Assembly: GCA_051294905.1 (NCBI GenBank) | Contig: CM119372.1 | Location: forward strand, 15,192,001-15,256,000 | Source of the DNA: Botryllus schlosseri | Taxonomy: Eukaryota | Direction: 5' to 3' | DNA length: 64,000 nt | Shown: one piece after another, positions 1-64,000 of the stretch | How the letters are laid out: every line of letters begins with the position of its first letter | How positions within the stretch are numbered: the stretch's first letter is position 1 | Position numbers and translations under genes: made by a program | The notes under the pieces: model-generated | What the model was told of the DNA's origin: nothing | Seen by the model: the letters and a program-made list of their open reading frames with translations, nothing else | Databases searched by the model: none

Positions 1-558
1 CACTGAACAAGACAACTGTGGTTTCGTGGCAGAAGCGAACAACGGGGCGAGGGGTTCGGTTTATCACTGTATGAGAGCCCAAGACTCAAGTTTTGTTTTT
101 TTTGTTTTTTTTGGGGGGGGGGGACTGACGAAGTGGTGTTTCGTTCCTGCCAACGGGTATACACCCGAAGATGTTTAATTATTATTGAGGGGTCCTACCT
201 TTTCAAACACACCTCTCGCAGCTCTACCAGTAAATCAGATTACGATAGGAGAGAGGGAGAGAGGGGATAAAATTTGATTGCAATATATGCAATTCCTGAT
301 CATACTGACCGATTCAATGCTAAATTATGGAAAATTCTCGCGCTTCGCGCGGTTAGGCGAGAAAAGCCGACTCACTAAACAGTCGCTCAAACTCGCTGAC
401 AAGTACCAATAAACAGGGTATAGCCTGAGGGGGGTCTGGGTGGCGAGGCCTCCCAGAAATTCGGTTTATCATCCTTAGGGGGCTCAAGACCAACGTTTTT
501 TTTGGGGGGCTGACGAAGTGCTGCTATGGCCCTGGGTACACCCCGTTTCTCGTAAAAA

Positions 559-1066
559 AGGGTTGTACTGACTCGAGAAAGGATTTTTGGTGACTTCGAC
601 TTTCAAATGCGTAAAATGACTCGGCCCGAGTCAATTTTTGTATTGACTCGACTTGTACTCGAGTCATTGTGCATGACTCGAACCAGGTCATGTGACTCGT
701 GACTAGGAAGGCCAAGACAGAGATTTCATTGTAACTTCGAAGAATAGAAGGTCAGCACATTACGGGTATTTCGACTGAGGAGAACTACGATCTTATGAAT
801 GCGAGCCATTCTATGTCACTCGAGTAGAGTTGAAAAAAGTGGGTTGAACAGAATTGAACTCAAAACTGAACAGTGAACACAGTGACTTGGACTCATACTG
901 GAGTCACAACACTATAACTCCGACTTGACCCTCTAGTCAATGACTAGGACTATAGGACTTGACTCAGTGGGAATTGAAAATGACTCGACTCGACTTGACC
1001 CAAGTTATAACTATGAAAGTGAGATTGACCTGTACCTCGGAACCTTGTGACTTGTTTACAACCCTG
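559..1066. mobile_element. Non-autonomous TIR element with GACTCG-rich subterminal repeats (copy 1 of the family that hosts the BEL element)
   Basis: Ends AGGGTTGTA...TACAACCCTG; colinear with 45233-45367 + 50074-50506; contains the uninterrupted site GCATGACTCGAACC. No clear TSD. Confidence 0.75.
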
Positions 1067-3088
1067 AAAAATAGTGCCGTATGATAAATCTGACCAGAGA
1101 TCATGATAACGTGTCACGATGGCATTCGGATGCATGAGATACCGACTATTATGGATCACTATCTTGAATAATCGCCTACTAATTTAAGCAATGTTAAGGT
1201 TCTCAAATTGACAACTACAACCGATCATGACGTTGAACTGATGAATAGAGGTGACATCATCTACGTAAGGGGCAAAGGTATTGTGGGGCACTTTGACGGG
1301 AAGGTGAGATAAAAAGTGGAGTTTTGTTGATATTTTTCCAACTATACATGTTTGTTTGCCACGTGTAACATACATATATTAACGGGCTTATCGAGTTGTG
1401 CAGAGGTCGGCAACCCGGGGCTCGCGACCGCATGTTCAGGCTATATGTCATGCATCTGCTGCGTCTCTTCGTGCGTTTGAACTTTAAAGTAAATTAATGC
1501 TATATTGGAGAAATAATTTAAATGAAATAACATTTCTCTTTAGATATTTTGCTTTTCCAATGAATGTTTTCGTTTATTTCATGTCGCGGAAAGAAAGACT
1601 AATTAGCATAGTATCAGTCGCAATTTATGCAAGACATTTCATTTCCAAATTGATTGCGACGTTTCATGAGACATCAGTCCAATACGACATAATTTTGGGA
1701 ATCATCAGGAAACGATTCAATCGCATCAGCACCGAAGTGTTATAGGTTTATCTATAGGCTCCACCTCGCCACCTCATCCGCGTAAGCGGTGTCTTACAAA
1801 AAGCCTAGAAGTGGGTTGTGCTATAAGTCGGCAGTTACGGAATAAAAACGAAGAATATCGGCCTGGTGTAAATGACCATTAGTCGACAAACACCATGAAT
1901 ACCACAAAAACAAAAATCGCATCAGCGCTGGCCACCACCGAAGAGATGTCAATTGAAGTGCGCAACAACCGCATGCAGCTGTGTGTCATAAACTTGTGTT
2001 AAGATTTGCATATCTTACATTATTGCTTTGCTCATGATACAATGTAGGCTATATGTCTGAGTTAGCGTTGACAACATCAGTCACACTGTTGGCAATAAGC
2101 ATTTGGGGATGGAACAGAACGTTCGGTTCTCAATTGGTTTTGTGTGCACGAAAAGAGGTTCAAATGGGTTTTTGTATGCTGAAGGATGTCGACCCATGGT
2201 GTAGCGCAATAAATTGACATAATGAAAGTGGCCGAAATACCAGGCAGGCATTAACGGTCAACTTAATTTTGTTTGCACATGTGGACCATCACAAACAGAT
2301 ACATTGTGGAAAATTGACTAATAAACCTATACAACTCATTTATGCAACTTTTCTAAATCGAGGCAGTATCGCAAATGAAAAAATAACAGGATAAGACAGA
2401 TGAATCACTATGTTACCTCACTGATCGCGATATTCACAATTTCATCTTCCAAAAGAACAAAGAGCTCTATATGGCGAGTTGGCGACTATGAGTCGTTTTC
2501 GAGACGCGAAATTACGGCTGATATGCTGTTTACCGAGCGTTCCATAACAAGTTCTTACGATACCTGTGTAAAGCGGGTGTAAATATCTGTCTGCGGGTAG
2601 ATCAGATGATGTTGGCGCGGTTTTTCTATCGCCATGGAGTGATTGGTTTTACTGGAGTTTGTAAAAGAATACCTGGATAAGCATTACACCCGCAATAAAA
2701 TAATAATACTTATTGATTACGTCTCGATGTAAAAAAACGTACGCCTTACCGACACCAAGTCCCGCCAGCGGGTGTAATTACACCTGATGAATAGTTACAA
2801 TGTACCTTGCGTCATCAAATGATAGTAGCCTGTCAACCTTCAGCACTTTGACACTTCCCAACCGGCTATAGGCGTAAGATAGGCGGAGCTTAAGAATAGA
2901 CCGCGTACGTGCCGTAAATTATAAAAGCATTATCGTCACAGCAAACAGTATCAACTGAGTGAGATGGACGCAATTTCCGTGTCTCGTCGAAGAACTCAGT
3001 CACCACCATGGTCACGGCCATGGTATTTTGATCTGAGAAAGATATTAATAAATGATCATGATGAACTTAACAATATCTATTGTGTCAG

Positions 3089-5801
3089 GAAAAGAAGCTG
3101 GTTTTCGAAGCGTTTAACAACATCGACCGAATAAGCATCGCAATGTTTTTCAAAACCTTTTTCGAGCCTGCATCTACTACAATCAATGTCCCGCCAGAGG
3201 AGTTAAATCAGATAATGAGAGTGACGAATATCTACAAGGTGATATATCGTAACTTTTCGTTGAAATTATTATTTGACAGTGATTTTTATTATCTTCATGT
3301 TTGAATACAACTGACCGCGGCTCATGAATGTCGTCAATGAATCACTGACTTCTCTTGCATCAAAGTATCCGCATGATCAAATAAGATAGAATCGTAATAT
3401 TGTCGCAGTGGGGTGTGGCCAACATTGCTATGACGGGAGATGCTGAAACTTACGTTTCTTAATTGCGACACTGCATGTTCATATCATTGGAATATTTCTT
3501 CGATGCGATCAAGAGGTTCCAAACTAGAGGCCAATTAGATTCAAGCGATCACCTTTGTACAACAAACACTGTGATCATTACCGCAAAAATGCAATTCTAA
3601 TGAGCTCCAATGTAGTTCTTACCATTTTAAAGATCAGTTATATGACCAACCTTTTCGGGAAATGAGCTGTTTGATAGTACGTGGTATCCAATTCCCACTA
3701 AAATTATCAAATTATTATCATTCATTCATTTCAAAATCCCAGTTCGCATTAGGTGTAGAGACATGAAATGGGGAGCAAATGATATGGCACTCATTAGAAG
3801 TGATCAGAGTAATCATTGTTTGTGCTGAAGTAGGCCCACCAGTAGATGATATGGCAATAATGTGTATTACGGTAGAAATATGAGTAGCTATTTCCAAAGT
3901 ATGCCAAACTTACTCCAAGAATAAGTAGGATTCGTCAGGTATGCGAAGTACTTAAGTCAGGGATATCTAGATATCCCTGACTTAAGTAAGTAGTTCGACT
4001 ATAAGTAGATTGGAGCGAGGCATCGCAAACGGTGGCCCGACATATGAGCATGCGACACAATGGAAAACGACAGTTCAGCATGGAACACATCAGCATGCGT
4101 CACTTCAGCATGTGACTGTATAACCCAAAAACTTACCCTAACCCGAAACATAGCCTAACCTAACCTAACCTAGCCTAACCTAACCTAAACCCTAACCCTA
4201 ACCCAACCATAAACATAACCTAACCTACCCCTAACCCGTAATTTAACCCACATGCTCATGTGTCGCATGCCAAATTGTCGCATGCCGAAGCGTCGCATGC
4301 TGTAATGTCGCATGCTCATATGTCCACGGACCATCGCAAACGTCAGTTTGTCAATCGTTGATGCCTGTTCCAAAATTGAAATATGCATCTTTGTGATCAA
4401 AGTAAATGACTCATAACAATGAAAGGTACGATTTTCGATGTTGTAATCTGTTAGCGACATAAGTCAAATTTAATGTTAATTTCACTCTTGGAAGTGGTTA
4501 AAATGGCTGATAGTCTACTTTGACAAAATCAAAGGTAGAGAGTATTCTGGCGTCTAGAACATTTGATTAACTGTACAAGAGAAGTAATCTAAAATCACGG
4601 CTACTTGGGTAAGAAGTGAAGGGCACGAACCGCACTTGAGTAATTGAGTATAGTCCGTCACAGTCCACCCCTGAAGTCGCGCTTAATTTGATATTCTAAC
4701 ATCGTAAGCTCAATCTTGTATGCAATATCGGGTTGAGAAAAATCTTCGATGGTATGAGAATTCAGAATATATTTTTTCGTATCGTTATGCCATTTTCATA
4801 AATTTTGATACAATTCGTATTTTATTCATGACTTAAGTGGATTCATGAGTTGGAAATGAAACGATCATTAGGCAGAATAGACCTAAGTCATATACAGTAA
4901 AATCGAGAACATATAATGAAGTCATCAGTGTTCAACGACTGCGGCAGCTCTACTCATTATTGTCACATAACTTTCAGGTGGAAAATATGTTCCTCGATTG
5001 CGAGGAAGACAAACATGTCGATTGGTCGTTGATTGAAGAGTGTGCCAAGATACTTCAGGTCAAATTCGAGAGTTAATTTCAATTCCCGTATATGAAATCA
5101 GTTTATTCCCAGGTTGAACATCTGAATATCACTGCGAACGGGAAAACGTCTATTGAAGATCATAATCGTATTTTGAAACGTGCCGGAGAAATATGTCGTT
5201 TTGGTGCTCACGTGAATATCCAATGGGTGTTCTACATTAGAAATGCGGATAGCGTTCAAAGTACTCTTCAAGCTTGTCAACAAAAAAATGTAACGAACAC
5301 CAATCTCTAATCACTAAATGCTAAAAGATATGTCCGACCACAGATGGAATGCATCAGATGCGTGATTGATTGGCTATATCGTCCTTCATTTGATGACATC
5401 ATTGCTCTTGTTGAGCACTCGAAGAAGCTCATGCTGATATACTGGCGCGAGACTGACATGTTGGACGAACGGGAATTTGCCAAGATTTCGAAGATTTCAA
5501 GCGTTCAACTTTTAGACGGTTTGTAATTGTATCAGTTCGGAGCAGAATTTTGGAATAAAGTTTACAATATTGTTTTGATATGGAATATTTATTGTGTCAA
5601 AAACTCATGTCTATATTTATGCATTATAAAGGCAGCTATAATATTATAATATTGTTCAGACTTATAATGCTCCTGGAATATTAATTATTCCCCTTTTCAG
5701 ATCACTATCACTGCGGTTGGTGGCAACTTGGCATTCAACTACAACAAGATTGGAGTTATGTACAACAAAAGCTCAGTATGCACGATTCATTCTATGTGTA
5801 A
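3089..5801 (+). CDS. 3' exons of an NLR-like gene paralogue (exons 3089-3238, 4978-5058, 5113-5289, 5344-5518, 5701-5801 incl. TAA); upstream exons not identified
   Basis: All exons bounded by AG/GT with compatible phases (0,0,0,1). Peptides (VENMFLDCEEDKHVDWSLIEECAKILQ; MECIRCVIDWLYRPSFDDII; HCGWWQL) align exon by exon to 55348-56523, with identical 81-nt and 177-nt exon lengths. Confidence 0.85.
3949..3988. repeat. Perfect 40-bp palindrome (22-bp CAGGGATATCTAGATATCCCTG core flanked by ACTTAAGT on both sides)
   Basis: TACTTAAGTCAGGGATATCT|AGATATCCCTGACTTAAGTA is its own reverse complement. Confidence 0.9.
4031..4332. mobile_element. Foldback MITE, Mutator-like (9-bp TSD), with telomere-like CCTAAC core
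   Basis: Imperfect TIRs GGT..GACATATGAGCATGCGACA; TSD ATCGCAAAC at 4022-4030 and 4333-4341; internal CCTAAC/CCCTAA repeats at about 4120-4250. Confidence 0.75.
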
Positions 5802-6239
5802 AATAGTATTTTTATGAAATGAATTTGATTACATTGATGAGTGAGTCAGCCTCTTTTGGCGTGATTTGTCCTTTCCATATCGCGGCATGGCGTAATCTGC
5901 ATTAAATGACACTGCTTCAAATTAAAGTGACAACTCGCTATAAATATGATGTGGTCCCAAGTTAACTGGAAGTTTGAAAAATATATGACTGGAATCATAT
6001 TTCCCCAAAAAACACCTTAATCGGATTACAGCTGAATTATGTTCACGATGTATATATCATATTGCTTTATCTATCTCTCTACAGACTCAACTTAATATAC
6101 TAGCTGGCTGCGTAATAATATACTTACGTACTAAAACTAATACAATACCGGCCCTGCAACTTGCAATGAGAGTCCTTGCTTCACACACGAACATGACTGA
6201 ATGTCGTCCCTTAAGCCCCAGTACAGTACGGCTAGTTAC

Positions 6240-9192
6240 TAGGGATGGTGCTAACCCCTGAGGTTCAGGTTCGTGTGAACGCGAACACGAACCTATTAGG
6301 TCACGTGCCGTCATATTGCTAATTCCAACACACATTTAAGGGAAGTGATATATTAATGTACAGATTGTACACGATACCTGGCGACGTCTCCGCCTACATG
6401 ATACCACAATGCTGAAGAACATGCTGACTTTTTAAGCGTCACCAAATGTATCAACTGCAACAAACAAATGCTATAGTAATCCCATGAAATCAATATCTTC
6501 CGTTGCATTATTCGCTGACTACCTAAGGATGGAGATAGTAAAGTTGGATTAGCAATAAAGCCGATTATCGCGTTCCTCAGGATTTATCAACCCAAGATTA
6601 AGGAAACCGGTTGATCGCGGCGCATAAAAATAGAGTTAATCTCATGATTTAACAAACCGGAACAAATTATAGATAACCAGATATCTACAAAAACTGCGTA
6701 CACTGCGTACCAGTCCTACGCACAAATATTTCCGATATTGACCGTGCCGACCGTCTCCTAGGTCAGTGGTTCTCAAACCTTTTTCAAAAAAAGTCTAGCG
6801 GACAGGTGAACTTTCAAAATTGAAATGAAGCAAAAATGTAAAGTATGCAATCGTTTTTTTTTTTTGCAATTATATGGTGCTATAGGCAAGGATGTCAAAC
6901 TCAAATTGCGTCGCGGGCTGGATTCAAACCATCTGTTCGCTCGCGGGCCGGACCATTCAAATGATTGAAATTCCATACCCTTGTTTTTTGCTTGAATACT
7001 CAATTATTCAGCCTACACAATAATATATTACATTATAGCGGATCATAGGGTTTTACTCTAGCAACAACTTTATTAGCGAACAATGGAATTACCAAAATCA
7101 AGATTATGCCTGGTTATAATACCGTAATAGAAACTGCTAAAAGAGTAGCTTTAAGGACGATAAACCTCATGTTTATGCGATATAAAGAATACCAGAGATA
7201 TGTTAAAAATGGTTCATTACTATATCGCGATTAGGGTTTCTCCGCATGCAGAGGTTCTGTTAAATCATCAGCGAAATTGGCAGTGCGTCCACAGATATTT
7301 GAATTATATTTTTGTGCTACAATTATATTCTCCATGAAACCTGCGTATACCGGTTTCTCATTATGACGGTTTCACTTCTTTCACTAACTACTTTTTCGTC
7401 CATTTTTTCCGTAAAACTCGGAATTGAGTGTGCATTTTTTGCCTTCTCGGAATTGGACGTAAATGGCGGCTCTTCCTTGCTGATGGTGACTAGAGTGGAA
7501 CCACGACACCACTGTAGGATGATTATTATATGGTCTATAAACAATTGAACATACTCGACATTAGCTATCTTGAGGGATTATTTGATGATAAATCTCAAAT
7601 CCAGCCCTTTTTCAAAATTGCTTCGCGGGCCGGATGAAATGGTCTGACGGGCCGTATGTCTGACACCCCTGTGCTAGTGACATTTAGAGGGTTTTGATCG
7701 TCATTAATTATCTTCATGATGGCACCCGTGTGATTTTATGGTAGTCAGTCTGCTGAGACGAGACAAAATTGCCTTGTCCAAATACACGTGCTACCGTCGA
7801 AAGTCGTTTACAGTCTTCCGCGCCGAAGGCCGTGCGTTTAACCGACCACGCCAACTCGAAAAATATTCTTCTCTTTGATAATATCGAGAGAAGAAGCGTT
7901 TCGGAGTCGAACCAAGCACCTTGTTGTGCTACCTTGCACGTTGCCTACTGCCACCAGACCCATAGGCTACTCTGGAAACTACGAATACAATGCGCGGCGC
8001 AAGAAGACACCTTACAGCAACTATATATCGGCCACCCGCAAATCCGGGCCGAAAAATCACTTCGTCAGCCCACCCCCAAAAACGTTGGTCTTGTGCCCCC
8101 ACAGGGCGATAAGCCAAACTTTCGGGGGCTTCACCCCCAGACCCTGCACTTGCAGTCGCATGACACGTCTTGAACTTTAAGGTAAATATAACATGTTTCC
8201 AGCCCTAATGTTACCTCACGAAGTTCTGAATTATTTTTAAATTTGATGTTTAATTTATTTTATCAATGGACAAGCCTTCAACATTGCATCTTGAAATGAA
8301 GGTATAAAATTGTAATATACCTGGCGGACCAACAGGAATGTCGTCACGGAACGGCACCGGTAGTTGAAAACCACTGTCCTAGGTAATGGCTTCACTAAAC
8401 AATCAAGGAATTACGTATAGCCTATACCCGTCATTGCAGAGCGATATCAATATTCTTTAATTCGTTTCTTAGCTGTACCGTACGAATTGGACACGACCTT
8501 CATTTCGCGATGATGGTATTCTACCTATTGCAGTGGCAGTATTGTTATCGGCAGGCTGCGGTTTCATTCAACTAATATACAACTGACAGCCTATGACGCG
8601 TTTCCACATCGTGATGCAACCGATGACGCCACTTGATTGAAAACTCGGGACACCTCGACTATAAACATCGCGCGTAACCTTTTCCAACTTTATGCGTCGT
8701 GATTAGCAGTATTTAATCACACGATTAGCATTCTTCCGGATTAGCTAACTTTATTATCTCCGCCTAAAATGCGTCCCAATTAAGCAGTTTCTAATCACAT
8801 GATCAGCATTCTCCCGGATCAGCTAACTTATTATATCTGCCCGTAGTGTATTTCGTTCTTACTGTTGTGTAATTGCGGGTCAAGCTCACAGCAGAGAGTC
8901 ACTGCATATTCAAAAACGGGAAGCTGAATATTTCGAGCAAACCTTTATTACAAAACAAGAAAAAGTTTGGAGATTGGCAAGGTGCATGCTCGTTTTAGTG
9001 TTGATTTTTTTATGCTGCCGGGCGCCATGCATTGAGTGGTCCGAAGTTGAAATGCAAAGAATTTGACAAAAGATGTTGGAAAATTGTGATGTATTAAAGG
9101 TTCACAGTTCAGAACCTACCAAGGTTCGTTTGTGAACGTGAACCCCTAAATTTCTGAGGTTCACACACAGAACGCGAACGTTCACGCCATAC
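6240..9192. mobile_element. hAT-type MITE TAGGGATGGTG family, older copy (contains nested 6764-8376)
   Basis: Starts TAGGGATGGTGCTAACC; colinear with 9201-10194; flanked by CTAGTTAC at 6232-6239 and 9193-9200; right TIR degenerate. Confidence 0.7.
6764..8376. mobile_element. hAT (Charlie-like) non-autonomous element, with a further nested element at about 6887-7671
   Basis: TIRs CAGTGGTTCTCAA / TTGAAAACCACTG; 8-bp TSD TCCTAGGT (6756-6763, 8377-8384). Confidence 0.85.
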
Positions 9193-9200
9193 CTAGTTAC

Positions 9201-10194
9201 TAGGGATGGTGCGAACCTCTGAAAGGTTCAGGTTCGTGTGAACGCGAACCTTTTTGAAAGGTTCTGTGTGAACACGAACGTGAACCTCATGACGTCACGT
9301 GACGTCATATTGCTAATTCCAATCCTATCTCTCAGTGAAGTGATAGCCTATATCGTACAGTGTACACTGTACACAATACCTAGCGACGACTCGGGCCACA
9401 TAATGCCGCAATGCTGAGGTACATATTGGCGTTTTAAACGTCGCTGAATGTATCAACTGAGGCAATCAAATGATATAATAATCCCATAAATCAATATTTT
9501 CCGTCGCTTAGCCAACAATTTCGACGACGACTTACTAGGGAATAAAAGCTTACGCCTTAACGGTCTAGCCCAGACCGGACAATGTATTCGGCGTCTGAGT
9601 ATTGCTACATTGATATCGAGCAGAGTGTAAAAGAGGTTTCTATACTTGCTACCGATTTTACTCAATTAACAAGTTATACAGCAGTAGCCAACACCTCAAC
9701 CGTACGGATTTCAATTTAATGATACAGTGAACCTACGCAGTCAAGATTGACCCTGAACCCCTGCTAGAATTTTTACATCAGAAAATGATATTAATCTCAT
9801 TGATTGGTGGAGTAAGCATCATTGCTGACTACGCATTTCGCTCATGATGTTGTGTGATTGCGGGTCAAGCTCACAGCAGAGAGTCACTAAATGTTCACAA
9901 AGGGTAATAAAGCTGGATATTTCGAGCAAACATTTGTAACAAAGCAAGTAAAACTTTTGAAATTGTCAAGGTGCATGGTCGCGTGGTCGTTTACTGTTGA
10001 TTTTTATACTGCCAGCGCCATGCAATAATGCAATAAATTTGAATGAAAAATGTCATTATGAAGTGAAAATTATAATATACGCGAAAGGTTCACAGTGCAG
10101 AACCTACCAAGGTTCTGTTGTGAACGTGAACCTCTAAATTTCCGAGGTTCACACACAGAACGCGAACGTGAACCTCGCGTTCACACCATCCCTA
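9201..10194. mobile_element. hAT-type MITE TAGGGATGGTG family
   Basis: TIRs TAGGGATGGTG / CACCATCCCTA; TSD CTAGTTAC (9193-9200, 10195-10202); subterminal GAACGCGAAC motifs. A further fragment lies at about 17990-18168. Confidence 0.88.
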
Positions 10195-10705
10195 CTAGTT
10201 ACGAATAACTTGACCACTATGATTCGTAAGGCAATATTCCATCATGATATTGACTAAACTATCTATCTATCTAACTTCATGATCGAGTCGAGAAACTGCA
10301 ACAGTCAAGATGTGAATGCCAGAAATAGAAAAGGCTCAGAAGCGATTAAGCATGGTACCACATAGATATATGGCGTGGAATAGCGCAAGTCGTTAAAATG
10401 TTTCCCTACCTGACTTTACGAGACAAATGGTTGTCGCCAAAATTTGTTCGCTCTTACGACTTCCGTTTTATACGACATCGGATTTAGACTTAGAGTGCAA
10501 TGCCCTTTTAATGAATTTCAACATACGCAATTTATCATTCATCATATCCTACCAGTGCTTTTCAACCTGTTGGATGGTCCGCAGCCTAACGATAATATGG
10601 TGCTTGACAATTACAGCTTGACAATTATAGCCGTATGAATAGCTTTGCATCAATATACAACTATAATGGCATCTCAGTATTAGTCAACTGACAAATATTA
10701 TAGAG

Positions 10706-12135
10706 CAGTGGTTCTCAACCGGGGGTCCGCGGACCCCTAGGGGTCCGCGAAGCAATTTCAGGGGGTCCGCGAGACCTCTAAATTTTTAAAATGGTTGATA
10801 ACCTGATTTTTATTTTATTTTTCAATTTGAGAAAGCATGAGGCAGTTTCGCACCACAACTGCTAAAACCTCATGACTCATATCATCGTATTAACCGTCTG
10901 ACATGGACTATGGTAGTGTGGAAACTCATTTTCATTGCCAATTTTCCAATAACCTGCTCATACAAACATATTGGTCTTTAGAGACGTTTTGTAGGGGTTT
11001 GTGGAAAAAATAAAAATATGGAGATGGTAGCGTCAATCAGGGTGACTTCGTAATGTCTACGAATCCTTCTCGATTTGAAGTTGTCAGTCTCATCAAGTTA
11101 GTGAACAGTCGTTTGAAATAAAAAAATCAGAAGTATTTCCATAATTTGTCTCAATGCAGGGAACAGCTTCTTGGAGGTACAGAGCTTTAATATAAAATCG
11201 AATAGTATGTTCATATTGAAATGAACCCGAATATTTTCGGCTGACACTCGTCATTAATCGGACAATGATATACCTGCTCTTAAAGCTCGGCTATCACATG
11301 TGGCGCATTCTTATTGCGGATGCCCTATCGACAAGGCTGATTTTTTTTTATGAACAAGGAGTGTTTCGTTGCTATCAAAGCATTACGCTCCAACCCTGAA
11401 ATTCATATCACGAGTTATATTGGTATGCAGCCTTGTCTTGTTAATGTTCAATTGTTCATGGTCGAAAATGTTTGCTCGTAAATATATATTTAACCCGAAC
11501 AGAACAAGTCGTTTCATGACAGTCTCTGGTTGGAAAACTTGGATCCATGCTCTGGAGCATAATATTTGTCTATACTTTTAGATTAGGATTTCACTTTGAC
11601 GGTAGAATCTCTCTGCGGGTCGATCAAAATGCCGTCACGGGCCGATTCCGGCCCGCGGTCCGTATGTTGCCCGTCCCTGCGCTAGATGCTGGACGTGATA
11701 TGCTCATTAAATATGTGTTTCTTCATTTTGGTGCCATAAATGTTGCGATCACACCAAAAGTATCGTCGGAAGCGTTATACGTAAATATTGCATTAGCTTC
11801 CATCTATCTTTGCGGAAATGGTTTTCGGCACTCCTCGTTCATATCAAAACGAAGACGCGGATTTTCAAGACACGACCACGTACTTCAAGAAGTACAACAG
11901 CAAAATTAGCTTTGAAATAATAAAAGTCCACTAATTTCTACATAAATAGTATGATGTTATCTTCAAGAAAAATCACTATTTTGCTGTTTATCACAAGCCT
12001 ACAGTTCATATTTGCACAAGACAGATGAAGGTTGCACCATAATAGAGCTAAAATTGAGCTAAAACTTTAGGGGGTCCGCGCGGGTCCGTGACGGTCAAAA
12101 GGGGTCCGCGAAGCCAAAAAGGTTGAGAACCACTG
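10706..12135. mobile_element. hAT (Charlie-like) non-autonomous element with GGGGTCCGCG subterminal repeats
   Basis: TIRs CAGTGGTTCTCAACC / GGTTGAGAACCACTG; TSD TTATAGAG (10698-10705, 12136-12143); homologous to 35401-37076. Confidence 0.9.
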
Positions 12136-12454
12136 TTATAGAGTCTAGACAAGCTTCAGACACAAATCATCCTGACTGAACAACGAACGTCGTCCGTTGA
12201 GCGAGTAGTAATGTTTTATGCGGAATTCCCACAATCATCATTTTATAATAAAGAAAGCAAATTCTCTAATATAATTTTTTTAAAACATAACGGACTTACG
12301 CGTTTTGCAGAATTGCCGCGGGTACTCTCCCCCGTAATGGATTGCTGCAGCGGTTCGATCAATAATTTATGTGACCATAGTGTCCTATATGGTGTGGACA
12401 CAGCGAGACTGAATGGCTCACTGCATTTGGGTTACGTCATAATTTTCATTTGAC

Positions 12455-15400
12455 CAGTGCTTTTCAACCTGTGTGACGGTTCGCACTTGTGCGAATGAAA
12501 AAAAAAAAATTGCAGTGCGAATGACGAAGGTGGTGCGAGTGAAAATCCGGATCAAGTGCGAATGAAAAACGTGATAAATTGTTCATTTTTCTTATGTAGA
12601 ATTATTCAAATAAACCTAATAGGAAAGTTGAGGTCAGTGTAACATTAGTAGTTGCGAGTTGCGACGCAATTGTAAAAACTTAATACGACTCACCACTAAT
12701 CGCAGCTCTCACAAGCGGTGGTGAATTAATATATTCGCACTATAATTATTATGCAACCAAAAGTCTGGTTTGGAAGCTGGTGCAGTTGCAGACATCAGTA
12801 TATCAGCCCGTCTGAGTCTGCGACAGGTTGGACAAATGACGTCTAAATGATTTTCTGCTTTCTTTTGCTAAGTAATCATCATATTTTCGTAATAACTGTC
12901 CGATTAGCGAGAGGCACTACGATAGTAGTAAATACCATAATTACAGACTCACATTTGTAAGTTACTGTAACGCAAATTTATACCCCTTCAAGGGTTATTA
13001 AATTATGGACTGCAAAGGGTTGTTTGTTTGGGTCGACAGTCGACACGGTGCCAGCAGAGCTATCTGTTAATATGTATGTAATATTTGTTGAATTTATTGC
13101 AAAAAATCCTGCAATAATTTTTACATATCCAAGGTCACTGTGTTGGGTACTGTAGCCAATAAGCGAGACACACAGAAAATATGGCGTTATCATGAGAACT
13201 CATGATCATATATTACCGACTGTTTTTTTGAAAAACATGGTCGAAGACCGTTGGGATGGACTAGTGTAGGGGTTTGCAACGAGCGAGTTCAGGACTCATT
13301 CATTTTGAAGCCCTTCTGCGAGCGAGTTCAGGACTCATTCGCCCTTCTGCGTCGGGGCACATGAAGACGTAAAGTTTTGGCCAACAAACCGCTTATAAGT
13401 TGCGGTGCCAAAAACGGAAGCGGCGACAAAACCGAGGTCTAAAAATGACCGATGTTGGATGGCCAAACCTTTCGAGATGGATTGGATATGCTCTGTTGTC
13501 GGCACGGAGCAGTCCCATTCTTGTGATCTGAGTAGACAGTAGTACAACTGCGACATGCAGATAAATTTAATTCGCCCTAATGTTAAATCACATGCGTCAG
13601 ACATGTTTTGTAGAGCTGTGTTGGGTAGAATTGTGGTGAGCGCGTTCTGCATGTCATACATGCCCGTAAAATCGTAGCATACAACTGTGATATTAAAACT
13701 GAATTCCTTTTCATCGGAGAGGTTCGGATCACGAGATGCCACAAAAACTCAGATTTTTGTGGTAGTCGAAAAGCTGCTTTACCGTTATTAAACTGTTATG
13801 AATTCTCAAGTTAGATTGAGCTAAAGAGTAGAACACACAGTATCGTGAGTTTATTTGCTCTTCTCATACACTCGCGAGACAGTAGTGAGAGCAACGTATC
13901 ATAAGGCAGCGAGCTCTAATGTGCCTTGCCTAATCTCCTTGATCGTTTTGCACCTTATATTCCAATACATAAGGCAAAAGCCTCAACACAAACATCCGGG
14001 GTTTCACCCTTCCGACAAATTGGAGCCTCCGGGTCATTTGTGTCAGCTCTCAAAAACGATTTCTGCCAGCAAGCATTTTCATTCGCGAAAAATACGCTCT
14101 ATTTTGGATAGGAGTCCGGAACAGATTTTAAGACCTGGCCAGTGGCCATCCAAGCACTAGTAGACGTTCTTGTACAAAACCGAACAACATTGTTTATCCG
14201 AGAAGGGTTTTAGTGAAATAGTTGAAAGCAAAACGAGCGAAAAAAGTTTTCTTTTTAATGAGACACTTGATAGCTTAAGCTACATAGTAGCCAACAGAGG
14301 TGGTCAAAGTAGTCAAGAAAGCTACTCAAGTAGAAGTAGAAGTAGCGACGAAAAAAATCTACTCAAGTACGAGTAGAAGTACTTCTTCCGTAAGCCATCT
14401 AAAACTACTTGAAGTAGAAGTAGAATTGACTGACTTTAAATCTACTCAAGTAAGTAAGTAGTTTTGAAAACAGTCTTAATTCGTTCACATGGACTGTCAA
14501 AAGCTAAGAATTGAGCTATGCGGAAGGTGCAGAGAGCTTGATTCGTATTGATGCATCCCAGGAGGTATCAATTTTCGACAGAATAAGCATTCTTTCGCAT
14601 CATGGGATGCTAATTATAGTATTGATATGAAAATGCGATACTAACTCTTTGTTTACTAGAAGATCCCGTTTTAGAGAATATCATGGCATAGCGCCCTACC
14701 CCATATTATAAGGCCCCAAGTTAAGGCGAAGAGCAAAACGAAGAAGTTGTATCGGATACGGTTTCAACACTTTGCGCGATTAGTATACGTTAATAGAAAA
14801 TATTTTGGATCGTAAAATTTATATTTAGTGTAGCTTTATTTTCGGAAAATAGAGGCATTACTACACTTGCCTTTATGCTTCAACATGTATGTTCTGCAGA
14901 CAAAAGAATTGAAATTAATTAGAACTCAAAGTATGATATTCCGAGAATCATACTCGGAATTGAAAGTAAAATACAAATACCACCTCTAAAAAGCGGAAAA
15001 TATATTTCATGTCATAAAGCTTCAAAGGTGATCTGCTAAAACAGGTGTAACGTTCAAAAAAGCCGAACTTTATGATTAGCAGGACACGTCATGGGCTGCT
15101 AGATAACGATAGCATAAGTAATTGCTAGATTGCGAAACAGTAATTTCAAACGTTATGGTGGGCCATATTTATTGTGATGAAATATTTGACATGGGCGACA
15201 ATGCGGTGTGAGCGGAACCATAATCAATCCGGTACCTAAATTATATTCACTGATACTTTCGTGAAAACATATATATAACTTCAGAACTCTACTGTGTGCG
15301 AAGCGCAATAAAATTTCTTGGCTTTACTTGACTTTTATGAATATTAAATGTTGGTACTCCGTGAAAACAGCTCCGAAATTCCTCAGGCTATCTCACGTAT

Positions 15401-15718
15401 TAGGGGATTAAACTACTTCTACTTGAAAAACTGAAAATAGCGAAAAGTAAGTAATTAGATCACAACATATTACGAAGTAGAAGTAGAAGTAGAGAAAATC
15501 AGATCTACTTAAGTAAGTACCAGAAGCAGAGGAAAACTACTTGAGTACTTCTAAAAAGTAGAAGTACTTCGTTACTGACCACCTCTGGTAGCCAATTTGT
15601 TGCACATCTGAACAAAATGTTGTTAAGTATCTTCATCTTTTTTCGATTAGTTTGTGCGAATGAAATTGATTTTACAAAAAAAAGTGCGAATGGAGCTCAC
15701 AAAGGTTGAAAAGCACTG
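12455..15718. mobile_element. hAT non-autonomous element, CAGTGCTTTTCAACC family (copy A), interrupted by 14295-15587
   Basis: 15-bp TIRs; TSD CATTTGAC (12447-12454, 15719-15726); GTGCGAATGA subterminal repeats; inverted homologue of 18831-21087. Confidence 0.9.
14295..15587. mobile_element. hAT-type non-autonomous element CAGAGGTGGTCA family (AAGTAG repeats), copy 1
   Basis: TIRs CAGAGGTGGTCA / TGACCACCTCTG; TSD GTAGCCAA (14287-14294, 15588-15595). Confidence 0.92.
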
Positions 15719-16323
15719 CATTTGACCAAAGGCAACTTTACGGCCATTTTCTACCGGCTTGCCGAGAGCAAAATTCGGTAAAACGGGTATCAATGGAAAG
15801 CTGCAGCTGTACTTATTACGAAAATATAAATTTTATTCTGTTCATGGTCCTGGAAACCCCAAAATCAGGCTTGAAATTTGCATTGTGATCGAGTTTTGGT
15901 ATTTTGAAGCAACAATTGTGTCTGGCAAAACGAGAGTGAAGCTGAGAAGAGAGAGCCAGATAGTACTATTGCGTCACAATCCCAAACTCGATCACAATGC
16001 AAATTTGGAGGCTGATTTTGGGGGGTTCCAGGACCATGAGCAGAAATCGAACGGAACGAAAATATAAATTTATGCCGCTCATGGTCCTCGAACACCCACA
16101 ATGAGCCCCAAATTATTCATTGTTATGGAGGTTGGAATTCTGACGCAGCAATGCGGTCTGGCGAAACGATAGAGTAGGTTAAGAGCAAATATGTGGCTGC
16201 GCGGCGAGAGTGAGACGAGAGTGCTCCGCTGGCGTCGCGACAATGGGCATTGGTAATGAGCTTGTGTTTTTAAGTGCAATCGCGTCGCAGAGAAACATTG
16301 CGCTGTAGATACTTTTTCTAGGC

Positions 16324-16745
16324 TAGAAGCGAGCCCACATTACCAGCCTTTCCTTGACTTGTGAGGGTAGAACTGGGTCCACAGAATGTATTAGGGCCCT
16401 ACGAATTTTCGCGCATTATCCTTCAACTTATAGAGATATTTCTGTCTAAGTAGCTGTCTGCATTGGACATGTTAGATTATTAAAATATCGATTGGCTTAG
16501 CCCGCTTGTGGTGGTAGGGCTCCAGAGACACGTCGTGCTGTTGATACTTTCGATATGCGCTTCGGTAGAAGCGAGCACACACTAGCCTTTCCTTGACTTG
16601 TAAGGGTAGAGCTGGGTCCACAGAATGTATTAGGTCCCTACGAATTTCCACGCATTATCCTTCAACTTATAGAGATCTTTCCGCTTACGTAGCTGTCTAC
16701 GAGTCTACCTTGGATATGTCAGATTATTATTATATCGATTGGCTT
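16324..16745. repeat. Direct repeat, about 170-bp shared unit with about 243-bp period
   Basis: TAGAAGCGAGC..CCTTTCCTTGACTTGT..CTGGGTCCACAGAATGTATTAGG..GCATTATCCTTCAACTTATAGAGAT..TATCGATTGGCTT occurs at about 16324 and 16566. Confidence 0.8.
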
Positions 16746-16759
16746 GTAATGGCCCCCCA

Positions 16760-17900
16760 GTCCCCCTCAGGCTGTACGCTATTTACCGCTACTTATCATC
16801 TACATTGCCTGTCCATTTAGTCGGTCAGCTTTTCCTCGCCTAAATGCGCGAAGCGCGAGAAATTTCTATACTTCATGACTGAATCAGTCACTATGATCGG
16901 AAATTGCATATAGATTGCTATCAATTTTTATCCTCTCTGCTCACCTAATCTGATTTACCGGTAGAGCTGAGTGAGGTGTGTTTGAAAAGGTAGGACTCCT
17001 CAATAATAATTATACATCTCCGGGTGTATACCCGTTAGCAGAAACGAAACAGCATTTCGTCAAGCACCCCCCCCAAAAAAAAACTTGAGTCTTGGTCTCC
17101 CGTAGGGTGATAATACGTCCCACATCACATTGTGCGCTTTTGCCACGAAATTATAGTTGTATTGATTAGTCAGCCAGCGCGAAAATTTTCGATAATTCAT
17201 GATGAAATCGGTCAATAAGATCGGGAATTTTTGTCCTCTCTACTCACGTAATCAGATTTACCAGTAGAGCTGGGTGAGGTGTCTTTGAAACTGTAGAGCC
17301 CGGGCGGGCGGACCCGTGGGTATGACTTCGCTACATGATGTTATTACGTTACCTCCTGTCTGCTTAGAATCGCCCAAACGGATATAGTAAACTAAAATAT
17401 CACACGATTTCAAATCTTCACTGGCATATAATTTCTCCTGCGGAATGGTATTTGTCTTGTGAGGTTCAGATTGCCAAGACAGGAACATTGGGCACCAGTC
17501 ATTTAGGCGCCTATGGACAGTTAAACCTATGTGTATTTTGAATATATAACGCAGTTTTCAGTCAACATAACGACAGTCCTTTTCGGTCAAGGTTTTCCCG
17601 CTGCCGATCGTTCTGGCACACTTCGTGGAGTCGCATGTTACACGGCCTAAAATTTTATATGTCTTGGTGCGTCGTGGCGCGGTAATGGCCATCGCCGATA
17701 TGTCCATTTCTATAATTCTTGCGTGTATTTTCTTAGGTGAAGAGTACCCAATAATGAAGATATTTGGCAACATGAAATCGCGGGTAGCGCGAAAATGTTT
17801 TGAAAAGGTTGCATAAATTTTCAAAAAATACTCTATAATTTATGCTAATTCACGAAATAATTTTGGGCCCTCTTCGAGCTCGCCCCCCCCAGCGGTATCA
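16760..17900. repeat. Dispersed repeat family (CGCGCGAAGCGCG / GAGGTGTGTTTGAAAAGGTAGGA motifs)
   Basis: Reverse-complement similarity to about 15-540; same-strand similarity to about 50960-51690 and, weakly, 37600-37830. Boundaries approximate. Confidence 0.7.
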
Positions 17901-18830
17901 TTGATACAGCGGTATCATTGCCGAGACATCAGCTGAAAAAGGCTAGATGCGTACTCGTTTTGTGCTGAATTTCTTTTCACACTGTCAACGCCATGCCAAT
18001 AGTGATCCAGGGTTGAAATGCAAAGAGACGTTATAATGAAAAATTGTAATACACCAAAATATAGTACAGTGCAGAACCTACCAAGGTTTGTTTATGAACG
18101 CGAATCTCCAAATTTCAGAGGTTAACGCACATAACGCGAACGTTAACCTCGCGTCCACACCATCCCCAATACGCACTTGTGAGGAGAAAAAAAATTGCAG
18201 TGCGGATAAAAATCCGGATGGGTGTGGCGGAAAATCGTAAATACTTGTTACTTTTTGAAGTGGAATAATTCAAATAAACCTAATAGAAAATTCATGTACA
18301 ATCGCTTCCTAATTTTTGTTATTGCGACGCAATTATTAAAACTTGTTTGACTTAAGACGCACCACTAACCGTCGATTTTACAATAACTTCGTCTCGCACC
18401 TGCCACAGTGAATTAATATTTGCGCGCTATTATTATTGCAGATCTTCTTGGAGGTACAGAACTTCAGTATACAATTGAATAGTATATTCATATTGAAATG
18501 AACCCGAATATTTTCGGCTGACACTCGACAGGGGTAATCGTCAGCAACTAGTAGAGAATAAGAAAGAACATTGTATATCAACAATCGTATCGCAAAATAT
18601 GACGTCACCAGCATGAAACTTCGGATGAGAGAGCGTTCAGGGGTATTGCGTAATCAGAAGTTTGACTCGAAAGCGGGTATAGTTGCGGGCATAAAGTACG
18701 AAGTTAGTAGTGAATTGCATGTTACTGTAACGCAACTTTCTCCCCCTTGAAGGGTTCTGAACGTCGAAAAAGGGTATAGTTTTGGGTTCCCGTGGCACCA
18801 GATCGATATGTCAATCTGTATACAATAGTT

Positions 18831-21087
18831 CAGTGCTTTTCAACCTTTTTGAGCTCCATTCGCACTTTTTTGTAAAATAAATTTCATTCGCACAAACTAA
18901 TCGAAAATTGTCATACAAAAAGAAGATGAAGATTGGCCTACTTAACAATATTTTGTTCAGATGTGCAATAAATTGGCTGCTATGTAGCTTAAGCTATCTA
19001 GTGTCTCATTAAAAAGGCAACTTTTTTCGCTCGTTTTGCTTTCAATTATTTCCAAAAACCCTTCTCGGCCAAACAATCTTGTTGGGAATTTGTACAAGAA
19101 CGTCTACTATATTGCTTGGATTGTCAGGTCTTAAAATTTGTTCTGCACTCCTATCCAAAATACAGCGTATTTTACGCGAGAGAAAAATGTCCGCTGGCAG
19201 AAATTGTTTCTGAGAGCTGACGCAAAGGTCCCGCGAGGCTCCAGTTTGTCGAAAGGATGAAAAACCCACATATTTGTGTTGAGGCTTTTGACTTATAAAT
19301 GTCTTTGGAACATACGGTGCAAAACGATCAAGGAGAGTAGGCACATTAGAGCTCGCTACCTGATGATACGTTGCTCCAACTTCTGTCTAGCAATTTTATG
19401 AGAAGAGCAAATAACTAACGATACTATGTGTTCTACTCTTTAGCTCCATCTAACTTGAGAATTCATGACAGTTTAATAACGGTAAAGCAGCTTTTAGACT
19501 ACCACCAAAATCTAAGTTTTTGTGGCATCTCGCGACCCAAGCCTCACCCACGAAAATGAATTTATTTTCAATATTACAGTTGTATGCTACCGTACGATTT
19601 TACGGGCATTTATGACATACAGAAAGCGCACCCTACACCAACACTGCTCTACAAAACATGTCTGACGCCCGCGACTTCAAATTAGGGCGAATTAAATTCC
19701 TCTGCGTGTCGCATTTGTACTACTGTCTACTCAGATTGCAAGAACGAGACTATTTCGTGACGACGGGAGCATATCCTTATCGAAAGCATATCCAGCGACG
19801 GTCATTTTTGGCAAAGGTGTTGTCGCCGCTGATATTTATGGCACCGCATTTTATCAGCGGTTTGTTCGCCAAAACTTTACGTCTTCATCTGCCCCGACGC
19901 AAAAGGAATTGGCCTCGAAATGAATGAGTCTCATAGGCCTGAACTCGCTCGTTGCACACCCCTACACTAGTTCATCCCAACAGTCTTCGACATGTTTTCC
20001 AGAAAAAAAACAGTCGGACAAATCTTATCATGAATTCTCATTATAAAGCCAGATTTAATGCGCGTCTCGCTTATTGGCTACAGTACCCACCAAAGTGATC
20101 TTGGATATGTAAAAACGATTGCAGGATTTTTTGCAATAAATTCAATAAATATTTCATAAATATTAACAGATAGCTCTGGCACCGTGTCGACCCAAAATTA
20201 TCCCCTTTGCTTTCCATACTTTAATAACCCTTGAAAGGGTAAAAATTTGCGTTACAGTAACTTGCAAATGTGAGTCTGTAATGATGGTATTTACTAATAT
20301 ACTTGTGCCTCGTAGGCTTACCATATTTTGGAAATCTAAAAAGAGGACACTTATTCAGAAATTTGCAACTTGCAAAACCGGTGAAGGTCATCTTTTTCGC
20401 TCAGAGCTCAAAATACCGTTTTTCTCTCCACATTGCCAGGTGGATGACTAAAAAAAAAAGGTCATATCACTCGCAATTTGCTCTAAATCTGACCTAAATT
20501 TTCAAAAAAGAGGACAAAAGGGCGTCCTCCGAGGACACTTTCAAAAAAGTCAAAAAAGAGGACAAATCCTCTTAAAAGAGGAGGTATGGTAAGCCTATTA
20601 TTACGAAAATATGATGATTGTTTAGCGAAAGAAAGCAGAAAGTCAATTTGACGTCATTTTTTCAGCCTGTCGCAGGCTCAGAGGGGCTGATATACTATAT
20701 GTCTGCCACTATAGAGATTGTAGAGATCTATATACTGCCACTACACCAGCTTCCAAACCAGGCTTTTCGTTACGTAATAATTATAGTGCGGGAATATTAA
20801 TTCACTACGGCTTGTGAGAGCTACGATTAGTGGTGCGTCGTATTAAGTTTTTACAATTGCGTCGCAACTACAAATGTTACACTGATCTTAAATTTCCTAT
20901 TAGGTTTATTTGAATTATTCCACGTCAGAAAAGTTAACAATTAATCACGATTTTCATTCGCACCACCTTCGTCATTCGCACATGATCCGGATTTTCATTC
21001 GCATTATTCGCACCACCTTCGTCATTCGCACTGCATTTTTTTTTCATTCGCACCAGTGCGAACCGTCACACAGGTTGAAAAGCACTG
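18831..21087. mobile_element. hAT non-autonomous element, CAGTGCTTTTCAACC family (copy B, inverted relative to A), inserted into an older relative spanning about 18170-21760
   Basis: TIRs at both ends; TSD CAATAGTT (18823-18830, 21088-21095); flanks resemble the same family and end in GGTTGAAAAGCACTG at 21760. Confidence 0.9.
20313..20597. mobile_element. Small MITE with AAGAGGAC repeats nested in copy B
   Basis: TIRs TAGGCTTACCATA / TATGGTAAGCCTA; absent from copy A; no matching TSD, and host sequence is short of about a dozen bases at the site. Confidence 0.78.
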
Positions 21088-21851
21088 CAATAGTTGTTTC
21101 ATTTCATGCAAACAAATTTCGCAATTTTATTTGAATTTGTTGGATACAGCATTCAATAAGCCAGACTGTTATGTTCTTGATCTTGTTTGAACAATAACTC
21201 ATACGACGAGGTTGCAATATGAAATCAGTATATTATCAGCAGAATAACTTTAAGACAGGCGACACGATCCAGAGTGCAAAGACCCGTAGACAACAGAACA
21301 CAGAGGGTACAAGCACGACACACGAGGAAATAATGATTGGCGGTAATTACTAGTCCTATAGAAATTAGCAGTTGAAACAACACTGAACGTAAATGCACGA
21401 ACATAACAGAGACATGTAGAAATTATGACTGAATCACGAAAATGTACCGATGTGGTGCCAAAAAGATCAGCGGCGACAAAACCTTCGTAAAAAATGACCA
21501 TCACTGGTTCTCCAACGGTCGTCGAAATTGTTGACAGTCGGCACCTAATGGCGAATAATCCTGTCCTCGAAATCAGAGTAGACAGTAATACAAATGTGAC
21601 GCGAAGAAGAAAAGAATTCACCTCAACCTGTGTATGTCAGGCATGTTTCGTAGAGCTGCGTTGCGTACAATTGTTGTCTGTGCGTTCTCTATGCCATACC
21701 TGCCAGAGATTTGTTTTGCAAAAAAGTGCGGATGGTGCTGAAAAAGGTTGAAAAGCACTGTACTAGTCTACTGGAATCATCGCATGTCAAAGCCAGGATA
21801 TTTGGGTAGTGGAATACTCATCCTGAAAATTTTACTAAACATGATTGTCTG

Positions 21852-22216
21852 TAGGGTTGCATTTAAAACAAAAATCAATTTAGAACAAACATGTTCAAAA
21901 CAAGGCCCTAACTTGAAACATGTTTTTTAAATGCATGGCTTCATGCATATTTAATTGTTACGTCATAGTCGAATGACATATAGGGTAAATATAGCTCCTT
22001 TGATGAAATATCTGTACTATTGCTGTTGAACCGACTATTTTGAGGGTTCCATCGATCCCATATCGGTATACGTCGGCTATATCGGGTGGTAATTGACCGT
22101 AGGCTCATACAACAGGTTTGTAGGAAAGTATTTACAGAATTATGGCATAATTTTACAGCACAAAAAAACACAATTTTGCGTTTTTTCAAACAGCGTTTGT
22201 TTTAAATGCAACCCTA
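21852..22216. mobile_element. hAT-type MITE TAGGGTTGCATTTAAAACA
   Basis: 19-bp TIRs; TSD ATTGTCTG (21844-21851, 22217-22224); partial relative ending at about 58743. Confidence 0.9.
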
Positions 22217-22934
22217 ATTGTCTGAATATTCACCAGAGCTTCTTTTCACAGGTCACAACCAAAATGTCATTCCACCGGAGCCTCGAAAAGTAGTGCGCAA
22301 GGAATCACGTGTTCCCGGTATGAATAGATTCAATGTTCATTAGTCGTATATAGTATCTACGAAACTACACAGTCCGCAATTTTGTTACCATGGTCTAGTT
22401 CCGGGGTCTCAAACTCATATGTCCATTGTCCGCGCGGGTCAATTTCTCAGTTTTTGATGGTAGGATATTCAATGTCTTTCGAAACAGGCCATATCTGACG
22501 GGGCCTCACAGACTGACAGTCCATACACATCGTGAGAATAAAGATAATTGACTATTGCAGCAATTCATGCCTGGCACTAAAAATAACAAATTTTTAAAGA
22601 TTTGAATAAAGTTGTTGTAGTCTACTTGGTAGAGAGTAAGCATAATTTGTTTAAATGACAGGATAGGATACTAAGTAGTACATTTTTTCCTTTATGTTTT
22701 TGCCTCATTAGGCTTTCACCGGCTCATGATACACGCACACAAGCGATATGTGCATACTGCATATGCCGCTGAACAATGAAGGTGCAGATAGCACCGTAAA
22801 GTTTTTTAAGTCTTTGCCCACCCCTCCATGCTATCCAAGCGAGGAAGCAATGGTTGACAGTGTTATTAATAAGGTCTTATGTCAGCAGTATATATGCCCG
22901 GTCGTGAGCGGCTAATTTTTGCATGGTGTTCTTA

Positions 22935-23400
22935 TGGGCCCGGTGGCATGCTAACGCGAAACTCGTGTTGGTGATTCGTACTTTTAGACCCCATTATCCG
23001 GTGGCATGATAGCGTTACGGAGATAGGGATCGCTCGCATGTCCTACTTTTCAGGTATAGTCTGCGGCGGCACGCTAACGTGAAAACCGTGGGTGGCATGC
23101 TAACGTTTTTAGGTATAGGCGCGGCGGCACGCCAACGTTTCAGGTACGGTCAATTGGTAATCGTCGTCATGAATATGTATCAAGCTCAAATATAGTAAAT
23201 AGCCACGTGATGGGTCCTTACGAAATATTTTTATTCAAAATTATTATATATGACATATTCGAGTTATTCCTAACGTTTACGGTGAGTACGAGATCAATAT
23301 ATCGTTATTCTTATGGAGTCGGTCACATGCTAACGTATCTGCTATAGGCGCGGCGGCATGATAGTGTTACAGGTATAGGGATCGTTCACATGTTTCTAAC
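22935..23400. repeat. Degenerate minisatellite-like array (GGCGGCATGCTAACG / CAGGTATAGG units)
   Basis: Repeated GG(T/C)GGCA(T/C)GCTAACG and TTTCAGGTATAG motifs; reverse-complement relatives (ATACCTGAAAG) at about 40080-40244 and 41611-41735. Confidence 0.65.
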
Positions 23401-24319
23401 CTCGAGGTGTGAAATAGTTTGCTAAATCTAGGAATCCCTCGCATTGCAATATTTTGGTAATTAGTTTACCACATAGTCACGGCGAGTCGAAAACCAACAA
23501 TAACCGCGCACGCAAACTAACACTTCAAATAGGTGTGAAATAGATTGCAAATCCCGCGATCGCTCACAAGATAACACCTAAGACGTAGCCATCTCTCGTG
23601 ATTCGATGTTACAGACATACCGATCACTCACAAGGTAATATTTTGGTAATTAGTTTGTCGCGTAACTGGATTTCACGGGCGAGATATAATAAGAATAATA
23701 ACTATTAAGTAATAAGTAGCGAATAACAGAACCGTCGCAGATGGTGATTCGAAAACCAACAATTTGACACTTTCTGGCGATCGCTATGTCAGTGTTTTCA
23801 CACCTCTGGAATAGTGGTTGGCTTTTGTTGTGTGATAAGAATCATGAGAATATTCAATCAATGTGTTAATTTGTCAAATTGAAATGAAACTCACTACACT
23901 GTAAAAAATCTGGTAGATTTACTGGGAAATCTCCGTAAATTTTGCAACGAATTACCGGTAGCTGCCAATAACTGTGCGTAGCTTGTAATTTTACATTTTG
24001 ATATGTAATATTACCTCAATTTAGCTCTAAAGTCAAGTTACCAGAATTTCTTCGCAAAATTACTGACAGTTACTCGTTTCTGAAGTTTACCATGCTATTG
24101 GCAAAATTGATTAGATTGAAAATCTCTGCAGCCAATGTATACGTGGAACTGAATGTTACTGATATCATTCTCGTGGTGATTTGACCTGATTCAACCTCGT
24201 TCGCGAGACTGGGGTCTGTCATACGGAAATTGTTGGCCCTAGTACCAATTTCAGTATAGTACATAGTAGGGCAAAAGAACTGACAATCGTAGATATAGCC
24301 ACTATATTATATTATAAGG

Positions 24320-27300
24320 CAGTGGCGGCTCGTCCTATAGGGCAACTGGGGCATTGCCCCACCTAAAATTCTGTTCAATAACAATTTAACCATTTATAGA
24401 CGCACAGCGCTCAATATATATCGAGATCACAGCGAAACCCGCGTTCTTCTTGTGCTTTCGCTTGCAAATGCCCATACATAGCGAAGTCTCCGCGAAAATC
24501 GAATTCTCTTCTGTGTTTTCGCTTTGTGAATGCCTAGCCGGGGCTTGCCCGGTAGCGCTCATAACAAGCTTTCACTATCTATTCTCTCAAAGCTGCGCAC
24601 AATTAAGAAACGTTGCTTTACTCTCTCCTATTCGTAAAATGGCCGAGCAACCGGGGCAAATATGCTTGCTCGCCCCGAAGGTGTGATGTAACAATCGTAT
24701 CTATATCTGAACTCGGATACCGTGATATGCGTTGAGTCGACCGTTGCTGGTACAGGTCGATTTTGATGGTGTTTCATACCATGATAATTCTTGAAACTTG
24801 GTATGTCATGTCGTGATGGTGGTATTTAACACTGCCCTAAGTTTCAGGGTTTCTACTCAAAGTTTAGGGTAGTAATTCCGTTTCCAAAGTCGAGTGTGTG
24901 CTGATCGGTCATGTATCGCAAACATATTTCACGCAAAGCCGGTATTGGTCTCCATTGATTTTAACGATGCTCCTTAGCTAGATCCGTCATGAACTTTTAC
25001 ATGGTAAGTCTTGATTTTAGTATCGAACGCTGTGCCAAGTCTCAAGGTTGACACTCAATGATTAGGGCAGCAATTTCGTTCGAGTATGGTAGAGATGTGC
25101 GCTGATCTGACACTTAGCCTACCTAACGCATTGCGGATTTCACGCAAAAGCCGGTGTATCTGTGTTCCATACTGAGATAGGTGATGAGATGATGATATCA
25201 TGAAACAGTTTACTAACATCCTCGGTTTGCATTCAAATATTTAGTTTTATTTTATATTCTCCAATGTCAATTTCACCGTGGAATGGTGGCCTTCGGGCCA
25301 TTTGCTCACAATTACAACCCCTGTCAAGCGCGATAGCTGTTTCGTTTTCGATGGCGGCTAACAGCTGATCGCTTGATCAGCCGATTCCTCAGTAAATATT
25401 ACGCAAAATTCGGCGTTGATCTGTTCGTATTAATTTTGACAGTGTACCATACCGAAAACGGTCATGAGGCTATACTTCTCGATGATTTCATGTAACAGTG
25501 TACCAAGTTTTCGGCTTTCATCCACGTATTTATTCGGTAATATATTTTCCGAAGGCGATTTTGCAGCAGACATATAGACACTATAGACCGTAAGCCGTAT
25601 GTGTCGTGTGACAGTCTCCAGCCTCAAGGCCAGAATCTCCCAAGCTGTACCGGGACCGAATTTCCGAGGCTGCTATCCGTAGTTCTTCAGAATGATGTTT
25701 TGGATTCAATATGACATTTCCTTGTCCAATCTATGAGATAACAATTGCGTATGTGTCCGAACTCGTTGACCTTTCCAGTTAGGCATACGCAATCTCTCGA
25801 TTTATAGTCATTTCCATTTCTGCAGATAAGTAGTCAGGTCAAGTGCGAACATGAATCGTGTTGAATCTTTGCTCCGTACGCCGTTTAGCCAGCTGCCTTT
25901 AGAGCAAAAATTAGAGGTAAAGCGACTAGGTCCGTATCAGCCTAGAAATTGCCCATTGATCCAATCGTACGCCGGAGGAAAACGCACTCGTGCCTTTTCT
26001 TCAGCGCATTTCGATAAAAATAAATGGCTTACTTATGGCGAGGATAAAAACGCCTTGTTTTGCTTTTACTGTCTTTTATTCGACAGTGCCGGTACCGGAA
26101 GCAGTGGCTCTTGTTGGAACAAAATTGGTTACCGCGATCTGAAGCATTTGTCAGAGCGTCTGAAAACGCACCAAAAATCCCAAGTGCACATGGCTAGTGC
26201 AGTTAAATATAAATTGATTGGCAGAGTAAATGTAATGTCGCAGCTCAATGAAAGTTATCGCGTATCATTCTGCAAGCACTATGAGCTTGTAGATAAGAAT
26301 AGGCATGTTCTCTCTCGGGTGATTGATGCCATTAAATTTATTGGAGTTCATGAATTGCCCCTTCGAGGCCACGATGAGAAGGAATGCTCTCTCAATAGGG
26401 GGGTATTTTTGGATCTAATTAAATACACGGCTTCCATTGATAGCATTTTGCGCGAACATCTCGACACCGTGTATTGCACATTTTTGTGAGGCAATTTCGC
26501 ATATCCGGGCGAATGTACATTTCGCTGGTGACACAGCGCTTTTACGTCGTGGGATAAGTGTGCAAAACCTGCTTGTTGCGGCTTACGAATGTTGCGATAT
26601 ACTGATGTCCCAAATCCAACATCGTCTGAATAGTGACCAGTTGGTTACTTTCGCCCTGTTAAATCCGGGAAATTTCCCTGCCCACAAAATTCATTTTCCT
26701 TCTACTGCGCAGCGTGCCTCGTTATTACCCGATGATCGACATTGCTCGGTTGGAGAGCGAGTTGACTTGTTTGTATTCTAACACATCCTTTTCGGAAATC
26801 AAAACCACTAGTGAACTTTCAAAATTCCTAGTTGAAAATTCGCTTTCGATCAACTTTGCTACAGTAACTAGCTTTCTGAATATCATTTTGACCACCCCGA
26901 TTTCATCCGCGGAATCCGAGCGCAGTTTCAGCACATTGAAACGTATCAAGACCTTTCTCAGAAACAGGATGGGCCAAGATAGGCTTAATGCGTTGGCTGT
27001 TCTCTCGATTCACAACGACGTGGTTCTGGGAATTCCAGATTTCAATAAACTCGTTATTGAACATTTTGCTAATAAGAAATCACGTCGCGCACAATACTTA
27101 TACAAGACATAAATTAATGCTGGTGGGCGGACGACTGTACAGTGTACACATCATGTTCTTTCCGAATAATTTCAATCAAGTGAGCCCAGGTAACTCAACC
27201 ATGTCTATGGCTAAGGAAAAGTGAGTGGTTTTCATCCTTATTACTCGAGGCACACTGACAGTTAATTTACCGATATATTTTGTTATGGCTATGGAAAAAA

Positions 27301-28043
27301 AGTGAAAAATTCATCAAGATGAAATAATTTATTCATGAAATTGTTTAATGCGATATGTGCTCGCATTTCAATTTAACACAATGCTTTGATTCCTGCTTGA
27401 ATGATGGCAGGCAGACTCGTAATTAATCTTCCATGGATAACAGCTGGCTTTTTATAATGTTTTACGTTTATGGGTGCCACCGCTTTGATTGCCTATCCCC
27501 TGGTCGTAACGCATCAGGATCGTGTACCAAATACTTTCGGACGAGGGCAAATCGATTTGACTCGCTTTCGGGACGAGAATCCATATACAAATCGGGTCGG
27601 AGGCGCTGCAGCACTTTACAGAATTGCTGAGCATGGAACGATTAAAACACCACAAGGTGTCATGCGAATGCTCTTTGTAGGTATTTGGTCTGTGTATTTT
27701 TGGTATAGTCTTACTCGCCGCTTGCGTAATCTCTACCACGAAATCATAACGCATGCTACTAAGGATAACCTGATGATTGATTCGTGGCATGGGAACGATT
27801 CTTAGTTCGCGTACATTTTGTAAAATAATCATTTGAATAAAAAACAATGAATAAAACATTTGTTACCGCACTTCAAGTCACGCCACCGGCAAACCTCTCG
27901 CGGCACCTACGTTAAAAATCATTGTTTACGGGAAATTCATGTGGCCATCATGAACGTTGAAAAACGCTACTGTGACGTCATATTGATAACAAGTCGCTTG
28001 CGGCCCTTGCCCCACCACCCGATATTGTCACGAGCCGCCACTG
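24320..28043 (+). mobile_element. hAT transposon 1 (Tip100/ZMYM1-like), internally deleted
   Basis: 14-bp TIRs CAGTGGCGGCTCGT / ACGAGCCGCCACTG; perfect TSD TTATAAGG (24312-24319, 28044-28051). Confidence 0.95.
25851..27112 (+). pseudogene. hAT transposase, deleted and frameshifted
   Basis: TTF-type zinc finger (WLTY..ALFCFYCLLF..H..S.VH), DUF4371-like LPLRGHDE..NRGVFLDL, then a jump at about 26465 to C-terminal sequence with the hAT dimerisation motif TTPISSAESERSFSTLKRIKTFLRNRMGQDRLNALAVLSI. Region with the first two catalytic Asp is absent. Splice acceptor just upstream of the ATG. Confidence 0.92.
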
Positions 28044-28540
28044 TTATAAGGCTGTGGCTATCGGCCGGTCTCGCTGGTTACATTCGTTGTCACGGATAGG
28101 ACTGATGAGTTGGAATATCAGTTTAGGATGTATAATATTGTTCGGGAAACTAGAAATATCAGCGCCGCATGCTAAGTTGACCAGTTGTTAATGGCGAACA
28201 AGGCGACCTGTAATCAGGGTTGCCAACTGCTGGTGGTGCAAAAGTGCCAAATTGCTCACCAAAATGTGCCAAATGGCCCTTCAAAGAGCCAACTATTTCG
28301 GTTTCAACCAATATGCATTAAATTACCCCTAAAACACAAAAAAGATACGTTGTCAATAGCCTGTGCACTTTTACATGCGTGCCTGGAGTAAATACCATTG
28401 AACAAAAACGTCACTGAAAGAAAAACACGAAAAATTTCGGATGCGTAACAAAACGTACATGTCATCGTTAACGCATCGCGGATCGTACGCAAACACATAA
28501 AAAACAGGAAAGGAAGATCACCGAAACATATTGCTAAATT

Positions 28541-31459
28541 TCATTGCCAACTTTCTTCTTGCAAGACTTCAAGCAGGCATAGTTCATCATCCTCGTCATG
28601 GTACATATCGGCGGTAAACTTTCCTAGCATACTGTCGGTTACTGTCAAATCTTTGCAACACTGTTGTCGTCCTAACAAGTGATGCCTGACTCTCAGAATG
28701 GCATCCAGCATTGAAAGTTTCAGTCTATTTCGAGCTTTTGTTTTAATGCAACTCACGTGACTAAACATTCGCTCAACGATGGCATTACTGACTGGTACAG
28801 ACAGACAAGTCAATGCATAATCAGCCAATTCTTTGTATGGATTTGCACCGTCAATTGTTTCATATTGTTTGATGCCTAGCCAAAACTTTGCTGATTCCTG
28901 AGGAATTCCATTGGAAAAAATGCTTTCTTCATCCCACCGATGCAGCTGTATTCTCCGGTATTGGGATTCAATGTCATGATTATCACGTAGCAAATGCTGG
29001 AAAGGCAGCTGATCATACGAGGCATGACCAATCTGTGAGAGCAGCCTGATAGGGCTTAGTCCGCTTATGCCACCGAAAATCTGCCTTGATGAAGGTAACC
29101 TTTCCTCCACCTGATGCACTAATTCTAATAAAAAGCTGTGGCATCTTTCAAGCATTGGTTTGAGACCATCTGAAAAGGCTAAATTCTGTTGGTTATTCCG
29201 CTGGCAGCGAACCATTTCTGATCTCAGTTGCGACCCAAAATCTACTAAAGACAGTGCTTTGGCATTTCCACGCGAATCATACAACCTTGCTCTGAGCGCT
29301 CGATAATGCATATCAAGTTCTTGCACTATTTTATCTGGACAGGCTTTGGATGCCTGAAAAAATGCATTCACTTTTTCAAATTCTTTCACGACAGGGTATA
29401 CACCATGACAAAATACAAGTAGACGATGTCGTCATGCAAGATTTTGCTGATACTGGCTGCCTTGTACTTACAGTCCTGTGTCCCTAAAAATTCAGCTTGT
29501 TTAAAATAGTCTTTCAATGTAACCCAGTTTTGTAATATATTCCCGATCACTGTGCCTCTAACGAGCCATCGAGTCGCAGACATTCTTTTGAATGGCAACT
29601 GACTACTAATTCCATCCAACTCCTCATTCATACTCCTGAATAGCTGCTTATAGTTTTCCCTCCTTAATGCACTCTTGTTGAACCAAGAAGGAATTTCTTT
29701 TAGCAAGAAACCAAGAGCAGATGGTAGCTTTTCAAATCCCTTTTGTACACATAACGCGAGACTGACATACGCATTTGAACAGTATGCAATGGGGGGACTT
29801 CTCCTTGATTCTGGAAAACACAGAATTGTGCTGACCCACCATATTAGACGCTCCATCACTGCCACAACCTATACAATTTTCCAGCTCCATTCCGGCTGCT
29901 TTTAGAGCATCTTCCAAAGTTTTAAAAAGTGCCTCTCCAGTTGCTTGAGCAGCTGGTAGCAATCCTAGATAGCCCACATCAATGTCATTGCGACTGTCAT
30001 TGAAATAAATAACCAACACGCACAGTCGCACATATGTTTCTCAGATGACAAATCTGTACTTTCGTCGCATATCAATGAATACCGTTTGCCTTGGATGTCT
30101 GCCACAAACTCTTCATGAATTGCTTTTGCAATCACGTTTTTTATTATCTTAGAACATTTTGTTCGGTGAAGTTTGATTTGGTGCAACTTACTGCCTGAGC
30201 CATGTCTTTTGATGATGTCACTCATGTGATCTATTGCAGATATTGAACAGTGACAACAAACTGTTGCAGCGATTTCAATTTCAACTTTCTTTACCTCATC
30301 GGTCAGAGACTTATTAGTAGGGCTGGGCAAAATCGAGTACCTGAGTGATTCGATTCTGAATCACGTATTATGCTTCGAGTCGAGTCGAGTATTCGAGTAT
30401 CACTCATTATGACGTCATATGCATTACCACCACACATCCGTGAATTGCCTTATAATAGATTCAAAAAAGCCCTACTTGATCACCTCTTGTCGTTACACTA
30501 ACACTGTTGCCCTACCTCGCCCAGACATTGCTTCATTGATCATTTGCTACCATCGTTTAATTTGTCTTCGATTTTATTTTTTTAACTACTGTAACCGTTT
30601 TTACAGCCAGACTGCTTAGAGTCAAGTGTACCTGTTTGATGCTGGTGTGATCAGACTAGATGACCTTCACGGTCTTATCGATCATTCCTATCTAATACCG
30701 AATACTGTGCAAGCATATTTTCTGTACCACCATCACTGCCGTGTGTTATGTATTTTGGTTGGATGAAAACAAAGACTCTCTCTCTCTCTCATAACAAAAT
30801 GTAAGATGTCAAAGTTCAAATATGTACCTTTTGTGTCACCACAAAGAATATAATGTCTGTTATCCATCACATTAAAGATACTTCAGTATTTCTTCGACCC
30901 TACCGACTTCATTGCACTTTGTGACAATTTTGTGGGAGGATCACTACTTCGGAAATGTTTTTCCAGTAACGGTCGTAGCTTTGTACTACTTCGTATGCTG
31001 CGATACGGCCAATCAAGGTTTCAAGGTTTCCACAGTGAAAAAATACTATCGAAATCATAATTCTCGTTGACAAAACAACTTTCAGTAGCGAGGAGCGTAT
31101 AATTTCAGTACTCGAAAATTCGTCTTTTGCTACTCGACTCGAATCATCAAAATAATTACTCGATTCAGATTCGAGTACTCGAATCATTGTGCCCAGCCCT
31201 ACTTATTAGCCGGTTGGTTGGCTGCGAAATTGATTGGAGAAGTATTTTTGATCGCATTCACACGCTGAATATGCTCGGAAGAAGTGCCATGGCGAGTAAT
31301 TGCGTGCAGTCGATTCGCAAGTGCTTTTCGGCATAGTTTACAAAACGGCACTTCGGTACCGTCATGGGATTTCGTGATCCAAGGGTACTGCTTGATCCAT
31401 TCATCACGAAATTTTCTTTGTTCATCATAGGAACCTTTCCACTTTCGTTTTGGCGGCAT
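28541..31459 (-). pseudogene. Near full-length hAT transposase interrupted by a MITE and about three frameshifts
   Basis: N-terminal zinc finger (FCKLC..H..S.EH), LHRTKC, catalytic-type motifs SLICDESTD, GSDGASNM and PVSNAIVERMFS; frame changes near 30030, 29765 and 29395. Confidence 0.93.
30318..31201. mobile_element. hAT-type MITE TAGGGCTGGGCA inserted in the transposase 2 ORF
   Basis: 12-bp TIRs; TSD CTTATTAG (30310-30317, 31202-31209); removal restores the reading ...QPANK-SLTDEVKK... Confidence 0.95.
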
Positions 31460-34400
31460 TGGTATCTAATGCATGGATACTGTGCAGATAAGAACGGAGT
31501 AATAAGGTGTAAAACAGTCCGAGGATGAATCAGGTCTTGTGAATAATCAATCAATAAACAATAACAAACGGACGGACATACTTTGGTTCGGCTATGCTCC
31601 TTAATCTAATGCCAACCCCTGTCATAATCTCTAACACAACTTATTCGCCGACCTCGCCGCTAACCTGATTCAGTGGCAGGAATCGCCAAAATATATCCGT
31701 CAATTACTACTACGAAGCACACGAGGCTGCTCTGAAATGAACCAGCGGCGATCCGGCTTCGACTTCGGGCTGTGTGACGAAATAGAGAACGATGGAAAGC
31801 ACTGTGATGGCAATAAGCCGATCAGTGACATAGGCCTGCACTGCAAACCGTAATATGCAAGGATAGAACGAGAACTAAAGAAGAGCGATTCGACTTGCAT
31901 CAATTTCCATTAATAGATAATTTGTTAGTAAAATGCGCCAAATTGGAGCCAACGCGCCAAACGTAATTTTTCGTTGCCAACTGACCTTTGAAAGAGCCAA
32001 ATTTCGGAAATTTGGCTCCCAAATGCGCCAATTGGCAACACTGCCTGTAATAGCTTACATTAGGTTACCGTTACGCGTTACTGATTTTTCTGAGATTCGT
32101 AGTAAACAACCAACGCACCACTGTGACATCACAAGCAGCGTCTGGTTACGTAAGTACGGTAAGTAGTGACATCACATGGAATAAATATCAATTTATACGC
32201 AATTAGATGGAAAAGAAAGGGACTAGATGTAATGATAAATGTTTCTGTAAAAAAAAACGACCTAAATCAAACATTATAACGCAGTGGCCAGTAAATATTA
32301 TTGGTGGCATGTCAGCGGATGAATACCACTTATTTTGAAATCGTTAGAGTGGCGTATCGTCGTCTGGCCATTACAGAGATTTGAGCAAAGGGTGGAGCGA
32401 AGCTTGTGGTTGAAGAAAGTGGACACGATCGTAGAAGATTCCTAGGAATGCTGATTGGGATACGCATCGTAAAAGGTACAATACTACATAGTATTCGTTA
32501 CCTTGAATATCTACGACTGTGCACACCACCGGGATGACTTTGATTTCATGATTGAAATATTTCATTCGCCGCATTCTCTGTTCTATTTTGGGATGTTAGT
32601 CGACCTATATACTGACCTGTGGCACCACATACTCTGCCGCGGAGTAGTTGAAACTGTTGGTATGTTTATGTCATTTTGAGCCATAGCATAGACATGTTTC
32701 CATCCACTGCTAGATTTGTTTGGTACACATGCCACCTCAACCTTTTGCTTCAATACATAAGATCAGTGGTTCTCAACCTGGGGAACGCGAGAAATTGACA
32801 AAGTCTGCATGAATTCTGACTAAACATGTGTTTCACAACCATTTTCAGAAGACGATTGTTGAAGATGAAACTTATTTACATTTAAGCAAATTTGTGATAT
32901 TCTTTGAAGATTTAGAGGAATTCCCACGTATAAGTCATTCATTACTTCATAGCTTTGGCAGTAGCCTAAAGCTCGTTGCGCTGGATAGCTGTTGTTAATA
33001 GCTGGCGAACTGCACTGCGTAAGACAGACTTCGATGCAATATAGGTTGCTCGGTTTCGCCCTCAATTAAGCTGACCTATATCAACACAATTTAATTCAAT
33101 TCAATTCCAAAACTGATCAAATTGGGCATGGCAGTACAGAACGACGCCTTGTTCTCTGTAGACACTACCAGCATTAGGGTTATTCTCAGTGCAACCTACC
33201 TTGAAACAAATTGATGTCCTGTCCAATGTTTTTTTTGCTATTTTCAAACAAGTTTGGGGAAATTTGTCAAAAATGTTAAAGACTGGAATACGGATTCAAT
33301 GGCGTAAGACATAAGATCAGGGATGGGCAACCTGCTGCCGTAGATGGGAATTTGTGCGGCCGCCAACACCTAATTCAATTATTATGTGTTAGCATCCGTC
33401 GACATGCAAATTGAAATTACTAATTCACTCCCAATTTTTTTAGAGATTTTGATTATTCCTGAAATTTTCTTCGCGCTCCACGCAATTCAACATAACTTAA
33501 TTTTTCGATTTTAATATAGTAGCGCCCTTCTAAATCTGACCAGGAATCAGAATCGTGTGCTCCTCACGAAAGAATTTTTTAATGGTACATTTGGGCGATC
33601 TCAATATATTTCCACTACCGATACGCTGGACAATCCTGATCGGGGGTCAAGAAACAACAGCATGCAATAAAGTGCATGGTGAAGTAGGTCATGAATCTCT
33701 GCTATATCATGTAAAAGGCGGAGCCGTCACCACACAATGTATCAGTACCGGTACTTCAAAAATTGTTATATTTTTGTTACCCTCTTTGTCTTAGTAGTCT
33801 TTATAATGTCATGTCTAGGTTAGGAACTTTGCTTATTATAGCGACTTACGCATGAATTCTTTTCAGTGGAGCTGCAAGATACTCGCTACACAGAAGAAAT
33901 GAGGACGAGAAAGAGAAACAATTGGAAGTTTGGCCGATGGTGGGAGACCACTCGTGTTACTGCATGCCTCCTAAAGAAGAATTAGACCTCCAGCAGCAAT
34001 ACTTTTCCATCGATAATCTTATCGTGAATCATGAATGAATATACAGTTTGTTCCAATCTCGTTTTGGGGCTGTGAAGAAGCTTTTGCGATATTTTAGCAT
34101 CAGGTTGTTTTGCGATAGGTATGAGATGCACGTGAATTTACAAGCTGGTATGTAATCCTGATTTACACAGACAGCATGTATGTGGGTAGGCGGTAAAATT
34201 ACAGTCTGAGTGGCAAATATACAGGATAAAATGTAGATTGGATATACCGGAGGTAACTGTAACATTACAGTCTGGCGTGTAAAGTGAGATTACCAGACGA
34301 ATGCAAGTTCAATTTACATTGACTAACGGTAATGTTAAATTACCACGAAATGTCTGGCTACCGTGCTTCCAAACATTTCGCGGTAAATCGAGGTTTTTAT

Positions 34401-35400
34401 TTTTTACAGTGTACACAACTCAAGTTGATTCGTATCTGAATGTTGTAATTCGGCACAACTCTACTCCTTTGAGAAATCCTTTTACCGCGATCTGTTGATT
34501 CGAACGTAACCTATTACTGACGCCAACTTTCAGCTGCATCGGATTATTCGCACATTTCGCGCCGGTGTTTTCACACTTATAGAATCAATAGCAACTATCT
34601 CTATACCGAAAATATTCCATCATTTTGGTAATTTATCAACTTGAAATCAAACTCTTAACAAATACACACATCTTATCATTTGCCAACTCTATCATCACAA
34701 AAATTCAGGTGTCGGAATCCATTCGTGAGATGTACTATAGATAAATTGAGATAATCCAAAATGAAATATTTAGACTTTGACATAGCGTGAATTGAATTAG
34801 GGTTGACAAACATGACTACCAACTTTCACCCAGTCAGATTTCGGGATTATACGCATATCGATTTGAAACAATCCTTGAAACTTACAACTCGCTATTCACG
34901 ATCCAGTTTTCCGTTTGTCAAATAGAGTTACAGTAAATTCTATCACTACGGTGTCGGGATATTTAAATGTGTTACAAGAGTCAATCAATGAAATATCACT
35001 CGTGTTGTAAACACTTGACCAACTTGACAACCACGTGCCAAGGGCGTAGCCAGAAAAAATATTTGGGGGGGGGGCGAAAAATTCGATGACGTAAATGAGC
35101 CCCGCCCACTTAAAGATAAGGAAAAATGGGTTAGAAACGATGGTCTTGGGCCCTTATAGGATGATTAACACAACATTTGAGGCGACCTTGATGCATATCT
35201 TCCACTCATATAAAGTGATGTGTGATTGTGGACAACTCTGACATCAACACTTTTTTGGGTAAAGAATGAAAATTGTTCATTATATTGTTACTTGCATATT
35301 GCAAATACACGTTTTCATTATCAGATTTACCGGCAAGGCTGAACATTCAGGGCTAGTACACTTGAACTGTGTTCATACCACACTGCAAGACTATTTAGAG

Positions 35401-37076
35401 CAGTGGTTCTCAACCGGGGGTCCGCAAAGCATTTTGAAGGGATCCACGAAAACTCAAAATTTGCAAAATGGTCGATAACCTAATAATAGTGAAATATTTT
35501 TGGTTTGTTTTAAATTAGAGAGATGATGAAGCCCTTCCGCTTCATAACTGCTAAAAGTTCAGGACTTACATAAACAGAGAATGCTGGCCGTCTGAGATGA
35601 AATATTCCATCGTGCAAAGTCATTTTAATTGCCGATAGCCTACTTATGCTAATATATTGCTGTTTAAGGATGTTTTGCTGGGGTTTTGGAAAAAATTGTA
35701 TGCAGAGATCCATTTTCTTCTATGATATACACGACCGCTATTCCAGAATAACTTCACGATGAGCTGCTAGATCAGTGGTTCCCAAACGGTAGGGAATTCC
35801 CCACCGCTGGGGAATTTCATGATTTCTAGTGGGGAATAGAGTCCTTTATTAAATGTCGTTTTGAAATGCCGACCGAATATTCCATAGCTTATTTGCAATT
35901 CAGCGATTCATATTGTCAGTACCTCCAGTTAGCGAGAATCGCCTGGATAGCAACAGGCGATCTCCAGAATAGTTTTTATTCCTTTGTACACCATCATCGG
36001 TCACGAAACGTAGTGATAGAAAAATTTTGATTCGTTGTAATAAGAGCTCATTATTGCTGAACGATGAACATGTATTCAAGGAAGATCGTGGACTCGCTAA
36101 TTGATAGCACATCCGGACTCGTTACAATTGAAGTTACATATTGATGTTATTCTATCTACGTCCGGACGCGTTACAAATGAAATTACATATTGATGTTATT
36201 TCAAGTTCTTTTAGCATTGTGCGAAAGTGTAGTTTACGGCGGCTTATATATATATATATGTATATATATCGCACGCATGAGTTCAACAACATCAACAAGT
36301 TTATCTGACCAATGTATTATTCGGCATTTACGTATGTAAATTGATGCAACCTGCAACATTTGGAAAATTTTCAAACCCCTCCTATTTTTCCGTTGGCTGC
36401 GCGCCGGGGTAGATACATATTTACGGGGGTGCGTTTACGATTACCAGTTCACCGCTGCGTTAATTTTATTGTGTGCTGATCAATTCCGGGGATCTCAACA
36501 ATCACCAATAGCACGCACTATTTACTAAGCAAAGTCTTGCAACATTTTATTGGAGGTAGCACTTTAAAGAGTAGATATGGATATAGAGATTTCAGGTGGG
36601 GAATGAAGGCTCGGGATAAATCGGAAGTGGGGAATTAGGATACAAAATTTGGGAACCACTGTGCTAGATATAAATGACTAGGTTGGAGGATATATTGATG
36701 CATGTATGTTGCCATAATAGCCTAATGTGTCTTCGGAAGCGTTACGCGTTATTATTACATTCGCCACCACCTATCTTTGTGGAAATGGATTTTCGGCACC
36801 CGTTCATATCAAATCGACAACGTGGATTTTCAAGACATGGCCCTGTATTTCAAGAAATGCATCTACAGAATTCGCTTTAAAATAATAAAAAGTCGATGTT
36901 ATTTTCAAGAAAGGTCATTTCGCTGTTGTTTATCACTAGCCTACAGTTAATAATTGCACAAGACAGATGAAGGTTGCATGATAATAGAGGCAAATTTGAA
37001 ATAAGAATTGGGGGTCCGCGGTGGTATGCGAAGGTGTAAAGAGGGTTCGCGACGACAAAAGGGTTGAGAACCACTG
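35401..37076. mobile_element. Charlie-like element, relative of 10706-12135
   Basis: TIRs CAGTGGTTCTCAACC; TSD ATTTAGAG (35393-35400, 37077-37084). Confidence 0.9.
35773..36661. mobile_element. Charlie-like MITE with GGGGAAT repeats (innermost of the nest)
   Basis: TIRs CAGTGGTTCCCAAA / TTTGGGAACCACTG; TSD TGCTAGAT (35765-35772, 36662-36669). Confidence 0.92.
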
Positions 37077-40000
37077 ATTTAGAGTTTCTATAGGGTGGGC
37101 GCCGGACGGGACAGTTGTCATTTATTGCTGTTACTTCATGACTTGCGGAGATAGCTGTCACCACTCAAGAGATCACTCACACACAAGGTCGTAGGCAGAA
37201 TTACATTTTTTTATTGCGGAGGGGGGGTTATGAGTTTAAGGAAGCACCCCGTGGAAACATCTCGCAGAACCGTACATCCTGCCATGGGCAATTTTCATCA
37301 CTACCCCATACGATTCGTAGACGCACAGACACACATACCCTATGGAAGCTTCCAGTTGCCAAATATCTTGTATTAGGCGATCGTTTCACGAAGTGATGGA
37401 AATCAGTGTGAATTTCGGACCTGGTCGCGCGGAGCGTAAATGTTTTTGAATAAATGAAAGTATTTGATCAATAATATTGGTGCGTGTATATGAGCAAGTG
37501 GATTCCAGTCTTATTAATTACTTCGTTGAAGCACGGTTATTTAGTGACCTCTGGTAAAGATTGATGCTAGTTTAGAGATAGGAATTGCTGATATATATAC
37601 CAGACCATGCCGTGCGATTTCAAATTAACACTTTTTAACGGGAGGTGGCGATATTTTCCTGTGCCAGTTGCATTTATGTCGGAGAAGTCTGATTGCAGGG
37701 ACAGGATCATTAGGCGCCAGCCATTTAAGCACCCGAAAATCTATATCGAATAAATGCGTTGGTTTTATGGCCGTCAATCATTTTGGGAGCGCACTTTGCG
37801 GAGTCGCATGTAACCTACTTTATATGTCTTCGCGTGTCCCGTAACGGAAATTGTCGGAGCTAACAGTCCCCCATCCCCATACTGAACTGACAATTCTAGA
37901 CTCAATCAACCCAACGACCTTAGGTTACTCTCGTGTATCTACTGGTACTGTTGTATTCTCATAATTAAGAATTCAGCTAAATTCAATTGTGGGTATTTGC
38001 GGAAGATTTGTTTTCGGGACACCGATAATAAAATCAACACAGTTACGACCATGGACACGAAATAGCGCGAAGCGCGAAGAAATTTTTTAGGTTGCTTTCA
38101 TCGACCCTAAAATAATGTTATATTTATTGATTTTACGAAAAAATTTCCAGAAATTTGGGGGGGGGGCGACCGCCCCTTTCGCCCCTCGCTGGCTACGCTA
38201 GTGCCACGTGCGCATAACGCGATCGAGTTGCGATACGATGAGTTAAATCAGAATCGGAATATTTAAATCTACTTTGCCATATCGCGATTTGAAGTAGGAT
38301 TGTCAGACATGCTCGCAAACTTTCACTCCGTTGCATTTCAGATTGATTTATTCACACGATGACCTTGTTGCTGTCTTCACACTTACACAATCGCCAACTG
38401 TTCCCACTCGAAACTTCGGTACGATATGTCAACATGTCACAATAGTTGATTATTCACATACTGATTTGAAACAATAGATCGAAACCTTGATCAAGTTATC
38501 TGGTTATATTTTGTTGCAATTGAGTTAACGGAAATAGTATTACGTATCGACATTATAATATCTTACCATACTGTAAAGAGTCAATCACGAAAACCTTGTC
38601 AGGTAAATCCGTTTGTAACTTACCCAACCAATTCAACAACACAGACATGTCAAAAACATAACCGAGATTTTATAAACTGGTCATATTACTCAACACATCT
38701 CTCAATAACAGAATACAAGTCGTCAATCTTTTTGTTTAAAGTAGCATTGCACTTTTGGAATTGAATTCGTTATAGCCTGTATATCAGTCGTACAAATTGT
38801 CCCAATACCAAAACAAAAGTACTTTTTTAGTTTACTAAAAACAAATCATTCGTCTTCAATTGTGTTTTCTTTTAAGATTTGCATTCGGAAATTCATTACG
38901 AATGAGTTGTAAAGCAAACATTTTAGAAACAGCATTATCATCATCTCGATTAGTGAATCTACCAAACACAACCACGATCGATGTATTCAAGTATATCACA
39001 GACGTATTAAACTCACTAGAGTTACCAACCTAAAAGTAAACGCACATCGAATCGATGAGAATGTTTGTATGAAAGTCATTTCCAACACAGTTACTTCGAT
39101 CGGTAATAATTCCATGTCATACAAAAAACATGAAACCATTGTACAATTTCGCAGTATGAGAATATCGATTGAAGTTGATTATTTTTTTGTGTGACGAAAA
39201 TATCTTTTATTGAATGAAGACTCGCACACTGGTTTCATTACCCGAGTGAGTGAACATTGTTTTCTGCTGGGCAGCTATGATTTGTATTTAGAAAAAACGA
39301 TCTATACCGATTAAGCGACGCTGTTTAATATCATAATCCGATGAGTGAGTGAAGTTTCCTTAGGGTTTGATTTAGCGAGTTAATTGCCGGCGATTCAATC
39401 ACATGCAAGTAAGGTCTTTCATGGGATGAGTGTTGCGATGACATTTACTTTGACGAATGACGATGGAAAAATTACCGATTTGTTTGTTCGTGTGCGTTGC
39501 ACAAATACTTCTAGTATGCATTCAGTGAACATCCTACAAATTGTGTTTGCGAGGACAACGACCTTCAGTAGTTTGGTTAGATGATGACAATTATTCTAGA
39601 GGTTCAAATCGGTGGTGTATTATCACCACTACGAACAAAAATACAAACAGATTTTTGTAGATTTCAGTGTAGCACATACTTCGATCTTATTACTGTTATG
39701 AGTTTTGTATTATGCAAGTCCGGTTAAATAGGAATCATCCATTAAGCATTTTACATTTCACACGTTCGATAGAGAGCGTGAACAAAGTTTACCACACTTA
39801 AAATGGTACTCCGATATCCAAAGTGATATTTTCATACTGTGTATTTAATGTATATTTTCGGAATCATCGCGAATGTAGCTTTCAAATAAGATCAACTTTA
39901 TTAAATTTGAGCGCTCAGGTCGTCATCTATGGGATTAGCAATTACGTTGCCATTTCATGCTATGAAGCGACGACAAATCTGCGAATGTAGCATCACTCGA

Positions 40001-40244
40001 CCGTAAATCACGTGATGCGCATCTATACGTAGGTTAGTTATCTATAATTCATCTCCACTTCATCAACACAACCTATACCTTGAGAACCACCATTCGAGAG
40101 ATGCGCATACCTGAAAGTACGACGTGTTTTGTGGTACCGTGTGAGCGAACCCTATCCCTGAAAGAATCACCCACCATGCCTATACCTGAAAGTTCGACAT
40201 GCCAACACGAGTTTTCGAGGCACCGCGTGAGAGATGCCTATACC

Positions 40245-41610
40245 CAGGCCGTGTTATTTTTGGCATTTCAGGAGCCAGATGCCAAAACTGCCAAAAATAA
40301 AAATTTGAAAATGCCAAATTTAAGCAATTTTTGGCATATGCCAAAAATAACACGGCCTGCCAAATAGTGTATTTCGTTCATGGTGTTGTGTTAACAGGAC
40401 CGCGTTACAAGTGAGAAGAACGTTTGTGAAAGGCATGTTTCTTAATCTGGGTCCAACCCACCCATTAGGGGTGTAAGCATGGTGTCCTAAATGGTGTGGG
40501 CACAGCCAGATTGAACGGCTGACTGCATTTGGTTTACGTCATACTTTCTATTTGTCCAAAGACAATTTTACGACCGTTTTTGACCGGCTTGTCGAGCGTA
40601 AATTTGATAAAACGGGTATCAATGAGAAGCTGCCGCTGTACTGATTATTAAAATAAAAATTACATTCTGCTCATGGAACTGGAACCCCCAAAATTAACCA
40701 CGATTTTTTGCATTGTGATCGAGTTGAACATTGTGACGCAACAAACTGTCTGGCTATTTCTGAGCTGCATAGTCTCGTTTTGCCAGACAGTCTTGTTGCG
40801 TCAATGTCCTAAAACAAGCTAACCTTCCCAGGACTCTTCCATGGGAGTTGGTAATATTAAAGCCACCTGAAGTGACAAAAGTCCTCCGAAAATATATCGG
40901 TAGACTGAAGGGGAAATGATAGTCGGGCTACCAAATAGAATGTGTTGAGAGACAACACAGGAAACTCCTAGAAAAAGATCGGGAAGAAAATTCTTTCCGC
41001 GATGAGATCGATGGCACTGGCGAAGTGATCTCTTTTCATGATGCATAGAAGGCGGTTCGGCCCTCCAAAGATTTTGAAGCTCTGAAAACCTTTTGTGGAT
41101 GACTGGCAACATTCTTTCCCTAAACGGCTACTGTTGAAGCCGATATTTCCCAGATTCGCTGGGCGAGAAATGAATTTAGGAGAAACTTAGCTGACCTGAG
41201 TTTGGAAGCACTGTTACAGTGCAAACGATTTAAGTCTATTTAACAGCCGTAGCAATCAGCTGTTGAGCGTGTTTGTTAGTTTTTTTTGCTTTTTTTTTGC
41301 TTATTGGAACCGACTCTGATGGATACTGCACATTTTGTGGTTTCGTTTTATATTATTTACCTATGAAATCGTTGGGTTTTTTCTTCTTCTTATTGTTTGT
41401 TGGCACTGATTAAGTGATTATACGTGGATGCTGCGCATTTTGTGGTGTCTTTTGACAAACTAGCCCAAATAAAGCGTTTTTGTGACTAATTCAAGGCTGA
41501 AACTATCTATTTAGAGGACGATGCCAAAACTGCCAAAATTAAAAATCGAAAAATGCCAAAAATAAGTTATTTTTGGCTGTTTTGGCATATGCCAAAAATA
41601 ACACGGCCTG
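40245..41610 (+). mobile_element. TIR element CAGGCCGTGTTATTTTTGGCAT with a duplicated right end and a transposase relic
   Basis: 22-bp TIR at 40245; matching ends at 40359 and 41610; outer flanks TATACC / CATACC. Confidence 0.75.
41070..41243 (+). pseudogene. C-terminal fragment of a divergent hAT-like transposase
   Basis: Manual translation DFEALKTFCG*LATFFP*TATVEADISQIRWARNEFRRNLADLSLEALLQCKRFKSI*; resembles the hAT P-x-T/S-x-x-x-E-x-x-F-S dimerisation region; two internal stops. Confidence 0.65.
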
Positions 41611-41774
41611 CATACCTGAAAGTACGACATGCGAGCGATCCCTATACTAGCCCAGGGACCGCGCGAGAGATAGGGGGTCCAAAAGGGTCACCGTGCCAAC
41701 ACGAGTTTCGAGGCACCGTGCGAGAGGCCCCATAAGAACCCCACGAACACCCAGACCGATCTATACTACTACTT

Positions 41775-41857
41775 ACGTCTGACATGACCAGGGATTGAAC
41801 CTTACGAATTACCGATCAAGAAACCGAACACTCCACCATTACGCTATCTTGTCGGTT
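41775..41857 (-). mobile_element. tRNA-related SINE head (Pol III A and B boxes)
   Basis: Minus strand: A box TAGCGTAATGG (41836-41846) and B box GGTTCAATCCC (41791-41801) at tRNA-like spacing; no convincing cloverleaf. Confidence 0.6.
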
Positions 41858-42798
41858 ATTAGATATAGACTTCATGCGAGTGCACCATGCCTCATACCAT
41901 CATAAAATCTTTAGTGTAATAATTTTACAGCTATCATAAATTGAACGTGCCACAGATATTGGTAGAAAATTGCAAATTTAACAAAGACTGATACCCTACA
42001 TAAATATCATGATTGCTGTTTCATATTAAATTACAAATGCAAATGTCCAATCGCATAACAACCCTTTGGTATTACAGTGCTGGAGCGTAGCGCTCCACTA
42101 ATAAGCCACTCGCCACCTTAAACTAGCGATAATTTCATGGATAATGGGACCCTAAATGACACACGATGTAACTAACCATGCAGCAAGGGGACAACATGAT
42201 GCCTATATCGTTGCCATCACGGCTCGCTTAGGAGCGAAATACGCTACGAAAGCTACTAACTTTTTATCTAAAACTATTCCACATGACATGAAAATGATTC
42301 GTGGGGGCGCGCTGTCGTAATCAAAGTCACTGCGTTCCGAGTCACCAGTCTTTTACCATTTGACCCTAGTCCACATGAGTCATTTTCAGTTGATCACCGA
42401 ATCAGCTGACCTAGTCCGAGTAATTATACAAAAGCTCTACGGGGGGCATGTTAGTCATGAATTATCAATTTGAACTAATAACAGATCTTCCACCACATGG
42501 CAGCATTACGAAGTGATGCCATAATGAATTTTAATGAGTAGCCTACTTTTAGCATATTGGGGCAGTTTTATAGTGAATTTCAAGTTTTCGAATCTAAAAA
42601 AGATATGTGACATTTAAATAATGACAAACTATTGAATATCCAAAATTTGGACACAAGACGCATGAAATGTCTTCGTGGGAAGGTTGTTTGAGGCCCCGAT
42701 CTAGATTTTACTATCTCATAAAGTGATCTTTATTTTAATCGTTACATTGGAAATTGCGACATATTACGGATGAAAATGTGCCTCTATGTTGCCTGCAG

Positions 42799-42888
42799 GG
42801 AATGGAGTTGTTCGAAAGTTGGGGAACACTATATCCAGTCCGTGGTTTATGAACGTACGGGCCAGCTCTTTTCCATCTATAGAACAGC
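42799..42888 (+). CDS. Candidate upstream exon of the NLR-like gene (90 nt, phase 1-1)
   Basis: TTGCCTGCAG acceptor, GTGAGT donor, open frame (NGVVRKLGNTISSPWFMNVRASSFPSIEQ) compatible with the phase-1 NACHT exon. Confidence 0.5.
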
Positions 42889-43665
42889 GTGAGTTACTGG
42901 TATTTTACTTCTAACACATATTATTCTACTGATAAACCAAGATTTTTCAACTCGTTCATTATTTTGCATTTCCCTGCATTCGGAGATGAAAAAAAAAACA
43001 ATATCTTGGTGCCCTATACTTTACAAGAAGTCTAACCGATATTGTACAAATTTATTGGTGCGTAGCCTAAGTAAAATACCCGTCGTCTTTTTCTGCAATG
43101 CGATTGTACTTTGGACCGTTCTTATTGCTCTTGCGCGAAAGCCAGTGATCCCCAAACTGTGACCCGGGGCGCATTACGTCGCAGTGGAATCAAAGTGACT
43201 CAAGTCCATTTTACACATTTTAAGAAAATTGACTTTACTTTCAGCCACATATTGGTCCTGATTAGCTTTGAATTAATGAAATAGGCATAACCATAACCAA
43301 GAAATGACCGAAAAAATTGAAAATGTTTCGAAAACTTTTTTTTTTAAGTTTTGAAAATGAAGCTTCAAAATTTGAAAACTGGACATAAGTCACTTTGATT
43401 CCACTTATTGAGTGTACCGCCGCAGATTCTCATGTGACCATTACAATGGAACCAATCATGCCGATCAATTGCCCGTGAGTTGGGTAATGTCACGTCATAA
43501 TTGAACTGTTATGTGTCGAAGAAAGTCCCATTTCACGTTTGTAGTGAATCAAATGTAAATCATTAACAAATAATTAACCCGCAAAACGTGAGCACACTGC
43601 CTGGATATAGTTTAACGGTGTAGTGGTAGCCATGCCGAGCAGACTGTACCTGTTGATAATTGTAG

Positions 43666-45147
43666 GTGAGAAGAGGAAGAAAGCTCTGATAAAGACTGTG
43701 AACGACAACACCATGAAAATGACAATTCATGACCTCGGTGACGTCAGAAATAAATGGCTCAAGGAGTCTGATGTCGAAATTCATCCGCAGATGAGGATAT
43801 TTTACGAGAGCAGCTCACGCAACGGTCGTTACGGGAGAGAAGAGGATGCAGGTCAATCGATCACAATAGATAAGATCATGGCATCAACATCGATCACGGA
43901 AGAATCAGGTCGGACTGCGGCAGTTGGTGTCACTTTCGTCGCCGCATCAGGCGGTGCGGGGAAAACATATCTCCTTGGCAAATTAGCTCAAAAAGCCCTC
44001 CATGTATCGCCTGAGCGAGGAGATATGAGATCAAGAATGATACATTATGTCCAATTAATTGATATCCATGAACAAGAATTCATTAAACCGTCAAGATTCG
44101 TATTTGGTGATCTATGCAGAGAAGAAGATGACCAGGATCGAGCTTTCAGGTATCTAGTTGAACATCAAACTGAAGCCATTTTAATCTTCGACGGTTTCGA
44201 ACCATCTAAATTTCTATTCGGCGGCTATCAGAAAATGCCAGTAGAGCAAACGAAGCAGCCAATTTCGAATGTCGAAGGTCTCGATCAAGCAGGAAGATAT
44301 TTTCGAAAAATAAAAGAGTACGAAGAGGCAAGCACCTCAACGATCATGTACAACATATTGGCTCGGAATATTCTTCGCCATGTTAAAATCTTCGTAGCTG
44401 CTCGTGAATTTAATATCTTGGAGTTACCGACGACAACTCGGCCCGAAATGATTCTTACACTAAAGGGTTTCAGTGTGCAAGATTCGAAAAGACTTTTCAT
44501 TTCCTTAATCGACAAAAACGGCGAAAAAGTATGGAAAAAAATGGAAGCAGCGTCTCCACGCTTAATCGAGCTGCTATCGATACCTGCTTACCTGATTTTA
44601 ACAGCATTCGTAATGGGAAGTGATCCAAGCAGACCGCCACCTACTGCACTCACAGAATTATACGATCGGATCTTATTATGCCTTGCTAGCGTGGGAAACA
44701 TCCAAAATGGGCATCAGGTTTCTGACATAACTTACGCATCGGAAATGATGGCTTCCTCTTCAACCGTGGTGAGCCTACAAAAAGCGGAAAATGGAATTTT
44801 TGGGGTTATCAAAAAATTAAAAGCCATGGCATTCAGGGGATATTCGGAAGGAAAGACTGTGTTCCACGAAATAGACTTGATGCGGTTTAATTTGTCAGCA
44901 GGGGAAGTTCAATATTTCATGACAAAATCTACGTACTACAATCCTTACAGCAGCCGCCATGTGGCCAATTTCATTTTCCCTTATATACGTATCCAGGAAT
45001 TTCTCGCAGCAAGTTATGTTGCAGAGATGGAGTGGCAGAAATTTACGCGCTTCAATGACGAGTATCTTCACACCCGACGGTGGTCGGAAGTTCGAAGACT
45101 TGTCTCGGGAATCGTCTTCGCTGAATCAACGAATAAACTTCACAAAG
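43666..45147 (+). CDS. NACHT-domain exon of an NLR-like protein
   Basis: Within the 512-aa ORF: Walker A ASGGAGKT, Walker B ILIFDG, sensor-1-like KIFVAARE, LTLKGFS, LLSIPAY, LTELY, LKAMAFRG, IQEFLAASYV, RWSEVRRLVSG. Acceptor TTGTAG ends 43665; donor AAG|GTGAGG at 45147/45148. Confidence 0.92.
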
Positions 45148-45367
45148 GTGAGGTTTTATGATTAAGTGAATCAGCCATTTTCGAAAAATATTACATCTTT
45201 CTTCGATTCCTCGGCCGCTCTAGTATCAAAACCAGGGTTGTAATGACTTGAGTCCCGATTTTCTGATGACTCGAATTGACTCGGGTGGTTTTCTCAAAAT
45301 ACAAAAATGACTCGACTCGAGTCAATCTGTGTATTGACTCGACTTGGACTCGAGTCATTGCGCATGA

Positions 45368-45764
45368 TGTAACCGCAGAAATTTCAGGCCTAATCTGGGT
45401 ACACGACGTGGCACTGTCAGCTGTCTTCGCTCTGGTTGAAACTTCAACACGCGTCTTCTTGGGTGAAGTACGGTTTTTAATGATCCAAATTCCCAGCGAT
45501 TATACAACTGACCAAATAATTTATGACACAATCCAAATTCTTAATACAAACAGATAATACGAATTAAAATAACATGAAAGCCAAATAGAACCCTAAATAC
45601 GATAATACGCATCCTAAACTAAACGATTTGAGCCAAACAATAATATGCGACCAATACCATGCAGTGCGCCACGTGAAGTGATAGATTCGAGGCGCCAAAA
45701 CCATCATTCATGCGTCATAGAAAGAATCATTGGTCCATTGCGAAGGTGGAATTCTGCGGCAACA
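45368..45764 (-). repeat. 3' LTR
   Basis: Matches 49677-50073 except G45410 vs A49719; preceded on the sense strand by the PPT (45765-45775). Confidence 0.97.
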
Positions 45765-46065
45765 CCCTCACCCCCAAAAATGGGAAATTTATTACAATAA
45801 ATTTATACACATTTTTTCACAGGTGAAACAACAACTTCCCAAAACCATGCGAGAAAACAAATACAACAAAGCAACGAATCAATTAAATTGTATTGAGACA
45901 AAGTGTCACTCATGGCATTGTGACGCAATCAATAACGAAAACACATACTGTAGTAAACAACGAGTGCCGTAGTAAACAATGGGTTCCACAGCAGTAAATA
46001 ACCATTAACCAAACACCGAGTATTGAAGTTATTGAACGAGTGACGTTCTAGTGAATGGATTGATA

Positions 46066-49000
46066 TCATGTTGACGAGCTCTGAATAAGCACCAACTTAG
46101 TAATGGGCCTCTCAAGCTCAGAATTTTTTGTTTTGATACGAACCGACCTTACCAGGTCGTCTTTGCCAGGAAATAGTTGTGTGACACGGCCCAGAAGCCA
46201 TGCATTTCGGGGCAGGTTATCGTCCATGATTAGGACAATATCATCGATTTTTAGGTTACATTTACCATCAATCCATTTGGGCCGTTTTGCTGGAAGATTT
46301 GACATTTGCTGCGACTCTGGCTGTCGCTGCCGTTTACGACATATCACGCAATCATATATTATTTTTCTCAATTTGGGCTGAGGGCGCACAATCCAATATT
46401 TTTTACGAACCATTCCCAAGACATGCTCACGACCCGAATGTCCTGATAATCTGTGATGCCATTCAAAAATGGCGGAAGCAATCCTGCTATCTCTTGGCAC
46501 TACAATTTGGTGTTGATTTTCATAAGCAATGGGGGCTTCCATTATTCTGCCACCAACCCGCAGTAACTCATTTTCTATAAAAGGCTTCAACCTGTACAAA
46601 GTACTTGCAGGTCTGAGATTTTGACCATTTGCAATCGCATGCATTTCTGCAGCATAAAATTTTGCTTGCTCATGTTTGATAATTTCTCTTTCCGAATGCA
46701 ACACTTCATCTGTTGTTAATAGCCCTGCAGGGAGCGATTCATTACCGCCAGATGTTCCTCTAACCTTAGAGAGCAACCTATCTTTGTATCGTAACACCCA
46801 AGCAATCACCTTCTTGAGTTTGAACCAATTACAATGTTTTTTTATTGCCTCATCCATGAATTCAATACCAGGTGTAGGAACATCGCTCACTACAGTTGCA
46901 AGACATGTCTTTTTAGTTTTTACTTTATCAATTACGTCTGAACACATTTCACAGACACTGTCTGTGCTGACCTTTGTAAAGTTGCAGCTGACGGGCAATT
47001 TTCCATTGCCCTTTATTTCACTTCTCTCACACGCCACCGCCCAACCAATCAATGTGCGAACGGCATAGAAATCTGCCGGCCCATCAACCACTTCTCTTGG
47101 TCGATGAATACTTCTATTATCAAAGCCGATTAACAATTCAACATCACAGTCCACATCAGGAATTTCAATTCCATCGAACTCAGGAAAATCTTGGATATCT
47201 TCCTGGAGTGGCATTTCATATTTGCCCAAAGGTATCTCTTCGGTAGATACCAGCGTTGAAAGGGACACCCAATCATTACCATTATATGCCGATACTTCTA
47301 CATTGTCAATCAAAGTTTCTGTTTTGTGGGAACCAACGCCATTGAGAGTTTTTACAGCCACGCTGACATCCCTACCTTTAGCACTAATTCTTTCCAGCAA
47401 TGAATGTGTAATGAATGAATTTCTACTTGCTCCATCAAGCAACGCTTTGGTGGTAAAAATGTTTCCACCACTGCCGACACGCACTTTGACCGGCAAACCA
47501 GGCAATAATGCACCTGCTTCCTTTTGAATGCTACTAGCAAAGGTACTCGTCGTTTTGTCAGATTCCGAGTTTTGTTCCGATTTAATCAATTCAATTGGCT
47601 TATGACTTTGGGAAGGATTGTTATCAGGTGGATGAAGTAATGTAGTGTGCATACCGAAACAATTTGCCTGAGAACACGGCTTTTTACGATAACATTCTTT
47701 ACTGAAATGCCCTGCTTGAAGACACGAAAAACACAGCTTGTTTTGCTGCACAAAATCATGCCTTTGTTCAAAACTCATTGCTCGAAAGATATTGCATTGG
47801 TTGAGAAAATGAGTTTGCTTACATTGCGGACATGATGCAGTTGAACTCTCCATCTGTGTAACAAAACTGGATTTGCTTCCTTTAGGATTAACAGACCTTT
47901 CGTTATTCAAGGACCAATTTATTTTAGGCTTTGTTTCCAATTCTCGAGATTTCTTTCGAATGTAATTTGACAAGTCAAGCATGGTCAATTTTTCCCTTTT
48001 TACATTCACAATATTATCCACAATGGATCTCCATCCACTTCTCCATCCTTGCGGCAATCTATCCTCAACTTTGTCAATTACCATAATGTTGTCAATTTCA
48101 TGCAAACTATTTGTGCCCATTAAAGTTTCTCTGCATGAAACCAGTTTCGCCCAAAACATTGCCAAACCATCCCTATCGTTTTCAGAAAAACTAGGACCTC
48201 CAAGTATGGACTCCAGGCAACAGCGACTGATTTGATGTTCTTGCCCATAATTTTCATTTAATATTTTCCATGCCTTATCAAAGCATGAGTGAGAATCAGC
48301 ATGCAAACAACCTTTGATCAATACATGCGGGACACCCTTTGTATACTTCATTAGATATTGAAGCCTATGTTGTTGTGTTAACGCATATGGCTCTACTAAA
48401 GAATTGAAAGCCATTTTAAAATCATAAAAATCACTGGCGTTTCCTGTAAAGATGGGAGGTTCCGTGAGGGGTAATAAAGAAGGTAGGGGAACTTGGGCAT
48501 ACATAACCTTGGGTTCCGAATTACTGATATTGTTTTTAGTAGCAAGGAAACAAGCTTCAGCATTGGCTGGTGTCGAAATAAGAGCAGCGGGTTTAGGTCC
48601 CCGTTCATATTTTGGTAACTTAGTAGGTTCACTACGGCCCTGCAAACAAGGGCTATCAAAATCAATCAGATCTAGCACCGAGTTAACAGTATTTGAACCC
48701 AAAGGTTGCGAACTACCTGGAATGGATGGACAATTAACCTGAGGAACAAATTCGATGGCAGTTTCCTGCTTGACTACAGGACTCAGTCTAGTGCTAAAAA
48801 TTGATTGTCGGGTTTCTAAGGACTGAGGAACAAAAGGAATTTGAACGTCGGTGCGATTCATACCTGAAGCATTAACAGTAGGAAGCTCAAAACCAAGCAC
48901 CTTTCTCTCTGCGCGAGTTTCCTCAAGCGCAGATGCGATTTCGAATTGGTCCCTCTGATGTCTCATACTGAGTTCATCGATCTCTCGTTGTCTAATGCGT

Positions 49001-49611
49001 CTCAAGGTTTCAACCTCGGACTTGTTTTCCCGTTCGAGTTCTTCTGCTTCGAGCTTTTGCTGTCGAGCAATTTCTTCCCGTCTTGATTTAATCTTTTCAA
49101 GCATTTCTTCTTCTTCACGATGATGCCGCAACATGAGTTGCTGTTTTTCCAGAATATGACGTTGTGAGGATGAAGCAGATCTGGCCTCCAGAACCGCTTC
49201 TTGTTGCATCAATGTCATACCTACATCTGAGGTAGACATTGTTGAGCCTGAGCCATGTGATTGAGTAACATGACTTTTTGATTTAATACTCGATCGACCG
49301 CCAACCTTTGCCTTTGATCTGGTAGTCATCATATGTAGATTGTCTTTGGTTAGCAATGCACTTTTGGTGCTTCTTTTCACATGACGCGAAACCATGCCAG
49401 CAGACACGCAACTCGAACTTGTTCTAGTCTTTGTTTTGTTCAAGTTGTTTTTTGGCTGTGCTGCAGCTCCTATCGCGCCATAAGCTTTGGCATGCGTTGC
49501 TAATTGTTGAATCGGGCCTTCCATATTATCTTCGGATAACACCAGGGCGTCAATTTCACGTTGATTAGATGCTAGTTGATTGGAGACCGCAACATCTTTC
49601 AACAGCTCCAT
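46066..49611 (-). CDS. BEL/Pao Gag-protease polyprotein fused to integrase Zn-finger and C-terminal domain; lacks RT, RNase H and integrase core
   Basis: Coiled coil, DUF1759-like PPIFTGN..F..F, three knuckles (CPQCKQTHFLNQC, CFSCLQAGHFSKEC, CSQANCFGMHTTLLH), aspartic protease ALLDGAS, LRVGGRI, H..SGH..C..C, DUF5641-like W.LGRV..LFPGKDDLVRSV. No YVDD or DDE region seen. Confidence 0.93.
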   Translation of the reverse strand: MELLKDVAVSNQLASNQREIDALVLSEDNMEGPIQQLATHAKAYGAIGAAAQPKNNLNKTKTRTSSSCVSAGMVSRHVKRSTKSALLTKDNLHMMTTRSKAKVGGRSSIKSKSHVTQSHGSGSTMSTSDVGMTLMQQEAVLEARSASSSQRHILEKQQLMLRHHREEEEMLEKIKSRREEIARQQKLEAEELERENKSEVETLRRIRQREIDELSMRHQRDQFEIASALEETRAERKVLGFELPTVNASGMNRTDVQIPFVPQSLETRQSIFSTRLSPVVKQETAIEFVPQVNCPSIPGSSQPLGSNTVNSVLDLIDFDSPCLQGRSEPTKLPKYERGPKPAALISTPANAEACFLATKNNISNSEPKVMYAQVPLPSLLPLTEPPIFTGNASDFYDFKMAFNSLVEPYALTQQHRLQYLMKYTKGVPHVLIKGCLHADSHSCFDKAWKILNENYGQEHQISRCCLESILGGPSFSENDRDGLAMFWAKLVSCRETLMGTNSLHEIDNIMVIDKVEDRLPQGWRSGWRSIVDNIVNVKREKLTMLDLSNYIRKKSRELETKPKINWSLNNERSVNPKGSKSSFVTQMESSTASCPQCKQTHFLNQCNIFRAMSFEQRHDFVQQNKLCFSCLQAGHFSKECYRKKPCSQANCFGMHTTLLHPPDNNPSQSHKPIELIKSEQNSESDKTTSTFASSIQKEAGALLPGLPVKVRVGSGGNIFTTKALLDGASRNSFITHSLLERISAKGRDVSVAVKTLNGVGSHKTETLIDNVEVSAYNGNDWVSLSTLVSTEEIPLGKYEMPLQEDIQDFPEFDGIEIPDVDCDVELLIGFDNRSIHRPREVVDGPADFYAVRTLIGWAVACERSEIKGNGKLPVSCNFTKVSTDSVCEMCSDVIDKVKTKKTCLATVVSDVPTPGIEFMDEAIKKHCNWFKLKKVIAWVLRYKDRLLSKVRGTSGGNESLPAGLLTTDEVLHSEREIIKHEQAKFYAAEMHAIANGQNLRPASTLYRLKPFIENELLRVGGRIMEAPIAYENQHQIVVPRDSRIASAIFEWHHRLSGHSGREHVLGMVRKKYWIVRPQPKLRKIIYDCVICRKRQRQPESQQMSNLPAKRPKWIDGKCNLKIDDIVLIMDDNLPRNAWLLGRVTQLFPGKDDLVRSVRIKTKNSELERPITKLVLIQSSST

Positions 49612-49676
49612 TATGAAATATCCTTTGTCGTTTAGTGCAACGTTTCGTTTGATGCGATGTGATCATTAAAAACTTG

Positions 49677-50073
49677 TGTAACCGCAGAAATTTCAGGCCT
49701 AATCTGGGTACACGACGTAGCACTGTCAGCTGTCTTCGCTCTGGTTGAAACTTCAACACGCGTCTTCTTGGGTGAAGTACGGTTTTTAATGATCCAAATT
49801 CCCAGCGATTATACAACTGACCAAATAATTTATGACACAATCCAAATTCTTAATACAAACAGATAATACGAATTAAAATAACATGAAAGCCAAATAGAAC
49901 CCTAAATACGATAATACGCATCCTAAACTAAACGATTTGAGCCAAACAATAATATGCGACCAATACCATGCAGTGCGCCACGTGAAGTGATAGATTCGAG
50001 GCGCCAAAACCATCATTCATGCGTCATAGAAAGAATCATTGGTCCATTGCGAAGGTGGAATTCTGCGGCAACA
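49677..50073 (-). repeat. 5' LTR
   Basis: Upstream of the ORF on the minus strand; TG...CA ends; sense strand has TATAAT (49813-49808) and Inr-like TCATT (49792-49788). Confidence 0.97.
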
Positions 50074-50833
50074 CATGACTCGAACCAAGTCATATGACTC
50101 GAGATTCAGACGGCCAAGACCAACATTTCATTGCATTTTCTAAGATTGGTAAAGTAACCGCACTGTTGGGACCTCGTATATCGGTACTGGTACTTGAAAA
50201 TACAACCAGAAACTGCTAAAAGTGGGGAAAATTAGTATAATATGAATGCGAACCATTCGATATCACAAAACAGAGTTATAAAAAGTGGGTTTACCTAGAC
50301 TCCAACTGGAAACTGAGCAGTCAACAAAATGACTTGGACTCGGACTCGGGTCATAATGCCATGACTCGGACTTGACCCGCTGCTCACTGAGTTAAACTCG
50401 GACTTGACTCGGTGGTGAATTGAAAATGACTCGACCTGACTAGACTCAAAACTATAAAAGTGAGATTTACTTGTGACGCGGGGCCTTATGACTTCGTTAC
50501 AACCTGATCAAAACATTTCTGTGCCAAGAGATGCTAAGAGTAGTAGTTTAGTATACTTAAGTTGATGTATCGTTTTTTTGACAGAAAACGATAAGTTTTC
50601 AAATATTTCATTGGAAATATAGGCTATATATGTAAATTGACTAATGAAAGGGACGTAAATCTATTCAAATACCTCTTTCTACTTGGTACAAAATGAAGTG
50701 AAAAATGAGCATCTCGACTTCACGAACTTTTGAATTCGAAGTGTGCATATATGCGCGTCTAACATACAGCCATGCACTGTGAGCATAGAACCACTTTTCA
50801 ATATGTACTAGATACAGTAGATAGCCTCTAGCA

Positions 50834-52152
50834 CAGTGGTTCCCAACCTTTTTGTCTTCATTCCCCACTTCAGATTTATTCCGAACCTTCATTCCCCACC
50901 AGGACCGTAACACCATTTTGTCATCCCCGCCAAAAAAAACGTTGGTCTTGGGCCCCAGAACCCCCTCAGCCCCGCTGAGCCTGTACGCTTTTTCCCTGCA
51001 ACTTCTCAGTTACATTGGATCTACTGTTTAGTGCGTCGCCTTATTGCGACTAAACGCGCGAAGCGGGAAAAATTTATATAATTCTTGTTTGAATCGGCCA
51101 ATATGATCGCGAATTGCATATATCTTGCTGTCAATTTTTTACCCCCTCTCTGTTCACGCAATCAGATTTGCCGGCAGAGTTGAGTGAGGTGTGTTGGAAA
51201 AGGTAGGAACCCTGAATAAGAAGTGATCATCTTCGGGCGGTCCCGTTGGTATATTGACATTATGCTATTTCGTGACCTCCTATCTGCTATATCAAAAGAT
51301 ATGGAAATCGCCAAAACTAAAAAAAAAAAACACACGATTTCGAATTGGTATTGCTTAACTGGCAAATAATTTTTCCCTGCGGGATGGCATTTGTCCTGCG
51401 GGGTTCAGATCGCCAGAACAGGAACATTCGGCGCCAGCCATTTAGCCAATTAAGCATATATGTATATTGTATACATCGAAGTTTTGGGTCACCAGAAGGG
51501 CATTCCGTCTCGGCCAAGGTCTTCTCGTTCTGGCACACTTCTCGGAGTTGCATGTTACATGGCCTATAACTTCATATGCCTTGTTGGGTCGTGGCGCAGT
51601 AATGGCCGACGCAGAAGTCTCCATTTCTATAAACCCTACGTATTTTCGTGGGGGTAGGGTACCCAATAATCAGATATTCGGCTATATTAAATCGCTGGGG
51701 GTTGGGGTGCGGCAGTTACGGTCCTGTTCCCCACTACCCAGCACTTTGTCATCACCGAACAGCTATTTGGTGGTTTGACTACACAAGAAACACAACCACA
51801 CCAGTACGCAAGACAATCGCCTATAACTGCATCATAAAACGTATTGTGAACCGATACCAGTTACGCTCAAAATTTCGCGAAAGCGTTGTCTTACGTCACA
51901 CTAGTCGTGCTGGGTGCGTTTGTGACGCCATCATCGGCCATCCAGAGTTAAAAATGAGGTTTTGTGAACACACGCAATATTATTTTCAATGCATACATTC
52001 CAGAGCATTTAACTGGTTATGGTAATTGCGCATGTGTCTCCGTGAATATGTAGACTGTCCTCTATATAATTTTGAACAAATGCGTCTATTCCCCACCAGA
52101 AACCATTGAATTCCCCACCAGTGGGGAATTCCCCACCATTTGGGAACCACTG
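50834..52152. mobile_element. Charlie-like element with ATTCCCCAC repeats (ends related to 35773-36661, inverted)
   Basis: TIRs CAGTGGTTCCCAA / TTGGGAACCACTG; TSD CTCTAGCA (50826-50833, 52153-52160). Confidence 0.9.
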
Positions 52153-52275
52153 CTCTAGCAGCTAGTGACACCCTGTCGTTGCTTATCACATCCATCCTCA
52201 ACCACACAAAAGTAATTTACGTAGCTATTGTGTATTATAGCAATCGATGGTTTAAATGTAATGGGAACGCGATTG

Positions 52276-53516
52276 CAGATGTGGTCAAAGTAGTCAAGGA
52301 CGCTACTCAAGTAGAAGTAGAAGTAACGACGACTCAAAATTCTACTTATATACGAGTAGAAGTAGTACTTTTGAAATCAATCTAAAACTACTTGAAGTAG
52401 AAGTAGAATTTACTCACTTCAAAATGTACTCAAGTAAGTAAGTAGTTGTGATAACGATCTTAATTCGTTCACATATGGACTGTCAAAAGCTGCAAATTGA
52501 TCTATACGGAAGGGATAGAGATCCTGAGTTAAATTGATGCATCCGGAGCCTACGACATTCATAGGCCCCGATGCATCTCATGAGGTGTCAATTCCCGAGA
52601 GAATTAGAATTCATTCACATCATGGAATGTAAATGATAGTATTAATATGGAAATGCGATATTAATCCTTTGTTCCCCCGAACCCATCATTTTCGAAAATG
52701 TCATGGCATGGCGCCCACCCTTCATCTTAAAAGCCGTAGTTTAGTCGCAGTGCAATACAGAGAAGTTCAATCGGATACGATGCACGATTAGCATATGTTA
52801 ATAAAAAATATGGTGGATCGTAAAAATGGCATATTGTGTATCTTTAATTCCGAAAAATAGAGGCATAACTACACTTGCTTTCAAACTTCAACACGTATGA
52901 TCTCCAGAGAAAAATAAAGAATTGAAATTATTTAGAACTCAAAGTATGATACTGAGAATTGATAGAGAAATACAAATACTTCTTCTCGAGAGCGGAAATA
53001 ATGTTTCATGTATTTTGTCCAGAAAGTTTCAACCTCGGTCTGCTAAAGCAGGTCTAACTCTCAAAAAGTCAGAGTCTACTTTTCCAGAGTAGAACACGCC
53101 ATGGGCTGCTAGATTACGATATGATAGGTAATTGCTAGTTTGCGAAATGGTAGTTTCAAACGTTACAACGGGCCATATTTACTGTGATTTCATACGGGCG
53201 AAAATGAGTTGTGAACGGAACCACTTAACCCGCTACCTAAATTATATTTACCGACACTTTCATGAAAACATATATCTGTCACTCCTGTCTACTGTGCGCG
53301 AAGCGTGACGAAAATTCTGGGCTTTACTTAACTTATATAAAATTTCCACGTTGGTACTCCGTGAAAACAGCCACGAAATTCTTCAGACTGAAAGATTAAA
53401 CTACTTATGCATGAAAAACTGAAAATAGCGGTAAATAAGTAAGTATGTCACCAAATATTACGAAGTAGAAGTAGCGGAAAACTACTAGAGTACTTCGAAA
53501 AAGTAGAACGCCCCTG
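52276..53516. mobile_element. CAGAGGTGGTCA family, copy 2 (older)
   Basis: Colinear with 14295-15587; TSD CGCGATTG / CGCAATTG (one mismatch); right TIR partly deleted. Confidence 0.85.
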
Positions 53517-53663
53517 CGCAATTGCCTTTATACGAGACAGCACGGGAAACGGCAGACGACCTGAACATTCACTGATTGTAATTTATAACAGTTCGCGGTC
53601 TGTCATCCATTACGTTTTTTCTGCGCTACGTTGATGTCAATAATCTTGTTTCTTGTATAACAG

Positions 53664-56523
53664 TGTCAGACCGAATGAAGAAACAAGAAGTAATTTCCGA
53701 ATCCATATGTTCGCAATTGGAAAATGTAGATTTCGTCACGCCGATTCGCATGGAACTATATGCTACGATTTATGAATCAAACAACGATGATATGATGAAA
53801 AATCTGTCCATGATCAATGTTTCGGAAATCTCTTTAAATCGTCACGAAGCTCAAATAGTTGGGTCACTGATTGCGGGTAGTAGAGATCTTAAATCTTTAA
53901 ACTTGAGCTTCTGCAGTATCGACGATGACATCTTAAAAATCATCACGAAACGTATGAAGGATCGAATTCAGGTATGGTTTGACATACAGCCTTGGTCGAT
54001 TTGATGTTTTTATGATTAGAAGTCGTTTGAAGTTTATCTCAAGCTGTTATTTTACGAATCTATATCAAAAACTAAATCGACATACCTTTCATGTAAAATT
54101 AGATTAAGATTTTCTGTTGACAGTTGGGTGAATGCAAACCTATGACGTCACATGTTTACAGCGCTACGATCTTCGTAGCGTGTGGATAAAACCCCAGATA
54201 CCTTCCTTCCTTCCTACCTTCTGTAGAGATGTCGTCAATCCTAATATGAGGCAAAGTATCTTTCCGCCTGTCTTGATAGATATGTAACGCACAAAGATCC
54301 ACGATCTGCTTGCGGAATAGGCTATATATAGTTTCTTCATGCAGCATAAAGCTTATCATGTAAATCTACTCTTTACATGTTTTTGCCATATTCTATAGAT
54401 ATAGTGTGACATCATTCTTTTACAGGTTCACCATGTGGAATTGCAAGGGAATAGCTTCTCGGCAGAAGCGCTAGGCTTGTTTCTCGGACTTCGTCGGACC
54501 GAATCGCGATATCTTGACTGGAAAGTGAGTTTGATGAATTAGTGATAAATTTAGTAAGTAGCAATGTGAATGACTAAATGGATAAAAAGGGTTCGGGTTC
54601 GCCAGCATTTTTTTGCTCCTATGCTACGATGATCTACTGATCTTTTCATCCAGGTAGTTCGATCAACACGACCTCTGCCGATATCCACTTTTACACTTGG
54701 TCTATTCATGTCTCGACATATCAAATTTACAAATGAAGAAGGCATTATTGTGGTGCGCGATGACGAAATTTTTTTCAAAGGGCGCTTCAACATGAAGGTG
54801 AGCAATGAACCGTGTCTTTGGCGAATTGAAAACATTTTTACCTCACCATACTCGAAAGTGTCACATTTTACAAACAAAATAAAATTTGGCGGCTGTTGGC
54901 AAATTCATGACGTACCAAGACGTCTGTCAACGTTGCATAAAATTCAAGACTGTCAACATAAGCTATATTGTAATTCTCAACAGGCATATTTAATTCCCAA
55001 TAATTCAATTACAGTGGACTTACAGAACGGTACTCTGTTCATAATTTTAGCTGTTTTATGGCGTCGTTCTCTATTAGGATTATTGGCTTTATGAGGCAAG
55101 TAAAGCATACCTGCTGATATACGTTGTCAGTGCCTCTTGGAAATGATGTCTGTTCATTAGTACTTAGCTCTTTGCAAACGGAGGAAGACTTTTCCAAGTA
55201 ATAATGTCGAGTAATTTATGATATGTTGGCTGAAATATAGTAGCCGTATGATTTTGAGCTACTTGCAGTGAATGTTGAATTGATTAGGCAAGATAAAAAT
55301 AACTCGAATGCGGATTGTCACGTATTAAACATCGCTATCGTTCACAGGAATCCAGATTCGCTTTCGAACAAGTCCATTGGATCTCCCATTTGACGTATTA
55401 TTTAAGACTTTTCGAGCCAGAATATATCGAAATACCCCATCAACTTATGTACGCGACGTCGGACGATTTACTAGAGATATCACAGACAAAGTTGGAAGAG
55501 GTTAGTTGCAGTGAATTGCAGCGCATGGTTGCATATCAAATGAATCATAATCCCCTGTACCCAAAAATTGTACTGTTTAGATGAGCAAACTTTTACTTGA
55601 TTGTCATGATGAGGAAAGTATCAATTGGTTATTGATCGAAGATTCTGTCAAGAAATTCAAGGTCAGACCCCGGATTGCAATACATTTCCATGACTATAAT
55701 TTCAATTCTTGTTAGGTTGCATTCTTGGATATTGTTGTGAAGGGTGGGCGGTCCACTGGAGAATACAACGATATCTTGAAACATTGCGATAAGATCTCCG
55801 ATGTTGGTGTTTGCGTTAGTATTTATTGGATGTTCTGTGCAGGAAATGCGCAGGACGCACAGGGGATACTCGAAGCTTGTCAGTCCCAGAAAGTAGTATT
55901 TACCATGACTGGTATCACATGCATAGTTTGATTGCGTTCTCGCACCCCAGATGGAATCAATCAGATGCGTATTTGACTGGCGATATCGCCCATCAGTGGG
56001 TGATATTATAGCGATCGCAAGCAATGTGCAAGCACTGACGTTGGTATACTTCGACGAAGATCATATGCTTGAAAAAGAGGACCTGAGAAAAGTTCTTGAT
56101 GTTGCAAAAAATCATGGTACTCGGCTGGAATTATTATGCGGTGAGTCCATTTTTTTCTTAAGATGCTATCCTGTTGTTAAGTGCTTGGATCATTGTAGTG
56201 AATGTGCTGAATTTATAACTTAATTTTAAATAGATTTATAGCAATCATATGTAATGATTTATTACCATGTGTATGCTATCTGTTGCGATGCTTTTGCACT
56301 CTGTAGACAATTTATTTTATGAAGCTCGACTACTACTACTGCATGATGGAGTATTAAAATGTTTTATTGGCTGTTACACTGACTGCTTCTCTGGAGTTCA
56401 ATTCAAAACGTGGTATCAGCCATTGCTCTGATGAAGAATATTTTCTATTTTAGAAATATTCGTATTTCAGGTAAACGCGTCGGTCGAGATGCCTGGTGGA
56501 TGCTGGACATGAAACATCTCTGA
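53664..56523 (+). CDS. 3' exons of the NLR-like gene: 53664-53971, 54426-54524, 54654-54797, 55348-55500, 55581-55661, 55716-55892, 55951-56140, 56471-56523 (TGA)
   Basis: Each exon has AG/GT ends and phases that chain in frame from the NACHT exon (1,0,0,0,0,0,0,1). LRR-like LKSLNLSFCSIDDD and VHHVELQGNSFS; the last five exons match 3089-5801. Confidence 0.85.
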
Positions 56524-56808
56524 AGTCGAGACTATCGACTTTGCCTACAAACTTCCACTTTCAAAATTGGAATGGATTTCTGTTAGTTTTAAGTCAATAA
56601 TACCAATTTATTGAGAACATTCATAAAGGCCTGGAGTGATTGTTGAAATTATTTCGATGGCGCGATGTGCCGGATGTACATACATAATGTTCTAAGCAAC
56701 TGAAATCTGCACGTATTCAAGTTACGTTATATCTGATTTTTTCAAGATACAATATCGATTTGATTTCACTTTTGTTAAATGAGCCTTAATTTGTACGCGA
56801 TATAATAG

Positions 56809-57879
56809 CAGTGTTGGGATCAAGTCACTACCTTCGAGTCACGAGTCATCTCGAGTAATTGCACATTTTGACTCGAGTCAAGTCAAGTCCAGTCCATCGA
56901 TTTTCGAAGGTGACTCGAGTCAAGTCAAGTCACTCGATTTTTAGAGGTGACTCGAGTCAAGTCGAGTCAAGTCAAGTCAAGTCACGAGTCAAGTCAAATT
57001 GAATTTTCGAAGTTTGAGTGATGATGCAAAGTCATTACATTTTGCTAACTGGGTGGAAGACAGATTAATTGGCCATTTGTCTTGAATAAAATAACCAATA
57101 TAAAGTTAAATATACATGCATAAAGGCGTTGTATTTCCCACGCACATGTAGAACTGCTAATAAAATACGTGAGTAGCTGTATAGCTACATGCTAGAGTCT
57201 GTTATTATCAGTCTAAATAGAGGATCGAATATGAAGCCTCGAAAAGTTGAAACAAATCGATATGGTACAATACACCATCCATCTACACATCCGTGTGAAT
57301 ATAAACGCATAAACTATGTTCGTTCGATTAAAGTTAAACCAGAGTGTTGGTAAAGGTCAACACTGCGCAATGTAAGCACTAAGTTGTTAAAGAAACAAAG
57401 TTACGTTTCTATTAGATTAGATTAATCTACTACGACAGCGTTAGCTGTGATCGTTTCGTTTGCGGTCAATTTGTTTGTGATGTAACAATCGAGGATCAGT
57501 GAAACGTACAATCAGAATTAGTAGTTGCTCTCATGTGACACCGGCGTATCGCGAACAATCCGAACATACATAAGATATGGTGATTTAATCGACACCGTTT
57601 ACTTGTTGACTTGAAATTAACTCGTAAATTTTGCTCCGAGTCACGGGTCAATCCACATTCCTGAAGCGTCGAGTTAAGTCAAGTCAAGTCATTTTAGCAA
57701 AGTGACTCGACTCAAGTCAAGTCATACGAAAAAGGTGACTCGAGTCTGACTCGAGTCAAGTCATGACTCGAGTCATCCCAACACTGGTATAGAGTAAAAT
57801 AGAGTAGATGTGGTAGAAGAAGTCAAGTCAAGTCAAGTCAAGTCATACGAAAAAGTTGACTCGAGTCATCCCAACACTG
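56809..57879. mobile_element. hAT-type MITE CAGTGTTGGGAT with (CAAGT)n/GACTCGAGTC repeats and two right ends
   Basis: Left TIR 56809; ATCCCAACACTG ends at 57786 and 57879; TSD TATAATAG / TACAATAG fits the outer end. Confidence 0.85.
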
Positions 57880-59506
57880 TACAATAGTATATACTATATT
57901 ACATGCCAAGGATTTGCAGCGTGCAGCCCACCGGTTGAATATTTTGAGGCTCGCGAAGAAGTGTAAATTTTGAATATTGTGTTGCCCACAAAATAGTTTT
58001 CTTATTTTGCTTACTCTGATATTCCAAATGTGAAGTGCCTAGGAACACCGAAATATGATCAATAATTGCTAACTGCTCATGGTACCACTTTTATTTCAAG
58101 ACAATTTGTTCAATAAACCGAGTTTGCCAGCGCTTTACACAATTTCCCTTCGACTATTCACAATTGCTATATGCAGTGTGAGACGAGAGTCGCCGTCATT
58201 ATTACCAACTTTTCATGACGTAGGCCTAATTGACCTTGCTACTGCTAGAAATCCCATGATCCACCCGCGCACCCAGTGCGTTAATGATGGGATTGCATTT
58301 AAAAAAAATTGTTTAATTGTTTTTCGTTTTGTTTATAGCCATGACGTCACGAATCTTTAATTGTGATGTCACTGTGTATTGACATTGGCAAGTGAAAATG
58401 CAGGGTAAATATGGCTCCTTGACGTAAAAGGCTTCGACCCAAGTCTTAAACGGACCCACACTTTCGTTGATCAGGATTACATCGTTATGCAGCATTCGTA
58501 CCGATCATCAATATCTGCGTGCTATAATTGTTGCACTGACGACGATTTCGAGAGTTCCGACCTCTCCAAATCGTATACATCGATTACATAGGGTTAAAAT
58601 CGTCCATAGGATCATACTAAATGTTGCTACAAAAGTATTTCGATAATTATAGTATAAATATGCAACTTTTGAAAAAAATTAGATGGCCTTTTAAAACGCT
58701 GTTTAAAACATGTATTTAATAAAGTGTTTTAAATGCAACCCTATTAATATTGATAGAATGACTGATAACGACATGAGGGTTTTTCACAGTCAATTATCTA
58801 CTTACGCGCAGTATAAAATTAGAAAAACGACTATTTTCTTCTTATCCAGTGAAATATTCAAGGGCCAATACAGTAATTTTTTTTAGGATTATAGAGATCT
58901 TCTGAACGAGAGCCAATCTGGCGAAACTAATGTGATATTCGTCATCGGCAACCTCGAAAACCCCAGAAACGGCTCTAAGATGTTCTGGGAAAAATATCAT
59001 TTTGTTGACCAGTGTAATCTATGAACTTATGCAGATATCAAAGGGAAATTTTTTTGCCGACTGAATGCAAACATTTATTTCGACTGCACTATATTATATA
59101 GCTACGCCGCGAGTGTGCCATCATTTTGACCAATGTGTCAAATATCAATAAATTAACGTGACCTGGTGCAAAATATTTACTTGTCATAAAGCAGTGTGTC
59201 AAGCCTAAAAATTGTACTTTTTCACAACGGAAATACATATTCTCTTGTATCAATTGGTCATTCTACCAAGATTAAAGAGGACTATAAAGCTATAAAATAT
59301 GTCTTTGAAAAGCTTGACTACAATACTCATATGCGTCTCATTTCCTTTGACTAGTCAATGGATAATTTTCCACTGAGTCAGCAAAGTGGGTATATGACTC
59401 GAGTTGAGTCGGGTAAAACGTTAAAATTAGAGAAGGACTTGCTACTCGGAACGATGACTTGGTAATCCTACGGACGCAACAATCTATGAAACTGTTATGG
59501 GGTATG

Positions 59507-60634
59507 CAGTGCTTTTCAACCTTTTTGAGCTCCATTCGCACTTTTTTTTGTAAAATAAATTTCATTCGCACTAACTAATCGAAAATTGTTATGCAAAAGA
59601 AGATAAAGATAGTTTACAACATTGTGTTCAGATGTGCAACAAATTGGCTACTATTTAGCTTAAGCTATCGAATGTCTCATTAAAAAGCAGTGTTGGGATG
59701 ACTCAAGTCACCTTTTTCGTATGACTTGACTTGACTCGAGTCACTTTGCTAAAATGACTTGACTCATCTTGACTCGGCGTATCATAAATGTAGATTGACT
59801 CGTGACTCGAAGCAAAATTCACGAGTCAATTTCAATGTCATCAAGTAATCGGTGTCGACCAATCATTCAATGATCGTGCGTTTTACTCAGCCTCCATTGT
59901 TCTCTCAGAAATAAATTGACCACAGACGACGTGATCGAAGTTTACAGTCAACATTGTCCTAAACTAGTAGGCCTAGTAAATTAATTTAATAACAAAATAA
60001 ATATTTCTGTTCTGTGTTCTTACCTTAACCAAACCTCTGTTTTATTGAAATCGAATATAGTTTATATAATCCTCAACCATAGGCGCAGACTTGAATTGTA
60101 TCATATCAATATGCGTAAATGGATTAAATGGTTATAAATTCGTTTCTCTATTCTCTATTTTGGCAGGTAAACTGAGGCTATGCCATTACTTTCGTAGTGT
60201 AACAGTTCTACGTATATGTGAGCGATACAGCGCCTTCTTGCGTGTATATTCAACTCTATATTCGTTCATCGGTTCAGAATCAATGACCAGTGACCACTCA
60301 ATCAGACAGCTAGAAAAATGCAATGACGTGATCATGCCTCATACTTCGAAAAGACAACTTGACTTGAATTGTGACTTGACTCGTGACTTGACTTGACTTG
60401 ACTCAAGTCACTTTCGAAAATCGATTGACTTGACTTAACTCGAGTCAAAATGTGCAATGAATCGAAATGACTCGTGACTCGAGGGTAGTGACTTGATCCC
60501 AACACTGTTAAAAAGGCAACATTTGTCGCTCGTTTTGCTTTCAGCTATTTCACTAAAACGCTTCTCGGCTAAACAATGTGGTTGGGTTTTTTTACAAGAA
60601 CGTCTACTAGTGCTTGGATGGCCAGGTCTTAAAA
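59507..60634. mobile_element. CAGTGCTTTTCAACC family copy C, interrupted by a MITE and cut off by the LINE
   Basis: Colinear with 18831-19136 up to GGTCTTAAAA, then unrelated sequence. Confidence 0.85.
59688..60507. mobile_element. CAGTGTTGGGAT MITE, inverted copy
   Basis: 12-bp TIRs; TSD TTAAAAAG (59680-59687, 60508-60515). Confidence 0.92.
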
Positions 60635-60831
60635 CCGTCGTCCAGTACGGAGGTCTCTCGTGAAAGAGTAATTATCGCTAGTCTTCGTTTGCCTCATTAG
60701 GTATCGATACTCCGCGAGGTTAGGTCTTTACGTAGTGTATATGCAGACGTGTCTTTAGGAATCTTTGTCAGGTAGTAAGTAGAGTGTATACCCTCACTGC
60801 CTTAAAAAGGGTAGGTGATGGAGGGTATAAC

Positions 60832-62087
60832 CAGAGGTGGTCAGTAACGAAGTACTTCTACTTTTTCGAAGTACTCAAGTAGTTTTACTCTACTTCTGGT
60901 ACTTACTCAAGTAGATCTGATTTTTGCTACTTCTACTTCTACTTCATAATATTTTGTAATCTACTTACTTACTTTTCGTCATTTTCAGTTTGTCAAGTAG
61001 AAGTAGTTCAATCTTCCAATCAGGAAGATAGCCTGAGGAATTTCGGAGCTGTTTTCACGTAGTATCAACATTTAATTTTCATAAAAGTTTAGCAAAGCCC
61101 AGAATTTTCGTCGCGCCTCGCGCGCAGTGAATACGGCGTTACCGGTATGATTTCACGAAAGAATCGATGAATATAATTTAGGTAGCGGGTTGGCGCGGTT
61201 CCGTTCACACAGGGATAGTTCACACCACATTGTCGCACTTCGCCCATATGAAATAATTCATCGCAGTATATATGGCTCATCATAACGTTTGAAACTGATG
61301 TTTCGCAATCTAGCATTTATATTTGTCATATCGTAATCTAGCAGTCCATGGTGTTAGAGATGTTTTAGCATACCACCTTTGAAACTTTCTGGACTAAAGG
61401 CATGAAAACGTGTTCCACTTTTAGAACTAGTATTTATGTTTCATTTTCAATCCCCAGTATCATATACTTTGAGATATAATTAATATCAGTTCTTTTGTCT
61501 GGATAACATACATGTTGAAGTATGAAAGCAAGTGTAGTAATGCCTTGAATTTCCGGAAATAAAGCTACACAATATGGCATATTTACGGTCCACCATATTT
61601 TTTATTAACGTTTACTTATCGCGCAAAGTGTTTACACCGTATCCTATACGACTTCTCCGTATTGCTATTCGACTAAACTACGGACCATATAATATGGGGG
61701 ATGGCGCCATACCATGTTATTTTCTAAAACGTGCTGTTCGAGAAAACAGGATAAGTATCGCATTTCCGTATCAATCCCATCATTTTCATCCCATGATGTG
61801 GACGAATACTTATGCTATCTAAAATTGAATACCTGCTGGTATGCAACATTAAGAATCAAGCTCGTCACCTTTCGCATAGCTCAATTTGCACCTTTATCCA
61901 TGTGAACAAATTAGGATCGTTTCACAACTACTTACTTACTTGAGTACTTTTAAAGTCAGTCAATTCTACTTCTACTCCAAGTAGTTTTAGGTTGCTTATG
62001 GAAGAAGTACTTCTACTCGTACTTGAGTAGATTTTTTCGTCGCTACTTCTACTTGAGTAGCTTTCTTGACTACTTTGACCACCTCTG
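60832..62087. mobile_element. CAGAGGTGGTCA family, copy 3 (inverted), inserted in the LINE 5' region
   Basis: 12-bp TIRs; TSD GGTATAAC (60824-60831, 62088-62095). Confidence 0.92.
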
Positions 62088-62114
62088 GGTATAACCTCTA
62101 ATGTCAAACGTAGA

Positions 62115-63533
62115 ATGGAAGATCCAGATAGCGACGAGGGAGCTGTTGGATCTTGCGGGAATACCAAGATTCCTGCCAGGAAATTCGCGATCGTAGATAA
62201 TCCCAACGCTACGACGACTTCTCAGCCATCGTCTAGTCAAAACGTTGATAGCTCTTCACCGAGCATTATACCGAGTGCATCATTGGCAACAACGGTGTCA
62301 AGTGGGGGATCCGCATTCGTGACGGATCCCGTCAGTAGTATGACCGTTATAATTTCGAGCAGAGATAGGGTGATGACACGATATCACCCTGGGAAAGTTA
62401 ACAGAGCTCTATACGCTATCATCGACAGCTATGCTGGTATCAAGCCACTCCCTTCGGGAGATCTTCTCCTTACGTGTCATAACCACAAGCAAGTGACTAT
62501 GTTAGAATGCGTTTCATTATGTGACACGACCACAAATACTAAAATTGCTATCTCAGTTACACCTCACACCGCACAGAAGCCATACGCCAGTCGCGCAGTC
62601 ATCAAAGGGGTACCCTTAGAAATACCGGAGAGTGAGTTGTTAGAAGACCTGCCTGCCAGTAGTGTTTCGCACCTCAAACGCCTGAAACGGAGGGCAGAGA
62701 AAGGGTTTGAGCCAAGCCTGTCCGTCTTGCTATACTTTAGTTCAACAGAGGTACCCAACTACGTCACGTTCGGTTACCTACGCTTCCGCACGAGCACTTA
62801 CAATCCACCGCCCACTCGCTGCTCCAGATGTAACAAATTCGGCCACACCTCTAAATCTTGCCGCGGAAAACCGAGCTGCACAAAATGGGGCGCCATGGAC
62901 CATGCATACAATGAATGCCAAAATAACAGAAAATGCATCAATTGCAATGAAAATCATAGTGCCGCTTATGGCGGGTGCCCCGTCTATAAAGAGGCAAAAG
63001 TCCAAATTGTCAAAGAGAGGGCAAACCTCTCCTTCCCTGAGGCGAGGCATCAAGTACGTACACAGGATATCGTATCGGACTCTTCGACAACGCCGCAGGA
63101 TTCCATTTCTGCTTCGTCGACAATGCCAAAAGAGTCACACGCACATAAAGTCACCGCCAAAAGCAAATCATTGAAAGTCAGAAATCCCCTAAACAGAAAT
63201 ATACCAACCGCGCCATCACCCAATAACGGGGACTTGAGAGAACTACAGAGAAATCAATCACAACAATCTGCGTTACGAAACCCCACCGCAACACAGACTG
63301 ATGATACCACAGGCAACACGACAGTTCACTTGAAACAATTAGAACCGATGCAACTGCTGGTGATGGTAGCAGAAATCGTCCAGGTTACGATTTCAGCTTG
63401 CCAAACTGGCAACGGAAACATATTTAACATCGTCGCAGAAGCGTTTGGAAATTACTGGAAAGCATATCGACTCGACCTTGTTGCAGAAAATGTCGAAAAA
63501 CGCAAACAATCAAAATTCGGAGGTACGAAATGA
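62115..63533 (+). CDS. LINE ORF1 (gag-like nucleic-acid-binding protein)
   Basis: RRM-like VIKGVPLEIPESELLEDL; knuckles CSRCNKFGHTSKSC, CTKWGAMDH..EC (C>W), CINCNENHSA..GCP. Confidence 0.92.
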   Translation: MEDPDSDEGAVGSCGNTKIPARKFAIVDNPNATTTSQPSSSQNVDSSSPSIIPSASLATTVSSGGSAFVTDPVSSMTVIISSRDRVMTRYHPGKVNRALYAIIDSYAGIKPLPSGDLLLTCHNHKQVTMLECVSLCDTTTNTKIAISVTPHTAQKPYASRAVIKGVPLEIPESELLEDLPASSVSHLKRLKRRAEKGFEPSLSVLLYFSSTEVPNYVTFGYLRFRTSTYNPPPTRCSRCNKFGHTSKSCRGKPSCTKWGAMDHAYNECQNNRKCINCNENHSAAYGGCPVYKEAKVQIVKERANLSFPEARHQVRTQDIVSDSSTTPQDSISASSTMPKESHAHKVTAKSKSLKVRNPLNRNIPTAPSPNNGDLRELQRNQSQQSALRNPTATQTDDTTGNTTVHLKQLEPMQLLVMVAEIVQVTISACQTGNGNIFNIVAEAFGNYWKAYRLDLVAENVEKRKQSKFGGTK

Positions 63534-64000
63534 AGCCACGGTCCCACAAAATCGCGATGGACAATAAACCGTTAACCATATTACAATGGAATTGCCGTAG
63601 TATATATAAAAAATTGCCGGAGTTCAAGCATTTTCTATCGACCCTAGATCACAAACCAGATGTTATTCTTTTGCAAGAGACTCACCTAATCGACAAATAT
63701 ACTCCGAAATTACGGGGTTATCGGCTTTACCGACGCGACAAGACGTACGGTTCACAAGGGTGGTCTGGCAGCTTGTGTTGCAGAATCTCTGAGTTGTCGC
63801 GAGGACGTTTCCGTGGCATCGAATTGCTTCGAGTTGATGTGCCTAAGACTTGCCAACATAACTATATGCAACGTCTATATACCTCCCGATTGCACTTTGA
63901 GCCAAGACGACCTCTCTTTCTTGTCATCTTTAGAGTCGCGGTCACTCATTTGTGGTGACTTTAATGCTCACCATTGGGCATGGAGCCATCGCTCAAACCA
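63530..64000 (+). pseudogene. LINE ORF2 N-terminus: APE-type endonuclease, frameshifted near 63755
   Basis: LTILQWNCRS, PDVILLQETHL; after the frame change GGLA..., ICNVYIPP and LICGDFNAHH. ATG overlaps the ORF1 stop (ATGA). Confidence 0.9.

What the first reader, a model, noticed from the sequence alone, without database searches (positions are those of the whole stretch)
49661..49813. BEL/Pao element whose PBS is complementary to its own LTR: candidate tRNA-independent self-priming
Seen: on the sense (minus) strand the 5' LTR is followed by CAA-GTTTTTAATGATC, not the TGG... expected for priming by a tRNA 3' CCA end. Those 13 nt (49661-49673) are the exact reverse complement of GATCATTAAAAAC inside the LTR (49782-49794). 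That LTR segment contains an Inr-like TCATT with TATAAT about 23 nt upstream, so it plausibly is the transcript 5' end. Established: Tf1 of fission yeast (Ty3/Gypsy) primes minus-strand synthesis by folding the first 11 nt of its RNA onto the PBS, followed by RNase H cleavage. Inference: this BEL/Pao lineage uses the same strategy; I do not recall it being described for BEL/Pao, but cannot verify novelty.
Basis: partly seen in the sequence, partly recalled or inferred. Interest (0 to 1): 0.85.

Follow-up and report, generated by a model that had tools for sequence, protein, structure and literature searches.

The report
Self-priming signature in BEL/Pao retrotransposon
A young, cut-down BEL/Pao jumping gene in a sea-squirt-type genome has, where a tRNA normally lands to start DNA copying, a short sequence that pairs with its own terminal repeat, and a sister family keeps the pairing through matched changes, so it probably primes its own replication.

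Summary
The 13 nt at 49673-49661 start 3 nt after the 5' LTR. They are the exact complement of LTR 49794-49782. There is no TGG-type tRNA site.

The element is an internally deleted BEL/Pao copy of 4706 bp. Its 397-nt LTRs differ at 1 base and it has a TCATG target duplication.

A sister family (gag 47-52% identical) keeps the pairing through a matched T>C/A>G change and a matched 1-nt indel. That argues against chance and against a shared host primer. Self-priming is therefore the best reading (0.65).

- The TATAAT is not conserved in the sister.
- RNA reads put the poly(A) site at 49768-49770, so the ATTAAA inside the 13-mer is the working poly(A) signal.
- The only capped 5' end seen is at 49988, about 195 nt upstream of the 13-mer.
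- These data could not have shown a start at 49790-49794.

So the primer may be 5'-terminal as in Tf1, or internal or trans. My literature searches found no BEL/Pao self-priming; the ICTV profile states tRNA priming. This scan noted the same signature before, on another piece of this genome (e1-7802955) and in another genome (e1-7468529).

The parts
49677..50073 (-). 5' LTR, 397 nt, TGTTGCC...GGTTACA
   Evidence: It differs from the 3' LTR at 1 of 397 positions (49719).
45368..45764 (-). 3' LTR, 397 nt
50074..50078 (-). Target-site duplication TCATG, upstream copy. The downstream copy is at 45363-45367.
45765..45775 (-). Polypurine tract GGGGGTGAGGG, directly upstream of the 3' LTR
   Evidence: Ten single-cell reads run from the LTR start into this tract.
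49661..49673 (-). Sequence at the primer-binding position, GTTTTTAATGATC. It follows the 3-nt spacer CAA (49674-49676). The core GTTTTTAATG is unchanged in all 13 copies read. Position 49663 varies: A in 7 copies, G in 4, T in 2.
49782..49794 (-). LTR segment GATCATTAAAAAC, complementary to the primer-binding sequence and the candidate self-primer. It holds the poly(A) signal ATTAAA (49790-49785). The same segment lies in the 3' LTR at 45473-45485.
49768..49770 (-). Poly(A) addition site (C-A-A; the exact base is ambiguous), which is the R/U5 border
   Evidence: 5 reads of run X21 carry a T-run (A-run on the sense strand) joined at 49768.
49988..49988 (-). Discrete RNA 5' end, the A of TCACTTC. 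It is a candidate LTR transcription start. If so, U3 is 85 nt, R is 221 nt and U5 is 91 nt.
   Evidence: 6 reads of X21 carry a template-switch-oligo sequence plus one extra G joined at 49988. (search listing): that oligo sequence stands with the term 'template switch' in 148 papers. The initiator-like and DPE-like motifs are judged against recalled consensus sequences.
49808..49813 (-). It is not conserved in the sister family.
46066..49662 (-). Single open frame of 1198 aa (gag ATG at 49611). It has gag (DUF1759), an integrase zinc finger and the integrase C-terminal DUF5641. There was no protease, RT, RNase H or integrase-core hit, so this is an internally deleted, non-autonomous copy.

Best explanation
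This is a recently mobile, internally deleted BEL/Pao LTR retrotransposon. It most likely starts minus-strand DNA synthesis with a piece of its own RNA rather than with a tRNA.

Proposed mechanism:
- The LTR segment (GAU)CAUUAAAAAC (49794/49791-49782) anneals to the sequence that starts 3 nt after the 5' LTR (49673-49661).
- A cut on the 3' side of C49782 leaves a 3'-OH. By analogy with Tf1, the element's RNase H would make this cut.
- That end is extended through CAA, U5 and the 12-14 nt of R that remain before the poly(A) site (49781-49769).
- This short stretch then guides the first strand transfer to the 3' R.
- The same 13-mer holds the element's working poly(A) signal, so the duplex may also hide that signal in the 5' copy.

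Shown: the anatomy, the pairing, the lack of a tRNA-type site, recent mobility, co-variation with a sister family, and the poly(A) site.

Inferred: the cut, the priming, and which RNA supplies the primer.

My odds split as follows:
- About 0.3 that the primer is the first about 10-13 nt of a transcript starting at 49790-49794, as in Tf1.
- About 0.35 that it lies inside a transcript starting at 49988, or comes in trans from the short LTR RNAs that were seen.
For: 1. Reverse transcription fixes the LTR's 3' border at the primer's 3' end, so the primer must anneal right after 49677. That sequence is CAAGTTTTTAATG, not TGG.

2. There is an exact 13-nt complement in the LTR. The composition expectation is 6.4e-6. 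1 of 1000 shuffles reached 13 nt.

3. A sister family was found through gag (47-52% amino-acid identity). All 3 copies that have an LTR-leader junction show LTR TATCATCAAAAAAC(C/T) with leader TAA-GTTTTTTGATGG(T/A)C. Against our family this means:
- T>C in the LTR is matched by A>G in the leader.
- One extra A is matched by one extra T.
- There is no unmatched change in the 10-11-nt core.
- The duplexes have 13, 13 and 11 pairs.
Two different primer-binding sequences, each fitting its own LTR, rule out one shared host primer.

4. Within the family, the inferred ancestral G.U at the third pair (also the state in sister copies C1 and C10) became A-U in our subfamily by a leader change, and G-C in L008 and L009 by an LTR change.

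5. The 13-mer has 49 exact genome hits against 21 for the reversed control. Of the 12 hits outside the copies, 0 overlaps a tRNA called by ARAGORN, and one of them is an old LTR fragment. Rfam finds nothing in 45200-50300.

6. The site works. Thirteen copies carry a 5' LTR plus leader. In 11 of the 12 LTR pairs examined there are perfect 5-bp target duplications, all different. The window copy's LTRs differ at 1 of 397 bases.

7. An RNA that starts near the 13-mer folds so that the primer-PBS duplex closes the R-U5 domain. This holds in our copy (z = -3.35) and in all 3 sister copies.

8. The element meets the operational criterion of Neumann et al. 2019: at least 10 bp of complementarity starting 0-5 bp after the 5' LTR (PMC6317226, passages).
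Against: - No RNA 5' end was seen at 49790-49794. The only discrete one is at 49988 (6 reads).
- From 49988 the 389-nt RNA does not form the duplex in its minimum-energy fold, and its z-score is 0.58.
- The TATAAT is not conserved in the sister family.
- A primer with a 194-nt 5' tail would let plus-strand strong-stop synthesis run past the primer-binding sequence. That would need a second cut (inference).
- The segment is also the working poly(A) signal, so selection for hiding it could by itself keep the pairing.
- Only one cross-family comparison was possible. One of its two matched changes is a length change in a homopolymer run, which slips easily.
- Two old copies (L011, L012) carry a U.U mismatch at the third pair, and the first pair is lost in L008, L009 and the sisters.
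- The duplex energy is only moderately unusual: 2.7% of shuffles do as well.
- One other BEL/Pao family of this genome (L096) shows no such pairing: no run of 8 or more in the first 40 nt, and 14% of shuffles fold as well.
- No copy with this LTR has an intact pol. The longest open frame is 1436 aa. The enzyme that would make the cut is therefore unknown.
- The R left for strand transfer would be only 12-14 nt.
Confidence: 0.65

Rival explanations
1. Poly(A)-signal masking only. Transcripts start at 49988, so the 5' R carries a working AUUAAA and cleavage site. The leader 13-mer exists only after the 5' LTR. It pairs with the hexamer and so suppresses premature polyadenylation there. Priming would be done by something not yet recognised.
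For: - Poly(A) tails join 17 nt after the hexamer.
- Short RNAs running from 49988 to the poly(A) site exist (template-switch and poly(A) reads). The site is therefore used 221 nt from that start and would have to be bypassed in the 5' LTR.
- The duplex covers the whole hexamer.
Against: - The complement sits exactly at the primer position, 3 nt after the LTR end, in both families. Masking would work from anywhere in the leader.
- No other primer site is present.
- In the sister family the hexamer is AUCAAA, not a canonical signal, and the pairing is still kept.
- Masking and priming can both be true of one duplex.
Confidence: 0.12
2. A host RNA other than a mature tRNA 3' end primes at this site. 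Candidates are an internal tRNA fragment, as in copia, or a mitochondrial or other small RNA. On this view the LTR match is incidental.
For: - Half-tRNA priming is known in Ty1/copia lineages (PMC6317226, passages).
- My tRNA set was very incomplete: 36 distinct sequences, 31 of them tRNA-Lys(UUU)-like.
Against: - No exact 13-mer lies in a tRNA gene anywhere in the assembly. All 12 hits outside the family were checked.
- The best tRNA complementarity to the leader is 7 nt, which is at or below the usual maximum for shuffled leaders.
- The two families have different primer-binding sequences, each fitting its own LTR.
Confidence: 0.08
3. The complementarity between two A/T-rich stretches arose by chance and has no function.
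For: The duplex is A/U-rich, and 2.7% of shuffled leaders bind the LTR as well by energy.
Against: - An exact 13-nt run was reached by 1 of 1000 shuffles.
- It lies at the exact primer position.
- The sister family shows matched changes.
Confidence: 0.03

Closest known systems
Tf1/Tf2 of Schizosaccharomyces pombe and Tj1 of S. japonicus (Ty3/gypsy, Tf1/sushi group): self-primed reverse transcription. Sources: PMC4600332, passages. The '11 nt' figure and the RNase H cut are taken from titles cited there and from recall.
   Same: - No tRNA primer site.
- A sequence right after the 5' LTR pairs with about 10-13 nt of the element's own LTR.
- The folded R-U5 domain is closed by that duplex.
   Different: - It belongs to a different superfamily: BEL/Pao, not a chromovirus.
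- In Tf1 the primer is the very 5' end of the mRNA. Here that is unproven, and the one 5' end seen lies about 195 nt upstream.
- The primer overlaps the working poly(A) signal.
- Only 12-14 nt of R remain for strand transfer.
- There is no experiment.
Predicted self-primers in plant Tcn1 (Ty3/gypsy) and TAR (Ty1/copia; Houba, Osr-1) lineages. Source: Neumann et al. 2019, PMC6317226, passages.
   Same: The same sequence-only criterion is met: at least 10 bp of complementarity starting 0-5 bp after the 5' LTR. Here it is 13 bp starting at +3.
   Different: This is an animal host and the third LTR superfamily. Here there is also co-variation between two families and a mapped poly(A) site.
Canonical Belpaoviridae (BEL/Pao). 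Source: ICTV profile 2021, PMC8742986, passages.
   Same: - Gag with DUF1759 and an integrase C-terminal DUF5641.
- LTRs with TG...CA ends.
- A polypurine tract.
- A single gag-pol frame.
   Different: [quoted passage not shown] This element has no such site.
HIV-1 5' poly(A) hairpin, which hides the 5' AAUAAA in RNA structure (recalled; not looked up here)
   Same: A poly(A) signal in R that could be masked by base pairing only in the 5' copy.
   Different: Here the masking partner would be the primer-binding sequence itself. This applies only if transcripts start upstream of the signal.

Membership tests
Self-primed LTR retrotransposons (Tf1-type mechanism) | No primer site complementary to a tRNA 3' end next to the 5' LTR | tested here: met
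   The sequence after the LTR is CAAGTTTTTAATGATC, with no TGG. The 13-mer lies in no tRNA gene: 0 of 12 hits outside the family. The tRNA set itself was incomplete.
Self-primed LTR retrotransposons (Tf1-type mechanism) | At least 10-11 nt of complementarity between the sequence 0-5 nt after the 5' LTR and the LTR itself | tested here: met
   13 nt exact, starting 3 nt after the LTR.
Self-primed LTR retrotransposons (Tf1-type mechanism) | [quoted passage not shown] | tested here: inconclusive
   One search shows a capped-looking 5' end at 49988 (6 reads). A start at 49790-49794 would give 27-nt LTR RNAs that this library cannot show. The TATAAT is not conserved.
Self-primed LTR retrotransposons (Tf1-type mechanism) | The pairing is kept in relatives while the letters change | tested here: met
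   In the sister family all 3 junction copies keep it, through one matched substitution and one matched 1-nt indel. This is a single family pair.
Self-primed LTR retrotransposons (Tf1-type mechanism) | RNase H-dependent cut after the primer, and minus-strand cDNA joined to element RNA | not testable with these tools
   This needs cDNA intermediates.
Tf1/sushi clade (Ty3/gypsy chromoviruses) | Ty3/gypsy-type pol and gag, usually with a chromodomain integrase | tested here: not met
   Pfam gives DUF1759, Integrase_H2C2 and DUF5641. The nearest intact relatives carry Peptidase_A17, the Pao peptidase, in the same open frames.
BEL/Pao (Belpaoviridae) | Gag of the DUF1759 type and an integrase with a C-terminal DUF5641 | tested here: met
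   DUF1759 at 2.6e-09 and DUF5641 at 3.8e-19. That these domains mark BEL/Pao is recalled. It is supported here by their co-occurrence with Peptidase_A17 in 2000-2150-aa frames.
BEL/Pao (Belpaoviridae) | Pao-type protease, RT, RNase H and integrase core | tested here: not met
   There is no hit in the 1198-aa frame, nor in 8 frames of the 6.1-kb copy L095. The copy is internally deleted and non-autonomous, which does not argue against its ancestry.
BEL/Pao (Belpaoviridae) | An 18-nt primer site for the 3' end of tRNA-Arg or tRNA-Gly (ICTV profile) | tested here: not met
   This is the point of interest.

The most novel reading that the evidence does not exclude
A BEL/Pao lineage of a tunicate primes reverse transcription with a segment of its own R region that is also its poly(A) signal and lies about 195 nt inside the transcript. 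The primer would then have to be released by cuts on both sides. Alternatively it would be supplied in trans by the abundant short capped, polyadenylated LTR RNAs. Only 12-14 nt of R would be left for the first strand transfer. This would be a new form of self-priming, distinct from the 5'-terminal primer of Tf1. The same duplex would also switch the 5' poly(A) site off.
Probability: 0.25. Interest if true: 0.8.

Novelty: new variant of a known kind. Interest (0 to 1): 0.6.

Why it matters
Self-primed reverse transcription has been shown by experiment only in fission-yeast Ty3/gypsy elements. It has been predicted for some plant gypsy and copia lineages. BEL/Pao, the third LTR superfamily, is described as tRNA-primed (ICTV profile).

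A BEL/Pao lineage that primes itself would mean the mechanism arose, or was kept, in all three superfamilies. That bears on the old idea that hairpin or self priming came before tRNA priming (PMC3601003, passage).

It also has practical weight. LTR annotation pipelines that require a tRNA-type primer site will miss or mis-score such families. The overlap of primer and poly(A) signal offers a simple, testable link between 3'-end choice and replication.

Tried and rejected
- **Rfam tRNA search of the genome:** it scored only 63 candidates. The loci gave 36 distinct tRNA sequences, 31 of them tRNA-Lys(UUU)-like, which is too narrow a set.
- **Sequencing runs:** no listed holder was on record as RNA.
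- **Bulk RNA run X23:** 27 of its 28 laid reads fit only in part, so it says nothing on this element's ends.
- **Logan contigs (X1, X2):** they break at variant bubbles around 49782-49905, not at RNA ends, so I did not use them for the start site.
- **36-nt core search:** a pattern search with up to 3 mismatches found only family copies (39 hits). The foreign flanks in the X23 reads stay unexplained.
- **Family K (L096):** it gave no pairing.
- **Fourth sister locus (L100):** it has no LTR junction and was left out of the comparison.
- **Metagenome scans:** the protein scan gave 19 pattern matches with none confirmed. The DNA pattern scan gave 0. No relatives outside this genome were obtained.
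- **Tf1 primary papers:** they are not held.
- **Trans-spliced leader as the source of the 5' end:** rejected, because there is no AG acceptor before the 13-mer in either family.
- **The TGG at the gag ATG as a primer site:** rejected, because it lies 63 nt beyond the LTR end.

Full report
**Anatomy**

On the minus strand the window holds a 4706-bp LTR element.
- The LTRs are 397 nt each (50073-49677 and 45764-45368, TGTTGCC...GGTTACA) and differ at one base, 49719.
- The 5-bp target duplication is TCATG. The polypurine tract GGGGGTGAGGG abuts the 3' LTR.
- One open frame of 1198 aa (46066-49662, ATG at 49611) carries DUF1759, Integrase_H2C2 and DUF5641, but no protease, RT or integrase-core hit. 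This is an internally deleted BEL/Pao derivative.
- In this 495-Mb genome, DUF1759 frames of 1900-2150 aa also carry Peptidase_A17, the Pao peptidase. Examples are C9:2920836 with C9:2923575, and C5:25108564 with C5:25105936.
- The nearest intact relative of our gag is 34% identical (C10:14654953-14656188, frame of 2092 aa) and has that peptidase.
- No copy that shares our LTR has a frame above 1436 aa.

**The observation**

After the LTR come CAA and GTTTTTAATGATC (49673-49661). That 13-mer is the exact complement of GATCATTAAAAAC (49794-49782).
- The composition expectation for this match is 6.4e-6.
- 1 of 1000 shuffled leaders reached a 13-nt run.
- By energy the A/U-rich duplex is only moderately unusual: 2.7% of 300 shuffles do as well.

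The primer's 3' end defines the LTR border, so whatever primes must anneal here. It cannot be a tRNA CCA end.

**Mobility**

One search found 41 matches to the LTR and leader, and 13 of them carry a 5' LTR plus leader. Of 13 LTR pairs tried, one 5' LTR is truncated. Of the other 12, 11 have perfect and mutually different 5-bp duplications, and one matches at 4 of 5. Five copies share the window copy's deletion (frames of 1198-1199 aa). This cut-down form has therefore been copied repeatedly with this primer site.

**Host primer test**

The 13-mer has 49 exact genome hits against 21 for the reversed control. Twelve lie outside the copies. None overlaps a tRNA called by ARAGORN, and one of them is an 82%-identical LTR fragment. 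Rfam finds nothing in 45200-50300.

My tRNA set was too narrow to be a real test. It held 36 sequences, mostly tRNA-Lys(UUU)-like, and the best complementary run was 7 nt, which is within the shuffle range.

**Relatives**

The gag N-terminus found a sister family at 43-52% identity. Of four loci fetched, three have an LTR-leader junction (C1, C10, C14) and one (L100) does not.

| | LTR segment | Spacer and leader |
|---|---|---|
| Our family | GATCATT-AAAAAC | CAA-GTTTT-TAATGATC |
| Sister family | TATCATCAAAAAAC (final C is T in C10) | TAA-GTTTTTTGATGGTC (GGAC in C14) |

- The T>C in the LTR is answered by A>G in the leader.
- The extra A is answered by an extra T.
- The 10-11-nt core has no unmatched change.
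- The duplexes have 13, 13 and 11 pairs.
- Pattern searches found exactly these 3 junction copies and 27 sister LTR segments.

Two families with different primer sites, each fitting its own LTR, are hard to explain by chance or by a single host RNA. Self-priming predicts such co-variation for two reasons: selection, and the fact that plus-strand strong-stop synthesis copies the primer into the new primer site (established retroviral mechanism; applied here by inference).

Within our family the third pair varies.
- The leader has A in 7 copies, G in 4 and T in 2. The alleles follow subfamilies.
- From the G.U state, which sister copies C1 and C10 also show, one line reached A-U by a leader change and another (L008, L009) reached G-C by an LTR change.
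- L011 and L012 have a U.U mismatch.

One more distant BEL/Pao family (L096, LTR at 264-682) has neither a TGG site next to its LTR nor significant pairing. The signature is therefore not general in this genome.

**RNA**

One lay of reads was allowed. In single-cell run X21, 193 reads were laid.
- 5 reads carry a poly(A) tail joined at 49768, 17 nt after ATTAAA (49790-49785).
- 10 reads run from the LTR start into the polypurine tract, so they come from 3' LTR transcripts.
- 6 reads carry a sequence that matches the template-switch oligo (search listing) plus one extra G, joined at 49988.

Position 49988 is the A of TCACTTC. By recalled consensus sequences this is initiator-like, and GGTCG at +28 to +32 is DPE-like. 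A TGACGCA motif and a CACGTG motif nearby are shared with sister copy C1.

So R ends at 49768-49770, and at least some LTR transcripts start at 49988. That gives U3 of 85 nt, R of 221 nt and U5 of 91 nt.

A start at 49790-49794 would give 27-nt LTR RNAs that this 3'-anchored library cannot show, so it is neither seen nor excluded.

Bulk run X23 was uninformative: 27 of 28 reads fit only in part. The Logan contigs break at variant bubbles.

**Folding**

An RNA that starts near the 13-mer folds with the primer-PBS duplex closing R-U5. This holds in our copy (z = -3.35; 0 of 200 shuffles as good) and in all three sister copies. The poly(A) cleavage site then sits in the loop of a conserved small hairpin. 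A 389-nt RNA starting at 49988 does not form the duplex in its best fold (z = 0.58).

**Reading**

Self-priming in some form is the best explanation (0.65). Which RNA end supplies the primer is open.
- A 5'-terminal primer as in Tf1 fits the mechanism best, because the plus strand then stops at the end of the primer site. It has no direct support.
- A primer inside the 49988 transcript fits the RNA data, but needs a second cut or a tolerated 3' flap.
- Either way only 12-14 nt of R (49781-49769) remain for the first jump. Values of R of 10-21 bp are cited for other elements (PMC3601003, passage).

The duplex could also mask the 5' poly(A) signal. As a sole function this is a rival (0.12). It is weakened by the exact primer position and by the sister's non-canonical hexamer.

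**Literature**

- Searches found self-priming described for Tf1, Tf2, Tj1, Maggy, Skippy, Cft-1, Boty, Grasshopper, Afut1, the sushi group, plant Tcn1 and copia TAR. I read passages of PMC6934838, PMC6317226, PMC4600332, PMC5445492, PMC5443660 and PMC3601003. None concerns BEL/Pao.
- PMC2864245 came up and was seen only as a listing.
- The ICTV profile states tRNA-Arg or tRNA-Gly priming (PMC8742986, passages).
- The BEL/Pao survey PMC3118150 holds no mention of PBS, tRNA or primer.
- Supplements were not consulted.
- Earlier notes of this scan report the same signature in other BEL/Pao elements of this genome and of another genome. I could not see their data.

Noticed in passing
window 49663 (leader position 11 of the 13-mer): This is the most variable site in a 235-nt stretch that is otherwise almost invariant across 13 copies: A in 7, G in 4, T in 2. 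The T>C variant also appears in the contigs of runs X1 and X2. It sits where a roughly 10-nt primer would end, so it may mark template-end errors of plus-strand strong-stop synthesis. That is speculation.
   Followed up: partly
L097, L098, L099 (sister family leaders); L021: The sister copies carry 2-3 tandem primer-site-like repeats (AAGTTTT(TT)GATGG...) right after the first one. Copy L021 of our family has a 6-nt duplication (TCACAC) at the 3' edge of the primer site. The 3' border of the site seems prone to rearrangement.
   Followed up: no
L068 (G000:C1:31355937-31356211): An old LTR fragment, 82% identical, runs from LTR base 1 to base 293 and ends one base after the 13-mer. Unrelated sequence follows. 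It could be coincidence or an insertion break, and the rest of the LTR was not looked for.
   Followed up: partly
window 49775-49810: In bulk RNA run X23, groups of 4 reads show foreign sequence adjoining each end of this 36-nt core, which holds the 13-mer. Five of 12 reads have A>G at 49796. No such context exists in this assembly: all 39 pattern hits with up to 3 mismatches are family LTRs. The source may be another strain or a relative.
   Followed up: partly
window 43611-45161 (+): An open frame of 516 aa with a NACHT domain (Pfam 1.8e-13) ends about 200 nt from the element's 3' LTR. It is probably part of an NLR-type immune gene.
   Followed up: partly
window 50074-50100 and 45250-45367: The insertion site lies in a CGAGTCA-rich repeat. 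Contig depth in run X2 jumps to about 2900-4100 here, against about 40-340 in the element, so the flank is a high-copy repeat.
   Followed up: no
L096 (G000:C9:2918836-2920835): Another BEL/Pao family with a 2111-aa frame and a 419-nt LTR. In most copies the LTR match ends at ...GCCGTAA, not at CA. There is no TGG next to it, and the leader holds three GTGAACAA repeats. Its primer site is unexplained.
   Followed up: partly
G000:C3:34486000-34509000: A dense array of tRNA genes. ARAGORN calls most tRNAs in the fetched tRNA loci (L031-L060, which include this array) tRNA-Lys(UUU), with 31 distinct sequence variants among those loci.
   Followed up: no
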